A stretch of 64,000 nucleotides of DNA. Source: an uncultured Gammaproteobacteria bacterium (lineage in GTDB: Bacteria > Patescibacteriota > Microgenomatia > Levybacterales > UBA12049). Each line of letters begins with the position of its first letter. The first letter of the stretch is position 1. A model generated the notes under the pieces. The model had not been told where the DNA came from, did no database searches, and was given only the letters and a program-made list of their open reading frames with translations. The stretch spans positions 226,064 to 290,063 of the forward strand of contig CAZCYO010000001.1 in the NCBI GenBank assembly GCA_964503265.1, written 5' to 3'. A program made the translations under genes and the position numbers. Shown piece by piece: positions 1-64,000 of the stretch.

Positions 1-856
1 CAGTTACTATAATTTCTCCTACATAGAACGGAAGTCTTAGTGATGAATTGTTTAAAAATGTATCAAGTGGCTTCAGGAGTCTATGAAATTCAGGACCAAA
101 ATTAGTAAGCATATTATAAACATATCCAATTGGAAGAATTTTTATATGTCTTTGGAATCGAATGTTTTTAAATCCTTGTGAGGTAAGTGCTTTGGTTATA
201 CTCTTTCTACTTGATAGATGAATGTGCTCGACAGGGGAGTAGGGTGGCCAATATTTCCCCATACATTTTGCCATGAGTGAAGAACTATCAGGAGTTTGTA
301 TGATAATTGTCCCATTTTTTTTGAGAAGTTCTGCCGATCGTTTAATAAGTTTTAATGGATCAGTAACATGCTCAACAATCCCAAGTAAACTAATTACATC
401 GTATTTTCTCTGAGGAAATTTGTGATCCATTACGTCAGCCTGGAAAACTTTTCCTGGAAGTTTTTTATTTGCTATTTTTACTGCTTCTTTTTGTAGTTCT
501 AAACCATAGACGTCTGCTCCTTCAGTAGAAAGTAATTCTAAAAATCCTCCCGTAAAACAACCAATATCGAGAACTTTCATTTTTTTCAATGTTACATTTT
601 TTTCTTTTAAATTATTTTTAATAATTTTTACAAAATATGCATAGACATCTTGATATTGTGAAGCATATTTATGGAGAAGTTCATAATTACCCTTTTTAAA
701 TTTACTTGTATAGTGTTTCTTAATACTTTCTATTGTTGGATAAGGATAGGTTGAAACGATGTCGCAGTTGCTACATTTAAAGTAATGATGATCTCTATAA
801 AAGAAAATTTCTTTTTGTTTCTTGCCGCAAATAATGCATGTTTTCAAATCTGCCAT
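1..856 (-). CDS. Class I SAM-dependent methyltransferase with an N-terminal CxxC...CxxC zinc ribbon. The 3' end runs off the window start.
   Basis: Reverse-strand frame is open from ATG at 856 (MADLKTCIICGKK...KCSNCD) through LDIGCFTGGFLELL (methyltransferase motif I) and DVISLLGIVEHV (motif II-like) to position 1 with no stop. Not in the ORF track because it is edge-truncated. Confidence 0.7.
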   Translation of the reverse strand, partial: MADLKTCIICGKKQKEIFFYRDHHYFKCSNCDIVSTYPYPTIESIKKHYTSKFKKGNYELLHKYASQYQDVYAYFVKIIKNNLKEKNVTLKKMKVLDIGCFTGGFLELLSTEGADVYGLELQKEAVKIANKKLPGKVFQADVMDHKFPQRKYDVISLLGIVEHVTDPLKLIKRSAELLKKNGTIIIQTPDSSSLMAKCMGKYWPPYSPVEHIHLSSRKSITKALTSQGFKNIRFQRHIKILPIGYVYNMLTNFGPEFHRLLKPLDTFLNNSSLRLPFYVGEIIVT

Positions 857-948
857 GTGAATAATATGAATGAATTATACGTAAGGACCTCTTATATGTA
901 AACATGCATCTTGTTCTATACTTTACATTTTTATGTATTTCTAATAAG

Positions 949-2022
949 ATGAGCAATATGAAAAAAACACTTATAGTAACCGGGGGATGTGGATTTATTG
1001 GAACCAATATTTGTTTATTGGCAATTAAAAAAGGATATCATGTTGTTGCATTTGATTCTTTTATTCGCCCGCATACTGAAGAGAATGCTGTTATCCTCAA
1101 AGAGTCAGGTGTCGAGATTATCAGGGGAGATGTACGAAGTGAACACGATTTCGAGAGACTACCCAAAAAAGCAAATGGGATTATCCATCTGGCTGCAAAT
1201 CCTGGTATACCATGGTCTATTAAGTGGCCAATGTATGATTTTTCTGTAAACGCTATGGGTACTCTCAACGTATTGGAATTTGCTCGCAAAAACAACTTAA
1301 TTCCAGTTATATTTGCATCAACCAATAAAGTTTACTCAGAAGAAATAAATCTTATTCCAGTTAAAGAAGAAAAAACTAGACATGTCTGGAATTTTGAAAA
1401 AAATGTAAAACCGCCACTGCGAAGCTCAGTTCTTGAAGGTCTTACAGAAAAAGGAGTAAATGAAAATTTCCCTATGGATAGCGCTGGAAAATTCCCACAT
1501 AGTCCTTATGGAGTATCTAAAGCAACAGGGGATCTATATTGTCAAGAATATTATCATATGTATGGTGTTCCGACGGTTGTCAATAGAATGTCTTGTATTT
1601 ATGGTCTATATCAAAAAGGAGTTGAAGATCAGGGTTGGACTGATTGGTTTGTTCAAGCGAAAATACATAATAGGCCACTCAATATTTATGGAGATGGAAA
1701 ACAGGTAAGAGATTGTTTATTTGGTGGAGATGTGGCTGAGTTATATTTATTAGAATTAGAAATGATCGAGAAAGTTAAAGGACAGATTTTTAATGTCGGA
1801 GGTGGAATAACGAATACCATCAGCCTTCTTGAAACAATTACTTACTTAAATGAAAAAGGTGGCAAGCCACTATCTTTATCCTTTAAACCATGGCGCCCTG
1901 CAGATCAAAAGATTTATATCTCTGATATCAGTAAAGTTAAAAAAGCAACAGGTTGGAAACCAAAAACATCAATTGTAGATGGGCTTGATCAAATTTGGAA
2001 TCAATATAATGATAAAAAGTAA
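949..2022 (+). CDS. NAD-dependent sugar epimerase/dehydratase, SDR family, CDP-paratose/tyvelose 2-epimerase-like.
   Basis: Rossmann motif KTLIVTGGCGFIGTN, catalytic YGVSK (YxxxK), length about 360 aa. Start trimmed to MSNMKK just before the Rossmann fold. Confidence 0.75.
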   Translation: MSNMKKTLIVTGGCGFIGTNICLLAIKKGYHVVAFDSFIRPHTEENAVILKESGVEIIRGDVRSEHDFERLPKKANGIIHLAANPGIPWSIKWPMYDFSVNAMGTLNVLEFARKNNLIPVIFASTNKVYSEEINLIPVKEEKTRHVWNFEKNVKPPLRSSVLEGLTEKGVNENFPMDSAGKFPHSPYGVSKATGDLYCQEYYHMYGVPTVVNRMSCIYGLYQKGVEDQGWTDWFVQAKIHNRPLNIYGDGKQVRDCLFGGDVAELYLLELEMIEKVKGQIFNVGGGITNTISLLETITYLNEKGGKPLSLSFKPWRPADQKIYISDISKVKKATGWKPKTSIVDGLDQIWNQYNDKK

Positions 2023-2729
2023 CCCAAATACTTTTTTTTAATTCCATAAAAATACCATCGAATATAATAGCGGATATTACTTTTTAAGGTAAACTGTGAA
2101 GTACCATGCATTCTATCCTGCCATGTAGTTGGTACTTCTGTTATTCTATATCCTAAGTTATAGGCTTTTACTGCTAACTCTAGTGGCATTTCAAACCCTT
2201 CCTTACTTTCGATTTGTATATCTTTCATCACTTTTTTTCTAAAACATTTATATGCGTTTGTTGCATCATTTGTCGGTATTCCTGTTAAAGTCCTCAGTGT
2301 TAGACAACCGAGCCGTGAGAGTAGTCCTTTTATAAGTGGTCCTCCTATATGTTTTCCATCTTTCATATAGCGAGAGGCACAGACGAGATCATATCCTTCA
2401 TTAATTTTTGATACCATTTTATCAATATCTCGTGGATCATCTGATAAATCGGCCATCGATATAACAATAATCTCTGATTTTGCATAATCAATACCAGTTT
2501 TAAGTGCTTTTAACATGCCTTTTCCATCTTTGGTGAAGATGATTGTTAGATTGCTAACGTTATTTTTAATTTTAGTAAGTACTTTGATTGTCGGATCTTT
2601 TTTATCCTGAAGGACAATTATAATTATATGAGGAGTCTTTACATATTTCTCAATACCATTTATTACTTGCTCAATATTTTTCTCTTCATGATAGGTTGGG
2701 AGGATAATTGTAATGGCATTTTTTGTCAT
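2001..2729 (-). CDS. GT2 glycosyltransferase, polyprenol-phosphate sugar transferase (DPM1/ArnC-like).
   Basis: ITIILPTYHEEKNIEQV N-terminal GT-A motif, DLSDDP (DxD-type), about 240 aa, no TM domain. Confidence 0.75.
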   Translation of the reverse strand: MTKNAITIILPTYHEEKNIEQVINGIEKYVKTPHIIIIVLQDKKDPTIKVLTKIKNNVSNLTIIFTKDGKGMLKALKTGIDYAKSEIIVISMADLSDDPRDIDKMVSKINEGYDLVCASRYMKDGKHIGGPLIKGLLSRLGCLTLRTLTGIPTNDATNAYKCFRKKVMKDIQIESKEGFEMPLELAVKAYNLGYRITEVPTTWQDRMHGTSQFTLKSNIRYYIRWYFYGIKKKYLGYFLSLY

Positions 2730-2819
2730 AAAGGCCTCAATTATATGTAATAAATCACAGGAATACAAACTCTTAATACGATGTGTATACTGTATGCAGT
2801 ATTATTTTATAATGAGTAA

Positions 2820-4328
2820 ATGAAAAAATCAGAAAAGGTACTAATTAAGTATAAAAATATACTGACAAAAAATCTTAGTATTGAAAAAATAATCTTTGCA
2901 GCGTGTTCAAGTGTTATTTTCTTTATTCTTCTTTACTTTTATACACACGGTTTTATTCCACATGATGAAGGTTGGATTATTAATCCAGCAGCGCGAATTT
3001 TATATGGAGATATTCCATATCGAGATTTTCATTACATTTATACTCCTGGGGTTGCATATAGTAATGCATTAGTATTTAAATTGTTTGGCATTAGTATTCT
3101 AACTTCTCGTATTTTCACGATGGGAATTGCGTTATTAACAGTGCTTCTTTTTTATAAGATTTCTCTCTCTATTTCTGATAAGCGATACTATTCACTTCTT
3201 CCTATCTCAATTTATCTTACTTGGGGGCCGATGCATATTAATTTCGCATGGCCGATTATCTATACAATTTTTAGTGGATTACTTTGTATTTATCTTCTCT
3301 TAGTTGCAAAGGAAAAAGAAAAAGTTTCTTATTTTTTCTTTGCAGGTGTTGCAGCTGGTCTTACAATCCTTTTTAAACAAAATTTTGGCGCCGCACTGCT
3401 ATGTAACATCATTCTATTTTTTATACTAACTAAGGAGGTTAGGAAAGTGCAATACTTAACTTCTCTTATCGGTGGTGTACTTATTCTCCCGGTTATCATG
3501 TGTATTTATTTTATGATGAACCAGGCATTTATTCCTTTTATTCAAGATATGTACTTTTTTATGATTGATCAAATCTATCTAAAAGGAATGCAAAAAACTC
3601 AATTTATTTACCCGGATATATGGTACAAGCAAATTGCTAAAACATTCTTCTATCTGATACCTCTTATTGTTTCTGGGTATGCAAGTATTATCAGTGTTAA
3701 ATACAATAAATCATTTCTCTTTCTTTCTGGAATGTGCTTCTGGTATTACCTATTTGGTATCCGTCCAACAACTGATTATGTCCATTTAACTGGTCTTATG
3801 GCTTTAATTGGGATACCAATTATTCAAATACTTGTAAGTGATGTTAAACAAATTGTTAAAATAACTCTTTTATTACTTACTGGAATACTTGTTGTGGTTG
3901 GAATATATACCTCTCTTTTCCGAAACTATTATAGATGGGATACACCACTTATATATCAAAATAATTTTATAGAAAACCCCACTGTTCGAATTTCAACAGA
4001 TGCGATTTATATGAAGGTTATTCCTGAAGTGTCGAATTATATAAAAAGTACTACATCACAAAATGATCCGATATTTATCTATACTTTCTCACCTTCTTTT
4101 TATCTCATAACCAATAGGAGAAACCCTACTAAATATATTTTTGCACCCCCACAACTTCTTTCTTTAAACGATCAGGAAGAAATAGTAAAAAACCTTATAG
4201 ATAATAATGTAAAACTTATTTTGGCTGATATTCGACTACAAGATGATCATTCATTTTTATCTCGGTATATTCAGAAACATTATAAAGAAGTGAAGCATGT
4301 GAACAACTATACCTTTTGGAAAAAATAA
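2820..4328 (+). CDS. Polytopic membrane protein, GT-C-fold glycosyltransferase-like (PMT/ArnT-like).
   Basis: More than 10 predicted hydrophobic helices. The first extracytoplasmic loop carries PHDEGW...YGDIPYRDF, an acidic DE motif typical of GT-C enzymes. Confidence 0.5.
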   Translation: MKKSEKVLIKYKNILTKNLSIEKIIFAACSSVIFFILLYFYTHGFIPHDEGWIINPAARILYGDIPYRDFHYIYTPGVAYSNALVFKLFGISILTSRIFTMGIALLTVLLFYKISLSISDKRYYSLLPISIYLTWGPMHINFAWPIIYTIFSGLLCIYLLLVAKEKEKVSYFFFAGVAAGLTILFKQNFGAALLCNIILFFILTKEVRKVQYLTSLIGGVLILPVIMCIYFMMNQAFIPFIQDMYFFMIDQIYLKGMQKTQFIYPDIWYKQIAKTFFYLIPLIVSGYASIISVKYNKSFLFLSGMCFWYYLFGIRPTTDYVHLTGLMALIGIPIIQILVSDVKQIVKITLLLLTGILVVVGIYTSLFRNYYRWDTPLIYQNNFIENPTVRISTDAIYMKVIPEVSNYIKSTTSQNDPIFIYTFSPSFYLITNRRNPTKYIFAPPQLLSLNDQEEIVKNLIDNNVKLILADIRLQDDHSFLSRYIQKHYKEVKHVNNYTFWKK

Positions 4329-4387
4329 CTCATTAACATTACAAAGAATATGATAGAATTGGCCTACAATTCAGCCAAATTAATTCT

Positions 4388-6937
4388 ATGATATCTCCCA
4401 AATTTTCATTTGTTACAACGGTTTATAACGAAGAGAAGACTATTGAGAAATTTCTTGACTCTCTTTTCTTTCAAACTAAAAAAGTTGATGAAATTATTAT
4501 CGTAGATGGAGGAAGCACAGATACTACAGTAGAAAAAATCAAGTTTCAAACCACAAGATTCAAGAAAAAGAATATATCATTTAATTTTTTTGTCAAAAAA
4601 GGAAATAGATCAGTCGGAAGAAATGAAGCGATAAAGCATACAAGTGGTGATATTATTCTTTGCTCTGATGCTGGAAATATTTTAGATAAAAAATGGGTGG
4701 AAAATATTATAAAACCATTTTCTGACGAATCTGTAGATGTCGTAGCGGGATATTATAAAGGAAAAGCATCTAATACTTTTCAGAAATGTTTAATTCCATA
4801 TGTCCTTGTAATGCCAGACAAAGTTGATGAATCTACATTTCTTCCTGCAACACGCTCAGTTGCGTTCACGAAAGCTATATGGAAAAAAGTAGGGAAGTTC
4901 CCAGAAGAATTTAGTCATAACGAAGATTATGTTTTTGCTAATAAACTAAAAGAGAAAAAAGCAAATATGGTATTTGCTCGCGATGCGATTGTATATTGGA
5001 TTCCAAGAAATACCTGGAATGAAGTGTTTGTTATGTTCTTTCGGTTTGCGTATGGAGATACTGAATCGAACATAATTCGAACGAATGTTTTACTTCTTTT
5101 TGCAAGATATTTTCTGGGAGTGTATCTTATTTTTCTTACAATTCTTTATAAGAGTTTATTTGGTATGTTGCTTTTAATTTGCATCATTTTGGTATATGGC
5201 ATTTGGTCAATAACAAAAAATTATCGATATGTGAAAAAAAATAAAGCCCTCTATTTACTTCCATCCATGCAGGTTGTTGCTGATGCAGCTGTTATAAGTG
5301 GGACATCAGTAGCGTGTGTTCGAATACTATTACGGTACAACTATATTTCTTTTGCAAAACGGAATATATTTCTCCTTTTAATGATAAGTATTTATTCATT
5401 TTTGATGATCCTAACGATTCACTCGGGAGCTCCAAATAGTAATCATCCGTACCCTTATAACATGGATGAATGGCACCAGTTACAAGCGGTGCGTGAGACC
5501 TTTATTAAAGGCACTCCAAATACGGCAGGTGCTGCAAATGGAACAATGTTTCACTTTTTCCTATCAGGTTTATATCTAACTCCTTTTGTATTGAGTAAAT
5601 ATATTAGCGTTACAAACATGACGGTTTTTGACTTAGAAATGAGGAGTAAAGTATTTGAGGTTCTACGATTTAGCACAATACTTTGGGGAGTCTTGTCACT
5701 ATTTATGCTTAATAAAATTATTGATTTAACCGGAGCAGCTAAAAAAATAACATTATTCCTTTTTACATTTTGTCCATTATGGTTGAGTTTAAGTGGCTAT
5801 TTTAAATACGATATTGGATTGATGTTTTGGCTACTAGCTGCAGTATATACGCTTATTTATTTTGCAAAAAATCCCACCAATAGAAATTTTATTATTGCAG
5901 CAATCCCATCAGCCCTCTCTTTTGCTGTTAAAGTAAGTGCGATTCCACTTTTCCCAATATTCATAATTTCTTTTTTCTGGTTTCACCCTACATGGAAGCA
6001 GAACATAAAATATTTATTCATTGGAATTTTTATCTATTTAAGTATAACTATTCTCTTTGGAATGCCTGACACGCTATTTGGGAAAGGGAATATTATAGAT
6101 TATTTAATAAATAATATTCTTCAAACGCCAACGACGACAGATAACATTACTTTCGGTATAAATCCATGGGTATATCTTTTCGTTCGTCATTACCCAATTA
6201 TATTTGGACCAGGACTTATCGTAACATTTATTATCTCCCTGTATGTTATTTTATATAATACTCTTAAAGAAGGTCTAAAAAAACATAGCATTGATTTATT
6301 TCTAGTTGTTATGTGTATAGCCTTTATTGCGAGTATCTTACCCTTACAGATTTTGGGAGGAGGGAACAGGAGTTTAGTGATGTTACCGTTTTTTGCATTG
6401 ATTAGTGGGATTGGAATCAATGTGTTAATAAAGCGTAAAAAAAATATAGTATTAGTTGTTTGTTTCATTTTACTAGTTTTTTTTACCCAAGCTTACTACT
6501 CATTTGCTATCGTTTATTTAAAATCAATTCCGTCTCCACAAGAGAATTCCTCATATTGGCTTACTAAACATATTCAGCATCGAGCAATGATAGGACTAGA
6601 AAATATACCAATTTATCAAAATATCCCAGATTTACTGCAAAAAGAATTTTATTTTACTCAATCAAAAGGAGGAAAGAATAATATATTTAATTATGTCGTT
6701 ATTGATAGTAAATCAATAAAACTACCTCCTGTTGTTGTTATAACAAATGATAATATCGAAGAGAAATATATTAAAGCATCTCCTAAAAAAGATTTGATTT
6801 CGCGCTTAAAAAAAGAAAACTACGTTGTTGTTGCTAGGTTTTATCCAGATATTCGCTTTTTAGGACTGAACGATCTTGACTATTCTTTCTCTGCTCTCAT
6901 ACCTTCTCCTTATGTAACATCGGTGTATATTAAATGA
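4388..6937 (+). CDS. Fusion protein: N-terminal GT2 glycosyltransferase, large polytopic GT-C-like membrane domain, C-terminal soluble domain.
   Basis: N-terminus FSFVTTVYNEEKTIEKFL...IIIVDGGSTDTT (GT2). Residues about 230-700 are hydrophobic multi-TM with an MDEW motif. The C-terminal about 150 aa is soluble. 849 aa. Confidence 0.7.
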   Translation: MISPKFSFVTTVYNEEKTIEKFLDSLFFQTKKVDEIIIVDGGSTDTTVEKIKFQTTRFKKKNISFNFFVKKGNRSVGRNEAIKHTSGDIILCSDAGNILDKKWVENIIKPFSDESVDVVAGYYKGKASNTFQKCLIPYVLVMPDKVDESTFLPATRSVAFTKAIWKKVGKFPEEFSHNEDYVFANKLKEKKANMVFARDAIVYWIPRNTWNEVFVMFFRFAYGDTESNIIRTNVLLLFARYFLGVYLIFLTILYKSLFGMLLLICIILVYGIWSITKNYRYVKKNKALYLLPSMQVVADAAVISGTSVACVRILLRYNYISFAKRNIFLLLMISIYSFLMILTIHSGAPNSNHPYPYNMDEWHQLQAVRETFIKGTPNTAGAANGTMFHFFLSGLYLTPFVLSKYISVTNMTVFDLEMRSKVFEVLRFSTILWGVLSLFMLNKIIDLTGAAKKITLFLFTFCPLWLSLSGYFKYDIGLMFWLLAAVYTLIYFAKNPTNRNFIIAAIPSALSFAVKVSAIPLFPIFIISFFWFHPTWKQNIKYLFIGIFIYLSITILFGMPDTLFGKGNIIDYLINNILQTPTTTDNITFGINPWVYLFVRHYPIIFGPGLIVTFIISLYVILYNTLKEGLKKHSIDLFLVVMCIAFIASILPLQILGGGNRSLVMLPFFALISGIGINVLIKRKKNIVLVVCFILLVFFTQAYYSFAIVYLKSIPSPQENSSYWLTKHIQHRAMIGLENIPIYQNIPDLLQKEFYFTQSKGGKNNIFNYVVIDSKSIKLPPVVVITNDNIEEKYIKASPKKDLISRLKKENYVVVARFYPDIRFLGLNDLDYSFSALIPSPYVTSVYIK

Positions 6938-6958
6938 CTCAGCTGATATACTAATTGT

Positions 6959-8200
6959 ATGGGTTATAAATCAAATGCACTAAAAGGTGTTTCATGGATT
7001 ACCTTACTTCGAGGTCTCACAAGAATTGTAACGATTCTCCGTCTTTCTGTATTAGGAAGACTTCTTACACCGGCTGAATTTGGATTTTTCGGTATCGCCT
7101 CACTCCTTCTTTCGCTTCTTGAAATACTTACTGAAACTGGAATAAATGTGTTTTTAGTCCAGGAAAAAAAAGATTTAAAAGAATATATTAATTCTGCCTG
7201 GATTGTTTCCCTTCTGCGAGGAATTATTCTGACAATAGTTATTATTCTTACGGCTCCTATTATTACAAGTTTTTTCAATTCTCCTGAGGCGTTAAATATC
7301 ATATTACTTATTTCTATCGTTCCATTTATTCGAGGGTTTATTAACCCTGAAATAATTACGTATCAAAAAGACTTATCTTTTGATAAAGAATTTCGACTAC
7401 GATTCGTGTTATTTCTAGTTGATGTAGGTGTCTCAATTACTGTAGGGTTTATAACTCGGAGCGCTGAAAGTTTCGTATGGGGATTAATTGCATCTGCGCT
7501 CATTGAGGTGATTCTTTCTTATGTTCTTTTCCCTCTAAGACCAAAGCTTAAAGGCGAACTGGAACAGATAAAACTTATTTTAAGACGGGGATTTTGGGTA
7601 ACGGTAACGGGTATATTTTCTTATTTCGCGGATAATGGAGATAATATTACTGTTGGTAAGTTGTTGGGATCTGGATCACTTGGTATTTATCAAATTGCAT
7701 ATAAATTTTCTACACTTCCAATCAGCGAAATAACCAACGTCGTAAATCAAGTTATTTTCCCTGTATATACCAAGTTTCATAATGATAGAGAGAGATTGAT
7801 AAAAGCTTTTATAAAAGTAACTTTCGCTAGTTCACTAGTCGGAATTGTTTTAGGTAGTGGAATCTTTTTACTTGCTCAACCTATTATTCTTATTTTTATG
7901 GGTGTACAATGGGTAGCTGCTGTTCCCGTGATACAAGTTCTCTCGATTTACGGTATATTGAGAACCATTTTTGGAAGTTTTTCACCTCTTTTTCTTGCTG
8001 TGGGAAAGCAAGATTTTGTGGCTCGAATGCTCTTTTTCCGTGTTGTGACACTATTAGTTAGTATTGTGCCACTAGTTCAGATGTATGGGATGATAGGTGC
8101 TGCATATGCAATGGTTCTTTCAGTACTCATTGAGATACCTATCATCATATTTCTTACCCGTTCTGTTTTTCAAAAGCATAATTTCCCCTCTCCCGCTTAA
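6959..8200 (+). CDS. Polysaccharide biosynthesis protein, Wzx-like flippase (MOP superfamily).
   Basis: 413 aa, about 12 hydrophobic helices, typical flippase architecture. Lies inside the glycosyltransferase cluster. Confidence 0.6.
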   Translation: MGYKSNALKGVSWITLLRGLTRIVTILRLSVLGRLLTPAEFGFFGIASLLLSLLEILTETGINVFLVQEKKDLKEYINSAWIVSLLRGIILTIVIILTAPIITSFFNSPEALNIILLISIVPFIRGFINPEIITYQKDLSFDKEFRLRFVLFLVDVGVSITVGFITRSAESFVWGLIASALIEVILSYVLFPLRPKLKGELEQIKLILRRGFWVTVTGIFSYFADNGDNITVGKLLGSGSLGIYQIAYKFSTLPISEITNVVNQVIFPVYTKFHNDRERLIKAFIKVTFASSLVGIVLGSGIFLLAQPIILIFMGVQWVAAVPVIQVLSIYGILRTIFGSFSPLFLAVGKQDFVARMLFFRVVTLLVSIVPLVQMYGMIGAAYAMVLSVLIEIPIIIFLTRSVFQKHNFPSPA

Positions 8201-8237
8201 GTTAGAATGTTTATGCTTGCTCTGTGTTTAACTAAGT

Positions 8238-9389
8238 ATGTGTAGTATAATTTCTGAAGTTTATATGTCACGTGATTTACAGATTAATAGAAAAGAACGA
8301 ATAGCCTTTTTTCATGAGTTACATGTAGGCGGGGCACGAAGAGCGTGTGATGAATTTGCAACTGCGTTAAAAAATAAATACTTTGTCGATTTATACTATG
8401 TTGATGAAGATGCAGATAAGACTTCAACGAATATTTTTGACCGAGTCTACTTTTCTCCCTTTATTCCTAAACTGTGGAAAGGTGGAAACTGGAAAGTTAA
8501 ATTATATAAAGATACAATTGAACTCTATAATCTGTATAGATTACATAAGAAAATTGCAAAAAAAATTAATAATAAAGATTACTCATACGTTTTTATTCAT
8601 GGTTCAAAGTATACTCAAGCCCCGTTTCTTCTTCGTTTCGTAAACCATAAGAAAATTTATTACTGCCAAGAACCATTGCGAATTGCATATGAAGAGTATT
8701 TTGCAATCGATAAAAACCTTAGTTTTCCTAAGAAAGTATATGAATCAACAATTCGGTATGTCAGAAAGATAATTGATAAAAAGAATGCTCTCTCTGCAGA
8801 TATATTGCTTGCTAACTCAACTTTTACTAAAGAAAATATCTCTCATGCATTTGATCGAGAAGCAGTTGTATGTCATATGGGTGTTAAAACTGAAGTCTTT
8901 TATCCTGAGAAGAAGAAAAAAGATATTGATGTCTTATTTATTGGTTCATATGACTTTATCGATGGTTATTCGTTATTAGTTGACTCCCTCCAGGTATTGA
9001 AAGATAAAAAAGTAAAAGTAAAATATATTACTCGAGAAACAGAATGGATTAGTGATGATGCTATACTTCGTGATTATTACAATCGATCTAAATCTGTGAT
9101 AGCTTTTGGATATAAAGAACCTTTTGGCCTTATTCCCCTTGAAGCGATGAGTTGTGGTACACCAGTTATTGCTTTAAATGAGGGTGGATATAAGGACTCA
9201 GTCATTGAGGGAAAGACTGGGTTTCTTGTTCCTAGAGACAAAAAAGTTATTGCTGAGAGAATAGCATATCTCATTTCTCATCCGACTATAGTTCGTTATA
9301 TGGGTAAAAATGCGAGGCAGCAGATACTTAACCATTGGACATGGTCAGCTAGTTCAACTTACTTAGAAAGTCTATTAATACATGAATAG
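8238..9389 (+). CDS. GT4 (GT-B fold) glycosyltransferase.
   Basis: C-terminal EPFGLIPLEAMSCGTPVIALNEGGYKDSVIEGKTGFLV is the canonical GT4/GT1 E-x7-E region. Confidence 0.8.
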   Translation: MCSIISEVYMSRDLQINRKERIAFFHELHVGGARRACDEFATALKNKYFVDLYYVDEDADKTSTNIFDRVYFSPFIPKLWKGGNWKVKLYKDTIELYNLYRLHKKIAKKINNKDYSYVFIHGSKYTQAPFLLRFVNHKKIYYCQEPLRIAYEEYFAIDKNLSFPKKVYESTIRYVRKIIDKKNALSADILLANSTFTKENISHAFDREAVVCHMGVKTEVFYPEKKKKDIDVLFIGSYDFIDGYSLLVDSLQVLKDKKVKVKYITRETEWISDDAILRDYYNRSKSVIAFGYKEPFGLIPLEAMSCGTPVIALNEGGYKDSVIEGKTGFLVPRDKKVIAERIAYLISHPTIVRYMGKNARQQILNHWTWSASSTYLESLLIHE

Positions 9390-11655
9390 TATCAATCCCA
9401 CTCTTTCTATTATTATCGTACATTATCATGTGGAACATGAATTAGTTGATTTGTTGCAGTCACTTGGAACTTCCCGGGAGCAGGAGATTATTGTAGTAGA
9501 TAATGACGAAAAGCCATTCATAGAGAAGCAGTTGACCAAGCAGTTTCCGTCCGTTATTTATCTGAAAAATAAAAAAAATCTTGGATTTGGAGTAGCAAAT
9601 AATATTGGCTCTAGAGTTGCAAAAGGAAAATATCTTTTTTTCATTAATCCCGACACCATAGTTGAAAAAGGTACAGTTGAAAAACTAATAACATTTTTAG
9701 ATAATCACAAAAAAGCTGGCGCTGTAGCGCCACTTCTTTACCACCCTGACGGAACTATTTTTGAGAAGCAAGGTGTTAAGACACTTACACCTCTTCGTGC
9801 ACTATTTTCAACTTCTCTTATTCATCGAATATGGCCAAATAATCCGATTGCACGTATGTATTGGAATGCTTCCTGGAAAAAAAAGACAGTTAAAGAAGTT
9901 GGTGCCTTACCTGGGACTGCATGTATGATAAGAAAAGAGTTGTTCGACGCAGTAGGCGGTTTTGATGAGAAATTCTTTTTATACTTTGAAGAATTTGATC
10001 TATGCCAAAGAATTAATCAGGGGGGATTATCGTTATATATGATTCCTGATACTAAAGTCATACATTTATGGGGTGTTTCAACTGGACAAAAAGATGATAA
10101 AGACCTTATCTTTAAGGAAAGCCAAGAGTATTATTTTAGAAAATATTATGGTTATGTTATAGCAAAGATTCTTACGACTTTCTTAACATTTGATAAATAC
10201 TCCCTACTGTTACTTCTTCTCTTACTACTCGGATTATTTCTGAGGACATACAGGATTACTGAATTATTTATGTTTATTGGGGATTTCGGATGGTTTTACT
10301 TATCTGCCTGGGATATGGTAACCAAAGGAATAATACCGCTAGTGAGTATTCCCTCCTCTGTCGTCTGGCTTCACCAGGGGCCACTCGCTACGTATATGAT
10401 GGCATTTGCATTATGGGCAGGGAGAATGAACCCTGTGGCTCCAGCACTTCTTTTTTCAGTTATTGATATGGTAACTATTTATTTCGTTTTTTTGCTGGGA
10501 AAAAAAATACGGAACGTAGAAACAGGAATAGTAGCTGCGCTTCTTTATGCTACGTCACCGTTAGTGTTAATCAATGTTCGAATGCCATATCACACGGCAA
10601 TTATTCCGTTTTTTGCTTGTAGTGTTATTTTAATGACGTTACTGGTATTGGAAAAGAAAAGATATTACTTCTGGCTTTTTTTCCTATCAGGACTGCTCAT
10701 ACAATTAGAGCTTTCCAATGCCATCGTTATGCTAATCTTTATGTTTCTTTTTATTTTCTATCGAGAAGAGATTACACTTCGTGTTTCTATTATTCGCGAG
10801 AGTGTATGTGGAATGTTACTGGGGATTTCCCCTTTTATTCTCTATGATGTAACCCATCATTTTACCCAAACACTTGGGTTTCCCTTATGGGTGCTTAATC
10901 GCGTTAGGTTATTCTTAGGTCTTACTACTAGTGGAAACGCCACTACTCATAATCTTCCACAAGTATTTGTGGTCTTGTGGGAGCATATTGCAAGAATTAT
11001 ATTTCCGTACTCAGAAATAATCGTTGCCATCGTTATACTGCTTGCTGTTACTATAATAGGAAGAAAAATAGTAACTACAAAGAAAGCGCTGTTACATAAT
11101 AAATCTTTTATTTTATTATTATTGTGGATCATTGTTCCATTTGTTAGTTTCATAGTTCATGCGGCGCCGGGAGATGCTTATTTTCCATTTCTCTTCCCAG
11201 CCATTATTCTGGGCGTAGCATATGCTTTCTCAGAGCTTTCTAACAATAAACGTATATTCACGTTATTTGTGGTTGTTTTTTTAAGTGTTTTTAATGCAGG
11301 GTACACTCTTTCACAAGATTATTTTCTTTCCACAGAAACTGGTGCTCATTATATGCCACCACATGGATATGGTTTTGGGCCAGCTTTTTATATTCAGAAT
11401 ACAGTTGCAAATAAGGTAACGAAGGATGCTGATGGTAACTCTATTCGTTTACGGGTAGGAGGATATCAAGGAAGTGTTAAAACAGGTGGGGATCAGTTTA
11501 AATATCTGCTTATGCAAAAAGGAGTGAAGCTTTCCTCCAATGCATCGTTAACGTATACAATTTATGAATCAAAGCGTGATATTCCACCAAATGAATCTGT
11601 CTTTTATCAAAATAATTACTATTTTGTAACAAAGACAACTAATGTTAATTTATAG
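9382..11655 (+). CDS. Fusion protein: N-terminal GT2 glycosyltransferase plus polytopic GT-C-like membrane domain.
   Basis: LSIIIVHYHVEHELVDLLQSL...IIVVDNDEKP and FINPDT (GT2), followed by about 400 aa of TM helices and a short C-terminal soluble tail. 757 aa. Confidence 0.7.
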   Translation: MNSINPTLSIIIVHYHVEHELVDLLQSLGTSREQEIIVVDNDEKPFIEKQLTKQFPSVIYLKNKKNLGFGVANNIGSRVAKGKYLFFINPDTIVEKGTVEKLITFLDNHKKAGAVAPLLYHPDGTIFEKQGVKTLTPLRALFSTSLIHRIWPNNPIARMYWNASWKKKTVKEVGALPGTACMIRKELFDAVGGFDEKFFLYFEEFDLCQRINQGGLSLYMIPDTKVIHLWGVSTGQKDDKDLIFKESQEYYFRKYYGYVIAKILTTFLTFDKYSLLLLLLLLLGLFLRTYRITELFMFIGDFGWFYLSAWDMVTKGIIPLVSIPSSVVWLHQGPLATYMMAFALWAGRMNPVAPALLFSVIDMVTIYFVFLLGKKIRNVETGIVAALLYATSPLVLINVRMPYHTAIIPFFACSVILMTLLVLEKKRYYFWLFFLSGLLIQLELSNAIVMLIFMFLFIFYREEITLRVSIIRESVCGMLLGISPFILYDVTHHFTQTLGFPLWVLNRVRLFLGLTTSGNATTHNLPQVFVVLWEHIARIIFPYSEIIVAIVILLAVTIIGRKIVTTKKALLHNKSFILLLLWIIVPFVSFIVHAAPGDAYFPFLFPAIILGVAYAFSELSNNKRIFTLFVVVFLSVFNAGYTLSQDYFLSTETGAHYMPPHGYGFGPAFYIQNTVANKVTKDADGNSIRLRVGGYQGSVKTGGDQFKYLLMQKGVKLSSNASLTYTIYESKRDIPPNESVFYQNNYYFVTKTTNVNL

Positions 11656-13024
11656 GATATATCATACGTAGAAATTTCATAATGCCTTGTGAATTGGTAT
11701 TAACTCCTAAATCGTACGTAGGGGACTGATAAAATCCTAGGAAATAAATGATAAGAGAAAAATTTATAAGTATAAATAGAAAACAAATAATATACATTGT
11801 TTTTGTATTAAATCGATTTTTTAGATAATCAAATAAACATGCTATTCCAAATGAAAGGAAGGGAAGCGTAGAGGTTAACATTCTTACGCTAAATGATTCT
11901 CCTTGTTGCCACGCAGACCAACTAGCTATGAGGTAATACTCTACTACAAATAAGGTAATGAAATACCATCCAAGAGATTTTTCTTTTTTACTAAACGGTA
12001 CTAACCCTAGAATTCCTATGATAACTCCTGGTGACCACCAGAGAAGTCCAATTTTAGAGTTAATAAGTAGCTCAAGCAAATGGGGATTGAGTAAATAAAA
12101 CCCTTCTTTACCGGCAATATATGGACTACGCGTGAACGTCCCGTACATAAGATACCAAACATACATTTGAATCGAGAAAACTAATAGGAAGCCTGCAAAG
12201 AGTACTAGTATATAAAGAAAGTTAGCTACAATGGCACGAAAATTATGTGATTGTATTTTTTGCACTGCATGTTTTCCTATCGCGATAACTGGAAGAAGCA
12301 AAAATATACCCTCTTGTGTCCTAGTCATTGCCATATATCCAACAGTCATGCCAATTGTAAAATAGAGTAATTTTGAAGGATTTGAAATACTCCGTATAAA
12401 TAATAATAAAAAAATACAACTAAGGAGAAATGTTAATGGAAGTGAGTTAACGACATCGATAGCAGCGTAATAGAAAAGAAATGTCGCAAACGTCAGAAAA
12501 ATAATTGTCAACATTGTTACCGATTTACTAAAATATTTTTTAAGCTGAAGAGAAAGTAGATATAGTCCGAGAGAAACAAATAGTACGTTCCATACGCCAG
12601 TTATAATTTGGTATATATCGGAATAACCCAAATTGCTAATATTTGGATTAAAGAAACGTAGTGTATTTGATATACTATCTGCAAATGTAAAAGCTGGAAG
12701 CCATGAGAGAGGAGCTCCCACAGGATATCTGTTCACTGTATAACCAGTTTTTGTATAGTCATTGACGTAACCTAGGGGTTCTTCTACCGCTCTATTATTA
12801 TTTTCGTGAGAATAGTGATGTCCGAGTTCATTTTTAAATTGTATGTCATGATCTTTATAAATTGATCTCGTGAATGCATAGTAAAAAATTCCATCACCAT
12901 AGACTGCTTGACCGACAATTATATAGTGAAGAAGAAAAACTCCAACTAAAAAAGGGAAGATACCAAAGAATATTAATCGCTTAAAAAGCATCTTTTTATT
13001 ATACTGTGGTAGAATTAAATACAC
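11645..13024 (-). CDS. Polytopic membrane protein, GT-C-like. Converges on the previous gene with an 11-bp tail-to-tail overlap.
   Basis: 459 aa, many hydrophobic helices, extracytoplasmic loop YGDGIFYY... Confidence 0.45.
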   Translation of the reverse strand: MYLILPQYNKKMLFKRLIFFGIFPFLVGVFLLHYIIVGQAVYGDGIFYYAFTRSIYKDHDIQFKNELGHHYSHENNNRAVEEPLGYVNDYTKTGYTVNRYPVGAPLSWLPAFTFADSISNTLRFFNPNISNLGYSDIYQIITGVWNVLFVSLGLYLLSLQLKKYFSKSVTMLTIIFLTFATFLFYYAAIDVVNSLPLTFLLSCIFLLLFIRSISNPSKLLYFTIGMTVGYMAMTRTQEGIFLLLPVIAIGKHAVQKIQSHNFRAIVANFLYILVLFAGFLLVFSIQMYVWYLMYGTFTRSPYIAGKEGFYLLNPHLLELLINSKIGLLWWSPGVIIGILGLVPFSKKEKSLGWYFITLFVVEYYLIASWSAWQQGESFSVRMLTSTLPFLSFGIACLFDYLKNRFNTKTMYIICFLFILINFSLIIYFLGFYQSPTYDLGVNTNSQGIMKFLRMIYPIN

Positions 13025-13027
13025 CAG

Positions 13028-13789
13028 ATGAACACATCAGTTATAATTATAACGAAAAACGAAGAAAAGAATATCGAAGAGTGTATTAAAACACTTGAAG
13101 GATACGATGAAATTATTGTGGTAGATGATAATTCATCGGATGCAACTGCAAAAATTGCTAAAAAACTTGGTGCCCAAGTATATGAGCATTCACTTGAGGG
13201 TGATTTTGCCGCCCAGCGGAATTTTGGGCTACAGAAAGCGAAAGGATCATGGATTCTTTTTATTGATGCAGACGAACGGATGAGCCCACAGCTTAATTAC
13301 GAAATTCATAGTCAGATTAATGATGCTATGAGTATTTACAGTGGGTTTTATATTCGGCGAATTGATAAAATGTGGGGAAAGACTATAACACATGGTGAAA
13401 GTAGTCAAACGAAATTTCTACGACTTGCTAAAAAGGGAAGTGGAGACTGGATAGGAATGGTGCACGAGCGATGGATGGTAAACGGAAAAGTTGGGATGCT
13501 TAAACATCCACTCATGCATTTTCCCCATCAAACGATTCGTGAATTTGTTACTGAGATTAATTATTATACTGATTTAAGAGCAGGGGAACTTAATGATAGA
13601 AAAGTAAAAGTTCGAAGACGTGATATTTTCCTTTTTCCATTAGGTAAATTTATTCAAAACTATTTTTTTCGATTAGGAATACTCGATGGGTTAATTGGAT
13701 TACTTCAAGCGATTCTCATGAGTTTTCATTCGTTTTTAGTTCGAGGTAAGCTTTGGTTGCTACAAAATAAAAACTATGAGCAGCTATAA
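13028..13789 (+). CDS. GT2 glycosyltransferase (LPS-core-type, WaaE/KdtX-like).
   Basis: SVIIITKNEEKNIEECIKTL...IIVVDDNSSD, FIDADE (DxD). Confidence 0.75.
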   Translation: MNTSVIIITKNEEKNIEECIKTLEGYDEIIVVDDNSSDATAKIAKKLGAQVYEHSLEGDFAAQRNFGLQKAKGSWILFIDADERMSPQLNYEIHSQINDAMSIYSGFYIRRIDKMWGKTITHGESSQTKFLRLAKKGSGDWIGMVHERWMVNGKVGMLKHPLMHFPHQTIREFVTEINYYTDLRAGELNDRKVKVRRRDIFLFPLGKFIQNYFFRLGILDGLIGLLQAILMSFHSFLVRGKLWLLQNKNYEQL

Positions 13790-14483
13790 AGGGCTACCAA
13801 CACTTGAAGTACTTGAAGGAGCTTGGAGATATAATACTTGGATATCTGAAGCCATACTTCCACATCTTCACAGTCCTATCCTTGAGGTTGGGGCTGGGAC
13901 CGGAAATATAAGTTCAATAGTATTGCGGCATCACTCTCTGTATGTTTCAGATGTAGATGAATATCTTGTAAATACACTAAAAAAGAAACTATCAAAAAAT
14001 GGAAATGTTAATTGTGAAAAACTAGATATAACAAAAAATAATTCCCGTTTCACTAATTATTTTTCTTCACTTTACGCAATTAATGTACTTGAACATATAG
14101 ACGACGATTTACAAGCTTTAAAAAACATGTATAGTCTACTTAATGATGGTGGTACTTTGGTGATACTTGTTCCAGCAAAACAAAATGTATATTCTCGACT
14201 TGATAAGGTACTTGGGCACTATCGAAGATATGAAAAAGAAGGATTGAAAATAAAAGTAGAAGAAGCAGGCTTTATAGTAAAAAAAATATATTTTTTTAAT
14301 TTTCTTGGTCTTATTAGCTGGAGAATTCGTGATCTCTTTGATAAGAGATCTATTCATCTATCTTCTACGCAGATAGCATTATTTGATACACTTGTGCCGT
14401 TATTAAAAAGAGTTGAAAAATATTTTCATATTCCAATCGGAATTTCACTAATTGTTGTTGCGAGGAAGCCGAATGAAAAATAA
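13776..14483 (+). CDS. Class I SAM-dependent methyltransferase.
   Basis: ILEVGAGTGNISS glycine-rich motif I. Overlaps the upstream GT2 gene by 14 nt. Confidence 0.75.
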   Translation: MSSYKGLPTLEVLEGAWRYNTWISEAILPHLHSPILEVGAGTGNISSIVLRHHSLYVSDVDEYLVNTLKKKLSKNGNVNCEKLDITKNNSRFTNYFSSLYAINVLEHIDDDLQALKNMYSLLNDGGTLVILVPAKQNVYSRLDKVLGHYRRYEKEGLKIKVEEAGFIVKKIYFFNFLGLISWRIRDLFDKRSIHLSSTQIALFDTLVPLLKRVEKYFHIPIGISLIVVARKPNEK

Positions 14484-14582
14484 GGGTATAATCATTTTTC
14501 TTATTTGGAGCATCAGTATCTTTTTTTTATATTTCTTTTTTCTTTTCCAGCGTAATATTAGTTCTATAACTACTATTTTAAA

Positions 14583-16322
14583 ATGAAAAATATTTGGTTT
14601 AAAATATTTATTTCTTGTATATTTTTTCTTGGACTATCAACGTATCTCACGTATCCTCTTATTTTTCATTTCACTGATAGTGTAACTAGTCTCGGTGATG
14701 AGCTTCTTATAATATGGATACAAAACTGGGTAATTCACTCATTGCAAACAAATATATGGGGAATTTTTCAAGCAAATATATTTTATCCTTATCATAATTC
14801 TCTAGCATTTTCTGAGACATTTATTACCACAAGTGTATTAGCATATCTCCCATATCTGTTAACTAAGCAGCCGGTAATTACCTTGAATTTCACACTTTTT
14901 ACGTCGACATTTCTTTTTGGTTTTTCTGTTTACTTACTCTGTTTTTATGTGACAAAAAAGAATGCTATTGCATTGGTATGTGGAACACTGGCTATATGCT
15001 CACCAGTGGTGTTAGACAAATCAGTACACTTGCAAGTACTTTCAATTTCGTTTGTACTATTTGCATTACTGGCATACATAGCATTCCTAAAGCGTAAAAA
15101 GATTTCCTATTTTCTTTTATTTCTTTTCTTTTTTCTTTTACAAGTCTATAACAGTTTTTTACCTGGTTACTTTATTATTTGTAGTTCAGTTATTCTAACG
15201 TATTTTTTTGTTCAATATAAGAAAGCTTCGATTACTATTTTTTGGAATAAATACATTGTTATTTCTACTCTATTTTGTGTAATGCTTTGTCTGCCAGTTA
15301 TAGTCCCATACTATCAAGTATCAAAAGAATTTAATTTTGTTCGTGATATCCGAGAATCGATTCATTTGGGACTTCAGCCTGAAGATCTTCTTTATGGGAG
15401 TCAGTATACTCGATTAGCTCCTTTTCTCACGAAGAATTTGAGTTTCTTACATCAATCAACTATTGAACTAAAAAATGGATATTTGGGGGTAGTATTGACG
15501 CTGTTAAGTATTATAGCAGTAGGGTATGGATGTAAAAAATGGAAAAAAAAGGACCCGCTGTCAAATGGGTTTCTCTCGATTGCCTTATTTGGGTTGATAT
15601 TAAGTTTCGGCCCATTTCTCCATCTTGGAAGACACACAATTCATACACCCTTTCCAATTCCTCTTCCTTACGCTCTATTTTATGCTCTTGCACCAGGTTT
15701 TAAAGGATTTCGAAATGCAGCTCGATGGGAAATGTTATTTGTTATAGGGATCACTGTCGTTATCGCAATTATGCTTTCAGATTTTCTCAAAAACAAAACT
15801 AAAATAGTTGTATGTATCATTCTTTTTAGTTTATTAGTAGGAACTGTTATTGAATATGATTTTCCTAGGCATCTTCAGCCTATCCCTTCAATTCCAAAAG
15901 TAAACCAATGGCTTACAACGAGATTAGATACGAGTGTTGTAATAGAAATGCCGATATATGCATGGTATATGCATCCATATGCAACTCAGGAGCTGTTTAG
16001 AGATTATTATTCAGTCTCGAACTTTCTTCCGTTAGTAAATGGTGCCAGTGGGTATTCACCAATTCCTTGGGAAAAAAACTCCAAGCAACTGATGATAGAA
16101 TTTCCCTATGAGCCTTCGTTTGTTAGAATGAAAAAAATTGGTATAAATTATATTATTTTTCATAAAAATGAATTTGACATGCTTAATAAAAATAATTTCA
16201 TGATTGATAGTAAACGAATAGATGATGGAGAAACAATACTCAATCAGCTAAAAAATAATAGAAATGTTACCTTAGTGAAAGAATTCCCTGGTGATTATGT
16301 TTTCAAAATAAATTATGATTAG
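14583..16322 (+). CDS. Polytopic membrane protein with C-terminal soluble domain, GT-C-like.
   Basis: About 400 aa hydrophobic N-terminal region with an LGDELL acidic loop motif. About 150 aa soluble C-terminus. Confidence 0.45.
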   Translation: MKNIWFKIFISCIFFLGLSTYLTYPLIFHFTDSVTSLGDELLIIWIQNWVIHSLQTNIWGIFQANIFYPYHNSLAFSETFITTSVLAYLPYLLTKQPVITLNFTLFTSTFLFGFSVYLLCFYVTKKNAIALVCGTLAICSPVVLDKSVHLQVLSISFVLFALLAYIAFLKRKKISYFLLFLFFFLLQVYNSFLPGYFIICSSVILTYFFVQYKKASITIFWNKYIVISTLFCVMLCLPVIVPYYQVSKEFNFVRDIRESIHLGLQPEDLLYGSQYTRLAPFLTKNLSFLHQSTIELKNGYLGVVLTLLSIIAVGYGCKKWKKKDPLSNGFLSIALFGLILSFGPFLHLGRHTIHTPFPIPLPYALFYALAPGFKGFRNAARWEMLFVIGITVVIAIMLSDFLKNKTKIVVCIILFSLLVGTVIEYDFPRHLQPIPSIPKVNQWLTTRLDTSVVIEMPIYAWYMHPYATQELFRDYYSVSNFLPLVNGASGYSPIPWEKNSKQLMIEFPYEPSFVRMKKIGINYIIFHKNEFDMLNKNNFMIDSKRIDDGETILNQLKNNRNVTLVKEFPGDYVFKINYD

Positions 16323-17916
16323 TGCTGCAATTCTAATAGGTATTTATGCATATAGCATTTTTTTTCTTGGAATTGCAAAAGTTCTAACATCATTTACTAT
16401 TGGCATAGTTACAATAGTATTTGTTTCTATTCTTTTAGCTCTCTTTCTAAAAAAGAGAAGAGATTTTTCTTTCTCGTTTCAACAGTTCGATACTACAAAT
16501 CTAATTGTATTACTAATTCTCTTGTTACAAGCTGTTTTTAATCTTATCGGTGCGTTGGGTCCTGAATATTCATTTGATGCGCTGTGGTATCATTTAATGC
16601 TTCCGAAATTGTATCTTACGCATCATGCCATATACCATGTTCCTGGTGGCTTACTCTATTATTCCGACATGCCAAAACTAGGAGAGATGCTGTTTGTAGC
16701 TGCGCTAACTTTTCATACTGAAATACTCGCTAAGCTTATTCAATTTTCTTTCGGAGTCCTAATTTCTGTTCTCATATATCAAACTTCACGAAAATACTTC
16801 TCTTACTTCATATCACTTCTTGTCGTGCTATTGTTTTATGGAAATCTAGTTGTTGCTTGGGAATCCACAGTAGCGTACATAGATCTTATCAGAACATTTT
16901 ATGAATTTTTTTCATTACTTATTTTTCTAACATGGGTTAAAGAATCAAAAGATCGTTACTTGTATTTGAGTGGAGTGATACTTGGGTTTGCAATTTGTAC
17001 AAAACTTCTTTCTCTTAGTTCACTAGTTATTCTTAGCGGTATGGTTCTCTTTTTTGTAGGTAAGCAGAGAAAAGAAATAGCAATAAAAAAAATGATTTAT
17101 TTTTTGTTTTCTGCACTAATTATTCCTCTCCCTTGGTTTGTTTTTTCTTTTATAAATACGCACAATCCAGTATACCCATTTTTTACTCCTCTCTATCCTA
17201 CTCACGTTTCATGGACTCTTTTACATCCTTTTATTTTTTTTCGGGATATAGTTCAGATTTTTACTCAAGCTGCCGATCCTATTTCACCAGTTTATTTAGT
17301 TGTTCTGCCTTTTTTGTTATTTTATCCTTCTTTTCGAAAAGAAATCAAGATTATTGCAATTTATAGTTTGGGGTCGATTATTCTTTGGTATATCACACCA
17401 CGAACAGGTGGGGGAAGATTCATGCTGCCTTATTTACCAGGTTTTTCTCTGATTGTAGGTGAAATACTTTTCATTCTCTCAAAAGATAAAAAGTATAATT
17501 TCTATCGTATTGCGATTACAGGAATGATTATTTGTATCTCCGTAAGCACACTTATCTATAGAGGAGTTGCCAGTGCTAAATATTTTCCATATCTGTTAGG
17601 AAAAGAGTCGAAGCAATCGTTTCTTGTTAATCATTTGAATTTTTCTTTTGGGGATTTTTTAGATATCGATGGGAAAATACAAAAAATGCTACTACCTACT
17701 GATGTCGTGTTACTTATTGGTTTTCATAATCTTTATTACGTAGATTTTCCATTTATTGACATGTCATATATTCGCAATGGTGATAGGTTCACCTATATCG
17801 CTACACAATATGCATCTCTTCCGCTTAACTATACCAACGCACAGAAGGTCTACGAAGAAAAAAAGACAGGGGTTGTACTCTATCGAGTTGGAGAAGAAAC
17901 ATGGAAAAGCGAATAA
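16315..17916 (+). CDS. Polytopic membrane protein, GT-C-like (GT39/ArnT-like).
   Basis: 533 aa, more than 10 TM helices. In operon with the other GT-C-like genes. Confidence 0.45.
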   Translation: MISAAILIGIYAYSIFFLGIAKVLTSFTIGIVTIVFVSILLALFLKKRRDFSFSFQQFDTTNLIVLLILLLQAVFNLIGALGPEYSFDALWYHLMLPKLYLTHHAIYHVPGGLLYYSDMPKLGEMLFVAALTFHTEILAKLIQFSFGVLISVLIYQTSRKYFSYFISLLVVLLFYGNLVVAWESTVAYIDLIRTFYEFFSLLIFLTWVKESKDRYLYLSGVILGFAICTKLLSLSSLVILSGMVLFFVGKQRKEIAIKKMIYFLFSALIIPLPWFVFSFINTHNPVYPFFTPLYPTHVSWTLLHPFIFFRDIVQIFTQAADPISPVYLVVLPFLLFYPSFRKEIKIIAIYSLGSIILWYITPRTGGGRFMLPYLPGFSLIVGEILFILSKDKKYNFYRIAITGMIICISVSTLIYRGVASAKYFPYLLGKESKQSFLVNHLNFSFGDFLDIDGKIQKMLLPTDVVLLIGFHNLYYVDFPFIDMSYIRNGDRFTYIATQYASLPLNYTNAQKVYEEKKTGVVLYRVGEETWKSE

Positions 17917-19016
17917 AAATAATACTCTATTTAATTGCAATTTTACTAGCGCTTATCGTTAGTAAAGTATTTTTTCAAGATTCCTATTTGGACTTCCGAG
18001 TGTATTATGAAGCTGCTATAAATACATTACAGTATGGTGATCCTTACTCCACGACAGATCCAAACATGTCGTATTTATACCCTCCTTTAACAATTATTCT
18101 TTTTTTACCTCTTACTGTTTTTTCTGTGACGAGTGCAGAAAAAATATGGCTTGTTTTATCAATACTTCTTTTAATTATTTCATTATGGATACTATTTAAA
18201 TTACTTCGTATTTCGTGGAGATCTTATGAGGGACTAGCGTATAGTATATGCTGTTTAGTTTTTTTTCCATTTAAATTCACACTTGGCATGGGACAAATCA
18301 ATATCGTTATTCTTTTTTTTCTTATTCTTTTTTTATATTTCTATGAAAAACAGAAAACATTGTCAGGATTATTTTTAACAGTCGCTATTTTTATCAAAAT
18401 CTCACCCCTTCTATTTCTTGGCGAACTTTTTCTGAGAAAACAGTGGAATATCCTGTTTGGGGTGGTGATCACGGCACTTTGTTTAAGTATTATGTCACTC
18501 TTTATGTTTCCACTTCCGACTGCATATTATGTTTCTTCGATCCTTCCGAGTATTTCACAAGCTTGGCCAACTGCATATTTCAATCAATCACTTACCGGAT
18601 TTTTAGGGAGATTGCCTGTTATGGCATATATGCTTATTATCGCTCGTAGCCTAATTGTTTTAGGAGTACTTGTTATAACAAGTGTGATAGTTAAAAAATA
18701 TGAAAAAGAACGAAATCAACTGCTTGTACTGAGTAGTATCTTTCCAGTACTTTTGATTATTAGTAGCTTTTCATGGCAACATCATTTTATCCTGCTTATC
18801 CCGTCTTATATTATTCTGAGTCATGTGGTCGTTTGCCGTAACGTATTTAATCGCCAAACTATAGTAATTCTCATAAGTATTTTGATAAGTTATCTTTTAG
18901 TTGGGTATAATATAAAGCAACCTGAACTCATGCCCGTACTAGTACAGTCACATGTCTTTTATGGAACCGTAATGCTATGGATAGTGCATTTGTATGTTAT
19001 TCAGAAAGAGTTATGA
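17901..19016 (+). CDS. Polytopic membrane protein, GT87/DUF2029-like mannosyltransferase family.
   Basis: 371 aa, multi-TM, size and hydropathy typical of DUF2029 proteins. Confidence 0.4.
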   Translation: MEKRIKIILYLIAILLALIVSKVFFQDSYLDFRVYYEAAINTLQYGDPYSTTDPNMSYLYPPLTIILFLPLTVFSVTSAEKIWLVLSILLLIISLWILFKLLRISWRSYEGLAYSICCLVFFPFKFTLGMGQINIVILFFLILFLYFYEKQKTLSGLFLTVAIFIKISPLLFLGELFLRKQWNILFGVVITALCLSIMSLFMFPLPTAYYVSSILPSISQAWPTAYFNQSLTGFLGRLPVMAYMLIIARSLIVLGVLVITSVIVKKYEKERNQLLVLSSIFPVLLIISSFSWQHHFILLIPSYIILSHVVVCRNVFNRQTIVILISILISYLLVGYNIKQPELMPVLVQSHVFYGTVMLWIVHLYVIQKEL

Positions 19017-20221
19017 AAAAAATACTTCTTACTTGTTTACTCATAAGTTTCATAGGGGGCGAAGTGACTCGTTTTACTATTTTTAGTAATATTTCTTTTC
19101 GATTACTTGATGTCATTGCACTGTGTATATTCTTAGCATGTATCTTTGAAAATGTTCGTTCAATCTCTAAAAAAAATGTATTTAATTTCACAGCAGCTAA
19201 ATGGTTAGGCGGATTTTTTATAATTGGAATCTTATCGCTTCTTTTTAATCTTCCTAATTTCCCTATTTCTGAGGTTGGTGAAGGATTACTCTATCTGATG
19301 CGACTTGTACTGTATAGTGGCATCTTCTTTTATCTAAAGGATATAAGGAAAGATGAACAATCATACGTAGTTACAGGTATTACGATTACCGGAAGTATAT
19401 TAGTGGTCTTCGGGTTTATCCAGTATTTTTATTATAACAATCTTCGCAATGTGTATTATCTTGGGTGGGATGATCATATGTATCGCATCTTTTCAGTATT
19501 TTTAGATCCTAATTTTACTGGTATGCTTTTTTCACTTTTTGCTCTTTTTCTGATGGGAAGAATTTGGTCGAAACGAAAAGATTCGCAGAAAAATGGTATA
19601 TATTTATTGGTGTGTATACTTGCCGTTACACTTGTGGCTGTCGTAATGACGTTTTCACGAAGTGCACTGATTTCACTTGGAACTGGGAGTATCATCTTTT
19701 TATCGCTAATTGGTAGAAAGAAATATTTTCTTTATTTACTATTAGTACTTGGTGGAATGATAGTTTTGACAATTCCATTCTTTTATATTGAAAATGTAAA
19801 TTTGTTTCGATCAGCATCCAGTGAAGCCCGAATTGAATCAGCACGAAATGCGATTAGTATTAGTAAAGATCATCTTTTAACAGGAGTTGGGTTCAATACC
19901 TACCGCTATGTACAGGTAAAATATGGGTTTAGGCAGGGAATAGGAGCTGAAGTGAGTCATGCAGATAGTGGCACTGATAATAGTTATCTTTTTATTCTCG
20001 CAACGACAGGAATAGGGGGACTTATTGTGTATATTGGTTTTTTGCGTTCACTTTTTCAAATGTCGTGGAATGCGTATAAAGAGAAAAGATCTATTTTTGC
20101 TATCGTTTTTATTGCGTCACTCTCAAGTGTGCTTATTGATAGTTTATTTATCAACAGCTTGTTTTATCCGTTTATTATTGTATGGCTCTGGATGCTCGTA
20201 GGACTCATTAATTATAGTTGA
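19013..20221 (+). CDS. O-antigen ligase/polymerase family protein (Wzy_C-like).
   Basis: TFSRSALISLGTG motif typical of the O-antigen ligase family. Multi-TM. ATGA start/stop overlap with the upstream gene. Confidence 0.65.
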   Translation: MKKILLTCLLISFIGGEVTRFTIFSNISFRLLDVIALCIFLACIFENVRSISKKNVFNFTAAKWLGGFFIIGILSLLFNLPNFPISEVGEGLLYLMRLVLYSGIFFYLKDIRKDEQSYVVTGITITGSILVVFGFIQYFYYNNLRNVYYLGWDDHMYRIFSVFLDPNFTGMLFSLFALFLMGRIWSKRKDSQKNGIYLLVCILAVTLVAVVMTFSRSALISLGTGSIIFLSLIGRKKYFLYLLLVLGGMIVLTIPFFYIENVNLFRSASSEARIESARNAISISKDHLLTGVGFNTYRYVQVKYGFRQGIGAEVSHADSGTDNSYLFILATTGIGGLIVYIGFLRSLFQMSWNAYKEKRSIFAIVFIASLSSVLIDSLFINSLFYPFIIVWLWMLVGLINYS

Positions 20222-20915
20222 TATGAATGGTTTGCTGTTTCGTGTTTCCTGCCATGTCTGTGGCCACTACAGAGATATCGTTGCCACCGTCGTGGAGTGG
20301 GAGATTGTAAGAATACCCACCATTGCTATCCATCACTGCTTGAAAGCCATTTACTTTTACTTGTGCGTTTATATCGGTTTTGCCTCGTACGGTGATTGAC
20401 CTATTATCTTTAAATGTTGCGCCGTCACTTGGATAGTCTATAGAAAGGCTTGGTTCTTTATTTGAGTATAGTACGTGGGTGATCTCAGAATCTTTACTCT
20501 GTTTATTTTTCTTCGTATCTTTCGCAATTACTTTTAGAGCGTTGTCTCCGTCTTTGAGGTGTACATTACGGAATTGAAATGTTCCGTTATCTTTTGAAGA
20601 CATTTCTTCAAGAAATGTATCATTATTATATAAACGGATAGTATATGAGCCAGTACTAGATCCACTAACGGTAATCGTTGCACTATTTGTCGCACTAAAT
20701 AGGGGATCAATCGATGGAGGGGCGATAAAAGTAGTAGCATCTGTCTGTGCCTCGATATTTGTATCACTGTGAGAGAGCGCGCTTCCGAGCTTTATGATAG
20801 CAGGAACACCAAAAAATATGAGAAGGAGAATAATTGCGATAGACCCGAGAATACTAAGAATGATAGTATGCATCGATTTTTCTTGGAGTTGACGGTTAAT
20901 TCGTGATCGAGCCAT
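20208..20915 (-). CDS. Membrane-anchored surface protein with Ig-like beta domains.
   Basis: N-terminal TM anchor (IILSILGSIAIILLLIFF) followed by a Thr/Ser/Asn-rich region typical of bacterial Ig-like folds. Confidence 0.4.
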   Translation of the reverse strand: MARSRINRQLQEKSMHTIILSILGSIAIILLLIFFGVPAIIKLGSALSHSDTNIEAQTDATTFIAPPSIDPLFSATNSATITVSGSSTGSYTIRLYNNDTFLEEMSSKDNGTFQFRNVHLKDGDNALKVIAKDTKKNKQSKDSEITHVLYSNKEPSLSIDYPSDGATFKDNRSITVRGKTDINAQVKVNGFQAVMDSNGGYSYNLPLHDGGNDISVVATDMAGNTKQQTIHINYN

Positions 20916-20957
20916 ATGTGTAGAATAAAGAATTATGAATTAAGAATCAAGTATGTG

Positions 20958-21029
20958 AGCCGAAGGTGGGATTCGGACCCACGACTTGCTCTTTACGAAA
21001 GAGCTACTCTACCCCTGAGTTACTCCGGC
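20958..21029 (-). tRNA. tRNA-Thr (anticodon CGT).
   Basis: Cloverleaf folded by eye: acceptor GCCGGAG/CTTCGGC, D-arm, anticodon stem GCTCT/AGAGC with loop TTCGTAA, T-arm GTGGG-TCCGAAT-CCCAC, discriminator U. Confidence 0.8.
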
Positions 21030-21300
21030 ACAGGTGTTATTTTAGGAGATTTTACACATGGAAGCAATACTCGAGAAAATAATCGTCTCATAGTTTGATT
21101 ATACAAAAATAATTTAGTATACTCTCGTAGTCTTTTAGGAAAGAATCATAATTGCATGATCTCTTTGCTATTAGTGCATTTTTTAGCACATTAATAGTTT
21201 TTGCGAACAAATTATCTACTTGGACGAGGTGATAGGTGAGTAATTCATTACTTTTCTTTCTTCTCGTCCAAGTTGGACGAACACAAAAAAGGAGGAGTCG

Positions 21301-21666
21301 ATGTCTACTATCTTTGCACAATCTGATCTCGATGCTGCAAAACGACGAGCGATAGATCGCTATTTTTTTACACAGCTGGAAAAACAGCTTGCTAGTGCGA
21401 CTACCATACCTCTGGAAATCCGCCTTAGCGGAGCTCGGGTTATCTTTACTGTTTTCGGGGGCAAAGCCCACCGTGAGCAGTACAAGAAGAATTGGGTACT
21501 ACCATTAGGCATTATCGAGCTATTGATTGCTGCGGAAGTGCCGCCGGCGATGCTTATTCACTTCCTGGAGGAGGATTTACTGCTGATTCCAGGTATTGGA
21601 GAGGAGGAGGAGGAACAGATTCTCATTGCTCGTGCCCCGTTTCTCCCGGTATTCACCGGAAGTTGA
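21301..21666 (+). CDS. Hypothetical small protein with a C-terminal helix-hairpin-helix motif (GC-rich islet 1, ORF 1).
   Basis: AAAAGGAGGAG Shine-Dalgarno 7 nt upstream of ATG. GC-rich codon usage. LLLIPGIGEEEEEQILIAR matches the HhH consensus L-P-G-I-G...I. Confidence 0.55.
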   Translation: MSTIFAQSDLDAAKRRAIDRYFFTQLEKQLASATTIPLEIRLSGARVIFTVFGGKAHREQYKKNWVLPLGIIELLIAAEVPPAMLIHFLEEDLLLIPGIGEEEEEQILIARAPFLPVFTGS

Positions 21667-21684
21667 AGGTTCAGGAGGTATACT

Positions 21685-21891
21685 ATGGTGGAAGACGTCC
21701 GATATGACTTGGCAGGTCTCGAAGAGATCTGTCATAGCATCTTCCGAGGTCACAATCAGGTTATTCTTCTGGCTGAAAACTATTCTGGTCGCGAGCTGGA
21801 AGCAGTTATGCGGCGACTCAAGGAGGCTACCGGGAAGAACTATACCTATGAATGGGAGCCCGGAAAGCGCATCGAAGTTCGGTGCACATAG
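21685..21891 (+). CDS. Hypothetical small protein (GC-rich islet 1, ORF 2).
   Basis: AGGAGG SD 8 nt upstream. 68 aa. GC-rich codons. Confidence 0.5.
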   Translation: MVEDVRYDLAGLEEICHSIFRGHNQVILLAENYSGRELEAVMRRLKEATGKNYTYEWEPGKRIEVRCT

Positions 21892-21922
21892 TACTTACAT
21901 GCCGAAAGGCAAGGAGGAGGTC

Positions 21923-22201
21923 ATGGAATTTGAACGTGCGTGTATCGCGTATGGCATGCATTTGATGACATTGTCTATGACTCTGTCACAAATGAAGGAC
22001 ATCACCGAAACACCAGCATTTGACGTATTTCTTCACGCATTGAAGGAGACGTCAACGTCTATGGCGTATGGGTCTCTCACAAAGGAGGAGGTGAGTGCTT
22101 TTAGCGCTTCTCTTGGTATTTTGCTCCAAGTTGGTGGGGCGCAGCTAGCTGAAATCAACTTCCAGAAGATGCTGAAGTCATTGGCCGCATTGCAACAATA
22201 G
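21923..22201 (+). CDS. Hypothetical small protein (GC-rich islet 1, ORF 3).
   Basis: AAGGAGGAGG SD directly upstream of ATG at 21923. The long 201-aa form in the ORF track spans the upstream gene and is unlikely. Confidence 0.5.
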   Translation: MEFERACIAYGMHLMTLSMTLSQMKDITETPAFDVFLHALKETSTSMAYGSLTKEEVSAFSASLGILLQVGGAQLAEINFQKMLKSLAALQQ

Positions 22202-22320
22202 AATAGCAAGAGAATGGCGTTTTTGTGAGAAGAATTATTCACAAATGTATAACGTAGTGTTCAACTGATTGCCATCGCGATTTGCGTGTATGGAGTACCA
22301 GTTGGCACAACACTATACAT

Positions 22321-22349
22321 GTTCTTCTTCACAAGAACGCCTTTTTTAT
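22321..22349 (+). terminator. Candidate intrinsic terminator for the islet 1 operon.
   Basis: GTTCTT-cttcac-AAGAAC hairpin followed by gccTTTTTTaT. Confidence 0.35.
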
Positions 22350-22394
22350 GTCTTTTTTCTCTGAAACTTTGAAACTATGAGGCTCTGAAACTAT

Positions 22395-22823
22395 TTAGGA
22401 GATTGGTGTGGTTCTTCGGTGGCGGTATTTGTTTCCGATTTCTAGTTCCATGATGGCTCGTCTCATGTCGGCTTGGGCGAGGGCGTAATCTCGTTCACTG
22501 ACTCCGTCTTCTTTTTTCTTTATGATTTCTTCTGCTTTCTTTTGTGCTGCGAGTGCTTTTTCTACTTCGATTTCTTCCACTCGTACTGCATAATCTGAGA
22601 GAATAACACACTTACCATCAGTGATTTGAAGAAATCCACCAGTCGCACCAAGTGATTGCTGCTTGCCCTTCATTTTAATAATGAGCTCACCTGGGAGAAC
22701 TTCTGTCATGAGATTAACGTGATGGGGGAGAATTGCGAGCTGACCTTTTGGTGTTTGCAGTAAAAATTCATCGACTTCGTCGGTAAACATTACTTTTTCT
22801 GGGGTGATGATTTCTAGGTGCAT
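22395..22823 (-). CDS. atpC: F0F1 ATP synthase subunit epsilon.
   Basis: Position after beta. 142 aa with an N-terminal beta-sandwich-like sequence (MHLEIITPEKVMF...). Confidence 0.85.
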   Translation of the reverse strand: MHLEIITPEKVMFTDEVDEFLLQTPKGQLAILPHHVNLMTEVLPGELIIKMKGKQQSLGATGGFLQITDGKCVILSDYAVRVEEIEVEKALAAQKKAEEIIKKKEDGVSERDYALAQADMRRAIMELEIGNKYRHRRTTPIS

Positions 22824-22868
22824 AGTATGTGTTTTATTGAAGTTTGTATAATCTTCACATTATTTACT

Positions 22869-22894
22869 GGATCCTGAATCAAGTTCAGGATGAC
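22869..22894. repeat. Intergenic palindromic repeat (GGATCCTGAA-tcaa-GTTCAGGATGAC), member of the GTCAT/ATGAC-ended family.
   Basis: Read directly. Copies with the same architecture: 27201..27226, 46048..46071, 46114..46135, 38313..38335, 57252..57274, 57288..57344. GTCATTGCGAG-type copies: 35830..35893, 48807..48850, 53213..53251. Confidence 0.8.
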
Positions 22895-22905
22895 ATAAAG
22901 AAGAA

Positions 22906-25267
<2,362 letters not shown>

Positions 25268-25274
25268 ATCTTAT

Positions 25275-26801
25275 TCATTTTTCAACTGAAAAAACTTTCT
25301 TGAATTTCTCAACGATTTTCTTAAGTTCTTCATTTGCTTCGTCATCTAATTTTTTACCATTACTCAGTCTTTCGACGAGTTTTTTCGCATTTGCTTCGAT
25401 GTAATCATGAAGTTCTAGTTCAAATCGAACAACAGATGGAACTGGAATGTCATTCATGTAGCCATTATTTACAGACCACATACTAGCAATTTCTTTCCAT
25501 TCAGGAAGTGGCTGGTATTGAAGCTGTTTTAAAAGTTCAGTCATTCTTTTTCCACGTTCTAGCTGTTCCATGGTCGCTTTATCTAACTCTGATCCGAACT
25601 GCGCGAATGCTGCAAGTTCGCGATATTGTGCAAGTTCGAGTTTTAATTTTCCTGCAACAGATTTCATCGCACCAGTTTGAGCAGCACTTCCTACGCGTGA
25701 CACTGAAATACCTACGTTTACCGCTGGACGAATACCACTGTTAAATAAGTCACCTTGAAGGAAAATTTGTCCATCAGTAATCGAAATAACGTTCGTTGGA
25801 ATATATGCTGAGATATCTCCTGCTTGGGTTTCGATAATAGGGAGTGCTGTGATAGATCCTCCGCCATTTTCTTTATTTAATTTTACTGCACGTTCAAGAA
25901 GTCTACTGTGAAGGTAAAAAACATCTCCTGGATATGCTTCTCGTCCTGCAGGGCGGCGAAGAACAAGACAGAGTTGGCGATATGCCCATGCTTGTTTGGT
26001 TAAATCGTCATATACGATCAGTACATCTTCACCTTTTTCCATGAAGTATTCAGCAATAGCTGTTCCGCCATATGGTGCTAAGTACTGAAGTGCTGCTGGA
26101 TCTGGAGCATTTGCTGCAACGATAACTGTATATTCCATAGCTCCAGCTTCTTTAAGGCGTTGTGCAATTTGAGCGACGGTACTCTGTTTCTGTCCGATCG
26201 CGACATAAATACAAATAACACGCTTTTGATCTTTACCGACATTCTTCTGGTTAATGATCGTATCAACAGCGATAGCTGTTTTACCAAGTCCGCGATCTCC
26301 AATAATAAGCTCACGCTGTCCACGTCCGACTGGAATCATCGCATCGATACCTTTAATACCTGTTTTCATCGGGGTATCAACCGGTTCGCGCTCTACGACT
26401 CCTGCAGCGATTCTTTCAAGTGGCATGAGTTTACCCTTTGTGATTGCTGGTTTTCCATCAAGTGGGACACCTAGTGTATTTACAACCCTACCAAGTAAAC
26501 TATCATCTGCAGTAATCGAAAGGAGTTCTTCTGTTCTTTTAATGGTATCGCCTTCTTTTACATCTGTTCGAGTGTCCATGAGAATAACTGATGCATAGTC
26601 TTCATCAAGTCCGAAGATGACGCCGTTAATACCATTTTCGGTAACCACACGTTCTCCCATGACTGCTTTTGAAAGCCCTGACACAGTGAGTACACCGTCA
26701 TTGTTCTTCTCGACGATACCGACGTTCTCAATTTTTGCATTTCCTGAGAAAGAGGTAAGTCGTGATTCTAGTTGTTTTAAAATGTCTTCTGTATTTGCCA
26801 T
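25275..26801 (-). CDS. atpA: F0F1 ATP synthase subunit alpha.
   Basis: GDRGLGKT Walker A. 508 aa. Confidence 0.95.
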   Translation of the reverse strand: MANTEDILKQLESRLTSFSGNAKIENVGIVEKNNDGVLTVSGLSKAVMGERVVTENGINGVIFGLDEDYASVILMDTRTDVKEGDTIKRTEELLSITADDSLLGRVVNTLGVPLDGKPAITKGKLMPLERIAAGVVEREPVDTPMKTGIKGIDAMIPVGRGQRELIIGDRGLGKTAIAVDTIINQKNVGKDQKRVICIYVAIGQKQSTVAQIAQRLKEAGAMEYTVIVAANAPDPAALQYLAPYGGTAIAEYFMEKGEDVLIVYDDLTKQAWAYRQLCLVLRRPAGREAYPGDVFYLHSRLLERAVKLNKENGGGSITALPIIETQAGDISAYIPTNVISITDGQIFLQGDLFNSGIRPAVNVGISVSRVGSAAQTGAMKSVAGKLKLELAQYRELAAFAQFGSELDKATMEQLERGKRMTELLKQLQYQPLPEWKEIASMWSVNNGYMNDIPVPSVVRFELELHDYIEANAKKLVERLSNGKKLDDEANEELKKIVEKFKKVFSVEK

Positions 26802-26804
26802 ATA

Positions 26805-27152
26805 TTACTTTGAAACGTATGTTTCAAGATCTGTTAATTGTTGTTTCAAGTTCATATTATACACTATGTCGCCACTGACTATGCGAGTACCTAATAATAG
26901 CGATTTGTCAGTATTATACGAAACTTTTTTATCTGAAAAAAGAGCTTCTAATTCTTTTTTCTGCTCGCTACCTAGTGGAAGAGCATTTGTAACAGTGACT
27001 GATCTTCGACTAATCTCGAGTTTGAGTAATCTAATATAATCTTTTAGCTCACTTCTGGTTAGTGCATCACCAATTCTTTTTATAACAGGTTCATTGAGTT
27101 CTGTTTTATCAAAACTAATGTCGATTAATTGTTTTAAGTCTCTTTTTGTCAT
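26805..27152 (-). CDS. atpH: F0F1 ATP synthase subunit delta, unusually short (about 115 aa).
   Basis: C-terminal LLLGTRIVSGDIVYNMNLKQQLTDLETYV matches the delta/OSCP C-terminus. Start set at MTKRDL because the longer ORF would read through an intergenic palindromic repeat. Confidence 0.7.
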   Translation of the reverse strand: MTKRDLKQLIDISFDKTELNEPVIKRIGDALTRSELKDYIRLLKLEISRRSVTVTNALPLGSEQKKELEALFSDKKVSYNTDKSLLLGTRIVSGDIVYNMNLKQQLTDLETYVSK

Positions 27153-27239
27153 ATTTTTATTTATTTGTCTTCCGCCAGCTGGCGGATCTATTTTAATACT
27201 GGATCCTCGATCACGTCGAGGATGACACAAGAGTGACAG

Positions 27240-27746
27240 CTAGTCAGCTTTTGTTTTTAAACTTTTCATTGCTTGTTTCATTATTACTTCTTGTTCTTTG
27301 TCGGTGAAGGCATTTTCTAGAGATTTCTGAAGGAATTGTACAGCGAGTGTGCTGATATGTCCTGTTAATCTCTTTTCTGTTTCTTTTGCTTCAAATGCGA
27401 TTTGTTCTCGTGCTTCTTTAAGAATGATGTCTGCTTGATTTTTTGCATTCTCTTGTGCAATTTGGAGCATTTCTGCATGCTGCTTCTTTGCTTCTTCAAG
27501 AAGTTTTTTAGATTCAACTTGTGCTTTTTTGAGAATTTCTTTTTCTTTCTCTTCAGCTTTTTCATACATGAGACGTGCTTCTTCTGCTTCTTTAAGGCCC
27601 GTAGCTATCGTTTCACGGCGAGTTTTAAGTGTATCGAGAATTGGTTTATATAAAAACTTTTTTAGGATCCACAAAACGATCAAAAAATTGACGATTTGTG
27701 CTACGAGTAATATTGGATTAAATCCAAATTCGTGTAATAATTCCAT
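27240..27746 (-). CDS. atpF: F0F1 ATP synthase subunit b.
   Basis: N-terminal TM helix followed by a long charged coiled-coil. 168 aa. Confidence 0.85.
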   Translation of the reverse strand: MELLHEFGFNPILLVAQIVNFLIVLWILKKFLYKPILDTLKTRRETIATGLKEAEEARLMYEKAEEKEKEILKKAQVESKKLLEEAKKQHAEMLQIAQENAKNQADIILKEAREQIAFEAKETEKRLTGHISTLAVQFLQKSLENAFTDKEQEVIMKQAMKSLKTKAD

Positions 27747-27857
27747 GGTTTTTTTATTTGATTAACAACAATCAAAAGGCAAAAGCAAAATTAACAATTC
27801 AAAAGAAATATACTTTAAAATCTTGTAATTTTGACTTTTGACCTTTAACTTTTGCCT

Positions 27858-28825
<968 letters not shown>

Positions 28826-28882
28826 ATTTGAAGCATATGGCTTATGGCACATGGCAAATAGTTATTACTTATTTTGAAAAAC

Positions 28883-28910
28883 TATTAGCTATACGCTATT
28901 AGCTATACGC
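28883..28910. repeat. Perfect 14-bp tandem duplication (TATTAGCTATACGC x2) upstream of atpB.
   Basis: Read directly from the sequence. Confidence 0.9.
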
Positions 28911-29023
28911 TAGATTCTATTTTACCTCGTGAGCCTATTTCGAGTCAAGGCGGAAATTGGATGGGCGCTGGCGCCCACCCGTGATAAGTGGTGCGCCAGC
29001 ATGTGTGCACTGGGAATTTGTTG

Positions 29024-29557
29024 TTAGTTGCAGTTTATCTTCAGCAGTGGTGACAGTGTGTGTTGACCTCCGAGAATGAACCCTTCGAGTATGTTCCCTT
29101 CGTGCTCGGCGAGAGTGCACGTCTGCGTGATGAGCGTGCGGGCATCATGGATATCGCTCAGAAGCACGTTTGCGGTAAATGTTTCTCCCCGCCTAAGCCC
29201 AAGGGCTCGTTTCCGGAATTCATCGCGACTGAGAGTAGAGTATTCCTCGACGGTCTCCTCCTTCGCACGTATGTTTTCCACGCTTGTCCAGTTGACATGG
29301 TGCAGAGCTTTGAAAACGCCGTTGAGCATGATCGAGAAGACGAGTGTGAACTGTTCAGGGGTACTGTCGGCGCAGAGTTCCAGAGTATCCATCAACTTGT
29401 GGATGAGGAAGTGGACCTGTTCGTAGATCTCCGCGTAGGTGAGATGAACGCCCGTGAGCGTTTGTGATGCTTCCATCAGTTTCTTGATGTGCATCTCGGT
29501 TAGCTTCGGGGTAGACATAATACCTTCTGCAGTGACAGTAACTTCGATCTCATCCAT
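29024..29557 (-). CDS. Hypothetical protein (GC-rich islet 2, ORF 2).
   Basis: AAAGGAG SD upstream of ATG. 177 aa. GC-rich codon usage (GAG, CTG, GTC) unlike neighbouring genes. Confidence 0.5.
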   Translation of the reverse strand: MDEIEVTVTAEGIMSTPKLTEMHIKKLMEASQTLTGVHLTYAEIYEQVHFLIHKLMDTLELCADSTPEQFTLVFSIMLNGVFKALHHVNWTSVENIRAKEETVEEYSTLSRDEFRKRALGLRRGETFTANVLLSDIHDARTLITQTCTLAEHEGNILEGFILGGQHTLSPLLKINCN

Positions 29558-29646
29558 GAACAGACTCCTTTCGTTGGGGAGATATCATGACAGAGAGGAA
29601 GGCGGTCCTCTCATTGAGTGCCGGTAACCTACCGGCAGGATGGACC

Positions 29647-30042
29647 TCAAGTTGCAGTCTCATTTTCCTCGCCACGAATGACGAGGTCAATGGGTTGATC
29701 ATTGAAAACGATGAGCGTAGGTATATCGCTCTTTTCGTCTTCAGAATCATCAGGGCTTGTTTCCAGAACGAGTCGTGGCTGAGTAGACAGGACGATGTCA
29801 GATTTCATGCAGACTTCTACGACCTGTCCTAGCTCATCACTGCTATATACAATGATGAAGACAAGAAGCGAAGAATTCTCAAGCTTAATCCAGCCGTGAT
29901 TATCTATTTGCTCGAGAAGTTCGTCGATCGATTCACTGGATGCACCAGGAATAATCGAGATATCGAGCACATAGATTAACGGTTTTAGCTCGAGAAAAAA
30001 ATCACTAGGTGCGTCAGGTATATTCAGCATCGGAACCTCCAC
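29647..30042 (-). CDS. Hypothetical protein (GC-rich islet 2, ORF 1).
   Basis: GGAGGTTCCG SD upstream of ATG. 131 aa, acidic. Confidence 0.5.
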   Translation of the reverse strand: MEVPMLNIPDAPSDFFLELKPLIYVLDISIIPGASSESIDELLEQIDNHGWIKLENSSLLVFIIVYSSDELGQVVEVCMKSDIVLSTQPRLVLETSPDDSEDEKSDIPTLIVFNDQPIDLVIRGEENETAT

Positions 30043-30273
30043 AGTACGCTAATTGTCTATGTACCTTCCGCCCAAGGCAAAGACACGAGATGGAGAAGTA
30101 CTTCTCGACCTGGTGACTGTGCCTTAGGCGTTATAACAACAAATTTTAATGTGCGAAAAAATGATGCTTTCTCAAGATACATACGCAAATACTATGCTCT
30201 TTTGAAAGCAGGGGGATTATACTAAAAATAGAGCACGAGAACAATTATAGGACTGTATACTATATATACTATA

Positions 30274-33200
30274 TTAATTAAGGGTTTTTCGAGGGTTGAT
30301 GATTCGCTCTGCTAAGATGACTTGTTTGTCATCTTTCGTGTTTAATTTCCCGTCAATCACGACGACATTATCCTGAACGAGGACGTCTTTAAAGAGTTCA
30401 TATACTTTCGGGAAAACGACGACCTCAACGGTAATACCTTTTTCGTTCGCAATCGTGATAAACGCCATTTCAGCATTATTTTTCTTTGTAAAGATTTTTT
30501 TCGCAGATTCGATGATGCCACCTATTTTAACGATCATTCCTTCTTCTTCACCTTCAAGCAGTTCAATTTCATGCGTGATCACTTCTTTAATTTGAAGGAG
30601 CGTATCCTGGTAGGGGTGGGCTGTTAAGTAAAAGCCTAAGTATTCTTTCTCAAAATTAAGGCGCTCTTCGTTCGTAAATTCTTCGATGTCTTCAGCTGGA
30701 TTAAACGCAATCTCATTCGCGTCATCATCACCAAAAAGAGAAACTTGGCCTTCGGCAGCATCTTTTTTCGTTTTGTTACACATGTTTATAATCTCAGGCA
30801 TGTCCATAAGCATCTGTGCTCTTTTTCCAAATGCGTCCATCGCGCCTGCCTTAATCAGGCTTTCCATAGTCTTTTTATTTACAGTTCCCATATCGACACG
30901 TGAACAAAAGTCCGTAAGACTGATAAATGGTCGTATTTTTCTCGCAGCGAGAATTTTCTCGATCGCTGCTGTCCCGACGTTTTTGACAGCCGTAAATCCA
31001 AACCGCACATTTGTCTCGTCTTCGATGGAGAATTCATGAATAGATTTATTAATATCTGGTGGAAGGACCGGAACACCCAGGCGTTTACATTCAGCGACAG
31101 CCATAGCGATTTTTTCGTTTTTTGCAGGCCCTGTGGTGCCTCTAGACTCAGCGGTTAAGAGGGCTGCCATAAATTCGACAGGATAATGAGCTTTTAGATA
31201 CGCAGTTCGAAAAGCGATAGTGGCATAACATGATGCGTGAGCTTTATTAAATCCATATCCAGCAAATGGTGCGATAAGCTCAAACATGTCTTTGGCTTTT
31301 TTCTCACTTAAGCCTTTTTCAATCGCGCCAGAGATGAACTGTACCTCCTGTTTTTTCATCTCTGCTGGAATTTTCTTTCCCATAGCCTTACGGAATTTGT
31401 CCGCATCAAGCCAGGTATATCCTGCTATTTCAATCGCAGTGAGAAGTACATCATCTTGAAACGCGAGAATACCATATGAAGGTTTTAGAATCGTCTCAAG
31501 TCTTGGATCTGGATAGGTGATCGGCAGGCGACCATGTTTTCGAGCGATGAATTCAGGAATTGCAGCCATCGGACCTGGCCTGTAGAGTGCGACCATCGCC
31601 ATGAGATCGAAAATAGTGGTTGGACGAAGTTCTTTAATATATTTTCTCATGCCTGCAGACTCCAGCTGGAAAATACCTGTCGTTTCTCCTTGTGATAACA
31701 AACGGTAGGTAGGTGGATCATCGACGTCAACTTTCGTGAAATCTATGTCTATATTTTGATTTATTTTTACGAATTTCAGCGTTTCCTCGATAATAGTTAA
31801 ATTACGAAGACCTAAAAAGTCCATCTTGAGAAGTCCCACACCATCTTCACCGACAGTGTACATATCGTACTGAGTCACGACTTTATCTCCGTTCGTCTCT
31901 CGTTGAAGCGGAACGTACTCCGTGAGTGGTTTATCTGCGATCACGACTCCAGCTGCATGGATCGAAGCGTGTCTGGCGACACCTTCTAATTTTTGAGCGA
32001 TTTGAATGAGCTTTTGGGTTTCAGGTTCTGTATCGTATGCTCTTTTCAGGTCAGGGGACTGTTTCATGGCCTGCTCAAGTGACATTGAATGTCCCTGCCA
32101 TCCCGGTGGAATCATTTTCGAAATACGATCTGGTCCTGTGTATGGCATGCCAAGTGCACGCCCAGCATCTTTCACAGCCCCCTTTGCCTCCATCGTTCCA
32201 AAGGTAATAATTTGTGCGACTTTATCTTCACCGTATTTCTCAGTTACATATTTGATCACTTCCTCGCGACGAGTATCTGCAAAGTCGAGGTCGATATCTG
32301 GTGCAGAGGGACGCAGTGGATTTAAAAATCGTTCAAACGGAAGTTTAAAGTAAAATGGATCGACGTCAGTAATGCGAAGAATATATCCGACGACAGAGCC
32401 TGCAGCTGATCCTCTTCCAGGTCCCACAGCAATGCCATGATCCTTCGCCCAGTTCACGAAATCCTGTACAACGAGGAAATATGTTTCATATCCCTTCGTG
32501 ATAATAATCTCAAGCTCATACTTAACACGTTCCATAACTTCATCAGTGGCCTGAGGATATCGATTTGGCAACCATTCATAGACAAGTTCTTCCAAATATT
32601 CTTTCGCTGTTTTTCCATCTGGTACATCAAAAATAGGCATGATCCATTTACCAAGTGTTATCTCGACATTACATTTCTCAGCGATTTTGACTGAATTCTC
32701 AAGCGCTTCAGGTAAATCTGGGAATTCAGCTTCCATTTCCGCTGCACTTTTAATATAAAAATCAGGGGAGTTAACCATGGAGAGTTTACGGTTTTTATCA
32801 AGCATGGTCGACTGTGTTTGGATACAAAGGAGAATTTCATGAGCCTCGGCGTCTCCTTTACGGGTATAGTGGTTATCATTTGTGGCGACGAGCGGGATGC
32901 CGAGCTTTTTAGAGAGTGCGATCAGTTTTTCATTTGCTTTTTTTTGTGGGGGAACATCGATATGGCGCTGGATTTCGAGATAAAAATTATCTTGGCCAAA
33001 TATTTCATTTAATTTCTTCGCTCGTTTTTCTCCTTCTTCATCCTGGTCATTAACAAGTGGTTCAGTCACATAGCCATTGACACACGCTGAGAGACAAATG
33101 AGTCCTTGGCTATGCTTCTTAAGCAGTTCTAGATCGGTTCGAGGTTTATAATAGTAACCTTCAAGATAGGAAACAGAGACGATCTTCATGAGATTCTTAT

Positions 33201-33495
33201 ATCCTTCGTGATCTTTCGCAAGTAAAATCAAATGGTTATAATTTTTATCAATTCCAGCTTCTTTATCTTTCAGTGAACGGGAAGCGACATAGATCTCGCA
33301 TCCAATAATAGGTTTGATTTCTTGTTTTTTACATTCTTGGTAGAACTTAATGACACCATACATGCTGCCATGGTCAGTAATCGCTATCGAATCCATCTCA
33401 AGCTCTTTAGCCCGCGTCACCATATCCTTAACACGATTAAGGCCATCTAGGAGCGAAAACTCTGAGTGGTTATGGAGGTGAACAAATTTAGCCAT
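30274..33495 (-). CDS. dnaE: DNA polymerase III subunit alpha.
   Basis: N-terminal PHP domain FVHLHNHSEFSLLDG. 1073 aa. C-terminal OB-fold region. Confidence 0.95.
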   Translation of the reverse strand: MAKFVHLHNHSEFSLLDGLNRVKDMVTRAKELEMDSIAITDHGSMYGVIKFYQECKKQEIKPIIGCEIYVASRSLKDKEAGIDKNYNHLILLAKDHEGYKNLMKIVSVSYLEGYYYKPRTDLELLKKHSQGLICLSACVNGYVTEPLVNDQDEEGEKRAKKLNEIFGQDNFYLEIQRHIDVPPQKKANEKLIALSKKLGIPLVATNDNHYTRKGDAEAHEILLCIQTQSTMLDKNRKLSMVNSPDFYIKSAAEMEAEFPDLPEALENSVKIAEKCNVEITLGKWIMPIFDVPDGKTAKEYLEELVYEWLPNRYPQATDEVMERVKYELEIIITKGYETYFLVVQDFVNWAKDHGIAVGPGRGSAAGSVVGYILRITDVDPFYFKLPFERFLNPLRPSAPDIDLDFADTRREEVIKYVTEKYGEDKVAQIITFGTMEAKGAVKDAGRALGMPYTGPDRISKMIPPGWQGHSMSLEQAMKQSPDLKRAYDTEPETQKLIQIAQKLEGVARHASIHAAGVVIADKPLTEYVPLQRETNGDKVVTQYDMYTVGEDGVGLLKMDFLGLRNLTIIEETLKFVKINQNIDIDFTKVDVDDPPTYRLLSQGETTGIFQLESAGMRKYIKELRPTTIFDLMAMVALYRPGPMAAIPEFIARKHGRLPITYPDPRLETILKPSYGILAFQDDVLLTAIEIAGYTWLDADKFRKAMGKKIPAEMKKQEVQFISGAIEKGLSEKKAKDMFELIAPFAGYGFNKAHASCYATIAFRTAYLKAHYPVEFMAALLTAESRGTTGPAKNEKIAMAVAECKRLGVPVLPPDINKSIHEFSIEDETNVRFGFTAVKNVGTAAIEKILAARKIRPFISLTDFCSRVDMGTVNKKTMESLIKAGAMDAFGKRAQMLMDMPEIINMCNKTKKDAAEGQVSLFGDDDANEIAFNPAEDIEEFTNEERLNFEKEYLGFYLTAHPYQDTLLQIKEVITHEIELLEGEEEGMIVKIGGIIESAKKIFTKKNNAEMAFITIANEKGITVEVVVFPKVYELFKDVLVQDNVVVIDGKLNTKDDKQVILAERIINPRKTLN

Positions 33496-33500
33496 TATAA

Positions 33501-34487
33501 TTACGCAGCAAGAGCGAAATGTTCATCAATTCGTTGGAAAATAAAAGGTTGTTCTGGATCGTTTTCTGGGTTTTTTCTTATATATGTAGCATGATCTTTA
33601 CCATGATCTTTGGAGTACTTTGCTGCCACACTAGCTTTTTTAATGAGATCTTCGGCTGATTCACCTTCCCATATAGCAACTCCTAAGCTCATTGTTACCT
33701 CAGTAGGCCTATTTTCATCCGGTAATTCATCTTTCTTGCGATTTTCATCTAAAGGTAAGGTGGCGAGTAATGTTTTACTATTTCTATCTAATGTCTGTTG
33801 ATATCTCTGAGTTAAAGGAAAGAAGTCTGTAGGTTGGATTGGTTCTGTTAATAATTGTGCGAATTCATCTCCACCATATCGTGCGACTGTTTCTTTTTCC
33901 CGGTAAGGTAATGTATGCATTAATTCTAGTACTTTATTTCCGCCATCATAAGAATAGTAACTGTTATAGTCTTTGAAGCGATCAAGGTCTAAGAAAACAA
34001 TATGTACAGGCTGTTCGGTAATTTTTGCTTGTTCAATTTGCTTTTCAGTAGTCTCCAGTAGCCATTTTCTATTTAGAAATCCACCGTCTGCCGTATACGC
34101 TGCTTCTTGTGCCTGCATCGCCATTTCTTGAGCTTGATGGGCTGTAACTGTAGCAAACCCTGCTTGTAGTCTTTCAATCTCCGCTCTTCGATCAGCAAGT
34201 TCTTTTTCTGTTTGAGCAGCTTCCTTTGCTCTATTTGCTTCTTCTAAAGCTGCAACTAGTTCGTTAATTCGGACTCTCGATTCATTTTGACCTTGTCGAA
34301 GCTGACGTAAGGCCAATTCTTTTCCAACTTCTTCTAAACTTTTTACTGTTTCATCTTTTAGGGGATGTTGCGGTTCTGGGTCACTAACTCTTCGTCCTTG
34401 AGTTTCAGCGATTCGCTTATTTAAAGGACCTTTATTAGGGTCCGCAATAAAAGAAGGTGGTCTATTTTCTGAATTGCTATCTATCAT
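33501..34487 (-). CDS. GGDEF-domain diguanylate cyclase with an N-terminal coiled-coil region.
   Basis: FLDLDRFKDYN...ARYGGDEFAQLL (intact GGDEF active-site motif). Confidence 0.8.
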   Translation of the reverse strand: MIDSNSENRPPSFIADPNKGPLNKRIAETQGRRVSDPEPQHPLKDETVKSLEEVGKELALRQLRQGQNESRVRINELVAALEEANRAKEAAQTEKELADRRAEIERLQAGFATVTAHQAQEMAMQAQEAAYTADGGFLNRKWLLETTEKQIEQAKITEQPVHIVFLDLDRFKDYNSYYSYDGGNKVLELMHTLPYREKETVARYGGDEFAQLLTEPIQPTDFFPLTQRYQQTLDRNSKTLLATLPLDENRKKDELPDENRPTEVTMSLGVAIWEGESAEDLIKKASVAAKYSKDHGKDHATYIRKNPENDPEQPFIFQRIDEHFALAA

Positions 34488-35818
34488 TGTTTCAACAAGG
34501 CCTCAAGTCGTTCTTTTACTGTCTTTGCATCAGCACTACCACTGAGGGTTTTCATGACTTGGCCTACTAAATACATTATGACACTTTCTTTACCAGATTT
34601 ATAGTCTGTGACTGCTTTTTCATTCGCTTGGAGGACATCATTGAGAGCTTTCTTAAATGTATCTTCATCGACAGTTGGGCGAGCGTTATTTTTTTCGATG
34701 ATGTCGATAATTTCGATAGCGTCAGTAGTTGCGAGATCAATTTTTTTATTAATAATGATATTAGCGATTTGTTTGGGTGTTATCTCTTTCCTCCCAGCTT
34801 CAGCTACCACTAATTCGAAAGCGTCAGCTGTATCTTTCTCTCGTGTAAGGATTTCAGAATCGTACTCAGATAGTGAAAATAGCTTGATAAACCGGGCTTT
34901 TTTGATTTCCGGAAGCTCTGGCACTTGTAGTCTTAGAGTGCTAATCTGGTCTTCTGTGAATCTGAATGGGGGGATATCTGGTTCTGGAAAATAGCGATAA
35001 TCATTCGCTTCTTCTTTCACTCGTTGAGAAAAAGTGAGTGCACGCTTTTCGTCCCAGCCTCGAGTTTCTTGTAACGGATTTTTTCCAGTTTCAAGGATTT
35101 CTTCCTGACGAGTTAGCTCATAGTTTATTGCTTTCTCGACGAATTTAAAAGAGTTAATATTTTTTACCTCTACTTTATATTTTGGAAGACGATCGAGTGA
35201 TATCGGGAACTCTGAAAAGGGAATTGTACTGAGTGAAATATTTGGTTCAAGTCGCATATCACCTTTATCCATGTCGGCATTTGAAACCCCAAGGTATCTA
35301 ACTATTTGCTGAAGATTTTGTAAATATTCTTTTACTTCAAGTGCGTCATGAAAATCAGGTTCTGTCACAATCTCAACAAGGGGAACACTTGAACGGTTAA
35401 AATCAATCGAGCTTTCACCATCGACGTGAGATAACTTTCCCGTATCTTCTTCCATGTGAACCCGTGTGATTCCAATTTTTTTACCATTTTTGAGTATCAT
35501 ATGTCCGTTTTTTCCGAAAGGAAGGTCATATTGGCTGATTTGATAGCCTTTAGGCAGATCTGGGTAGAAATAATTCTTACGATCGAACTTAGAAAACATC
35601 GAGATCTCGCAGTTAAGGCTCATAGCGATGAGGATACACCAGTCGATTGCCTGTTTGTTCGTGACGGGAAGTGCACCAGGGAGACCAAGACAAACTGGGC
35701 ACGTATGCGTATTCGGTTCAGCTCCGAAATAGTCAGCAGAACAAGAACAGAACATTTTTGATTTCGTTTTGAGCTCAACATGAACCTCTAGACCAATAAT
35801 TGGGGTATATTTATTCAT
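34484..35818 (-). CDS. gatB: Asp/Glu-tRNA amidotransferase subunit B.
   Basis: IGLEVHVELKTKSKMFCSC...CPVCLGLPGALPV conserved N-terminus. Confidence 0.9.
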   Translation of the reverse strand: MNKYTPIIGLEVHVELKTKSKMFCSCSADYFGAEPNTHTCPVCLGLPGALPVTNKQAIDWCILIAMSLNCEISMFSKFDRKNYFYPDLPKGYQISQYDLPFGKNGHMILKNGKKIGITRVHMEEDTGKLSHVDGESSIDFNRSSVPLVEIVTEPDFHDALEVKEYLQNLQQIVRYLGVSNADMDKGDMRLEPNISLSTIPFSEFPISLDRLPKYKVEVKNINSFKFVEKAINYELTRQEEILETGKNPLQETRGWDEKRALTFSQRVKEEANDYRYFPEPDIPPFRFTEDQISTLRLQVPELPEIKKARFIKLFSLSEYDSEILTREKDTADAFELVVAEAGRKEITPKQIANIIINKKIDLATTDAIEIIDIIEKNNARPTVDEDTFKKALNDVLQANEKAVTDYKSGKESVIMYLVGQVMKTLSGSADAKTVKERLEALLKQ

Positions 35819-35894
35819 ATTTCATCCTTGTCATTGCGAGGACTGGAATGACGAATCAATCTTAAAAGATCGCCACGCTTTGCTCGCGATGACA

Positions 35895-37310
35895 TTATAG
35901 TTTTGGTGCCTCCTTCCACCATTGATGCTGTTCTTCGTATGCGTATCCTACTTGATAAAGCAAATCTTCTCTAAAATGAGGTGCGAATATCTGCATTCCA
36001 ATTGGGAGATTGGTTCCACTATCGAATCCCACAGGCACGGAAAGTCCAGGAATACCGGCTAAGTTACCAGTAACAGTGAAAATATCAGATAAGTACATTT
36101 TCAGTGGATCACTCATCTTCTCTCCTAATTTCCAAGGAAGAGTAGGGGACGATGGTGTAATAATGACATCCACTTTTTTGAATGCTTCTTCAAAGTCTTT
36201 AAGTATAAGCGTTCGCACTTTCATCGCCTTTTTATAGTACGCGTCGTAATATCCAGCTGAAAGGACGTAGGTTCCAAGCATTATACGGCGTTTAGCCTCA
36301 TCTCCAAATGTTTCCCTAGGATTCCCGAAGCGAATTCCATCAAATCTGGCGAGATTTGATGATACTTCAGCAGTCTGAACTATGTAGTAGACAGCAATTG
36401 CGTATTCTGTGTTTGGAAGAGATATGTCGACAATCTCAGCGCCCATAGATTCATATGCGTTAAGTGTCGTCTCCATCGCATCCGACACACTTTTATCCAT
36501 TCCAGAGGTGAAATATTCCTTCGGGCGACCAATCTTCATGCCTTTAACACCTTTTTTCATTCCAGACATATAATCTGGAACTTCTTTCTCAGGTGTTGTT
36601 CCGTCTTTTGGATCTTTTCCAGCAGTTATTGATAAGAAAAGCGCGTTATCTTCAACTGTTTTTGTAAAATGACCAATACTATCAAGTGACGAAGCCATAG
36701 AGATTACCCCATAGCGGCTAACACGACCATATGTGGGTTTAAGCCCCACAGTGTTCGTAAAGCTGGCTGGAAGGCGAATGGAGCCACCAGTATCAGTTCC
36801 TGTGGCAACAAGTGCCATAGAAGCCGCTACAGCGGCTGGAGAGCCACTGCTCGACCCACCAGGTATATAGTTTTTATTATATGGATTCTTGGTAGCCCCA
36901 AAATCTGAATTTTCACCACTTGAACCGTGAGCCCAGGCATCGCAGTTGGTTTTGCCGATAATGATGCCTCCAGCTTCTTTTATCTTAGTAACCACTGTTC
37001 CATCGTATTGTGGAATATAACCGCGAAGGACATTGGATGCTGCTGTTGTCTGGATGCCTTTGGTCATAAATATATCTTTTAGTGCTACCGGAATCCCAAG
37101 AAGAGGAGATGTATCACCAGCTGCTATTTTTTTATCCGCATCATATGCGCAAGCGAGCGCTTCTGTTTCAGATACAGTAATAAATGCATTGAGTGATTCG
37201 TTATGCTTTGTTATCTGTTCTAAACATGCTTTAGTGAGATCAGTTGAAGAAAACTCTTTTTCATAAAGTCCTTTTAAGGCTGATGTTATGGTGAGTGAGT
37301 GTATATTCAT
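35895..37310 (-). CDS. gatA: Glutamyl-tRNA(Gln) amidotransferase subunit A (amidase signature).
   Basis: GGSSSGSPAAVAA...GTDTGGSIRLPASF amidase signature. Confidence 0.9.
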   Translation of the reverse strand: MNIHSLTITSALKGLYEKEFSSTDLTKACLEQITKHNESLNAFITVSETEALACAYDADKKIAAGDTSPLLGIPVALKDIFMTKGIQTTAASNVLRGYIPQYDGTVVTKIKEAGGIIIGKTNCDAWAHGSSGENSDFGATKNPYNKNYIPGGSSSGSPAAVAASMALVATGTDTGGSIRLPASFTNTVGLKPTYGRVSRYGVISMASSLDSIGHFTKTVEDNALFLSITAGKDPKDGTTPEKEVPDYMSGMKKGVKGMKIGRPKEYFTSGMDKSVSDAMETTLNAYESMGAEIVDISLPNTEYAIAVYYIVQTAEVSSNLARFDGIRFGNPRETFGDEAKRRIMLGTYVLSAGYYDAYYKKAMKVRTLILKDFEEAFKKVDVIITPSSPTLPWKLGEKMSDPLKMYLSDIFTVTGNLAGIPGLSVPVGFDSGTNLPIGMQIFAPHFREDLLYQVGYAYEEQHQWWKEAPKL

Positions 37311-37312
37311 AT

Positions 37313-37936
37313 TTAGTTAGGTAATGGCCCACCAATTCCTTTCGTCTCTTTAACAGTAAATTCGACACCGTCTGATTCTAAAATAACATAAGCACCATTT
37401 GTAATTGAGCTATGATGATAGTCTTCATAGCGTAAGTTGCCAAGCTTAAGTAGAAGCGCTCTCATAATTCCTGCATGGGTTCCAACGAGTACGGTCTTAC
37501 CAGGGTGAGTGATAGCTGTTTCTCTAATAAATGTAATGAGTCTGGTTGAGATTTCTTCATCGCTTTCCATATCTTCAGTGAGTTTATAGGTAAACCGCTG
37601 TTCATTTGTTAATGTTTGGAGTAACGCATCATAGGCAGCAAATCCTTCTTTTGTTTTTCCTTCAAGTGGACCAAATTTGCGTTCTCTGAGTAATTCTGTG
37701 GTTATAACCTCGAGATTATGTTCAAGCGCGATAATTTCAGCAGTTCTTTTTGCACGGAGTAAATCTGATGAGAACGCAAGATCAAAACGTTCATGGCGAA
37801 GTTCTACAGCCAATTCTTTAGCTTGTGCTTCACCTTTTGCATTAAGGGGAATATCTGTTTGGCCTTGTGCCATATGTTTGGCATTCCAATCAGTCTCTCC
37901 GTGTCTAATGATATAAAATAATGTATTATTTTCCAT
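37313..37936 (-). CDS. Histidine phosphatase family protein (phosphoglycerate-mutase-like).
   Basis: FYIIRHGETDWN RHG motif. Sits between gatA and gatC. Confidence 0.75.
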   Translation of the reverse strand: MENNTLFYIIRHGETDWNAKHMAQGQTDIPLNAKGEAQAKELAVELRHERFDLAFSSDLLRAKRTAEIIALEHNLEVITTELLRERKFGPLEGKTKEGFAAYDALLQTLTNEQRFTYKLTEDMESDEEISTRLITFIRETAITHPGKTVLVGTHAGIMRALLLKLGNLRYEDYHHSSITNGAYVILESDGVEFTVKETKGIGGPLPN

Positions 37937-38219
37937 CTTCGTCTTTAAAAATACCTTTCACTTGAAACATTCCGTTTTTAGTCGCTTTTGCTGTTAAGAC
38001 TGCTTCTGCTTGTGAGAGGGAGGTGTCTGCGATATCTTCTCTAAGTACATTTTCAAGACCAGTGACCTGGCTTGTTTCTGTAATATCATCAGTATTTGCT
38101 TGATCTAATTTTTCGACATATTCAAGAACATCAGAAAGCTGTTTTTCGAACTTGGATATTTCGTCATCAGTTATAGTGAGGTTAGCGAGTTTTGCGATGT
38201 GAGGAACGTTGATTTTCAT
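37926..38219 (-). CDS. gatC: Glutamyl-tRNA(Gln) amidotransferase subunit C.
   Basis: 97 aa. Position upstream of gatA. Typical GatC length and composition. Confidence 0.75.
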   Translation of the reverse strand: MKINVPHIAKLANLTITDDEISKFEKQLSDVLEYVEKLDQANTDDITETSQVTGLENVLREDIADTSLSQAEAVLTAKATKNGMFQVKGIFKDEDGK

Positions 38220-38368
38220 GTTACATAGTCATTCCGGACTTGCGATTTTTCCTTTATTGAGGTTATTAACTCAAATCGCCCTTTAGGGCTCTGGAATTTA
38301 TTGTATGGCTGGATTCCTGCCTTCGCAGGAATGACAATAAAGGAGAATTCAAGCGTGAATTACAAGCA

Positions 38369-39130
38369 TTATACTCTAATTCCGAGCTTTCGTGCAATTG
38401 CTTTACGTGCTTGGTTTTCAAGTGAATCATCAAGTTGTGAGAGCGTTATTTCTTCTTTATATTTCTCCTCAAGTGCTTTCTTTATTAACCAATCAGCAAT
38501 TTGTGGGTTTTTAGGAAGAAGAGGTCCATGGAAATAGCAGCCAATGGCGTTTTTGTACAGCACACCTTCTGTTCCATCTTCACCATTATTTCCATTTCCT
38601 TTAATAACTTTTGCAAAAGGTTGTGCGCTTTTTCCGAGATATGTCCTGCCTCCATGGTTTTCAAATCCGATAATGAGTTTTTCACTAACACCTTCAAGTG
38701 TTACCTCGGCAGCGATATTTCCGATACACCGTTCTACATCTTTTCCTGGATGTTTCGATACCATATCGAAAATACCAAGTCCTTCTATTCGTGTTCCTTC
38801 AGCAGGTTCATAATACGTTCCCATAAGCTGTGGAGATCCGCATACGAATAGTGCAGGCTTTCCACCCTCAATAAGGCCACGAATAGTCGGACCTTTTTCG
38901 TGTAAATCTTCCATCACCATTTCTTGTTCTAAGTCCTGAGCACCACCGCCAAAAAGTATATCAATCGTACTAAGCTGGGTAAGTGAGGTTTCATTCGTTA
39001 TCGGCAAGATAATAACTTCTATATCTCTCCACTCGCAACGCTTCTGAAGAACAAGAATATTCCCACGGTCTCCATATGTACTCATAAGTTCTGGGTATAG
39101 CCAGCCAATAGTTAGTGTATATTTTGTCAT
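38369..39130 (-). CDS. gatD: Lipid II isoglutaminyl synthase, glutamine amidotransferase subunit (CobB/CobQ-like GATase).
   Basis: Class I GATase-like (CobB/CobQ-type) fold, about 250 aa, translationally coupled downstream of murT. Confidence 0.7.
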   Translation of the reverse strand: MTKYTLTIGWLYPELMSTYGDRGNILVLQKRCEWRDIEVIILPITNETSLTQLSTIDILFGGGAQDLEQEMVMEDLHEKGPTIRGLIEGGKPALFVCGSPQLMGTYYEPAEGTRIEGLGIFDMVSKHPGKDVERCIGNIAAEVTLEGVSEKLIIGFENHGGRTYLGKSAQPFAKVIKGNGNNGEDGTEGVLYKNAIGCYFHGPLLPKNPQIADWLIKKALEEKYKEEITLSQLDDSLENQARKAIARKLGIRV

Positions 39131-40410
39131 AATATTTTCTTTCCGGTTAACAGTTTTCGAACATCAAGCATGGCTGTGTAGGTTGGAAGTACATAAAGCG
39201 TTTCATCTGTTGGTGTTTTAGCTATACCAAGCTCAGTTGCTTTTATAAGATCTGCTTCGACTGAAAAATTGGTTGATTTTTCAGCGTATTTGAATCGAAG
39301 TGCCATATCAAAACATCTTGTTCCACTAATGGTAATAGTGCGCATTTCATCTACGTAGCTTTCTATCTCAGTATCCCAGATCCAAGAGATGTCTCTCCCG
39401 TCTGCTATTCCATCATTAAGTACGAGGAGTAAGTTTTTCCCCTGTAGTTCATGAATAGTTCTGAGTGACTGATTGAAGCTTGTTGGATTTTTTGAAAGAA
39501 AAATTTGAATCTTTCTCCCATCTTTACTTAGCAGTTCCTGTCTACCAAAAGCAGGAACGAATTCTTTACAGGCTGTGACAATTACTTTCTCATCGATCTC
39601 AAATAAGCGTGCTGTTAGTACTGCTGCATGGGTATTATACCGATTATAAATACCAGCAAGTGGATAGTGAGTAAATGATGAAATGTCGTGTGTGGGTCTA
39701 CTCAATTTGCATCGATTACACTGCCAGTCTCCCAAATGAGAATAGTAGATTTTCTTATATTCAAGCCTCGCATGACAACTAGGACAATGAACAGAATCAG
39801 CGGCATGATCACTTGTGACATCACTATCCTTAAGACCAAAATAACGAACAGTGGCCTTCATTTCTGTGCCTAGATGCGCGATCTCTGGGTCATCAGCGTT
39901 AAGAAGTAAATGAGTTTTGGAAGAAAGATGACTTAGTGCTTTTTGCCACCTCTGCGCAATTAAATGAACCTCACCATAGCGATCAAGTTGATCTCGAAAT
40001 AGGTTAAGAAGGATAAGCATATCCGGTGTAACTTCTTGTAAAAGATGGGGAAGTGCGTTCTCATCAGCTTCGAAGATTGCATAGTCATAAGGCAGTTGTC
40101 CTGTAGGCGTTGACGCAAGAAGGAGGGAAGATGCGATGCCGTTTAAAAGGTTAGCACCTGAGTCGTTTTGCAGCACGCGGTTTCCGTTTTTTACTAAGAT
40201 TGCTCGTAGTAACTTAGCGGTCGTAGTCTTACCATTTGTGCCTGCAATGATGATAACTTTAATCTGTGAAGAGGCAACGATTTGACGAATAAATTTTTTA
40301 TTCACTGTTAATGCGATATGCCCAGGCCAGGTTGATCCGTTTCCGAGGTTAAGACGTCTAAAAATTTTTGAGGTTACTTTCCCAAAAAGAATTAATGAAG
40401 AGTTTATCAT
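39127..40410 (-). CDS. murT: Lipid II isoglutaminyl synthase, Mur-ligase-like subunit.
   Basis: Mur ligase P-loop IIAGTNGKTTT plus four-Cys ribbon HCPSCH...CNRCK typical of MurT. Confidence 0.75.
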   Translation of the reverse strand: MINSSLILFGKVTSKIFRRLNLGNGSTWPGHIALTVNKKFIRQIVASSQIKVIIIAGTNGKTTTAKLLRAILVKNGNRVLQNDSGANLLNGIASSLLLASTPTGQLPYDYAIFEADENALPHLLQEVTPDMLILLNLFRDQLDRYGEVHLIAQRWQKALSHLSSKTHLLLNADDPEIAHLGTEMKATVRYFGLKDSDVTSDHAADSVHCPSCHARLEYKKIYYSHLGDWQCNRCKLSRPTHDISSFTHYPLAGIYNRYNTHAAVLTARLFEIDEKVIVTACKEFVPAFGRQELLSKDGRKIQIFLSKNPTSFNQSLRTIHELQGKNLLLVLNDGIADGRDISWIWDTEIESYVDEMRTITISGTRCFDMALRFKYAEKSTNFSVEADLIKATELGIAKTPTDETLYVLPTYTAMLDVRKLLTGKKIL

Positions 40411-40462
40411 TACATGTATTTTACGGTTATTGTTCGAGCTTGTCGAGAACTAGTGTGAGAGA

Positions 40463-41365
40463 TTACATTGAGCGGAGAATTTTAATTCGTTCTTCGATTG
40501 GTGGGTGAGTATTAAAAAGATTTGTAAACCACGCTTTACTGGTTTTTCCTGCAAGTGGGCTATCGATAAAAAGATGTGCGGTGGCGTTACTAGCTGTCTT
40601 AACTGGACGAGTGTCATCTCGAAGCTTTTCAAGCGCACTTGCTAAACCTTCTGGATATCGTGTGAGAAGTGCTCCTGATGCATCCGCTAAGAATTCACGA
40701 CGACGTGAAACAGCGAGTTGAATAAGCGTTGCAGCAATTGGTGAAAGAATAGCAAAAACAATACCTACTATGAGAAATATCATCTGAAGTTGGCCATTTC
40801 CCCTATCATCATCTCGTCTCATTCCACCAAACCAGAGAGAGCGCATAAACATGTCTGCAAGGATGGCTACAAAACCAACTAGAATTACGACGATAGCCAT
40901 GACGCGAATATCATAGTTTTTTACATGGGAAAGTTCATGTGCGATGACTCCTTCAAGTTCTGCTTTATTAAGGCGATCTAGCAGTCCTCTTGTGGCTACA
41001 ACCACTGCATGTTTTGGATCACGTCCTGTGGCAAAAGCATTTAAGGCTGCATCTTCAAGTATATATACCTTAGGCATTGGAAGCCCATCTGCCATGGCTA
41101 GATTTTCAACGATATGATAATACTCTGGATAATCATGTTCTTTAATTTCTTTAGCGCCTGTCGTGGCGATGACCATTTTATCTGAGAAAAAGAAGCTACC
41201 TGCACTTGAAATAATAGCGAAAATAAGTGCGATAAAGGCATAAGAAAGACCATATCCAGATGCTTTACCGAAGATAAAACCAAGTGTGGTTACGAAGATA
41301 ATAAAGAGTGCGATGATGAGATATGATTTCCAAATGTTGGAAGATATTTGATTATAGATGCTCAT
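40463..41365 (-). CDS. htpX: Zinc metalloprotease HtpX (M48).
   Basis: HELSHV zinc-binding motif. N-terminal TM helices. Confidence 0.85.
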   Translation of the reverse strand: MSIYNQISSNIWKSYLIIALFIIFVTTLGFIFGKASGYGLSYAFIALIFAIISSAGSFFFSDKMVIATTGAKEIKEHDYPEYYHIVENLAMADGLPMPKVYILEDAALNAFATGRDPKHAVVVATRGLLDRLNKAELEGVIAHELSHVKNYDIRVMAIVVILVGFVAILADMFMRSLWFGGMRRDDDRGNGQLQMIFLIVGIVFAILSPIAATLIQLAVSRRREFLADASGALLTRYPEGLASALEKLRDDTRPVKTASNATAHLFIDSPLAGKTSKAWFTNLFNTHPPIEERIKILRSM

Positions 41366-41465
41366 ATGAGTATTGGATTACGTATCAGGAAGTACGAATT
41401 ATGAATAATTTGAAGATATATTTTGCTTTGCTGTTTTTTCGTAATTCTTGATTCATTATTCAAGT

Positions 41466-42014
41466 CTAGAACTGGACTTTTACTTCTTTCTTCTCTTGTT
41501 CTGTTGCAGCAAAGAATTCAGCTGGGGTGAAATTGAACATATTAGCGAGAACGACGTTTGGAAATACCTGTATTTTTGTGTTGTAATCAAGTACATTATT
41601 GTTATAAAACTGTCGAGAATATGCAATTTTATTTTCAGTATCTGAGAGTTCCTCTTGAAGTTTTAAAAAGTTTTCATTTGCTTTAAGGTCTGGATAGCTT
41701 TCTGATACAGCAAAAAGACTTTTAAGGGTTTCTGTTACTTGGTTATTTGCTTCAGCTTTTTCAACTGTTGAATGAGCCGACATGAGGCTCGTTCGAGCTT
41801 TTGTAACACTTTCGAGGAGTTCTTTTTCATGTTTTGCATATCCTTTAACAGTCTCAATAAGATTAGGAATAAGGTCTGTACGGCGTTTTAACTGCACATC
41901 GATATGAGAAAGAGCCTCAGAAATACGAAGTTTTGCTGTCACGAGTGAATTGTATGTGAACCAGAAATATAGAGCGATAAGTATTGCGATTACAATGAGG
42001 ATTGTGTATGCCAT
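41466..42014 (-). CDS. lemA: LemA family protein.
   Basis: N-terminal TM followed by the conserved LemA region [45 protein letters not shown]. Confidence 0.8.
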
Positions 42015-42080
42015 ATAAATATATTGTATACGTGTATTTGCAAAAAGTCAAAGCCATCACTGATTAGTTTGAAAACACAA

Positions 42081-43868
42081 TCAAATCATTTCAAACCATT
42101 TTTTAACTTCTTCATATTTCCATGTGTTGACGACGTCTTTTTTCTCAAGCCAGCCTCGTCGTGCGACGTCTACACCATATTCCATCATATCCATCCCATC
42201 AAGTGAATGAGAATCTGTATCGATAAAAAAGACGTTTCCTGCGCTTTTAGCCTGTCTAATGAGTTCGTCAGGGAGATCTAATCGTTGTGGTGCAGCATTT
42301 ATCTCAAGTGCTTTATGGTGTTCTGCCGTAAATGCGAAGATTTGTTGCCAATCTGCGTTGATACTTGGTCGTTCATTTATCAGTCGTGCTGTAGGATGAG
42401 CGAATATTTTAACTTTTGGATGAGTAAGCCCTTTTATGATTCTTTTCGTCATTTCTTCACTCGTCATACTGAAAGAACTATGGATGGATACGAGTATTCC
42501 GTCGAGTAATTCTAAGGCTTCATCAGGGAGAGCGAGTTTCCCATCAGGGAGAATATCTGTTTCGATCAAGGAAAATATTCGAACACTATTTGTGTTCTTA
42601 ATATGATCAATAAATTTACTCCTTTTTTCAATAATACGCACAATTTCTTCCTGTGTATGCTTAGAGAGACTTGGGTTATGTTCGGAAAAACCGAGATAAT
42701 CGTAATGTAAATCTTTGGCTCGAGTTAACATTTGCTGCATTGTATGGCTTCCCATGTCGTGACTTGGCTCAAGATCATAATTTGAATGAAGATGAAAATC
42801 TCCTTTAATGTCTTTTAATTCGAGTAAAACTGGAAGTGCGTTTTTTTGAGCAAGTTCTATCTCTCCTGTATCTTCACGAATTTCTGGAGGAATATACGTT
42901 AATCCAATTGCTTCATAAAATTCTTTTTCTGTTTCGTATTTTTGAATTGTTTCAGTATCTCCCGATGTTTTTTTAATGCCCCATTCTGAAAGGGATAGTC
43001 CTTTTGAGAGTGCATATTCTCGTAAATGTACGTTATGATTTTTGCTTCCGGTGAAATGCTGAAGGAGAGATCCGAAGCTTTCTTTGGGTTGGGTTCGTAA
43101 ATCAACCCTAAACCCGCCAGCAGTCAGAAAGTTTGCTTCATTTTTCCCTTTACCAAGTATTCGCTCAATATATGGATATGCTACAAAATGTTCAATCACA
43201 GCAGCGTCGTTTTTTGTCGTAACAGCGATATCGACGTCACCAATAGTGTCACGCTTTCTACGCAAACTTCCCAGAGGATATGCCTCCAGCACATACGGAG
43301 ATTTTTTAAGAAAAGCAATTATTTTTTCAGCTAGTTCGTTTGCAAAGGGGAGAGGCATACGAATATTTTTTATTTTTCCAAGTCGATATTCATTTATAGC
43401 TGATAAAATAAGTTCTTGAGATTTTTCGCCGAATCCTTCGAGTTTTGCGATCTCACCAGATTTTGCTAGTTTTTCTACATCGTCGATAATCTTTTTTGGA
43501 TCTTCGAGGTTAAAATGTGTAACGAGTTTAAATGCTTTTTTCGGTCCAAAGCTTGGAATTTCTAACAGCGGGAACATAGCGGCTGGAAGTTCACCAAGTA
43601 GTTTCGTAAAATGGCTGGAAGACCCTTTAGAAAATAATTCAGTCAAATGTTCTCGAATAGATGGACCGACTCCAGGAATTCCCTCAGATCTTCCTTCTAA
43701 GAATAAACTTTCAATAGGGGTAGTCATTGATTCGATGGCTTCAGAAGCTTTGTTATACGCCATGATTTGAAAACGGAACTTACCTTCGTCTTTAATAGCG
43801 TAGGAGACTGCGACGTGGTGGAGGAGTGTGGCGACTTCTTTATTCGTCATTACTGACCAGTTTAGCAT
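42081..43868 (-). CDS. polX: DNA polymerase X family protein (HhH plus Pol-beta nucleotidyltransferase plus PHP domain).
   Basis: HhH motifs, GSLRRKRDTIGDVDI nucleotidyltransferase motif, C-terminal PHP histidine cluster (HLHSNYD...HTARL). Likely start MTNKEV. Confidence 0.8.
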   Translation of the reverse strand: MLNWSVMTNKEVATLLHHVAVSYAIKDEGKFRFQIMAYNKASEAIESMTTPIESLFLEGRSEGIPGVGPSIREHLTELFSKGSSSHFTKLLGELPAAMFPLLEIPSFGPKKAFKLVTHFNLEDPKKIIDDVEKLAKSGEIAKLEGFGEKSQELILSAINEYRLGKIKNIRMPLPFANELAEKIIAFLKKSPYVLEAYPLGSLRRKRDTIGDVDIAVTTKNDAAVIEHFVAYPYIERILGKGKNEANFLTAGGFRVDLRTQPKESFGSLLQHFTGSKNHNVHLREYALSKGLSLSEWGIKKTSGDTETIQKYETEKEFYEAIGLTYIPPEIREDTGEIELAQKNALPVLLELKDIKGDFHLHSNYDLEPSHDMGSHTMQQMLTRAKDLHYDYLGFSEHNPSLSKHTQEEIVRIIEKRSKFIDHIKNTNSVRIFSLIETDILPDGKLALPDEALELLDGILVSIHSSFSMTSEEMTKRIIKGLTHPKVKIFAHPTARLINERPSINADWQQIFAFTAEHHKALEINAAPQRLDLPDELIRQAKSAGNVFFIDTDSHSLDGMDMMEYGVDVARRGWLEKKDVVNTWKYEEVKKWFEMI

Positions 43869-43955
43869 ATGCGTTGAAAGACAGGCAATATTTTGGTAAA
43901 ATACGAACGTCCCTAATTCTAGCTTCTAGATTCTATCTTCTAGATGCTTAAATAA

Positions 43956-44032
43956 GGGGTGGTAGCTCAGTTGGTTAGAGCGCTTCCCTGTCACGGAAGA
44001 GGTCGCGGGTTCGAGTCCCGTTCATCCCGCCA
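43956..44032 (+). tRNA. tRNA-Asp (anticodon GTC), CCA encoded.
   Basis: GGGGTGGTAGCTCAGTTGGTTAGAGC...CCTGTCACGG...GGTTCGAGTCCCG...CCA. Cloverleaf folds with the anticodon loop CTGTCAC. Confidence 0.85.
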
Positions 44033-44120
44033 AATACATTTCACCCCATAGAACTTCTTGCCATCTCTAGAATTTGTGATATACTAAGCTCATAATCTTT
44101 TTCTGTCCGAGGAGTTATGT

Positions 44121-45056
44121 ATGGCAAATAAACGAACAGAAAAATCAGTAACCCCAAAGTCTTCAGCATCTCGTGCTAAAGAAACGATGAAAAAAACTCC
44201 AACTGAAAATTCAGTAAAGAGATCGTTTGACTATTTCCGAATTAGTGAATCATATACGAGTCTTATACTAGGAGTAGTCGTAGTAGTTATTACATCTATT
44301 CTTCTCATCGCATTTTTACGAAATCGTACGAATATGAATACTCCACAACCAACAAAAGATATTTCAACAGCGATGAAGATTGGTCCGACTATTTCTCCAA
44401 CTGATGCGCCAATCGATATCGTATCAAAAGCAATTTCTCAACCAATCACTCCAACTGTTACTCAAGGAGCAACGCCTACTCCTATAATTACTGTGACAAA
44501 TACACCAGTGCCGACAATGAAGCCAACCGCTATTCCAACAGTCAAACCAACGAGTATCCCAACTGAGATAGCTAAAAAAGTCACACCGATAGTTACTAAA
44601 AGTCCAGAGGTAAAGCCGACTGTTGTTGCAACTATAAAATCTGGACAGACTGTTAAAGCGACGACATATACGACTAAAGCCGGAGATGATCTGTGGGCGA
44701 TCGCTGAGAAGTATTATAATAGTGGGTACAACTGGACTGATATCGCTAAAGCAAATAATATTACTGACGGGAATGTTATTTACTCAGGAATGAAATTAGT
44801 AATTCCTAGTGTTGAGAAAAAAATTGCGACTGTAACCGTTACGCCGACACCTACGAACGCACCAACTGCTATGGCTAATTTAGGCAAACCATCACAAAAT
44901 CATGCAAAAACATATACTATTAATCCAGGTGATGATCTTTGGGATGTGGCAGTTGCGGTTTATAATGATGGATATCGATGGCCAGAAATCGCTAAAGCAA
45001 ATAATTTGACAGATCCAAATGTCATTCACTCAGGTAATGTACTTAAAATTCCGTAA
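44121..45056 (+). CDS. Membrane-anchored protein with two LysM peptidoglycan-binding domains and a Pro/Thr-rich linker.
   Basis: Two copies of GDDLW...IA...YNSGYNWTDIAKANN...G..L.IP. N-terminal TM helix. Confidence 0.8.
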   Translation: MANKRTEKSVTPKSSASRAKETMKKTPTENSVKRSFDYFRISESYTSLILGVVVVVITSILLIAFLRNRTNMNTPQPTKDISTAMKIGPTISPTDAPIDIVSKAISQPITPTVTQGATPTPIITVTNTPVPTMKPTAIPTVKPTSIPTEIAKKVTPIVTKSPEVKPTVVATIKSGQTVKATTYTTKAGDDLWAIAEKYYNSGYNWTDIAKANNITDGNVIYSGMKLVIPSVEKKIATVTVTPTPTNAPTAMANLGKPSQNHAKTYTINPGDDLWDVAVAVYNDGYRWPEIAKANNLTDPNVIHSGNVLKIP

Positions 45057-45095
45057 CTCTAGTCTTCAACGTAGTTTTCTTATACGATATATCTG

Positions 45096-46019
45096 ATGAA
45101 TAAAAAATCTGCTCCTCCTACGTCATCACATAAAAAAATAGTAGTGCTGATTTCTTGTTTAATTTTTTTGACATTAGCTACTTATTTAGGTATCAGTGTA
45201 TATGCAGCGTATGTATTTACACAGCCAAATAATAATCCTCTTGAAAAACCTGCGACAGTAATTAGTAAAAACTATGAAGATGTTAGTTTTACGACTTCAG
45301 ATAATGTGGTACTGAAAGGCTGGATTTTTCCAGGGGTGAGTAATAAAGCAGTGATTATGGTCCCTGGAATGTGGCAGAATCGACTGAACGCTGACTATGG
45401 TACTGTCGATATCGCGAAAGAATTACTCAGCTCTGGCTATACAGTCATGTTATTTGATCTACGCGGGAATGGAGAGTCACAAAAAGTACGAATAGGCTAT
45501 GGATTTGTCGAGAATCGAGATGTCGTGGCAGCGGTTAAAGTATTAACTGATAGACATTTTTTGGCTGCACGAATAGGGATTATCGGTGATTCACTGGGTG
45601 CGATTACTCTTCTTCACAGTGCTCCTGAATTATTCGATATTGGTGCAATTATCGCTGATAGCCCTGCAGCTGATATGAAACACCTCATCGCTGATCACAT
45701 GGTCTCAGACAAGCATCTTCCACGCTTTTTACATCCGGGTATTTTCTTTATGGCCGAACATCTATTTGGTATTCCGATAATTGATAGTATGCCGTTTTCA
45801 AGTGTGACTGCTACACCTGAAAGAACATATTTATATCTTCATGGAGAAAAAGACACATATATACCACTCGATAATAGTAAAAAACTATTATTTGAGTCAA
45901 ATATGTATTCAAAACTCATCACATTTAAGAACGCAGATCATATTCACACCTATAAAACAGATCCACAACTTTACCGAGAAACAGTGTTCTCATTCCTCGA
46001 ACAACAACTCGGGAAATAA
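45096..46019 (+). CDS. Alpha/beta hydrolase, membrane-anchored.
   Basis: IGDSLGAI (G-x-S-x-G nucleophile elbow), N-terminal TM. C-terminal HGEKD, with D and H completing a likely triad. Confidence 0.7.
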   Translation: MNKKSAPPTSSHKKIVVLISCLIFLTLATYLGISVYAAYVFTQPNNNPLEKPATVISKNYEDVSFTTSDNVVLKGWIFPGVSNKAVIMVPGMWQNRLNADYGTVDIAKELLSSGYTVMLFDLRGNGESQKVRIGYGFVENRDVVAAVKVLTDRHFLAARIGIIGDSLGAITLLHSAPELFDIGAIIADSPAADMKHLIADHMVSDKHLPRFLHPGIFFMAEHLFGIPIIDSMPFSSVTATPERTYLYLHGEKDTYIPLDNSKKLLFESNMYSKLITFKNADHIHTYKTDPQLYRETVFSFLEQQLGK

Positions 46020-46170
46020 ACCTTGGTGTGTTTTAATCTAAAATATTGTCATCCTCGACTAGATCGAGGATCTATATAATACTATTTTTTTTCAAAGGAC
46101 TTATCTAATAGATTCCCGATTTCACGGGAATGACAGTAATATGTCTTTTTGCTATACTTCGGTTAGTTCC

Positions 46171-46241
46171 GCGGGATTAGTACACCGGTAGTATGCTGCC
46201 TTCCCAAGGCAGAGAAGCGAGTTCAATTCTCGTATCCCGCT
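46171..46241 (+). tRNA. tRNA-Gly (anticodon CCC).
   Basis: Perfect acceptor stem GCGGGAT/ATCCCGC, anticodon stem CTGCC/GGCAG with loop TTCCCAA, T-arm GCGAG-TTCAATT-CTCGT, discriminator U. Confidence 0.7.
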
Positions 46242-46362
46242 CATAATATACAGAGAAAAATTAAAAGGAAAGTTATTTAGTCTTAAAAAATAGAGAGAGC
46301 TCTATATATAGCGTTATAAACTCCCACTTGACACCATTTGTCTTGATTTGTTAGCATAAATC

Positions 46363-48036
46363 GTGCCCCGAACAAATTCTAACAAACATACAAAGTTCAT
46401 TTTTGTCTCAGGCGGTGTCATCTCCGGCATCGGTAAAGGGATCACCTCGGCATCGATCGCACTTTTGCTTAAATCTGCAGGTTTTAAAGTAGCCCCTCTT
46501 AAATTTGAAAATTATCTCAACCTGGACGCTGGAACGATTAATCCTATTGAACATGGTGATCCATTCTTATGTGAAGACGGGACTGAAGGAGATATGGATA
46601 TCGGAACCTATGAGAAATTCTTAAGTCAAGATATGGGAAAACTTAATTTCGTGACGATGGGAAGAATTTATCAAACAGTTATCGATCGGGAGCGACGATT
46701 TGAATATAACGGAGAAGATGTTGAGGCGATTCCACATATTACTGATGAAATTACGAGACGAATTGATGAACTTGCCGATACGACAGGTGCAGACATCGTC
46801 ATGATTGAACTGGGGGGAACGGCTGGGGAATACCAGAACATTTTTTACTACGAAGCATCTCGAATCATGACACTTCGCCGTCCAGGAGATGTGATTCACG
46901 TTCACGTGAGTTACATGCCGACCCCGAACCATTTAGGTGAGCCAAAGACGAAACCCACGCAGCTTTCTGTTCGAACGCTTAACTCCATGGGTATTCAACC
47001 AGATTTTATTATCGCGCGTTCTGATAAATTCTTAGATCAGAGACGACGGGAGCGTTTCGCTCTATTTTGTAACATGCATCCAGAAGATATTATTTCAAAT
47101 CCAGATGTTAAATCAGTTTATGAAATACCACAAGTCTTACAAGATCAGGGAATAGTTGATCGTATTACACAGAAATTAAATCTTCCAAAAGCTACGCCAA
47201 AATTGACCGAATGGAATGCACTTGTTGAGCGAGTAAAAAAAGAAAAGAAGAAATCAATCGAAATCGCGATTGTCGGAAAATACTTTGGCACTGGTGAATA
47301 TGAACTGCGTGATTCATATGCAGCACTTCTGGATGCGATCGATCATGCGTGTTGGAAAGTCGGTGTAAATGTAAAAACGAAATGGGTAAGTGCTGAAAAG
47401 GTTGAAAAAAACGGAGTTGAAAAAGAAATTGGAAATCCAGATGGAATTATCGTTCCGATTGGTTGGGGAGAGCGAGGAACAGAGGGCATGATCTCGGCTG
47501 CTAGTTATGCTCGTACAAAGAAAATTCCGTATCTAGGACTCTGTTATGGTATGCAGTTAGCGACAATCGCTTTTGCACGTGATATGTTAGGCTGGAAAGA
47601 TGCGACTTCGACGGAAATCAATCCTGAGTCAAAACATCAGGTAATTCACCTGATTCCGTCTCAGAAAGAACTCATGGAACGACGAGCATATGGTGGGACG
47701 ATGAGACTGGGTGGATGGGAAGCTAAGGTTAAAAAAGGAACGAAATCTTATGACTTATATAAGAAGCATGATGAGATGACTGATGTAGAAAAAGGCTTAA
47801 CAAGTGAACGCCACCGACATCGATATGAATTTAATGATGACTATGCAAAAGAACTTGAAGATAAAGGACTTATCATCGCAGCACGCTCAGTTGTCGAGGG
47901 ATTAGTCGAAATTGTGGAGTTATCAGAAAAAGATCACCCATTTTACGTGGGAACACAGGGACATCCCGAATATAAAAGCAGACCGCTTAAACCACATCCA
48001 CTTTTCATTGGCTTTATCGAAGCGAGTGCGAAATAA
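46363..48036 (+). CDS. pyrG: CTP synthase.
   Basis: KFIFVSGGVISGIGKGI N-terminus. C-terminal GATase with GLCYGMQ. The start codon (GTG at 46363) is uncertain. Confidence 0.9.
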   Translation: MPRTNSNKHTKFIFVSGGVISGIGKGITSASIALLLKSAGFKVAPLKFENYLNLDAGTINPIEHGDPFLCEDGTEGDMDIGTYEKFLSQDMGKLNFVTMGRIYQTVIDRERRFEYNGEDVEAIPHITDEITRRIDELADTTGADIVMIELGGTAGEYQNIFYYEASRIMTLRRPGDVIHVHVSYMPTPNHLGEPKTKPTQLSVRTLNSMGIQPDFIIARSDKFLDQRRRERFALFCNMHPEDIISNPDVKSVYEIPQVLQDQGIVDRITQKLNLPKATPKLTEWNALVERVKKEKKKSIEIAIVGKYFGTGEYELRDSYAALLDAIDHACWKVGVNVKTKWVSAEKVEKNGVEKEIGNPDGIIVPIGWGERGTEGMISAASYARTKKIPYLGLCYGMQLATIAFARDMLGWKDATSTEINPESKHQVIHLIPSQKELMERRAYGGTMRLGGWEAKVKKGTKSYDLYKKHDEMTDVEKGLTSERHRHRYEFNDDYAKELEDKGLIIAARSVVEGLVEIVELSEKDHPFYVGTQGHPEYKSRPLKPHPLFIGFIEASAK

Positions 48037-48121
48037 GGCACGCTAGATAGTTTTTTAGACTTTTATGAGTATACTGTCTAACTATTGAGCAAATTCAAAA
48101 AATACGCTATAATACACACAT

Positions 48122-48409
48122 ATGATTTCAGATGTAACATTTGCACCAGGCGATATTGTTAAAGTTCACCAGAAAATCCAGGAAGGGGATAAAACTCGTA
48201 TCCAAATTTTTCAAGGAACTGTACTTGGTATGAAAGGACGAGGAATTAATCGTTCTTTTGAAGTACAGAAAATGGTAGGACAAATTTCAGTTGAAAGAAT
48301 TTGGCCTATATCTTCACCTAACATCGAAAAGGTTGAAGTCGTAGGACATCAAAAACGTCGCGTTCGTCGAGCAAAACTTAACCACATGCGAATTGCAAAA
48401 ACCTCCTAA
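48122..48409 (+). CDS. rplS: 50S ribosomal protein L19.
   Basis: GDIVKVHQKIQEGDKTRIQIFQGTVL...VERIWPISSP..EKVEVV...VRRAKL matches the L19 profile. Confidence 0.85.
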   Translation: MISDVTFAPGDIVKVHQKIQEGDKTRIQIFQGTVLGMKGRGINRSFEVQKMVGQISVERIWPISSPNIEKVEVVGHQKRRVRRAKLNHMRIAKTS

Positions 48410-48441
48410 TAGTTTTTCTTTCCCCTTGGTATACTATTCAT

Positions 48442-48801
48442 ATGAAACATAATCAAACATTTGGTTTTCGTGGAGAAGATAAAGCTGCGGCTTTTTTAAC
48501 ACGAAAAGGATATAAAATCGTAATTCAGAATTTTCGAACGAAAAATGGCGAAATAGACATCATCGCTACAAAAGATAATACCCTTGTCTTTATTGAGGTA
48601 AAAACACGCTTAACGACTGAATTCGGAACACCGCTTGAGGCAATCACTCCACGTAAAGTCATGATAATGGCACGAACTGCACAGTATTTCAAATCGACTC
48701 ACCTAAATCTTCCTGATCTCATGCGACTTGATGCAATAGCGATAACACTTGAACCTGATGGAAATGTGATCGAGATTGAACATATTGAAAACATAGGTTA
48801 A
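48442..48801 (+). CDS. yraN: YraN family endonuclease (UPF0102).
   Basis: GEDKAAAFL...GYKIV..NFRTK.GEIDIIA......FIEVKTR. Confidence 0.8.
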   Translation: MKHNQTFGFRGEDKAAAFLTRKGYKIVIQNFRTKNGEIDIIATKDNTLVFIEVKTRLTTEFGTPLEAITPRKVMIMARTAQYFKSTHLNLPDLMRLDAIAITLEPDGNVIEIEHIENIG

Positions 48802-48867
48802 GTATTGTCATTGCGAGATCTACGACTTCGTTATACTTTCTCTCAATGACATGTTGGTACAATAAGC

Positions 48868-50304
48868 TTGATAAATGAGCCTAAAAAAAGTACAATAATC
48901 TACATGCATGATAAAAAAGTAAAAATCATCGCCACAGTTGGACCTGCAAGTGACACGTTAGAGACGATTGAAGCTCTCGCACATGAAGGTGTCGATGTTT
49001 TCCGCATTAACCTCTCTCATTCCACCAAAGATTACGTTCAGAAAGTTGTTTCTCATATTCGTGCCGTTGAAAAAAAGAGTGGTCGACCACTAACTATCAT
49101 GGGGGATTTAGCAGGCCCAAAAATTCGTATCGGTGATGTCGAAGATAATGTAGAACTTGTTCGAGGAGAAATAATTAAAGTTCATAGAGATACTGTTCTC
49201 GGAACAGTAGAAGGATTTAGTCTGAATCGAAAAGAAATTGTTGATGCACTTGAGAAAGATGCTGAGGTATTTATCGATGATGGGAATCTAAAACTTGTGG
49301 TTGAGGACAAAATTCCAGAAGGAGTTCTTGCACGAGTACTTGTAGGTGGAATTCTTAAACCACGAAAAGGGTTTTCAGCTGAAGGACTATCTGTATCAAG
49401 TACAGGACTTTCTGCAAAAGATAAAGCAGATATCGAAATTATGTTAGAAGAAGGTACAGATGCATTTGCTGTATCTTTCGTTCAAAATGCGAAAGATATT
49501 GAAGCCGTACGTCACCATTTTCCCAAAGATTCACGTATTATGTTGATTGCAAAGATTGAAACAAAAGCTGGAATTGAAAATATTGAAGAAATTTTAGCCG
49601 TTGCAGATGGTATTATGGTGGCCAGAGGTGACATGGGACTTGCTGTTCCTATCGCTGAAGTTCCACATATTCAGAAAAAACTGATTGACCTGTGTCTCAA
49701 ATATGAAAAACCTGTTATTACAGCGACACAAATGCTTGAATCGATGGTAAATACACCTATGCCGACTCGTGCTGAGGTAACTGATGTGGCAAATGCGATT
49801 TTAGATGGAACTGATGCTGTGATGTTATCTGCTGAAACAGCGAGTGGAAAATTCCCTGTCGAGACAGTGCATATGATGGTCAAGATTATTAATGAAGCTC
49901 TCCATCACACAACTCCCCGTGAATTTAATGATGAAAAAGAGATAGGTAGTGCGGTAAGTGGATCTGTCGGATGGATAGCTGATCATATTAAGGCGAGATT
50001 AGTTATCGCATTTACCGAGACTGGCCGATGTGCGCGACGAGTATCGCGAACACGTCATTCACAGACGATCATCGCTCTTTCCCCAAACCAGCAGACCATC
50101 CACAATCTTAATTTCTCATGGGGAGTACACCCTCACTACATCCATTCAACCCATGATTTCGATAACATGCGTGAACAGGCGAAAGATTTCGCGAAGAAAA
50201 ATGAAATCACGAAACTTGAAAGTGGAGAACCATTTGTTATTGCAGCAGGAATGCCTTTCGGAACTACAGGCAGCACGAATATGGTGTATGTGGAAAAAGC
50301 CTAG
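48868..50304 (+). CDS. pyk: Pyruvate kinase.
   Basis: KIIATVGPAS, MVARGDLG, conserved barrel. The start may be internal (MHDKK). Confidence 0.9.
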   Translation: MINEPKKSTIIYMHDKKVKIIATVGPASDTLETIEALAHEGVDVFRINLSHSTKDYVQKVVSHIRAVEKKSGRPLTIMGDLAGPKIRIGDVEDNVELVRGEIIKVHRDTVLGTVEGFSLNRKEIVDALEKDAEVFIDDGNLKLVVEDKIPEGVLARVLVGGILKPRKGFSAEGLSVSSTGLSAKDKADIEIMLEEGTDAFAVSFVQNAKDIEAVRHHFPKDSRIMLIAKIETKAGIENIEEILAVADGIMVARGDMGLAVPIAEVPHIQKKLIDLCLKYEKPVITATQMLESMVNTPMPTRAEVTDVANAILDGTDAVMLSAETASGKFPVETVHMMVKIINEALHHTTPREFNDEKEIGSAVSGSVGWIADHIKARLVIAFTETGRCARRVSRTRHSQTIIALSPNQQTIHNLNFSWGVHPHYIHSTHDFDNMREQAKDFAKKNEITKLESGEPFVIAAGMPFGTTGSTNMVYVEKA

Positions 50305-50310
50305 GAAAAG

Positions 50311-50350
50311 AGGTATCAAGGGTATCAAAAAGTATCAGGGGTATCAGGAG
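50311..50350. repeat. Four direct GGTATCA(A/G) repeats at 9-10 bp spacing in the pyk/uvrB convergent gap.
   Basis: gaGGTATCAAgGGTATCAAaaaGTATCAGgGGTATCAGg, read directly from the sequence. Confidence 0.85.
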
Positions 50351-50415
50351 CTGTCTCTTCTTTAATAGTTTTGATTTCTAATTCAACAGATCGTTGCTTT
50401 TTCCCTTAATATCTT

Positions 50416-52413
50416 TTATTTATTCTCTAGCTCCTTAATCTTATCCCTTATTTGTAATGCACTTTCGAAATCTAAATGCTCTGCGGCTAATTTCATTTCT
50501 TTTCGCAATCGACTAATAACATCTTTTCGCTCATCTGGAAGAAGTACCTCTTTTGTTCCGAGTTCTACCATAAAATCGATTGATCGCTGTTCACCTTTTT
50601 GTTCTTTTTCCTCGACGAGCCGTGCACGAATCGATTTTTCAATTCCAACCGGGGTAATGCCATGTTTCTTATTGTAGGCTGTCTGAACTTCTCGTCGGCG
50701 TTCGACTTCATCTATCGCGTATTTCATCGAGTCAGTGATTCGGTCTGCATACATGATGACCTGTGAGTCGACGTGCCTGGCTGCGCGTCCCATGGTTTGG
50801 ATAAGAGACGTACGAGAACGTAAAAATCCTTCTTTATCTGCATCGAGAATCACGACGAGGGATACTTCTGGAAGATCGAGTCCTTCACGAAGAAGATTGA
50901 TTCCGACTAATACATCATAATCACCCACGCGAAGCTTATCGAGGACATCTTGGCGTTCAAGTGTAATAATATCTGAGTGAAGATATGCGACTTTTACTTT
51001 TTTATCGTCGAGATAGCTGGTCAGTTCTTCAGCCATACGCTTGGTGAGAGTTGTAACGAGTACACGTTCTTTTTTAACTACTCGTTTTTCAATTTCGAGC
51101 AAGAGATCTGGAATTTGTCCTGCTGATGGTTTGATCGTAATGACTGGATCGACGAGTCCTGTTGGACGGATAAGCTGTTCGGCGACATTTTCTGGACCAC
51201 TCAGGGACACTTCAAATTCATTTGGGGTTGCTGATACGAATACTTTGCGGTTTACCTTTCTCATAAATTCATCAAAGCGAAGTGGGCGATTATCTAGTGC
51301 TGAGGGAAGTCTGAATCCATAATCGATGAGTGTCCGTTTTCGAGCTTGGTCTCCGTTATACATTCCTCTGATTTGAGGAAGTGTTATATGAGATTCGTCG
51401 ATGATAAGTAGCCAATCATTTTTTGCAGCTGCTTTAAAGTATTCAAGAAGTGTATATGGTGGATCGCCAGGCTTACGGTCTTCGAAGTAAAATGAATAAT
51501 TTTCAATTCCGTTTACATATCCAACTTCTTGCATCATTTCAAGGTCAAATTGTGTTCGTTGGGCAAGGCGCTGAGCTTCAAGAAGTTTGTTCTCGCTTCG
51601 AAGCTCTGCCACACGTTTGTCGAGATCAGCTTTAATTCGAGCGAACGCATCATTACGTGTCGAGGGGTCTGTCATGTAATGTTTCGCTGGGTAAATCACA
51701 GTTTTCGGAAGAGCTTTCGTGATTTCACCAGATACAGGATTAAATTCAGACATTTTGGTAATAAATCCTTCATTTGTTTCAATACGGATCCCTATATCCA
51801 TGTAGGCTGGGAAGAGGTCAATAACGCCTCCACGAATGCGAAATGATCCTCGTTTAAATTCATAGTCATTTCGTAGATACTGAAGATCAGTGAGGCGAAC
51901 GAGGATATCTCGCATCTCGACTTTAAGCCCTTCCATCAGTTCGAGGACGAACTTTCCATATTCAAGAGGTGAACCTAAGTTATAAATACATGACACTGAT
52001 GCGACGACGATAGCGTCTTTACGTGTTAAGAGGTTAGTAGTGGCCGAGAGACGAAGTTTGTCTATCTCATCGTTAATTTCAGCTTCTTTCTCTATATATG
52101 TATCGGTAGTAGGCATGTATGCTTCTGGCTGATAGTAATCATAGTAAGAAACGAAGTAAGAGACAGCATTTTCAGGGAAGAAATCTCTGAACTCCTGGTA
52201 GAGTTGCCCTGCAAGTGTTTTATTATGCGAGATGATAAGAGTAGGTTTTTGAATTTGCTGGATGACATTTGCCATGGTAAACGTTTTACCACTTCCTGTA
52301 ACACCGAGAAGCACTTGGTTTTGTTCATCTTTTTTAAGTCCTGAGACGAGTTTCGCAATAGCATCAGGCTGATCACCCATAGGTTTGAAATCTGATTTAA
52401 GTTTAAAATCCAT
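50416..52413 (-). CDS. uvrB: Excinuclease ABC subunit B.
   Basis: LLGVTGSGKTFT Walker A, helicase motifs, C-terminal UVR domain. 665 aa. Confidence 0.95.
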   Translation of the reverse strand: MDFKLKSDFKPMGDQPDAIAKLVSGLKKDEQNQVLLGVTGSGKTFTMANVIQQIQKPTLIISHNKTLAGQLYQEFRDFFPENAVSYFVSYYDYYQPEAYMPTTDTYIEKEAEINDEIDKLRLSATTNLLTRKDAIVVASVSCIYNLGSPLEYGKFVLELMEGLKVEMRDILVRLTDLQYLRNDYEFKRGSFRIRGGVIDLFPAYMDIGIRIETNEGFITKMSEFNPVSGEITKALPKTVIYPAKHYMTDPSTRNDAFARIKADLDKRVAELRSENKLLEAQRLAQRTQFDLEMMQEVGYVNGIENYSFYFEDRKPGDPPYTLLEYFKAAAKNDWLLIIDESHITLPQIRGMYNGDQARKRTLIDYGFRLPSALDNRPLRFDEFMRKVNRKVFVSATPNEFEVSLSGPENVAEQLIRPTGLVDPVITIKPSAGQIPDLLLEIEKRVVKKERVLVTTLTKRMAEELTSYLDDKKVKVAYLHSDIITLERQDVLDKLRVGDYDVLVGINLLREGLDLPEVSLVVILDADKEGFLRSRTSLIQTMGRAARHVDSQVIMYADRITDSMKYAIDEVERRREVQTAYNKKHGITPVGIEKSIRARLVEEKEQKGEQRSIDFMVELGTKEVLLPDERKDVISRLRKEMKLAAEHLDFESALQIRDKIKELENK

Positions 52414-52493
52414 GCACCTATTCTATCACATGAGAGAGAAGAGTGCTTAAGTCCTATAAAAATATTGATATGCTTTGTCTATGTTTGTCCGAT

Positions 52494-52526
52494 TGTCTAA
52501 ATTATACGAAATTCGTATAATTTTCA
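52494..52526 (+). promoter_or_regulatory. lexA promoter (TTGTCT-17-TATAAT) overlapped by a perfect 9-1-9 palindrome TTATACGAA-a-TTCGTATAA (candidate SOS/LexA box).
   Basis: Palindrome at 52502..52520 spans the spacer and -10 hexamer. It lies between the divergent uvrB and lexA genes. Confidence 0.55.
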
Positions 52527-52563
52527 TATCATTAGTTTATTTTTATAACTGCTGATAATCATT

Positions 52564-53193
52564 ATGCCAGGCGTATTATATAAAAAAGAACGAGAACTCC
52601 TAGAATTTCTCGCACAATTCCAAAAACAGTATGGGTACTCACCAACTCTCGTCGAAATGGCGAAAGGAACAGGACATAAGAGTGTCTCAACGATCCACAC
52701 GATTATCCGAAATTTAGTTGAAAAAGGATATATCCAGAAAGTAGATGGAAACGCACGTGTACTTCGCATCATCGAAGATAACATTTCACCTAATATGTAT
52801 AAAGTCTCGCCATCTATCGAACTTCCTCTTATGGGTTTTATCGCAGCAGGCAAGCCACTTGAACCACACACAGATCCAAATGCGACATTCCCAGTTTCAG
52901 CGAGTCTGATCTCAGGTGGAAAAACAGCATATGTGCTTCAGGTAAAGGGAACATCGATGATAGATGATGGTATTATGGATGGTGATTATGTCGTAATCGA
53001 AAAAGTATCAGAAGCACGTAATGGTGAGATCGTGGTCGCACTCGTTGATGATAACCTCGCGACATTAAAACGATTTTATATGGAAGATGGAAGAGTAGTA
53101 CTTAAGCCAGCTAATGCAACCATGGAACCGATCTATCCTAAAAGCATCCGCATCCAAGGAAGAGCAGTCTCTCTCGTTCGTAAATTCCTCTAA
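52564..53193 (+). CDS. lexA: LexA repressor (S24 peptidase).
   Basis: N-terminal wHTH. C-terminal S24 domain GTSMIDDGIMDGDYVV with the Ser...Lys catalytic pair in context. Confidence 0.9.
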   Translation: MPGVLYKKERELLEFLAQFQKQYGYSPTLVEMAKGTGHKSVSTIHTIIRNLVEKGYIQKVDGNARVLRIIEDNISPNMYKVSPSIELPLMGFIAAGKPLEPHTDPNATFPVSASLISGGKTAYVLQVKGTSMIDDGIMDGDYVVIEKVSEARNGEIVVALVDDNLATLKRFYMEDGRVVLKPANATMEPIYPKSIRIQGRAVSLVRKFL

Positions 53194-53459
53194 TTAGCTT
53201 ATTGTCATTGCGAGAAGCCAAGCGACGAAGCAATCTCTTCTCCTGTTATTCTGGAAAGCACCGACTTTTCCAGAATCCTATATCAAAATTAACCCCATAG
53301 TTCTATTTTTCCTTATCTTTTGTTATAATTCAGGCGTACATTTACATTGTGAGATATCACACATGGTCGGCTTTTTGTTCATTCACGAAGTGAATAAGAA
53401 GCTTGCCATGTGGCAGCCAAGTTGTACTACAATTTGCATTACTACGGTTGGAGAAAAAG

Positions 53460-53762
53460 ATGGAAAACATGTTCGGAGGAAAAGTTGTCTATCGACCGGA
53501 GTTCATGCCCGAAGATGGGAAGTACATGCTGATCCTCTTTACGGTAGAAGAAATCAATGTGCCTGCTCATGGTGAAACTGCCGAAAAGCAGTTGGTCGTA
53601 CCTACTCATCAGATTGAAGCCTATGTCGATCTCGAGAGCATTTCTCAACGTGTCGAAGGTCTGATGAAACGTGAGCCAGGTCGAACTGACTTCATTATCC
53701 TGCATGCCGACCAGCTCCAGGTCGTGACGAATTATACCCTCACGGGCTGTAGTAGGACATAA
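53460..53762 (+). CDS. Hypothetical small protein (GC-rich islet 3, ORF 1).
   Basis: GGAG 7 nt upstream of ATG. 100 aa. GC-rich codons. Confidence 0.45.
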   Translation: MENMFGGKVVYRPEFMPEDGKYMLILFTVEEINVPAHGETAEKQLVVPTHQIEAYVDLESISQRVEGLMKREPGRTDFIILHADQLQVVTNYTLTGCSRT

Positions 53763-53818
53763 TCACTGCATACAGTCAATTCTTGCACCATATAGGTGCT
53801 GAACTTAGGGGGGTCTCT

Positions 53819-54037
53819 ATGGACGAGAAGGATGTCCTGCGGATCAAGAATCGGCACTCTCGGCAGTTGAGGCAGAGGCCGAAAGTTAACGGTGTTGGCA
53901 CGTGTGTGATTAACGGAGTGCACTGTGTGCACGTCTGGCTGACAAGTGAAGCTGAACCGTCTGACAACCTGCCGGCGACCCTTGAGGGTGTTCCGGTGGT
54001 CTACGAAGTTCTCGGCGAGATCATTCCTCGGAACTAG
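53819..54037 (+). CDS. Hypothetical small protein (GC-rich islet 3, ORF 2).
   Basis: AGGGGGG upstream of ATG. 72 aa. GC-rich codons. Confidence 0.45.
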   Translation: MDEKDVLRIKNRHSRQLRQRPKVNGVGTCVINGVHCVHVWLTSEAEPSDNLPATLEGVPVVYEVLGEIIPRN

Positions 54038-54220
54038 AAGCTGTATGATTTTCTCATTCACCAATCACAGTAACTATACATAAGCACCAGAAGGGTGCGG
54101 AAGTAAAAGGAGGATTTGGCCTGTCACTCGCTGATAGGACGCAAAAACCCTTGGTCTTCCGACCACACCCCAAGGTGCTTTTTGCGTTTTATACAGCTGT
54201 TTTGTGCTAAAATACGCACA

Positions 54221-54943
54221 ATGGGAATTTTATTTGTGGTGGGGACACCGATTGGGAACTTACAAGACATTACGATTCGTGCGATTCATACACTTTTTCA
54301 TGTAGATACGATTGCATGTGAAGATACGAGACGTACTGGGAGTCTTCTGCAGTCCCTCATGCCTGTGTATGAAACGCTCATGCATGTGGAAGATAGAGCA
54401 CTTAAACGTCCGAAACTCCTTTCATATTTCGAACAGAACGAGCTTCGGCGTATTCCAGAGATCCTATCCCTACTTCATAATGATGAACATGTCGCACTCG
54501 TATCAGATGCAGGCATGCCAGCGATTTCAGACCCGGGATATAAACTCATTCGCGAATGTATTAGAGCCGGGGTAAAGATAGAGGTAATTCCTGGGCCTTC
54601 AAGTACGCTTATGGCCTTGGTTGGATCAGGGATGCCGACTGATAAATGGACATTTGTCGGTTATCCTCCACATAAATCAGGACATCGAAAATCACTGTTT
54701 GAAAGTGTTAAAAAAGCAAATGAATTTATTAAATCCACGATTATAATGTTTGAAGCGCCTCATAAAATTATTAAAACACTTGAAGAGATGCAGATGGTAT
54801 TTGGAGATATCGAAGTAGTACTTGCGAGGGAGCTGACGAAAATCCATGAAGAATCACGACATTTCAGAATCTCAGAAGCTCTCATTCATTTCTCCAAAAC
54901 CAACCCTAAAGGAGAATACGTGGTAGTATTTTCATTGAGTTAA
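54221..54943 (+). CDS. rsmI: 16S rRNA 2'-O-ribose C1402 methyltransferase RsmI (tetrapyrrole methylase fold).
   Basis: ILFVVGTPIGNLQDIT..A...L...D.IACEDTRRT. Confidence 0.85.
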   Translation: MGILFVVGTPIGNLQDITIRAIHTLFHVDTIACEDTRRTGSLLQSLMPVYETLMHVEDRALKRPKLLSYFEQNELRRIPEILSLLHNDEHVALVSDAGMPAISDPGYKLIRECIRAGVKIEVIPGPSSTLMALVGSGMPTDKWTFVGYPPHKSGHRKSLFESVKKANEFIKSTIIMFEAPHKIIKTLEEMQMVFGDIEVVLARELTKIHEESRHFRISEALIHFSKTNPKGEYVVVFSLS

Positions 54944-56274
54944 ATCAAGAAAAGACCCAATACACTTGTGACGATAATACACATGACACTCAGTCCAAAT
55001 TTTACTGTAAATTCTTTGGTTCCTAGAAAGTAACTATATGCTGTTTTACCGATTAGATTTACTGCATTAGCTAGAATAAAGGCGATAGCGGCTAGTTGGT
55101 ATGAAACGGTAGTTCCTGAAAGTTGGGCGGTGTTAATCATGACTGCATCTAGCCCTGCGAGCGCTCCAATTCCAGTGGTTACTAAAAAACCACTGCTGCC
55201 AAAATACTTCAATGCTACTTTCGAAAGAATGCTTATCACAAGAAATATTCCTGCAAACTTTATTGCAGGTGACAAGGCAAAAATCTCAGTCTCTTTTTCA
55301 TGTGACTTGTCTGGCTTGAGTTTCTTTTTACTTGATTGCATGGTGAAAAATATTGTGACGGCCAGACTGCTCACGATCATTAATCCAAGAATCGGGAGGA
55401 GTCTGATTACAAAAGTGATATTAAGCGGGGAAAGAAGAATCGCAATCTGAAAAAAGCTGACCAAATTCGCGATCAGTGCAGCTGAAAGGAGATGATTTAC
55501 ATCTTTTGACGTCTTACTTTGCAGTGCAAGAGACTGAGTGGTCGCAGTACTTGAGATAAAGCCTCCAGCGATACTTGCTAGTATCCATCCTTTTTGGCGT
55601 CCAAGTGTTCGCTCGAGAATGTATCCGATAAGGTCGACTCCGGTAATGAGTGCGACTATCAGCCACAATTTAAATGGGTTAACTATCTCAAGCTGAAAAA
55701 GACCGTTTACTGGCACCTGTGCGTTATTAAAGAAATTGGTTAGTCCGGGGATATCCTTTAGTGCATACGATGTATTTGGTAGAAAGGGAAGGATAACCAG
55801 GGCGATGATGGCATAACTAATAAAAGCGTTAAGTTCTGCGCGCTTTATACCTCCGATCACCTGTTTAATAGCTCTTTTTTGAGAGAGAGTGAGTGCCAGA
55901 ACTGCAGTCATAGCTATTGTTACTTGTACTGGAATAATCGTGGTTGCGATCAGTATGCCGATGATAAAACAGAAAAGCATGGCTAATTCAGTAGTAATTC
56001 CTGTATCTTTTGTTTGGTTTGTATCAAGGACATAAAACACGATAAGAAGAACGAGAAACGCTGCGCTAATGAGGATAGAGAATCCAATAAAATTGGTATA
56101 GAGTATCCCTGCAACTGCTCCTAACGTCGCGATAAGCGCGAAGCTGCGCAATCCCAGAACCGAAACAATCTTACCATTAATGATGTTTTTTTCATTAATT
56201 TCTCGTTCTATCCCGATCGCTGCACCAAGAATAAATGAAATAAGTAGAGTAAACGAAATAGTTATGCTATCCAT
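54940..56274 (-). CDS. MgtC/SapB-family membrane protein with extended C-terminal multi-TM domain (DUF4010-like).
   Basis: N-terminal GAAIGIEREINEK matches the MgtC G-x-E-R-E motif. About 12 TM helices overall. Confidence 0.6.
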   Translation of the reverse strand: MDSITISFTLLISFILGAAIGIEREINEKNIINGKIVSVLGLRSFALIATLGAVAGILYTNFIGFSILISAAFLVLLIVFYVLDTNQTKDTGITTELAMLFCFIIGILIATTIIPVQVTIAMTAVLALTLSQKRAIKQVIGGIKRAELNAFISYAIIALVILPFLPNTSYALKDIPGLTNFFNNAQVPVNGLFQLEIVNPFKLWLIVALITGVDLIGYILERTLGRQKGWILASIAGGFISSTATTQSLALQSKTSKDVNHLLSAALIANLVSFFQIAILLSPLNITFVIRLLPILGLMIVSSLAVTIFFTMQSSKKKLKPDKSHEKETEIFALSPAIKFAGIFLVISILSKVALKYFGSSGFLVTTGIGALAGLDAVMINTAQLSGTTVSYQLAAIAFILANAVNLIGKTAYSYFLGTKEFTVKFGLSVMCIIVTSVLGLFLI

Positions 56275-56348
56275 AGGCAGGTATTGTACTGCATCATGCG
56301 TAAAATGAAAAGCATTTTCATATGTATTTCATATGTTAAAATCAACAT

Positions 56349-56621
56349 ATGGAAGAAATCGAACAGGTAAAAAAAGAATTAGCCGAGATAAAAGCGCGAA
56401 ATAAGCGGGTTGAAATGCAAAAAGCGTGGGAAACATCAAATACTCGTCGATTATCTATTATTTGCTTAACATATATCGTGATGGTGGTACTGCTTTCTAT
56501 TATCGGTACACCAGTTCCCTTCATGAATGCAGTTGTTCCAACGCTAGGATTTTTCTTATCTACCGTTTCAATTAGTGTTATTAAAACATGGTGGATTAAA
56601 AAGAACAACTTAGGAGTCTAA
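56349..56621 (+). CDS. Hypothetical small membrane protein with an N-terminal coiled-coil.
   Basis: 90 aa. Charged helix followed by two hydrophobic helices. Confidence 0.4.
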   Translation: MEEIEQVKKELAEIKARNKRVEMQKAWETSNTRRLSIICLTYIVMVVLLSIIGTPVPFMNAVVPTLGFFLSTVSISVIKTWWIKKNNLGV

Positions 56622-57244
56622 ACAGTATTCTCTCTATGATGGCGGAGTTCTTTTGAGGTTACTTTTCCTGAAGAATCTAATTGATATAGATAAATTTCAC
56701 CAGTCGCGATTTCAAGCGAGGCTACTTCCTCATCGGGCATATTGTCTAAATACTTGACCAATGCTCTGAGTGCATTTCCACTTGAGGCAAGGATAACGTT
56801 TTTTCCGTCCTTTAGGTGGGGAAGAATTTCAGATTCAAAATATGGAATTTCACGTTCATATACTTGTTTTAGTGATTCACCGTTTGGAACAGGGTAATCC
56901 CATGCACGGCGTAATTTCAAAAAGTCTTCCTCACCAAGTGTTTCTTTCACTTCCCATTTATTTTTAGCAGTAAAATCACCATAATTTCGTTCATTAAGAG
57001 CTTTATTTTCAGTAGTAGGAATAGATGAGAGGTTGAGTGATTCTAGAATAATATGGAGTGTGTGTTTTGCACGAGTGAGAACGGAGGAATATGCTAGGTC
57101 AAATGAAATGTCTTTCAGTTCTGAACCTGCAACTTTTGCTTCTTCAATTCCTTTTTCGGTTAGTTCTGGATCATCCCAGCCAGCCCAAATACCTTTTTTA
57201 TTATATTCAGATTCACCATGTCGTACGAGTGCTAGGTAGGCCAT
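56618..57244 (-). CDS. gpmA: 2,3-bisphosphoglycerate-dependent phosphoglycerate mutase (histidine phosphatase superfamily).
   Basis: LALVRHGESEYN RHG motif. Adjacent to eno. Confidence 0.75.
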   Translation of the reverse strand: MAYLALVRHGESEYNKKGIWAGWDDPELTEKGIEEAKVAGSELKDISFDLAYSSVLTRAKHTLHIILESLNLSSIPTTENKALNERNYGDFTAKNKWEVKETLGEEDFLKLRRAWDYPVPNGESLKQVYEREIPYFESEILPHLKDGKNVILASSGNALRALVKYLDNMPDEEVASLEIATGEIYLYQLDSSGKVTSKELRHHRENTV

Positions 57245-57352
57245 AAAAATTGTCATTCCCGCGAAGGCGGGAATCTATTGAAAGTCTGGATCCCCGATCC
57301 CAACTTCGCCAAGGCTTCGCTGGGCGAGGCAGGTCGGGGATGACACAATGAT

Positions 57353-58612
57353 TTATTGTGTTTGTAATTGTCTGTCGATTTGTGAGAGTCTGTTGTATTT
57401 GGCGATGCGTTCACCACGGGCTGGGGCGCCGAATTTGACGTAGTCTGCTGTCACTCCGACAGCGAAATCAGCGATGAAATCGTCGTTCGTCTCGCCACTT
57501 CGATGTGAGGTAATGACTTTTATACCTGCTTCCCGAGCCATTTCAACGACTGCAATTGATTCAGATACAGATCCGATTTGGTTTGGTTTTATGATAATGC
57601 CAGAAATAGTTTTTTTCTCAAGTGCCATCTGTAGTCTAATGGGATTTGTGACTGTTAAATCATCACCAGTTAAAATAATGTCTTTATTAATACTCGTATA
57701 TGCTACCTGCCATCCCTCCCAGTCGTCTTCAGCTAGTGCGTCTTCAAGGTAAAGAATATGATATTTCTCGATGAGTTCTTTATAAAATTCTACCAACTCA
57801 GCTGCATTTAATGCGATATTTTTATCCTTTACTGAATATTTTTTATTTAGGTAGAAACTACTCCCAGCTGCATCAATGCCTGTAAAAACGTCATACCCTA
57901 GTCTATATGTTGCTGCTTCAATTGCTTGAGAAATAAGTGATAATGCATCTTCATTCGTTGAAAGTGTTGGGCCATATCCACCTTCATCTCCGACAAGTGT
58001 ACTAAAATTTCCTTTATGTAATACTTCATGAAGTTTTTTATAAATCGTAACACCCATTTCAAGGCCTTGCGTGTATGATTTGGAACTCGCTGGAGTCACG
58101 ATAAATTCTTGCATATTAATATTATCTCCAGCATGTTTTCCACCATTTATAATATTAAAAAGGGGAGTGGGGACTTTCATTTCAGTGTCTTCTCGTTTTG
58201 TTAATGAATGAATATATCGGTATAGTGGGACTCCAGCTGAGATAGCAGCAGCTTTAGCAGTACTCATTGAAACAGCCAAAATTGCGTTCGCACCAAGTTT
58301 GCTTTTATTTTCTGTACCATCTAGATCAATCATTGCTTTATCTACTTCAGATTGAACTCCAGCATCCATTCCAACTAATTGCTTGGCGATGATTTTTTCA
58401 ACATTCTCTACTACTTTTAGCATACCATTGCCTGAGTATCGTTTCGGATCCATATCTTTGAGTTCAAATGCTTCATAGGTACCAGTTGATGTGCCACTTG
58501 GAACATCAGAGACACCGATACTTCCGTCATCGAGTATCACGACAGCTTCAACAGTGGGATTACCTTTAGAATTGAGGATTTCGAATGCTTTAATTTCTGC
58601 AATTTTCGCCAT
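57353..58612 (-). CDS. eno: Enolase.
   Basis: Conserved N-terminus (ILNSKGNPTVEA), SHRSGETED-like active site (SHRSGETND), and the eno-typical IKPNQIGSVSE segment (IKxNQIGTxxE). 419 aa. Confidence 0.95.
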   Translation of the reverse strand: MAKIAEIKAFEILNSKGNPTVEAVVILDDGSIGVSDVPSGTSTGTYEAFELKDMDPKRYSGNGMLKVVENVEKIIAKQLVGMDAGVQSEVDKAMIDLDGTENKSKLGANAILAVSMSTAKAAAISAGVPLYRYIHSLTKREDTEMKVPTPLFNIINGGKHAGDNINMQEFIVTPASSKSYTQGLEMGVTIYKKLHEVLHKGNFSTLVGDEGGYGPTLSTNEDALSLISQAIEAATYRLGYDVFTGIDAAGSSFYLNKKYSVKDKNIALNAAELVEFYKELIEKYHILYLEDALAEDDWEGWQVAYTSINKDIILTGDDLTVTNPIRLQMALEKKTISGIIIKPNQIGSVSESIAVVEMAREAGIKVITSHRSGETNDDFIADFAVGVTADYVKFGAPARGERIAKYNRLSQIDRQLQTQ

Positions 58613-58675
58613 ATGTTTCTATAAGAATATATATACTGTAGCAAATAAAGATTGTATTTACAATGTATTCTGATG

Positions 58676-60943
58676 CTATTTAAGTATTTTCCGTTCAATT
58701 TTAGCAATGTGTTCTCGAACACGAGGAACGACATCTGATGAAACAGAAACACTCGTTACACCCCATTCTAATAATTTTTCAAGAAGTTCTGGATAAAGTG
58801 ATGCAGCCTGCCCACAGACTGAAGAAGTGATATGATTTTTACGCGCAGTCTTAATAGTGTGCTCAAGTGCCCAGAGCATCGCTGGGTTTTGTTCATCATA
58901 AGATCGTGCTACTTCGCTATTATCTCGATCAGTTCCAAGCATAAGCATTGTTAAATCATTTGTCCCCACAGAAACACCATCGATGCCTACTTTTATGAAC
59001 TCATCAAGAAGTACAACGTTTGCTGGGATTTCAACCATCATCCAGAGTCTAAAGAGAGGAGAACGTTGTAACCCTGCATCATTAATGATTTTTTTTACTT
59101 CAATTAATTCTCGAACAGTTCTCACGAATGGAACCATAAGCCAAAGATTTTTAAGATTTTTTTTCTGTCTTACAATTTTAATTGCTTCTAGCTCAAGTGC
59201 GAAAACCTCAGGATCATGAATATATCGAAATGCACCTCGATATCCAAGCATGGGATTTGCTTCGACTGGCTCATATTCGCGACCACCGACGAGTCCTCGA
59301 TATTCATTTGTTTTAAAATCAGATGCTCGATAAATAACAGGGCGAGGATTAAAAGCAGTACAGAATATTTCAATTTGTGATGCTAATTTTTCGATAAATT
59401 CTTGTTTCTTGCCATCTCTAATCATTTTCTTTGGATGAACACCAATTCCAGCCATCATAAATTCAGCTCTCAGTAGTCCAATCCCATCGACATTTTTAGC
59501 GGCCATACTACTTGCTAGTTCTGGCTCAGCAAGATTTATATATACTTTGGTAGCTGTTTTCGTATGAATATTTTCATCGTGTGGGGAGTTCTGATCGTTT
59601 GATAAAAAGGTCGCACCTTTATAGACTTCACCTTTGGATCCGTTGACTGTAACGACCATGCCATTTTTAAGTATCGACAATGCATGTTCTGTCCCGACGA
59701 CAGCTGGAGTTCCAAGTTCTCGTGACACAATGGCAGCATGGGATGTTCGTCCACCCTTTTCAGTGATTATGGCAGCTGCTTTTTTCATCGCAGGAACAAA
59801 GTCCGGGTTGGTCTGTGAAGCAACTAGAATATCTCCTGGCATGAGTGATTCCATATCTCGAATTGAATGAAGTATCTTAACCGGTCCTGAAGCAAGACCA
59901 GGGGAAGCAGGTGAGCCTTGAAGCAGTAGTTCTAATTTTGTTGATGGAGTATGCGTCTCAGCTACCTTTTTATTATGAAGTGTTGTAATCGCACGAGTCT
60001 GGACGACATAAATATGATTTTTTTCAATAGCCCATTCTATGTCTTGTGGAAAATAATAGTGCTTCTCAAGCTTACGACCAAGATCTGCCAGGCCTAATAT
60101 TTCCATTTCTGTTAGTTTTTGTGTTTTTCCTTCTCGAGCAGATAGTTTACTTTCTTTATTCTTTCCGTTAATTCTTTCTAATTTCACATCTTGTGTCGCA
60201 ACGCTCGTTTTTAAAATTGTATTTCTATCTTTTGCAACTTCATAGTGATCTGGTGTTACCTTGCCCCCGACGATGTATTCTCCGAGTCCATAAATCGCTT
60301 CAATAATAATCTTTGATTTATCCTGTAACACAGGATCAACTGTGAACATAATACCTGATTTCTCAGACTCGATCATTGCCTGCACGACAACTGCGATGCC
60401 AACTCTAAAGTGGTCAAATTTTTGTTCATGTCGATAAAAAATTGCCCGTGCGTCAAATAATGATGCCCAGGCATCTTTTATTTTTAGAATCAGGTTGGCT
60501 TCGCCTTTAACATTGAGATATGTTTCTTGTTGGCCAGCAAATGAGGCAGTAGGGAGGTCTTCAGCGGTAGCACTTGAGCGAACTGCAACAAGTGGATCTT
60601 CAAGCACGCCACCTAATGATTTGTAGAAATGAAAAATTTCTTGAATTAGTTCTTCTGAGAGATGTTCATGCGTAATGAGATTTTTTATATGACTTGAGAC
60701 TTGCATGAGAGATTCTGGATGATCGAAGTTAACTGTACGCAAGAGGTGATTTATTTTTGTGGTAAGATTATTTTCTTTAAGAAATTGGAAATACGCTTTG
60801 GACGAAACAATAAATCCTGGAGGGACAGGAAAACCAGCTTTCGTCATTTCACCTAAGTTAGCACCTTTGCCACCAACGAGTGAAATATCATCTTTAGTAA
60901 CTTCTTTAAACCAGTAGATCTGATTCGTTCGTTTCGTGGGCAT
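58676..60943 (-). CDS. ppsA: Phosphoenolpyruvate synthase / pyruvate,water dikinase family.
   Basis: N-terminal ATP-grasp (SLVGGKGANLGEM), central phospho-His domain (GGRTSHAAIVSRELGTPAVVG), C-terminal PEP-utilising TIM barrel. Confidence 0.85.
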   Translation of the reverse strand: MPTKRTNQIYWFKEVTKDDISLVGGKGANLGEMTKAGFPVPPGFIVSSKAYFQFLKENNLTTKINHLLRTVNFDHPESLMQVSSHIKNLITHEHLSEELIQEIFHFYKSLGGVLEDPLVAVRSSATAEDLPTASFAGQQETYLNVKGEANLILKIKDAWASLFDARAIFYRHEQKFDHFRVGIAVVVQAMIESEKSGIMFTVDPVLQDKSKIIIEAIYGLGEYIVGGKVTPDHYEVAKDRNTILKTSVATQDVKLERINGKNKESKLSAREGKTQKLTEMEILGLADLGRKLEKHYYFPQDIEWAIEKNHIYVVQTRAITTLHNKKVAETHTPSTKLELLLQGSPASPGLASGPVKILHSIRDMESLMPGDILVASQTNPDFVPAMKKAAAIITEKGGRTSHAAIVSRELGTPAVVGTEHALSILKNGMVVTVNGSKGEVYKGATFLSNDQNSPHDENIHTKTATKVYINLAEPELASSMAAKNVDGIGLLRAEFMMAGIGVHPKKMIRDGKKQEFIEKLASQIEIFCTAFNPRPVIYRASDFKTNEYRGLVGGREYEPVEANPMLGYRGAFRYIHDPEVFALELEAIKIVRQKKNLKNLWLMVPFVRTVRELIEVKKIINDAGLQRSPLFRLWMMVEIPANVVLLDEFIKVGIDGVSVGTNDLTMLMLGTDRDNSEVARSYDEQNPAMLWALEHTIKTARKNHITSSVCGQAASLYPELLEKLLEWGVTSVSVSSDVVPRVREHIAKIERKILK

Positions 60944-61009
60944 TACATCTATTATGTATTAAATGGATAGGATGTATCAAGAGTATTTTAGGGGTTTTTA
61001 AGAATGGTT

Positions 61010-61036
61010 GTACCGGGGATTTGAGATCCCCGGTAC
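61010..61036. terminator. Perfect 11-bp GC-rich hairpin (GTACCGGGGAT-ttgag-ATCCCCGGTAC) between the islet 4 operon end and the ppsA start.
   Basis: Read directly from the sequence. No clear U-tract on either side. Confidence 0.35.
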
Positions 61037-61067
61037 ATCTGATTGCACTGAAATGGCGAGAGTGAGA

Positions 61068-61376
61068 TTAATAGTTGATCTGAATTCCTGAAGCTGTTTC
61101 TATGCTTTTTTTGAAGAGTTTTCCCCGCATCAGCCAATGCTGTTTGTTAGGCATTGCTTTGAACGGGACTGGCTTTTCGAGAGCGATGAAAACGCTAGAA
61201 AGAGAGATGGGCATCAAGTTGTGCGTATATCGGACACGAATCCAGACATTTGGACTCATTCCCGGTAGACGCCATTCTACGAACACGCGAGGTGACAAAT
61301 CTGGAATATTTTCCAGAGTCTCCCAGTCATCGGGTGGATTCTGAAGTAATTCGACAGGAATGTGAATCGTCGGCAT
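61068..61376 (-). CDS. Hypothetical small protein (GC-rich islet 4, ORF 2).
   Basis: AGGAGGTG SD directly upstream of ATG. 102 aa. Confidence 0.5.
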   Translation of the reverse strand: MPTIHIPVELLQNPPDDWETLENIPDLSPRVFVEWRLPGMSPNVWIRVRYTHNLMPISLSSVFIALEKPVPFKAMPNKQHWLMRGKLFKKSIETASGIQINY

Positions 61377-61386
61377 GTGGCACCTC

Positions 61387-61782
61387 CTACAGATGTGTTA
61401 TGACGATATGGTCGATGTGATCCTGCATCGAGATAAGTTGTTCATGACGCATCCGATTCTTGTTTGAGTATACGACACCTTTGATTTGCTTTTTCTTCCA
61501 GACAACCTCGATTCGAGTGATCTTTAGTGGATGGTCACTCGATTGTACATGTGCCCTGACCTGGAAAAGGTTTTTGTGATACTTTTTCCAGGAAATTACA
61601 TAGCCAGCGGCTACTGCATCAGGACAATCTACTATCGTCCAGTCACTGGGTATAGTGCCGAGAAAACGCGAGATCGGAATGGTAATCTTCAGGGGTTTTT
61701 TCAACTGACTCTCCTTTACTTTCTGTTCATCTTGAACAGGACGAGAGAAGGGGAATCTATCCCATCCTTTCTTCCTGTTCAA
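61387..61782 (-). CDS. Hypothetical small protein (GC-rich islet 4, ORF 1). Start uncertain.
   Basis: The ORF-track start is TTG without an SD. An internal AAGGAG-N7-TTG is an alternative start. Confidence 0.4.
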   Translation of the reverse strand: MNRKKGWDRFPFSRPVQDEQKVKESQLKKPLKITIPISRFLGTIPSDWTIVDCPDAVAAGYVISWKKYHKNLFQVRAHVQSSDHPLKITRIEVVWKKKQIKGVVYSNKNRMRHEQLISMQDHIDHIVITHL

Positions 61783-61912
61783 AACTATTCTTATAAAAGT
61801 GCAAAGCTAACTATGATTTCTTGTAGTATAAAACGCAAAAATGTTCTATAAGACGCGAAACTTGTTTTGATTATACTAGATTTAGAGGAAAAGTGTAAGT
61901 TATAGGATGTGA

Positions 61913-62968
61913 CTAGCTTTTTTTGAGTTCGTCTTTAAACCAATCTACCCATGGGTTGGTTGCAGGGTTTTGATCATAGCGAAGTCCTAGATAAAGTGTT
62001 AGATAACTTCCGTAAGCCAGAACTTCTAAGAAATCATCATAAATAGTGGCTCCCGAAGTCATCATCTCGTGTACGACATGATTATTTTGTTTGACGACAT
62101 CAATCGTGAGTTCCATTCTTTTTTTAATTTTAGGCGAGTAATTTGGTGAGTTAAGGACGATAAAATGAAGTGGTGATTCAGTCGGGAATTGAAGTCCTTC
62201 CATTAAGTGATGATTTAAATCTGGTACGAGATAGAAAGCTGAGAACGCTTTACTTGTTTCGTTAAACTGATTTCTAAAGATTTGACCGTTACCTGATAAA
62301 TGTTCAGCTGCGAAAATGACGGGAATTTTATTCACGAATGTTTCTGAATCCTGCATCGCTCGTGCTTTAATATTAGGAAGGTTTTCTTTGAGTCTCGTGA
62401 CAGCATCACGAATTTCACGTTCTTCGACATCTATGATACCTGTCTTATTAAGAAGTCCGATAAGACCAAGGATGGTATATCCATTTCCAAGTCGTGGAAC
62501 ACCAGCTGGATTTAATTTTCCGTCAAAGATATATGCAGGAATAGAGTTTGTTTTCGCAAATTCTGCCAACTGACCACCTTTGGTGAGAATAACCATCTTC
62601 GCACTTTTATCTTTCGCTTCCTGTGCACATGACAAAACTTCTTCAGTTGTTCCAGAATAACTAGTCAGAACCACGAGGGTGTTTTCATTAACATACGAGG
62701 GAAGGTGATAATCAGAAATTACTTCAGTTGGATATGGCATTTCTGAACCTTGAAGAGCTTTAATAACAAGTGCACCATAGACAGATGCTCCCATACCGCA
62801 GAAGACGATATTTTGAATATTTCCCAGGTCAGTCGGAAGATCAAGCGCATTCACTTGCTGCCAAGCTGCTTCCATCTGCTCAGCCATCATTTCAGTTGAG
62901 GCTACAGTATCCTGTGGATCGATTTTTTTAATTGCTTCTAAGTCAGTTAAATTTTGCATATATTTCAA
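61913..62968 (-). CDS. pgi: Bifunctional phosphoglucose/phosphomannose isomerase (SIS domain, archaeal-type PGI/PMI).
   Basis: SIS motif FCGMGASVYGAL, about 350 aa, two SIS halves. Confidence 0.75.
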   Translation of the reverse strand: MKYMQNLTDLEAIKKIDPQDTVASTEMMAEQMEAAWQQVNALDLPTDLGNIQNIVFCGMGASVYGALVIKALQGSEMPYPTEVISDYHLPSYVNENTLVVLTSYSGTTEEVLSCAQEAKDKSAKMVILTKGGQLAEFAKTNSIPAYIFDGKLNPAGVPRLGNGYTILGLIGLLNKTGIIDVEEREIRDAVTRLKENLPNIKARAMQDSETFVNKIPVIFAAEHLSGNGQIFRNQFNETSKAFSAFYLVPDLNHHLMEGLQFPTESPLHFIVLNSPNYSPKIKKRMELTIDVVKQNNHVVHEMMTSGATIYDDFLEVLAYGSYLTLYLGLRYDQNPATNPWVDWFKDELKKS

Positions 62969-63093
62969 AAAACATATAGAGTATGAAAATAACAGCCCCT
63001 ACCTTCGCGATAAAAGCTTTTGATCCCCAATATGTATCAAGTCTGAGACCCCCAATTTTATAACAAATCTCAAATAGGACTTGTCTTAAAGTA

Positions 63094-63531
63094 CTAGGAT
63101 TCTCCACGCTCTTTTGCTCGCTGCTCTTCTGTTTCATCAGGTCGTTTAAAGTCGTCCTCTAGTCTAAAAGTTGTGCCAATTTCAGGAGTAGAAACTTCGA
63201 TAACGTCACAATCAGTTATACCACAAAGTCTATGCTTTTGACCAATAAGAGACGTATATCCAACTCCTGGTTGAAGAACTGTTTCGATCAGTTCTCCTGA
63301 ATTATTCTCCCAAACAACTTTTGCTTCACCACTCATGAGTGTCCAAGATTCTTGTTTTTGATCATGTACTTGAAGTGAAAGCCGTTTCCCGGCGTCGATG
63401 TGAAGAATTTTACCCATGTAGGGAAGAGTGTCTGGTGTCCAGTGGAGTTCGTATCCCCATGGCTTTTCTACTCGTTTAATGTAGGGTTCGTTTGAAAACT
63501 GTGATTTATTAATACTGTTCAGATCAAACAT
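63094..63531 (-). CDS. Cupin-domain protein, type II mannose-6-phosphate-isomerase-like.
   Basis: RVEKPWGYE followed by an HxH metal site (LQVHDQK) typical of cupin_2/PMI type II. Confidence 0.6.
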   Translation of the reverse strand: MFDLNSINKSQFSNEPYIKRVEKPWGYELHWTPDTLPYMGKILHIDAGKRLSLQVHDQKQESWTLMSGEAKVVWENNSGELIETVLQPGVGYTSLIGQKHRLCGITDCDVIEVSTPEIGTTFRLEDDFKRPDETEEQRAKERGES

Positions 63532-63572
63532 ACAGATATACTATCACTCCTTTTTTATTAATACAATACTAT

Positions 63573-64000
63573 TTATTTATCTTTTGGAAAAATAAGTCCT
63601 TCAGATTCGTTAGCAAATATATTGGGAGTAAATGCAATGTAATTATGCATTGCTCCAGCTGAGAAATCGAGATGGAATTCATCCCCGTAGAGGTCTTTTA
63701 TAACAGCGCCTGCTTCTTCCATAAGAAAACATTCAGGAGCCGTATCCCATAGAGGTTGATCAAGTTTAATTAATACATCAATGCTGCCACTCGCTAAGTA
63801 ACTGCTTTCAACACCTGCACTGTGAGCGATTCTGGTTCGGTGTTTTTCGGCAATCGATTCAAGGTGATCTTTATATCGATCATTATAAAAATTCTTGTGC
63901 GTTAATGACACAATGCCATAATCTTTTCCAAGCGCTTCGATAGTACTGACAACAATTTTCTTTCCATCTCTGAATGCTCCTTCACCTTTTTTAGCTGAAT
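63573..64000 (-). CDS. Inositol monophosphatase / FBPase family protein. The 5' end lies beyond the window end.
   Basis: WDTAPECFLMEEAG matches the IMPase C-terminal WD-x-AAG motif. The frame stays open upstream of the track ATG through position 64000. Confidence 0.6.
   Translation of the reverse strand, partial: SAKKGEGAFRDGKKIVVSTIEALGKDYGIVSLTHKNFYNDRYKDHLESIAEKHRTRIAHSAGVESSYLASGSIDVLIKLDQPLWDTAPECFLMEEAGAVIKDLYGDEFHLDFSAGAMHNYIAFTPNIFANESEGLIFPKDK

Follow-up and report, generated by a model that had tools for sequence, protein, structure and literature searches.

A hairpin-bounded insert of two species-specific orphan genes between pgi and ppsA in a Levybacteria genome

CPR genomes are tiny and streamlined, and their route of gene gain is poorly understood. 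In the 64,000-nucleotide stretch of DNA analyzed here (the window), which comes from an uncultured Levybacteria (CPR) bacterium, a short segment termed islet 4 is wedged between two sugar-metabolism genes. A preliminary description of the window had presented it as the last of four GC-rich islets sharing one cassette design. The locus therefore raises the question of what this segment is, where it came from, and whether its likeness to the other islets requires a common mechanism. The answer we consider reasonably probable is that islet 4 is a moron-like, insulated accessory operon of two genes, self-contained and not native to this genome.

The flanks of islet 4 are a ppsA-like PEP synthase/PPDK-type enzyme, a bacterial PGI and a mannose-6-P-isomerase-like cupin, which bears out the location between ppsA and pgi/pmi given in the preliminary description. 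Also present, as described there, are two small minus-strand ORFs, one of them with the strong Shine-Dalgarno sequence AGGAGGTG. The features of the locus are presented in Table 1.

Table 1. Features of islet 4 and its ppsA-proximal border, in the order in which the minus strand is read.
Feature	Position	Strand	Description
Promoter-like site CTTACA-N18-TATAAT	61870..61899	-	Begins 14 nt past the pgi stop; 10/12 consensus matches; putative promoter
5' leader hairpin	61732..61782	-	Imperfect inverted repeat with 23-nt arms, TTGAACAGGA...TCCTGTTCAA
Shine-Dalgarno AAGGAG of ORF2	61711..61716	-	6 nt upstream of TTG; read from sequence
ORF2	61387..61704	-	105 aa, TTG start, basic, K/R-rich, predicted mostly beta
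Shine-Dalgarno AGGAGGTG of ORF1	61381..61388	-	4 nt upstream of ATG; read from sequence
ORF1	61068..61376	-	102 aa, ATG start, pI 9.2, predicted all-beta, orphan protein
3' terminal hairpin	61009..61037	-	Perfect 12-bp stem, 5-nt loop, begins 30 nt past ORF1 stop; putative terminator/insulator
Ancestral ppsA promoter region (CTCTTGATA ... CATAAT)	60951..60985	-	Outside the insert; TTGATA-N18-CATAAT at 60980..60951

The gene order pmi-pgi-ppsA-eno is conserved across dozens of Levybacteria. The pgi-ppsA gap spans 48-100 bp in nine relatives versus 969 bp in the window, and no strong hairpin is found in it in the five closest relatives (L004, L005, L007, L009 and L014). These five mostly carry the ppsA promoter motif retained in the window at 60951-60985, a region that is identical in the 94.5%-identical strain L003. 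In the empty-site relatives L004, L005, L007, L009 and L012, the motif, CTCTTG[C/A]TA...CATAAT, fills the short gap. Given the closest species have a hairpin-free gap of 48-100 bp, the comparison identifies ~60991-61912 as an insertion of ~0.9 kb with approximate ends. The insertion is confined to one Levybacteria species, inside an otherwise very short spacer. At the same junction, another species (L013) has a parallel hairpin-ORFan-hairpin unit with unrelated cargo; the junction is thus a hotspot that holds different cargo in different species. Strains without the insert were sought through exact-protein lookups of pgi and pmi, which returned only the same contigs.

Two candidate traces of the insertion event were rejected. 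The 9-bp repeat ATAGGATGT, at 60967 and 61902, brackets the insert as a target-site duplication would, and is equalled by 14% of shuffles; nothing of the kind was seen at the other three islets. A possible terminal inverted repeat (60995-61009 and 61783-61797) matches at 13 of 15 positions, which was judged unremarkable for AT-rich DNA.

A composition unlike that of the neighbouring genes could also arise if islet 4 were an assembly chimera, or contaminating DNA joined to a Levybacteria contig, and the public contigs are of low coverage (about 2.2x for L002, per its record name). However, the Logan assembly of SRR12487046 matches at 100% over 4.7 kb, junctions included, and the junctions are the same in ENA assembly ERZ4216102, at 99.9% and with its three differences all within pgi. 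The 94.5%-identical strain (SRR22387748) has ORF2, ORF1, hairpin and ppsA contiguously, and the islet's dS of 0.22 is of the same order as the 0.13 of the adjacent ppsA. With the same junctions in other assemblies, a chimera, which had been raised as an alternative in the preliminary description, is to be regarded as effectively refuted, its probability being negligible.

The ORFs lie in tandem, 10 nt apart and with ORF2 first. The Shine-Dalgarno sequence of ORF1 shares bases with the ORF2 stop codon TAG (61387-61389), an arrangement that implies coupled translation of the two ORFs. Its AGGAGGT core is kept in L003, where only the last base is altered, from G to A, giving AGGAGGTA. For ORF2, the TTG at 61704, preceded by AAGGAG, is a better start than an alternative TTG giving 131 aa; the latter would fall within the strong leader hairpin. 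Both proteins are basic, with a pI of 9.2 for ORF1 and 10.1 for the 131-aa form of ORF2, so that calling the ORFs acidic, as had been done for all four islets, is wrong for islet 4.

Measured against L003, the 94.5%-identical strain, ORF1 has an omega of 0.30 and ORF2 one of 0.11, the latter computed over its last 67 codons. Eight of the twelve differences in ORF2 are synonymous (p = 6e-4), the synonymous excess of ORF1 has p = 0.004, and substitutions fall on the three codon positions as 11/6/23, a 3-base periodicity (chi-square p = 0.003). When the alternative frames of ORF1 were considered, four of the five gave an omega of 0.7-2.9; the fifth, an antisense frame that shares third codon positions, also gave 0.30 and is not open. 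These values, drawn from one strain pair and 40 substitutions, indicate that ORF1 and ORF2 are both genuine, selectively maintained protein genes. ORF2 has never been called as a gene in public assemblies, and so represents a gene under selection that public gene callers overlook. The predicted structures are of low confidence (pLDDT 52.5 and 43) and support no specific function.

No match at E <= 0.1 was obtained for either protein in Pfam, PHROGs, PADLOC or NCBIfam, and none to known toxin-antitoxin and defence families in Pfam, NCBIfam and PADLOC. A word-indexed search of 5.8 billion proteins returned, for ORF1, no more than the protein and its copy in one strain; for ORF2 it gave nothing. 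Searching phages and plasmids with tblastn gave no relative, barring one match at E = 0.5, and scans of JGI metagenomes with ORF2 peptides and with a degenerate pattern for the ppsA 5' end found nothing. The sole additional phmmer match among 1.84 billion representatives, P0003 (E = 6e-14), was rejected: it is what results when a tandem array of TGTCATTCC...GGAATC hairpin repeats is translated, and its score adds up nine stretches of ~7 bits each. ORF1 and ORF2 therefore stand, as far as the databases searched extend, as species-specific orphan genes that code for protein, are subject to selection and have no homologue in any other species, as the ORFan label given to them at the outset had anticipated.

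The elevated GC first reported for the islet holds at third codon positions and hardly at all for total GC, which is 0.416 in the islet-4 interval versus 0.402 in the background (20-64 kb of the window), with 0.477 in the best 300-nt window (about +1.8 SD). The GC3 of the two ORFs is 0.48 and 0.49 versus 0.313 +/- 0.064 in 27 large core genes, which corresponds to z = 2.6 and 2.8; none of the core genes exceeds z = 1.2. The codon-usage log-likelihood ratio of islet 4 lies outside all 500 host segments, even though its composition is the least deviant among the four islets. This codon bias (GC3 of ~0.48 versus 0.31 in the host) suggests that the DNA of islet 4 did not originate in this genome, and hence that its probable source was a mobile or viral gene pool as yet unsampled; composition is the one line of evidence from which we infer a foreign origin. 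As for the GC-richer outside source proposed in the preliminary description, the composition is compatible with it, yet no donor homologue was found in any database searched.

A native origin, whether the genes emerged de novo in intergenic DNA that had expanded or are an old gene or tandem duplicate after runaway divergence, would agree with the lack of homologues anywhere searched and of mobility genes, and most bacterial species-specific orphans have been argued to be native (PMC11293555). A faint N-terminal resemblance between ORF1 and ORF2 (I.IP..L..P.DW..PD....W), whose predicted secondary-structure order matches at a +3 offset, could reflect an old tandem duplication. Paralogy was nevertheless rejected, the N-terminus being suggestive and the similarity falling short of significance (BLASTP E = 0.064, shuffle z = 2.4, hhalign probability 0.8%). 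Moreover, the GC of native and de novo orphans is close to that of the host or lower (PMC11293555), whereas the GC3 of these ORFs is 2.6-2.8 SD above that of host genes; their codon bias is held in common with three other, unlinked islets; and ~0.9 kb of new DNA would need explaining where relatives have only 48-100 bp. We thus consider a native origin unlikely.

Strong hairpins border the ORFs on both sides. The inverted repeat GTACCGGGGAT-ttgag-ATCCCCGGTAC at 61010-61036, noted at the outset as the GC-rich 3' boundary, is present, and a flanking T/A pair extends its arms to 12 bp (61009-61020 and 61026-61037). As RNA it reaches -22 kcal/mol (z = -4.7), none of 200 shuffles being as good; it is single-copy within the window, and L003 retains it as a 9-10-bp stem despite four substitutions in the stem top and loop. 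A second, longer hairpin at the 5' end (61732-61782) is absent from the preliminary description. Its arms (61732-61754 and 61760-61782) are 83% complementary, it ends 28 nt ahead of the ORF2 start codon, and it yields -32.9 kcal/mol in a 101-nt context (z = -3.9); for its zone, z = -4.6, with 0 of 60 shuffles as good. There is no U-tract at either hairpin, so neither is a canonical intrinsic terminator. Membership of the REP-like TGTCAT hairpin family of the host genome was rejected, given the islet-4 hairpin starts with TGTACC, lacks the TGTCAT[TC][CG] foot and is unique in the window. Promoter-like sites occur in the islet-4 region at chance frequency (three found versus 2.0 expected).

GC-rich islands in AT-rich genomes are often structured RNA or a regulatory leader, and islet 4 could accordingly be mainly a structured non-coding RNA or a leader regulating ppsA, with incidental ORFs. 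Its transcript folds better than its shuffles do (z = -2.1, with none of 20 as good), while equal-length pieces of ppsA and pgi fold worse than theirs (z = +1.3 and +1.5); several strong hairpins are internal to the islet, and the failure of gene callers to report ORF2 would fit as well. However, the substitutions recur with a three-base period and show an excess of synonymous changes precisely in the frames that are open, both ORFs have a good Shine-Dalgarno sequence at the correct spacing, and Rfam gave no match at gathering threshold or E <= 0.3, only chance-level ones. Relatives, in addition, would express ppsA from the same conserved promoter without the islet segment. Incidental ORFs are thus very unlikely, and the extra structure of the transcript leaves room for an additional RNA-level role alongside the two genes.

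The four islets of the window sit among ATP synthase, dnaE, lexA/rsmI and pgi/ppsA genes. All eight of their ORFs are GC3 outliers (z = 2.0-5.0), and the synonymous-codon usage of each islet fits the other three better than it fits the host model, which is the case for none of the 500 host segments. A strong hairpin is found in all eight boundary zones, whose length-matched shuffle z-scores range from -2.2 to -7.4; the median best 70-nt dG is -29.4 kcal/mol at islet boundaries versus -13.7 in 24 other gaps (p about 1e-4), and in islet 2 one more hairpin separates the two ORFs. On these values, the four islets are a real class within the window. The recurring design claimed in the preliminary description thus survives as a common GC3 rise, codon bias and hairpins at both ends, and not as shared sequence, a protein family or repeats. 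None of the eight ORFs has a Pfam match, the proteins show no pairwise similarity (all E > 0.2), and no relatives outside the species were found for the three searched (ORF1, ORF2 and the 177-aa ORF of islet 2). The hairpins, read by eye and not aligned, share no evident sequence; flanking direct repeats do not exceed chance; and neither the window nor any database searched yielded a second copy of a unit. The idea of one cassette type, taken as a single family of mobile elements, is not sustained by these results.

A broader version of that idea is that the islets are one unrecognized class of mobile cassette whose terminal hairpins serve as recombination sites, recognized as folded single-stranded DNA by an enzyme encoded elsewhere, as are integron attC sites or the end hairpins of IS200/IS605 and PATE elements. 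Strong hairpins at both ends of all four islets, the additional hairpin of islet 2, the common codon bias and the hairpin-ORFan-hairpin design at the same junction in L013 would all agree with it, as would the lack of terminal inverted repeats and of target duplication beyond chance, since IS200/IS605 elements likewise have neither. On the other hand, the eight hairpins have no evident shared sequence or structural signature by eye, those of islet 4 show no attC core sites (RYYYAAC/GTTRRRY), and its 3' hairpin is a perfect stem without extrahelical bases. As had already been observed for integrases and transposases, no integrase, transposase or recombinase was found among the ORFs scanned in the 64-kb window, and neither was a Y1 transposase or a TnpB-like ORF. 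Every unit is single-copy in the window and databases, and islet 4 occupies the same site in strains diverged by dS ~0.2. Across 65 other Levybacteria loci, hairpins are only weakly enriched next to GC3-outlier ORFs (23% versus 7%, p = 0.03), in an outlier set that is noisy and includes rRNA-type spurious ORFs. Such a class is therefore quite improbable. The likeness of the islets is probably twofold: they may have a similar source, and it may be that only insulated units are tolerated between essential genes of a compact genome. Given any insulated, self-contained transcription unit would look like this, the shared design by itself requires no common mobilization mechanism, and the resemblance can be explained without one machinery that moves cassettes.

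As an insulated accessory operon, islet 4 would work as follows. Transcription would start from the putative promoter just 3' of the pgi stop codon and pass through the stable hairpin of the 5' leader, whose probable role is to stop read-through from pgi, to stabilize the mRNA, or both. ORF2 would be translated from its weak TTG start, and ORF1 by coupling, because the strong AGGAGGTG overlaps the ORF2 stop codon. The perfect, GC-rich 3' hairpin would then end transcription, shielding the retained ancestral ppsA promoter. The products are predicted to be small, basic, beta-rich cytoplasmic proteins without detectable relatives. With low confidence, our best guess for their function is that they form an accessory module of two components, serving addiction, defence or nucleic-acid binding.

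Taken alone, islet 4 is a fairly ordinary species-specific orphan-gene insert; what stands out is the packaging and codon bias common to four units. That bias runs towards a higher GC than the host's, in contrast to the AT-rich signature usually seen in foreign or orphan DNA. If the shared packaging reflects a mechanism, it represents a new route of gene gain; if it reflects the survivorship of insulated inserts, it shows what a compact genome tolerates. Under a speculative proposal to which we assign little probability, Levybacteria may harbour unrecognized recombinase-less cassettes in which 1-3 GC3-rich orphan genes lie between a long, imperfect hairpin on the 5' side and a GC-rich one on the 3' side. 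A mechanism that acts on single-stranded DNA and recognizes hairpins would insert them between core genes, and would be provided in trans, whether from the cell, from a phage or from the host organism. If true, such cassettes would be a steady source of new proteins for minimal genomes.

Several known systems resemble islet 4 in part. Type II toxin-antitoxin operons likewise consist of two small genes, ~100 codons each in islet 4, where the overlap of stop codon and Shine-Dalgarno sequence implies translational coupling and a palindrome lies between the putative promoter and the first gene; often carried as morons, they are also, like islet 4, accessory, strain-level units. However, ORF1 and ORF2 match no toxin-antitoxin or defence family (Pfam, NCBIfam, PADLOC), are both basic where an acidic antitoxin and a basic toxin are typical, and show no recognizable DNA-binding fold in low-confidence predictions.

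Like integron gene cassettes, the islets are small and recombinase-free, carry orphan ORFs, end in an imperfect or perfect hairpin and are atypical in composition, as those cassettes often are. Unlike them, they have no intI, attI or array (no tyrosine recombinase in 64 kb) and are dispersed singly between core genes, and the islet-4 hairpins show on reading no R''/R' core sites (RYYYAAC ... GTTRRRY heptamers); each unit also has a hairpin at the 5' end and apparently its own promoter. IS200/IS605 elements and their non-autonomous PATE derivatives share with it sub-terminal hairpins at both ends and the absence of terminal inverted repeats and target-site duplication. In contrast with these elements, the window has no tnpA or tnpB, each unit is single-copy, no relation is seen between its left and right hairpins or between those of different islets, and the cargo is two orphan genes.

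In comparison with species-specific bacterial orphans (PMC11293555; PMC12315717), the islet-4 genes are similarly short, restricted to one species and under purifying selection, without homologues or domains and with codon usage non-optimal for the host. Orphans of the typical kind resemble their host in GC and GC3, with lower values for phage-like or de novo ones (PMC11293555), whereas the islet genes are 2.6-5 SD richer in GC3 and arrive as hairpin-bounded two-gene units.

The remaining comparison is with phage morons, under the criteria of Hendrix and colleagues as summarized in PMC2920897. Unlike morons, islet 4 lies in a cellular CPR chromosome, amid genes for glycolysis, gluconeogenesis, ATP synthase and replication; the ORFs scanned in the window are either core genes or members of a glycosylation cluster and include no phage gene, so this is not a phage or prophage setting. 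Its GC is above that of the host rather than below, its hairpin has no U-tract, and the unit is found in no other genome. Like morons, islet 4 is extra DNA between two conserved syntenic genes, absent from relatives with the same gene order; it has its own promoter-like site, of a kind occurring at chance frequency, and a terminal hairpin, which without a U-tract is not called a terminator; its GC3 and codon usage are unlike those of its neighbours, with total GC only slightly raised; and its junction is a hotspot that carries different cargo in different genomes.

The spacer between the ppsA-like gene and pgi (60944-61912, islet 4) was read on the minus strand, and its anatomy confirms that the hairpin, the two minus-strand ORFs and the Shine-Dalgarno sequence reported in the preliminary description are real. 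The features of the locus are presented in the table.

Features of the pgi-ppsA spacer (islet 4) and its neighbours
Feature	Position	Strand	Remarks
PEP-synthase/PPDK-type gene (ppsA-like)	58676-60943	minus	
ppsA promoter-like site TTGATA-N18-CATAAT	60980..60951	minus	between the 12-bp hairpin and ppsA
Perfect 12-bp hairpin TGTACCGGGGAT-CTCAA-ATCCCCGGTACA	61037-61009	minus	-22 kcal/mol, z = -4.7; begins 30 nt 3' of ORF1
ORF1, 102 aa, ATG start	61376-61068	minus	
ORF1 Shine-Dalgarno AGGAGGTG	61381-61388	minus	overlaps ORF2 stop codon; 4 nt to ORF1 ATG
ORF2, 105 aa	TTG start 61704, stop codon 61387-61389	minus	AAGGAG 6 nt before start
Imperfect long hairpin, 5' end of unit	61732-61782	minus	-32.9 kcal/mol in context, z = -3.9
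Promoter-like site CTTACA-N18-TATAAT	61899..61870	minus	
Bacterial phosphoglucose isomerase gene (pgi)	61913-62968	minus	
Mannose-6-phosphate-isomerase-like cupin-type gene			far side of pgi from spacer

The islet-4 mRNA (61040-61725, minus strand) folds better than its own shuffles (z = -2.1), and one of its internal hairpins, at 61386-61455, ends just before the ORF1 Shine-Dalgarno; the neighbouring core-gene segments 59000-59685 and 62100-62785 are less stably folded than their shuffles (z = +1.3 and +1.5).

By its PGI relatives, the window belongs to Candidatus Levybacteria (Levyibacteriota, CPR); PGI identity to the nearest species in the genome collection is about 74%. The gene order pmi-pgi-ppsA-eno is widely conserved among relatives, and the pgi-ppsA gap is just 48-100 bp in nine species. 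In the five closest relatives (loci L004, L005, L007, L009 and L014) this gap lacks a strong hairpin, and a CTCTTG[C/A]TA...CATAAT promoter motif conserved there is retained in the window at 60951-60985. Given this short, hairpin-free gap and the conserved motif, approximately 60991-61912, both hairpins included, is added DNA. Other species carry unrelated cargo at the same junction, namely an ImmA-like peptidase, a desaturase, purD, a surface protein and various small orphans. The lexA-rsmI junction (53194-54217), which holds islet 3 (the GC peak at 53.4-54.0 kb), varies just as much among Levybacteria: some species have an empty junction of 53-119 bp, others 0.6-2.3 kb of unrelated DNA, and the islet-3 ORFs have no homologue at any of eight related loci (L004, L007, L013, L021, L035, L068, L074 and L075). 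Both junctions are hotspots with lineage-specific content.

An assembly chimera, proposed earlier as an alternative, is refuted. Both islet-4 junctions recur in Logan assembly SRR12487046, which matches the window at 100% identity over 4.7 kb; ENA assembly ERZ4216102 (99.9% identical, all three differences in pgi) spans the pgi-side junction; and the ppsA-side junction is spanned by L003, a 1,087-bp strain contig from SRR22387748. Against L003, dS is of similar order within islet 4 (0.22) and in adjacent ppsA (0.13).

L003 comes from an unrelated sequencing run, is 94.5% identical, and matches the window in its order of ORF2 tail, ORF1, hairpin and ppsA start. In comparison with it (Nei-Gojobori), the annotated ORF1 frame presents an omega of 0.30, with 13 of 28 differences synonymous (binomial p = 0.004), and the last 67 codons of ORF2 an omega of 0.11, with 8 of 12 synonymous (p = 6e-4). 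Four of the five alternative ORF1 frames yield omega values of 0.7-2.9; the fifth, an antisense frame with the same third codon positions, likewise has 0.30 but is not open. Codon positions 1/2/3 carry 11/6/23 of the strain differences (chi-square p = 0.003). The low omega, the synonymous excess and the third-position bias show that both ORFs are protein-coding and under purifying selection. The hairpin is kept in L003 as a 9-10-bp stem, with four substitutions in stem top and loop. Within ORF1, codons 54-61 (61194-61217) hold 12 clustered nucleotide differences between the strains (LMPISLSS to SISLRLTD), a locally variable patch, while the rest is well conserved.

Among 5.8 billion proteins, the only relatives of ORF1 are itself and the L003 copy. 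ORF2 is uncalled on both public contigs carrying it, probably owing to the TTG start and unusual codon usage, and the same collection lacks it. No relative of ORF2 was found there either, nor in a JGI metagenome scan with ORF2 peptides. When ORF1 was run by full phmmer against 1.84 billion representatives, one further match appeared, the 778-aa public entry P0003, which was rejected: this entry is spurious, a translated tandem array of hairpin repeats (...CHSWRRPGIQESPWIQ...), of the same type as the REP-like hairpins of the window, and its E of 6e-14 is misleading, being a sum over nine weak stretches. Pfam, PHROGs, PADLOC and NCBIfam gave no match for the islet-4 proteins, and six-frame searches of phage and plasmid collections were negative. 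The 177-aa protein of islet 2 (29.0-30.0 kb) is likewise an orphan by homology search, and none of the remaining islet ORFs has a Pfam match. Given two coupled genes of ~100 codons, their own promoter-like site and a palindrome before the first gene, we would guess that this operon logic suits an accessory pair of the addiction, defence or regulator type; the known families of these kinds that were tested are unmatched.

The elevated GC reported for islet 4 holds for third codon positions more than for total GC, which is only slightly higher in 60944-61912 (0.416) than in the 20-64 kb part of the window (0.402). GC3 is 0.48 in ORF1 (z = 2.6) and 0.49 in ORF2 (z = 2.8), against 0.313 +/- 0.064 in 27 core genes, each 200 aa or longer, none of which exceeds z = 1.2; the six ORFs of islets 1-3 reach z = 2.0-5.0. 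For each islet, the other three islets pooled predict synonymous-codon usage better than the host model does, and none of 500 random host segments is better predicted by islet usage than by the host model. The islet-4 proteins, described as acidic, are in fact basic, with pI 9.2 (ORF1) and 10.1 (ORF2, 131-aa form).

The recurring design proposed for the four islets stands as regards this codon bias and the hairpins. In a whole-window scan most of the strongest 70-nt hairpins flank the islets, and a strong one lies in all eight boundary zones, where the best dG values have a median of -29.4 kcal/mol, compared with -13.7 kcal/mol for 24 intergenic gaps elsewhere (Mann-Whitney, p about 1e-4). Against length- and dinucleotide-matched shuffles, z is -4.6 to -7.4 for 5' hairpins and -2.2 to -4.1 for 3' hairpins; the 5' hairpins measure 53-62 nt, with 27-48 nt separating each from the first start codon. 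A different Levybacteria species (L013, JBBTTO010000002.1, ~11195-11751) has the same two-hairpin design around an unrelated 138-aa orphan (GC3 0.58) at its pgi-ppsA junction: a 57-nt hairpin (-35 kcal/mol) ends 30 nt before the start codon, and a GC-rich one begins 25 nt after the stop. Such packaging could mean that the islets form one mobile-cassette family, with hairpins marking an unrecognised insertion mechanism. We consider this very unlikely, given that the islet proteins are mutually unrelated, the hairpins have no evident shared sequence (judged by eye), flanking repeats do not exceed chance, each unit is single-copy, and at 65 other Levybacteria loci hairpins and GC3 outliers show a weak association. 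Nor was a recombinase found among the scanned ORFs of the 64-kb window, as had been noted for integrases and transposases; its first 20 kb are a low-GC glycosyltransferase cluster and the remainder core metabolism, replication and repair. Promoter, leader hairpin, genes and terminator hairpin are simply the look of any insulated transcription unit, and inserts without insulation may fail to survive between essential genes.

The window also contains a REP-like family of short GC-rich hairpins with a conserved foot TGTCAT[TC][CG], starting at 22885, 27217, 35829/35884, 38326, 46047/46125, 48806/48851, 53203 and 57251/57335. The foot occurs 14 times (4.9 expected), 12 of them in intergenic gaps between core genes. 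Two such hairpins form the GC peak at 57257-57352 in the gpmA-eno gap (GC 0.58, -33 kcal/mol), which has no ORFan genes. Positions 1-20200 (GC 0.33 vs 0.40; GC3 0.25) are a cell-envelope glycosylation cluster with an epimerase/dehydratase, several GT2/GT1/GT87 glycosyltransferases, PMT_2-type proteins, a flippase and a Wzy-like ligase, and probably form a variable region of their own. A very large nested hairpin (22202-22394, -62 kcal/mol over ~140 nt, then T-runs) separates the end of islet 1 (21.3-22.2 kb) from the convergent atpC stop codon and is possibly a bidirectional terminator.

The two orphan genes of islet 4 hence form a real, fixed operon that is species-specific and maintained by selection. 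It was inserted in the pgi-ppsA spacer and is putatively insulated by hairpins at both ends. Considered alone, the operon is nothing out of the ordinary. It gains modest further interest from the packaging and GC3-rich codon bias common to four units in one small CPR genome, from a gene overlooked by annotation pipelines, and from the slim chance that the hairpins are marks of an unrecognised insertion mechanism.

On testable features, islet 4 fails as an integron cassette, as an IS200/IS605-PATE element and as a known toxin-antitoxin family. Its genes fit the general category of species-specific orphans; given that these normally have host-like GC and GC3, or are AT-richer if phage-derived or de novo (PMC11293555), the islet genes are compositionally atypical. 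The closest concept is the phage "moron", additional DNA lodged between conserved genes that brings its own promoter and/or terminator, has deviant GC, and often sits at hotspots and carries addiction or defence genes (PMC2920897). The islet-4 unit was found in no other genome, lies in a cellular CPR chromosome, and deviates to higher GC.
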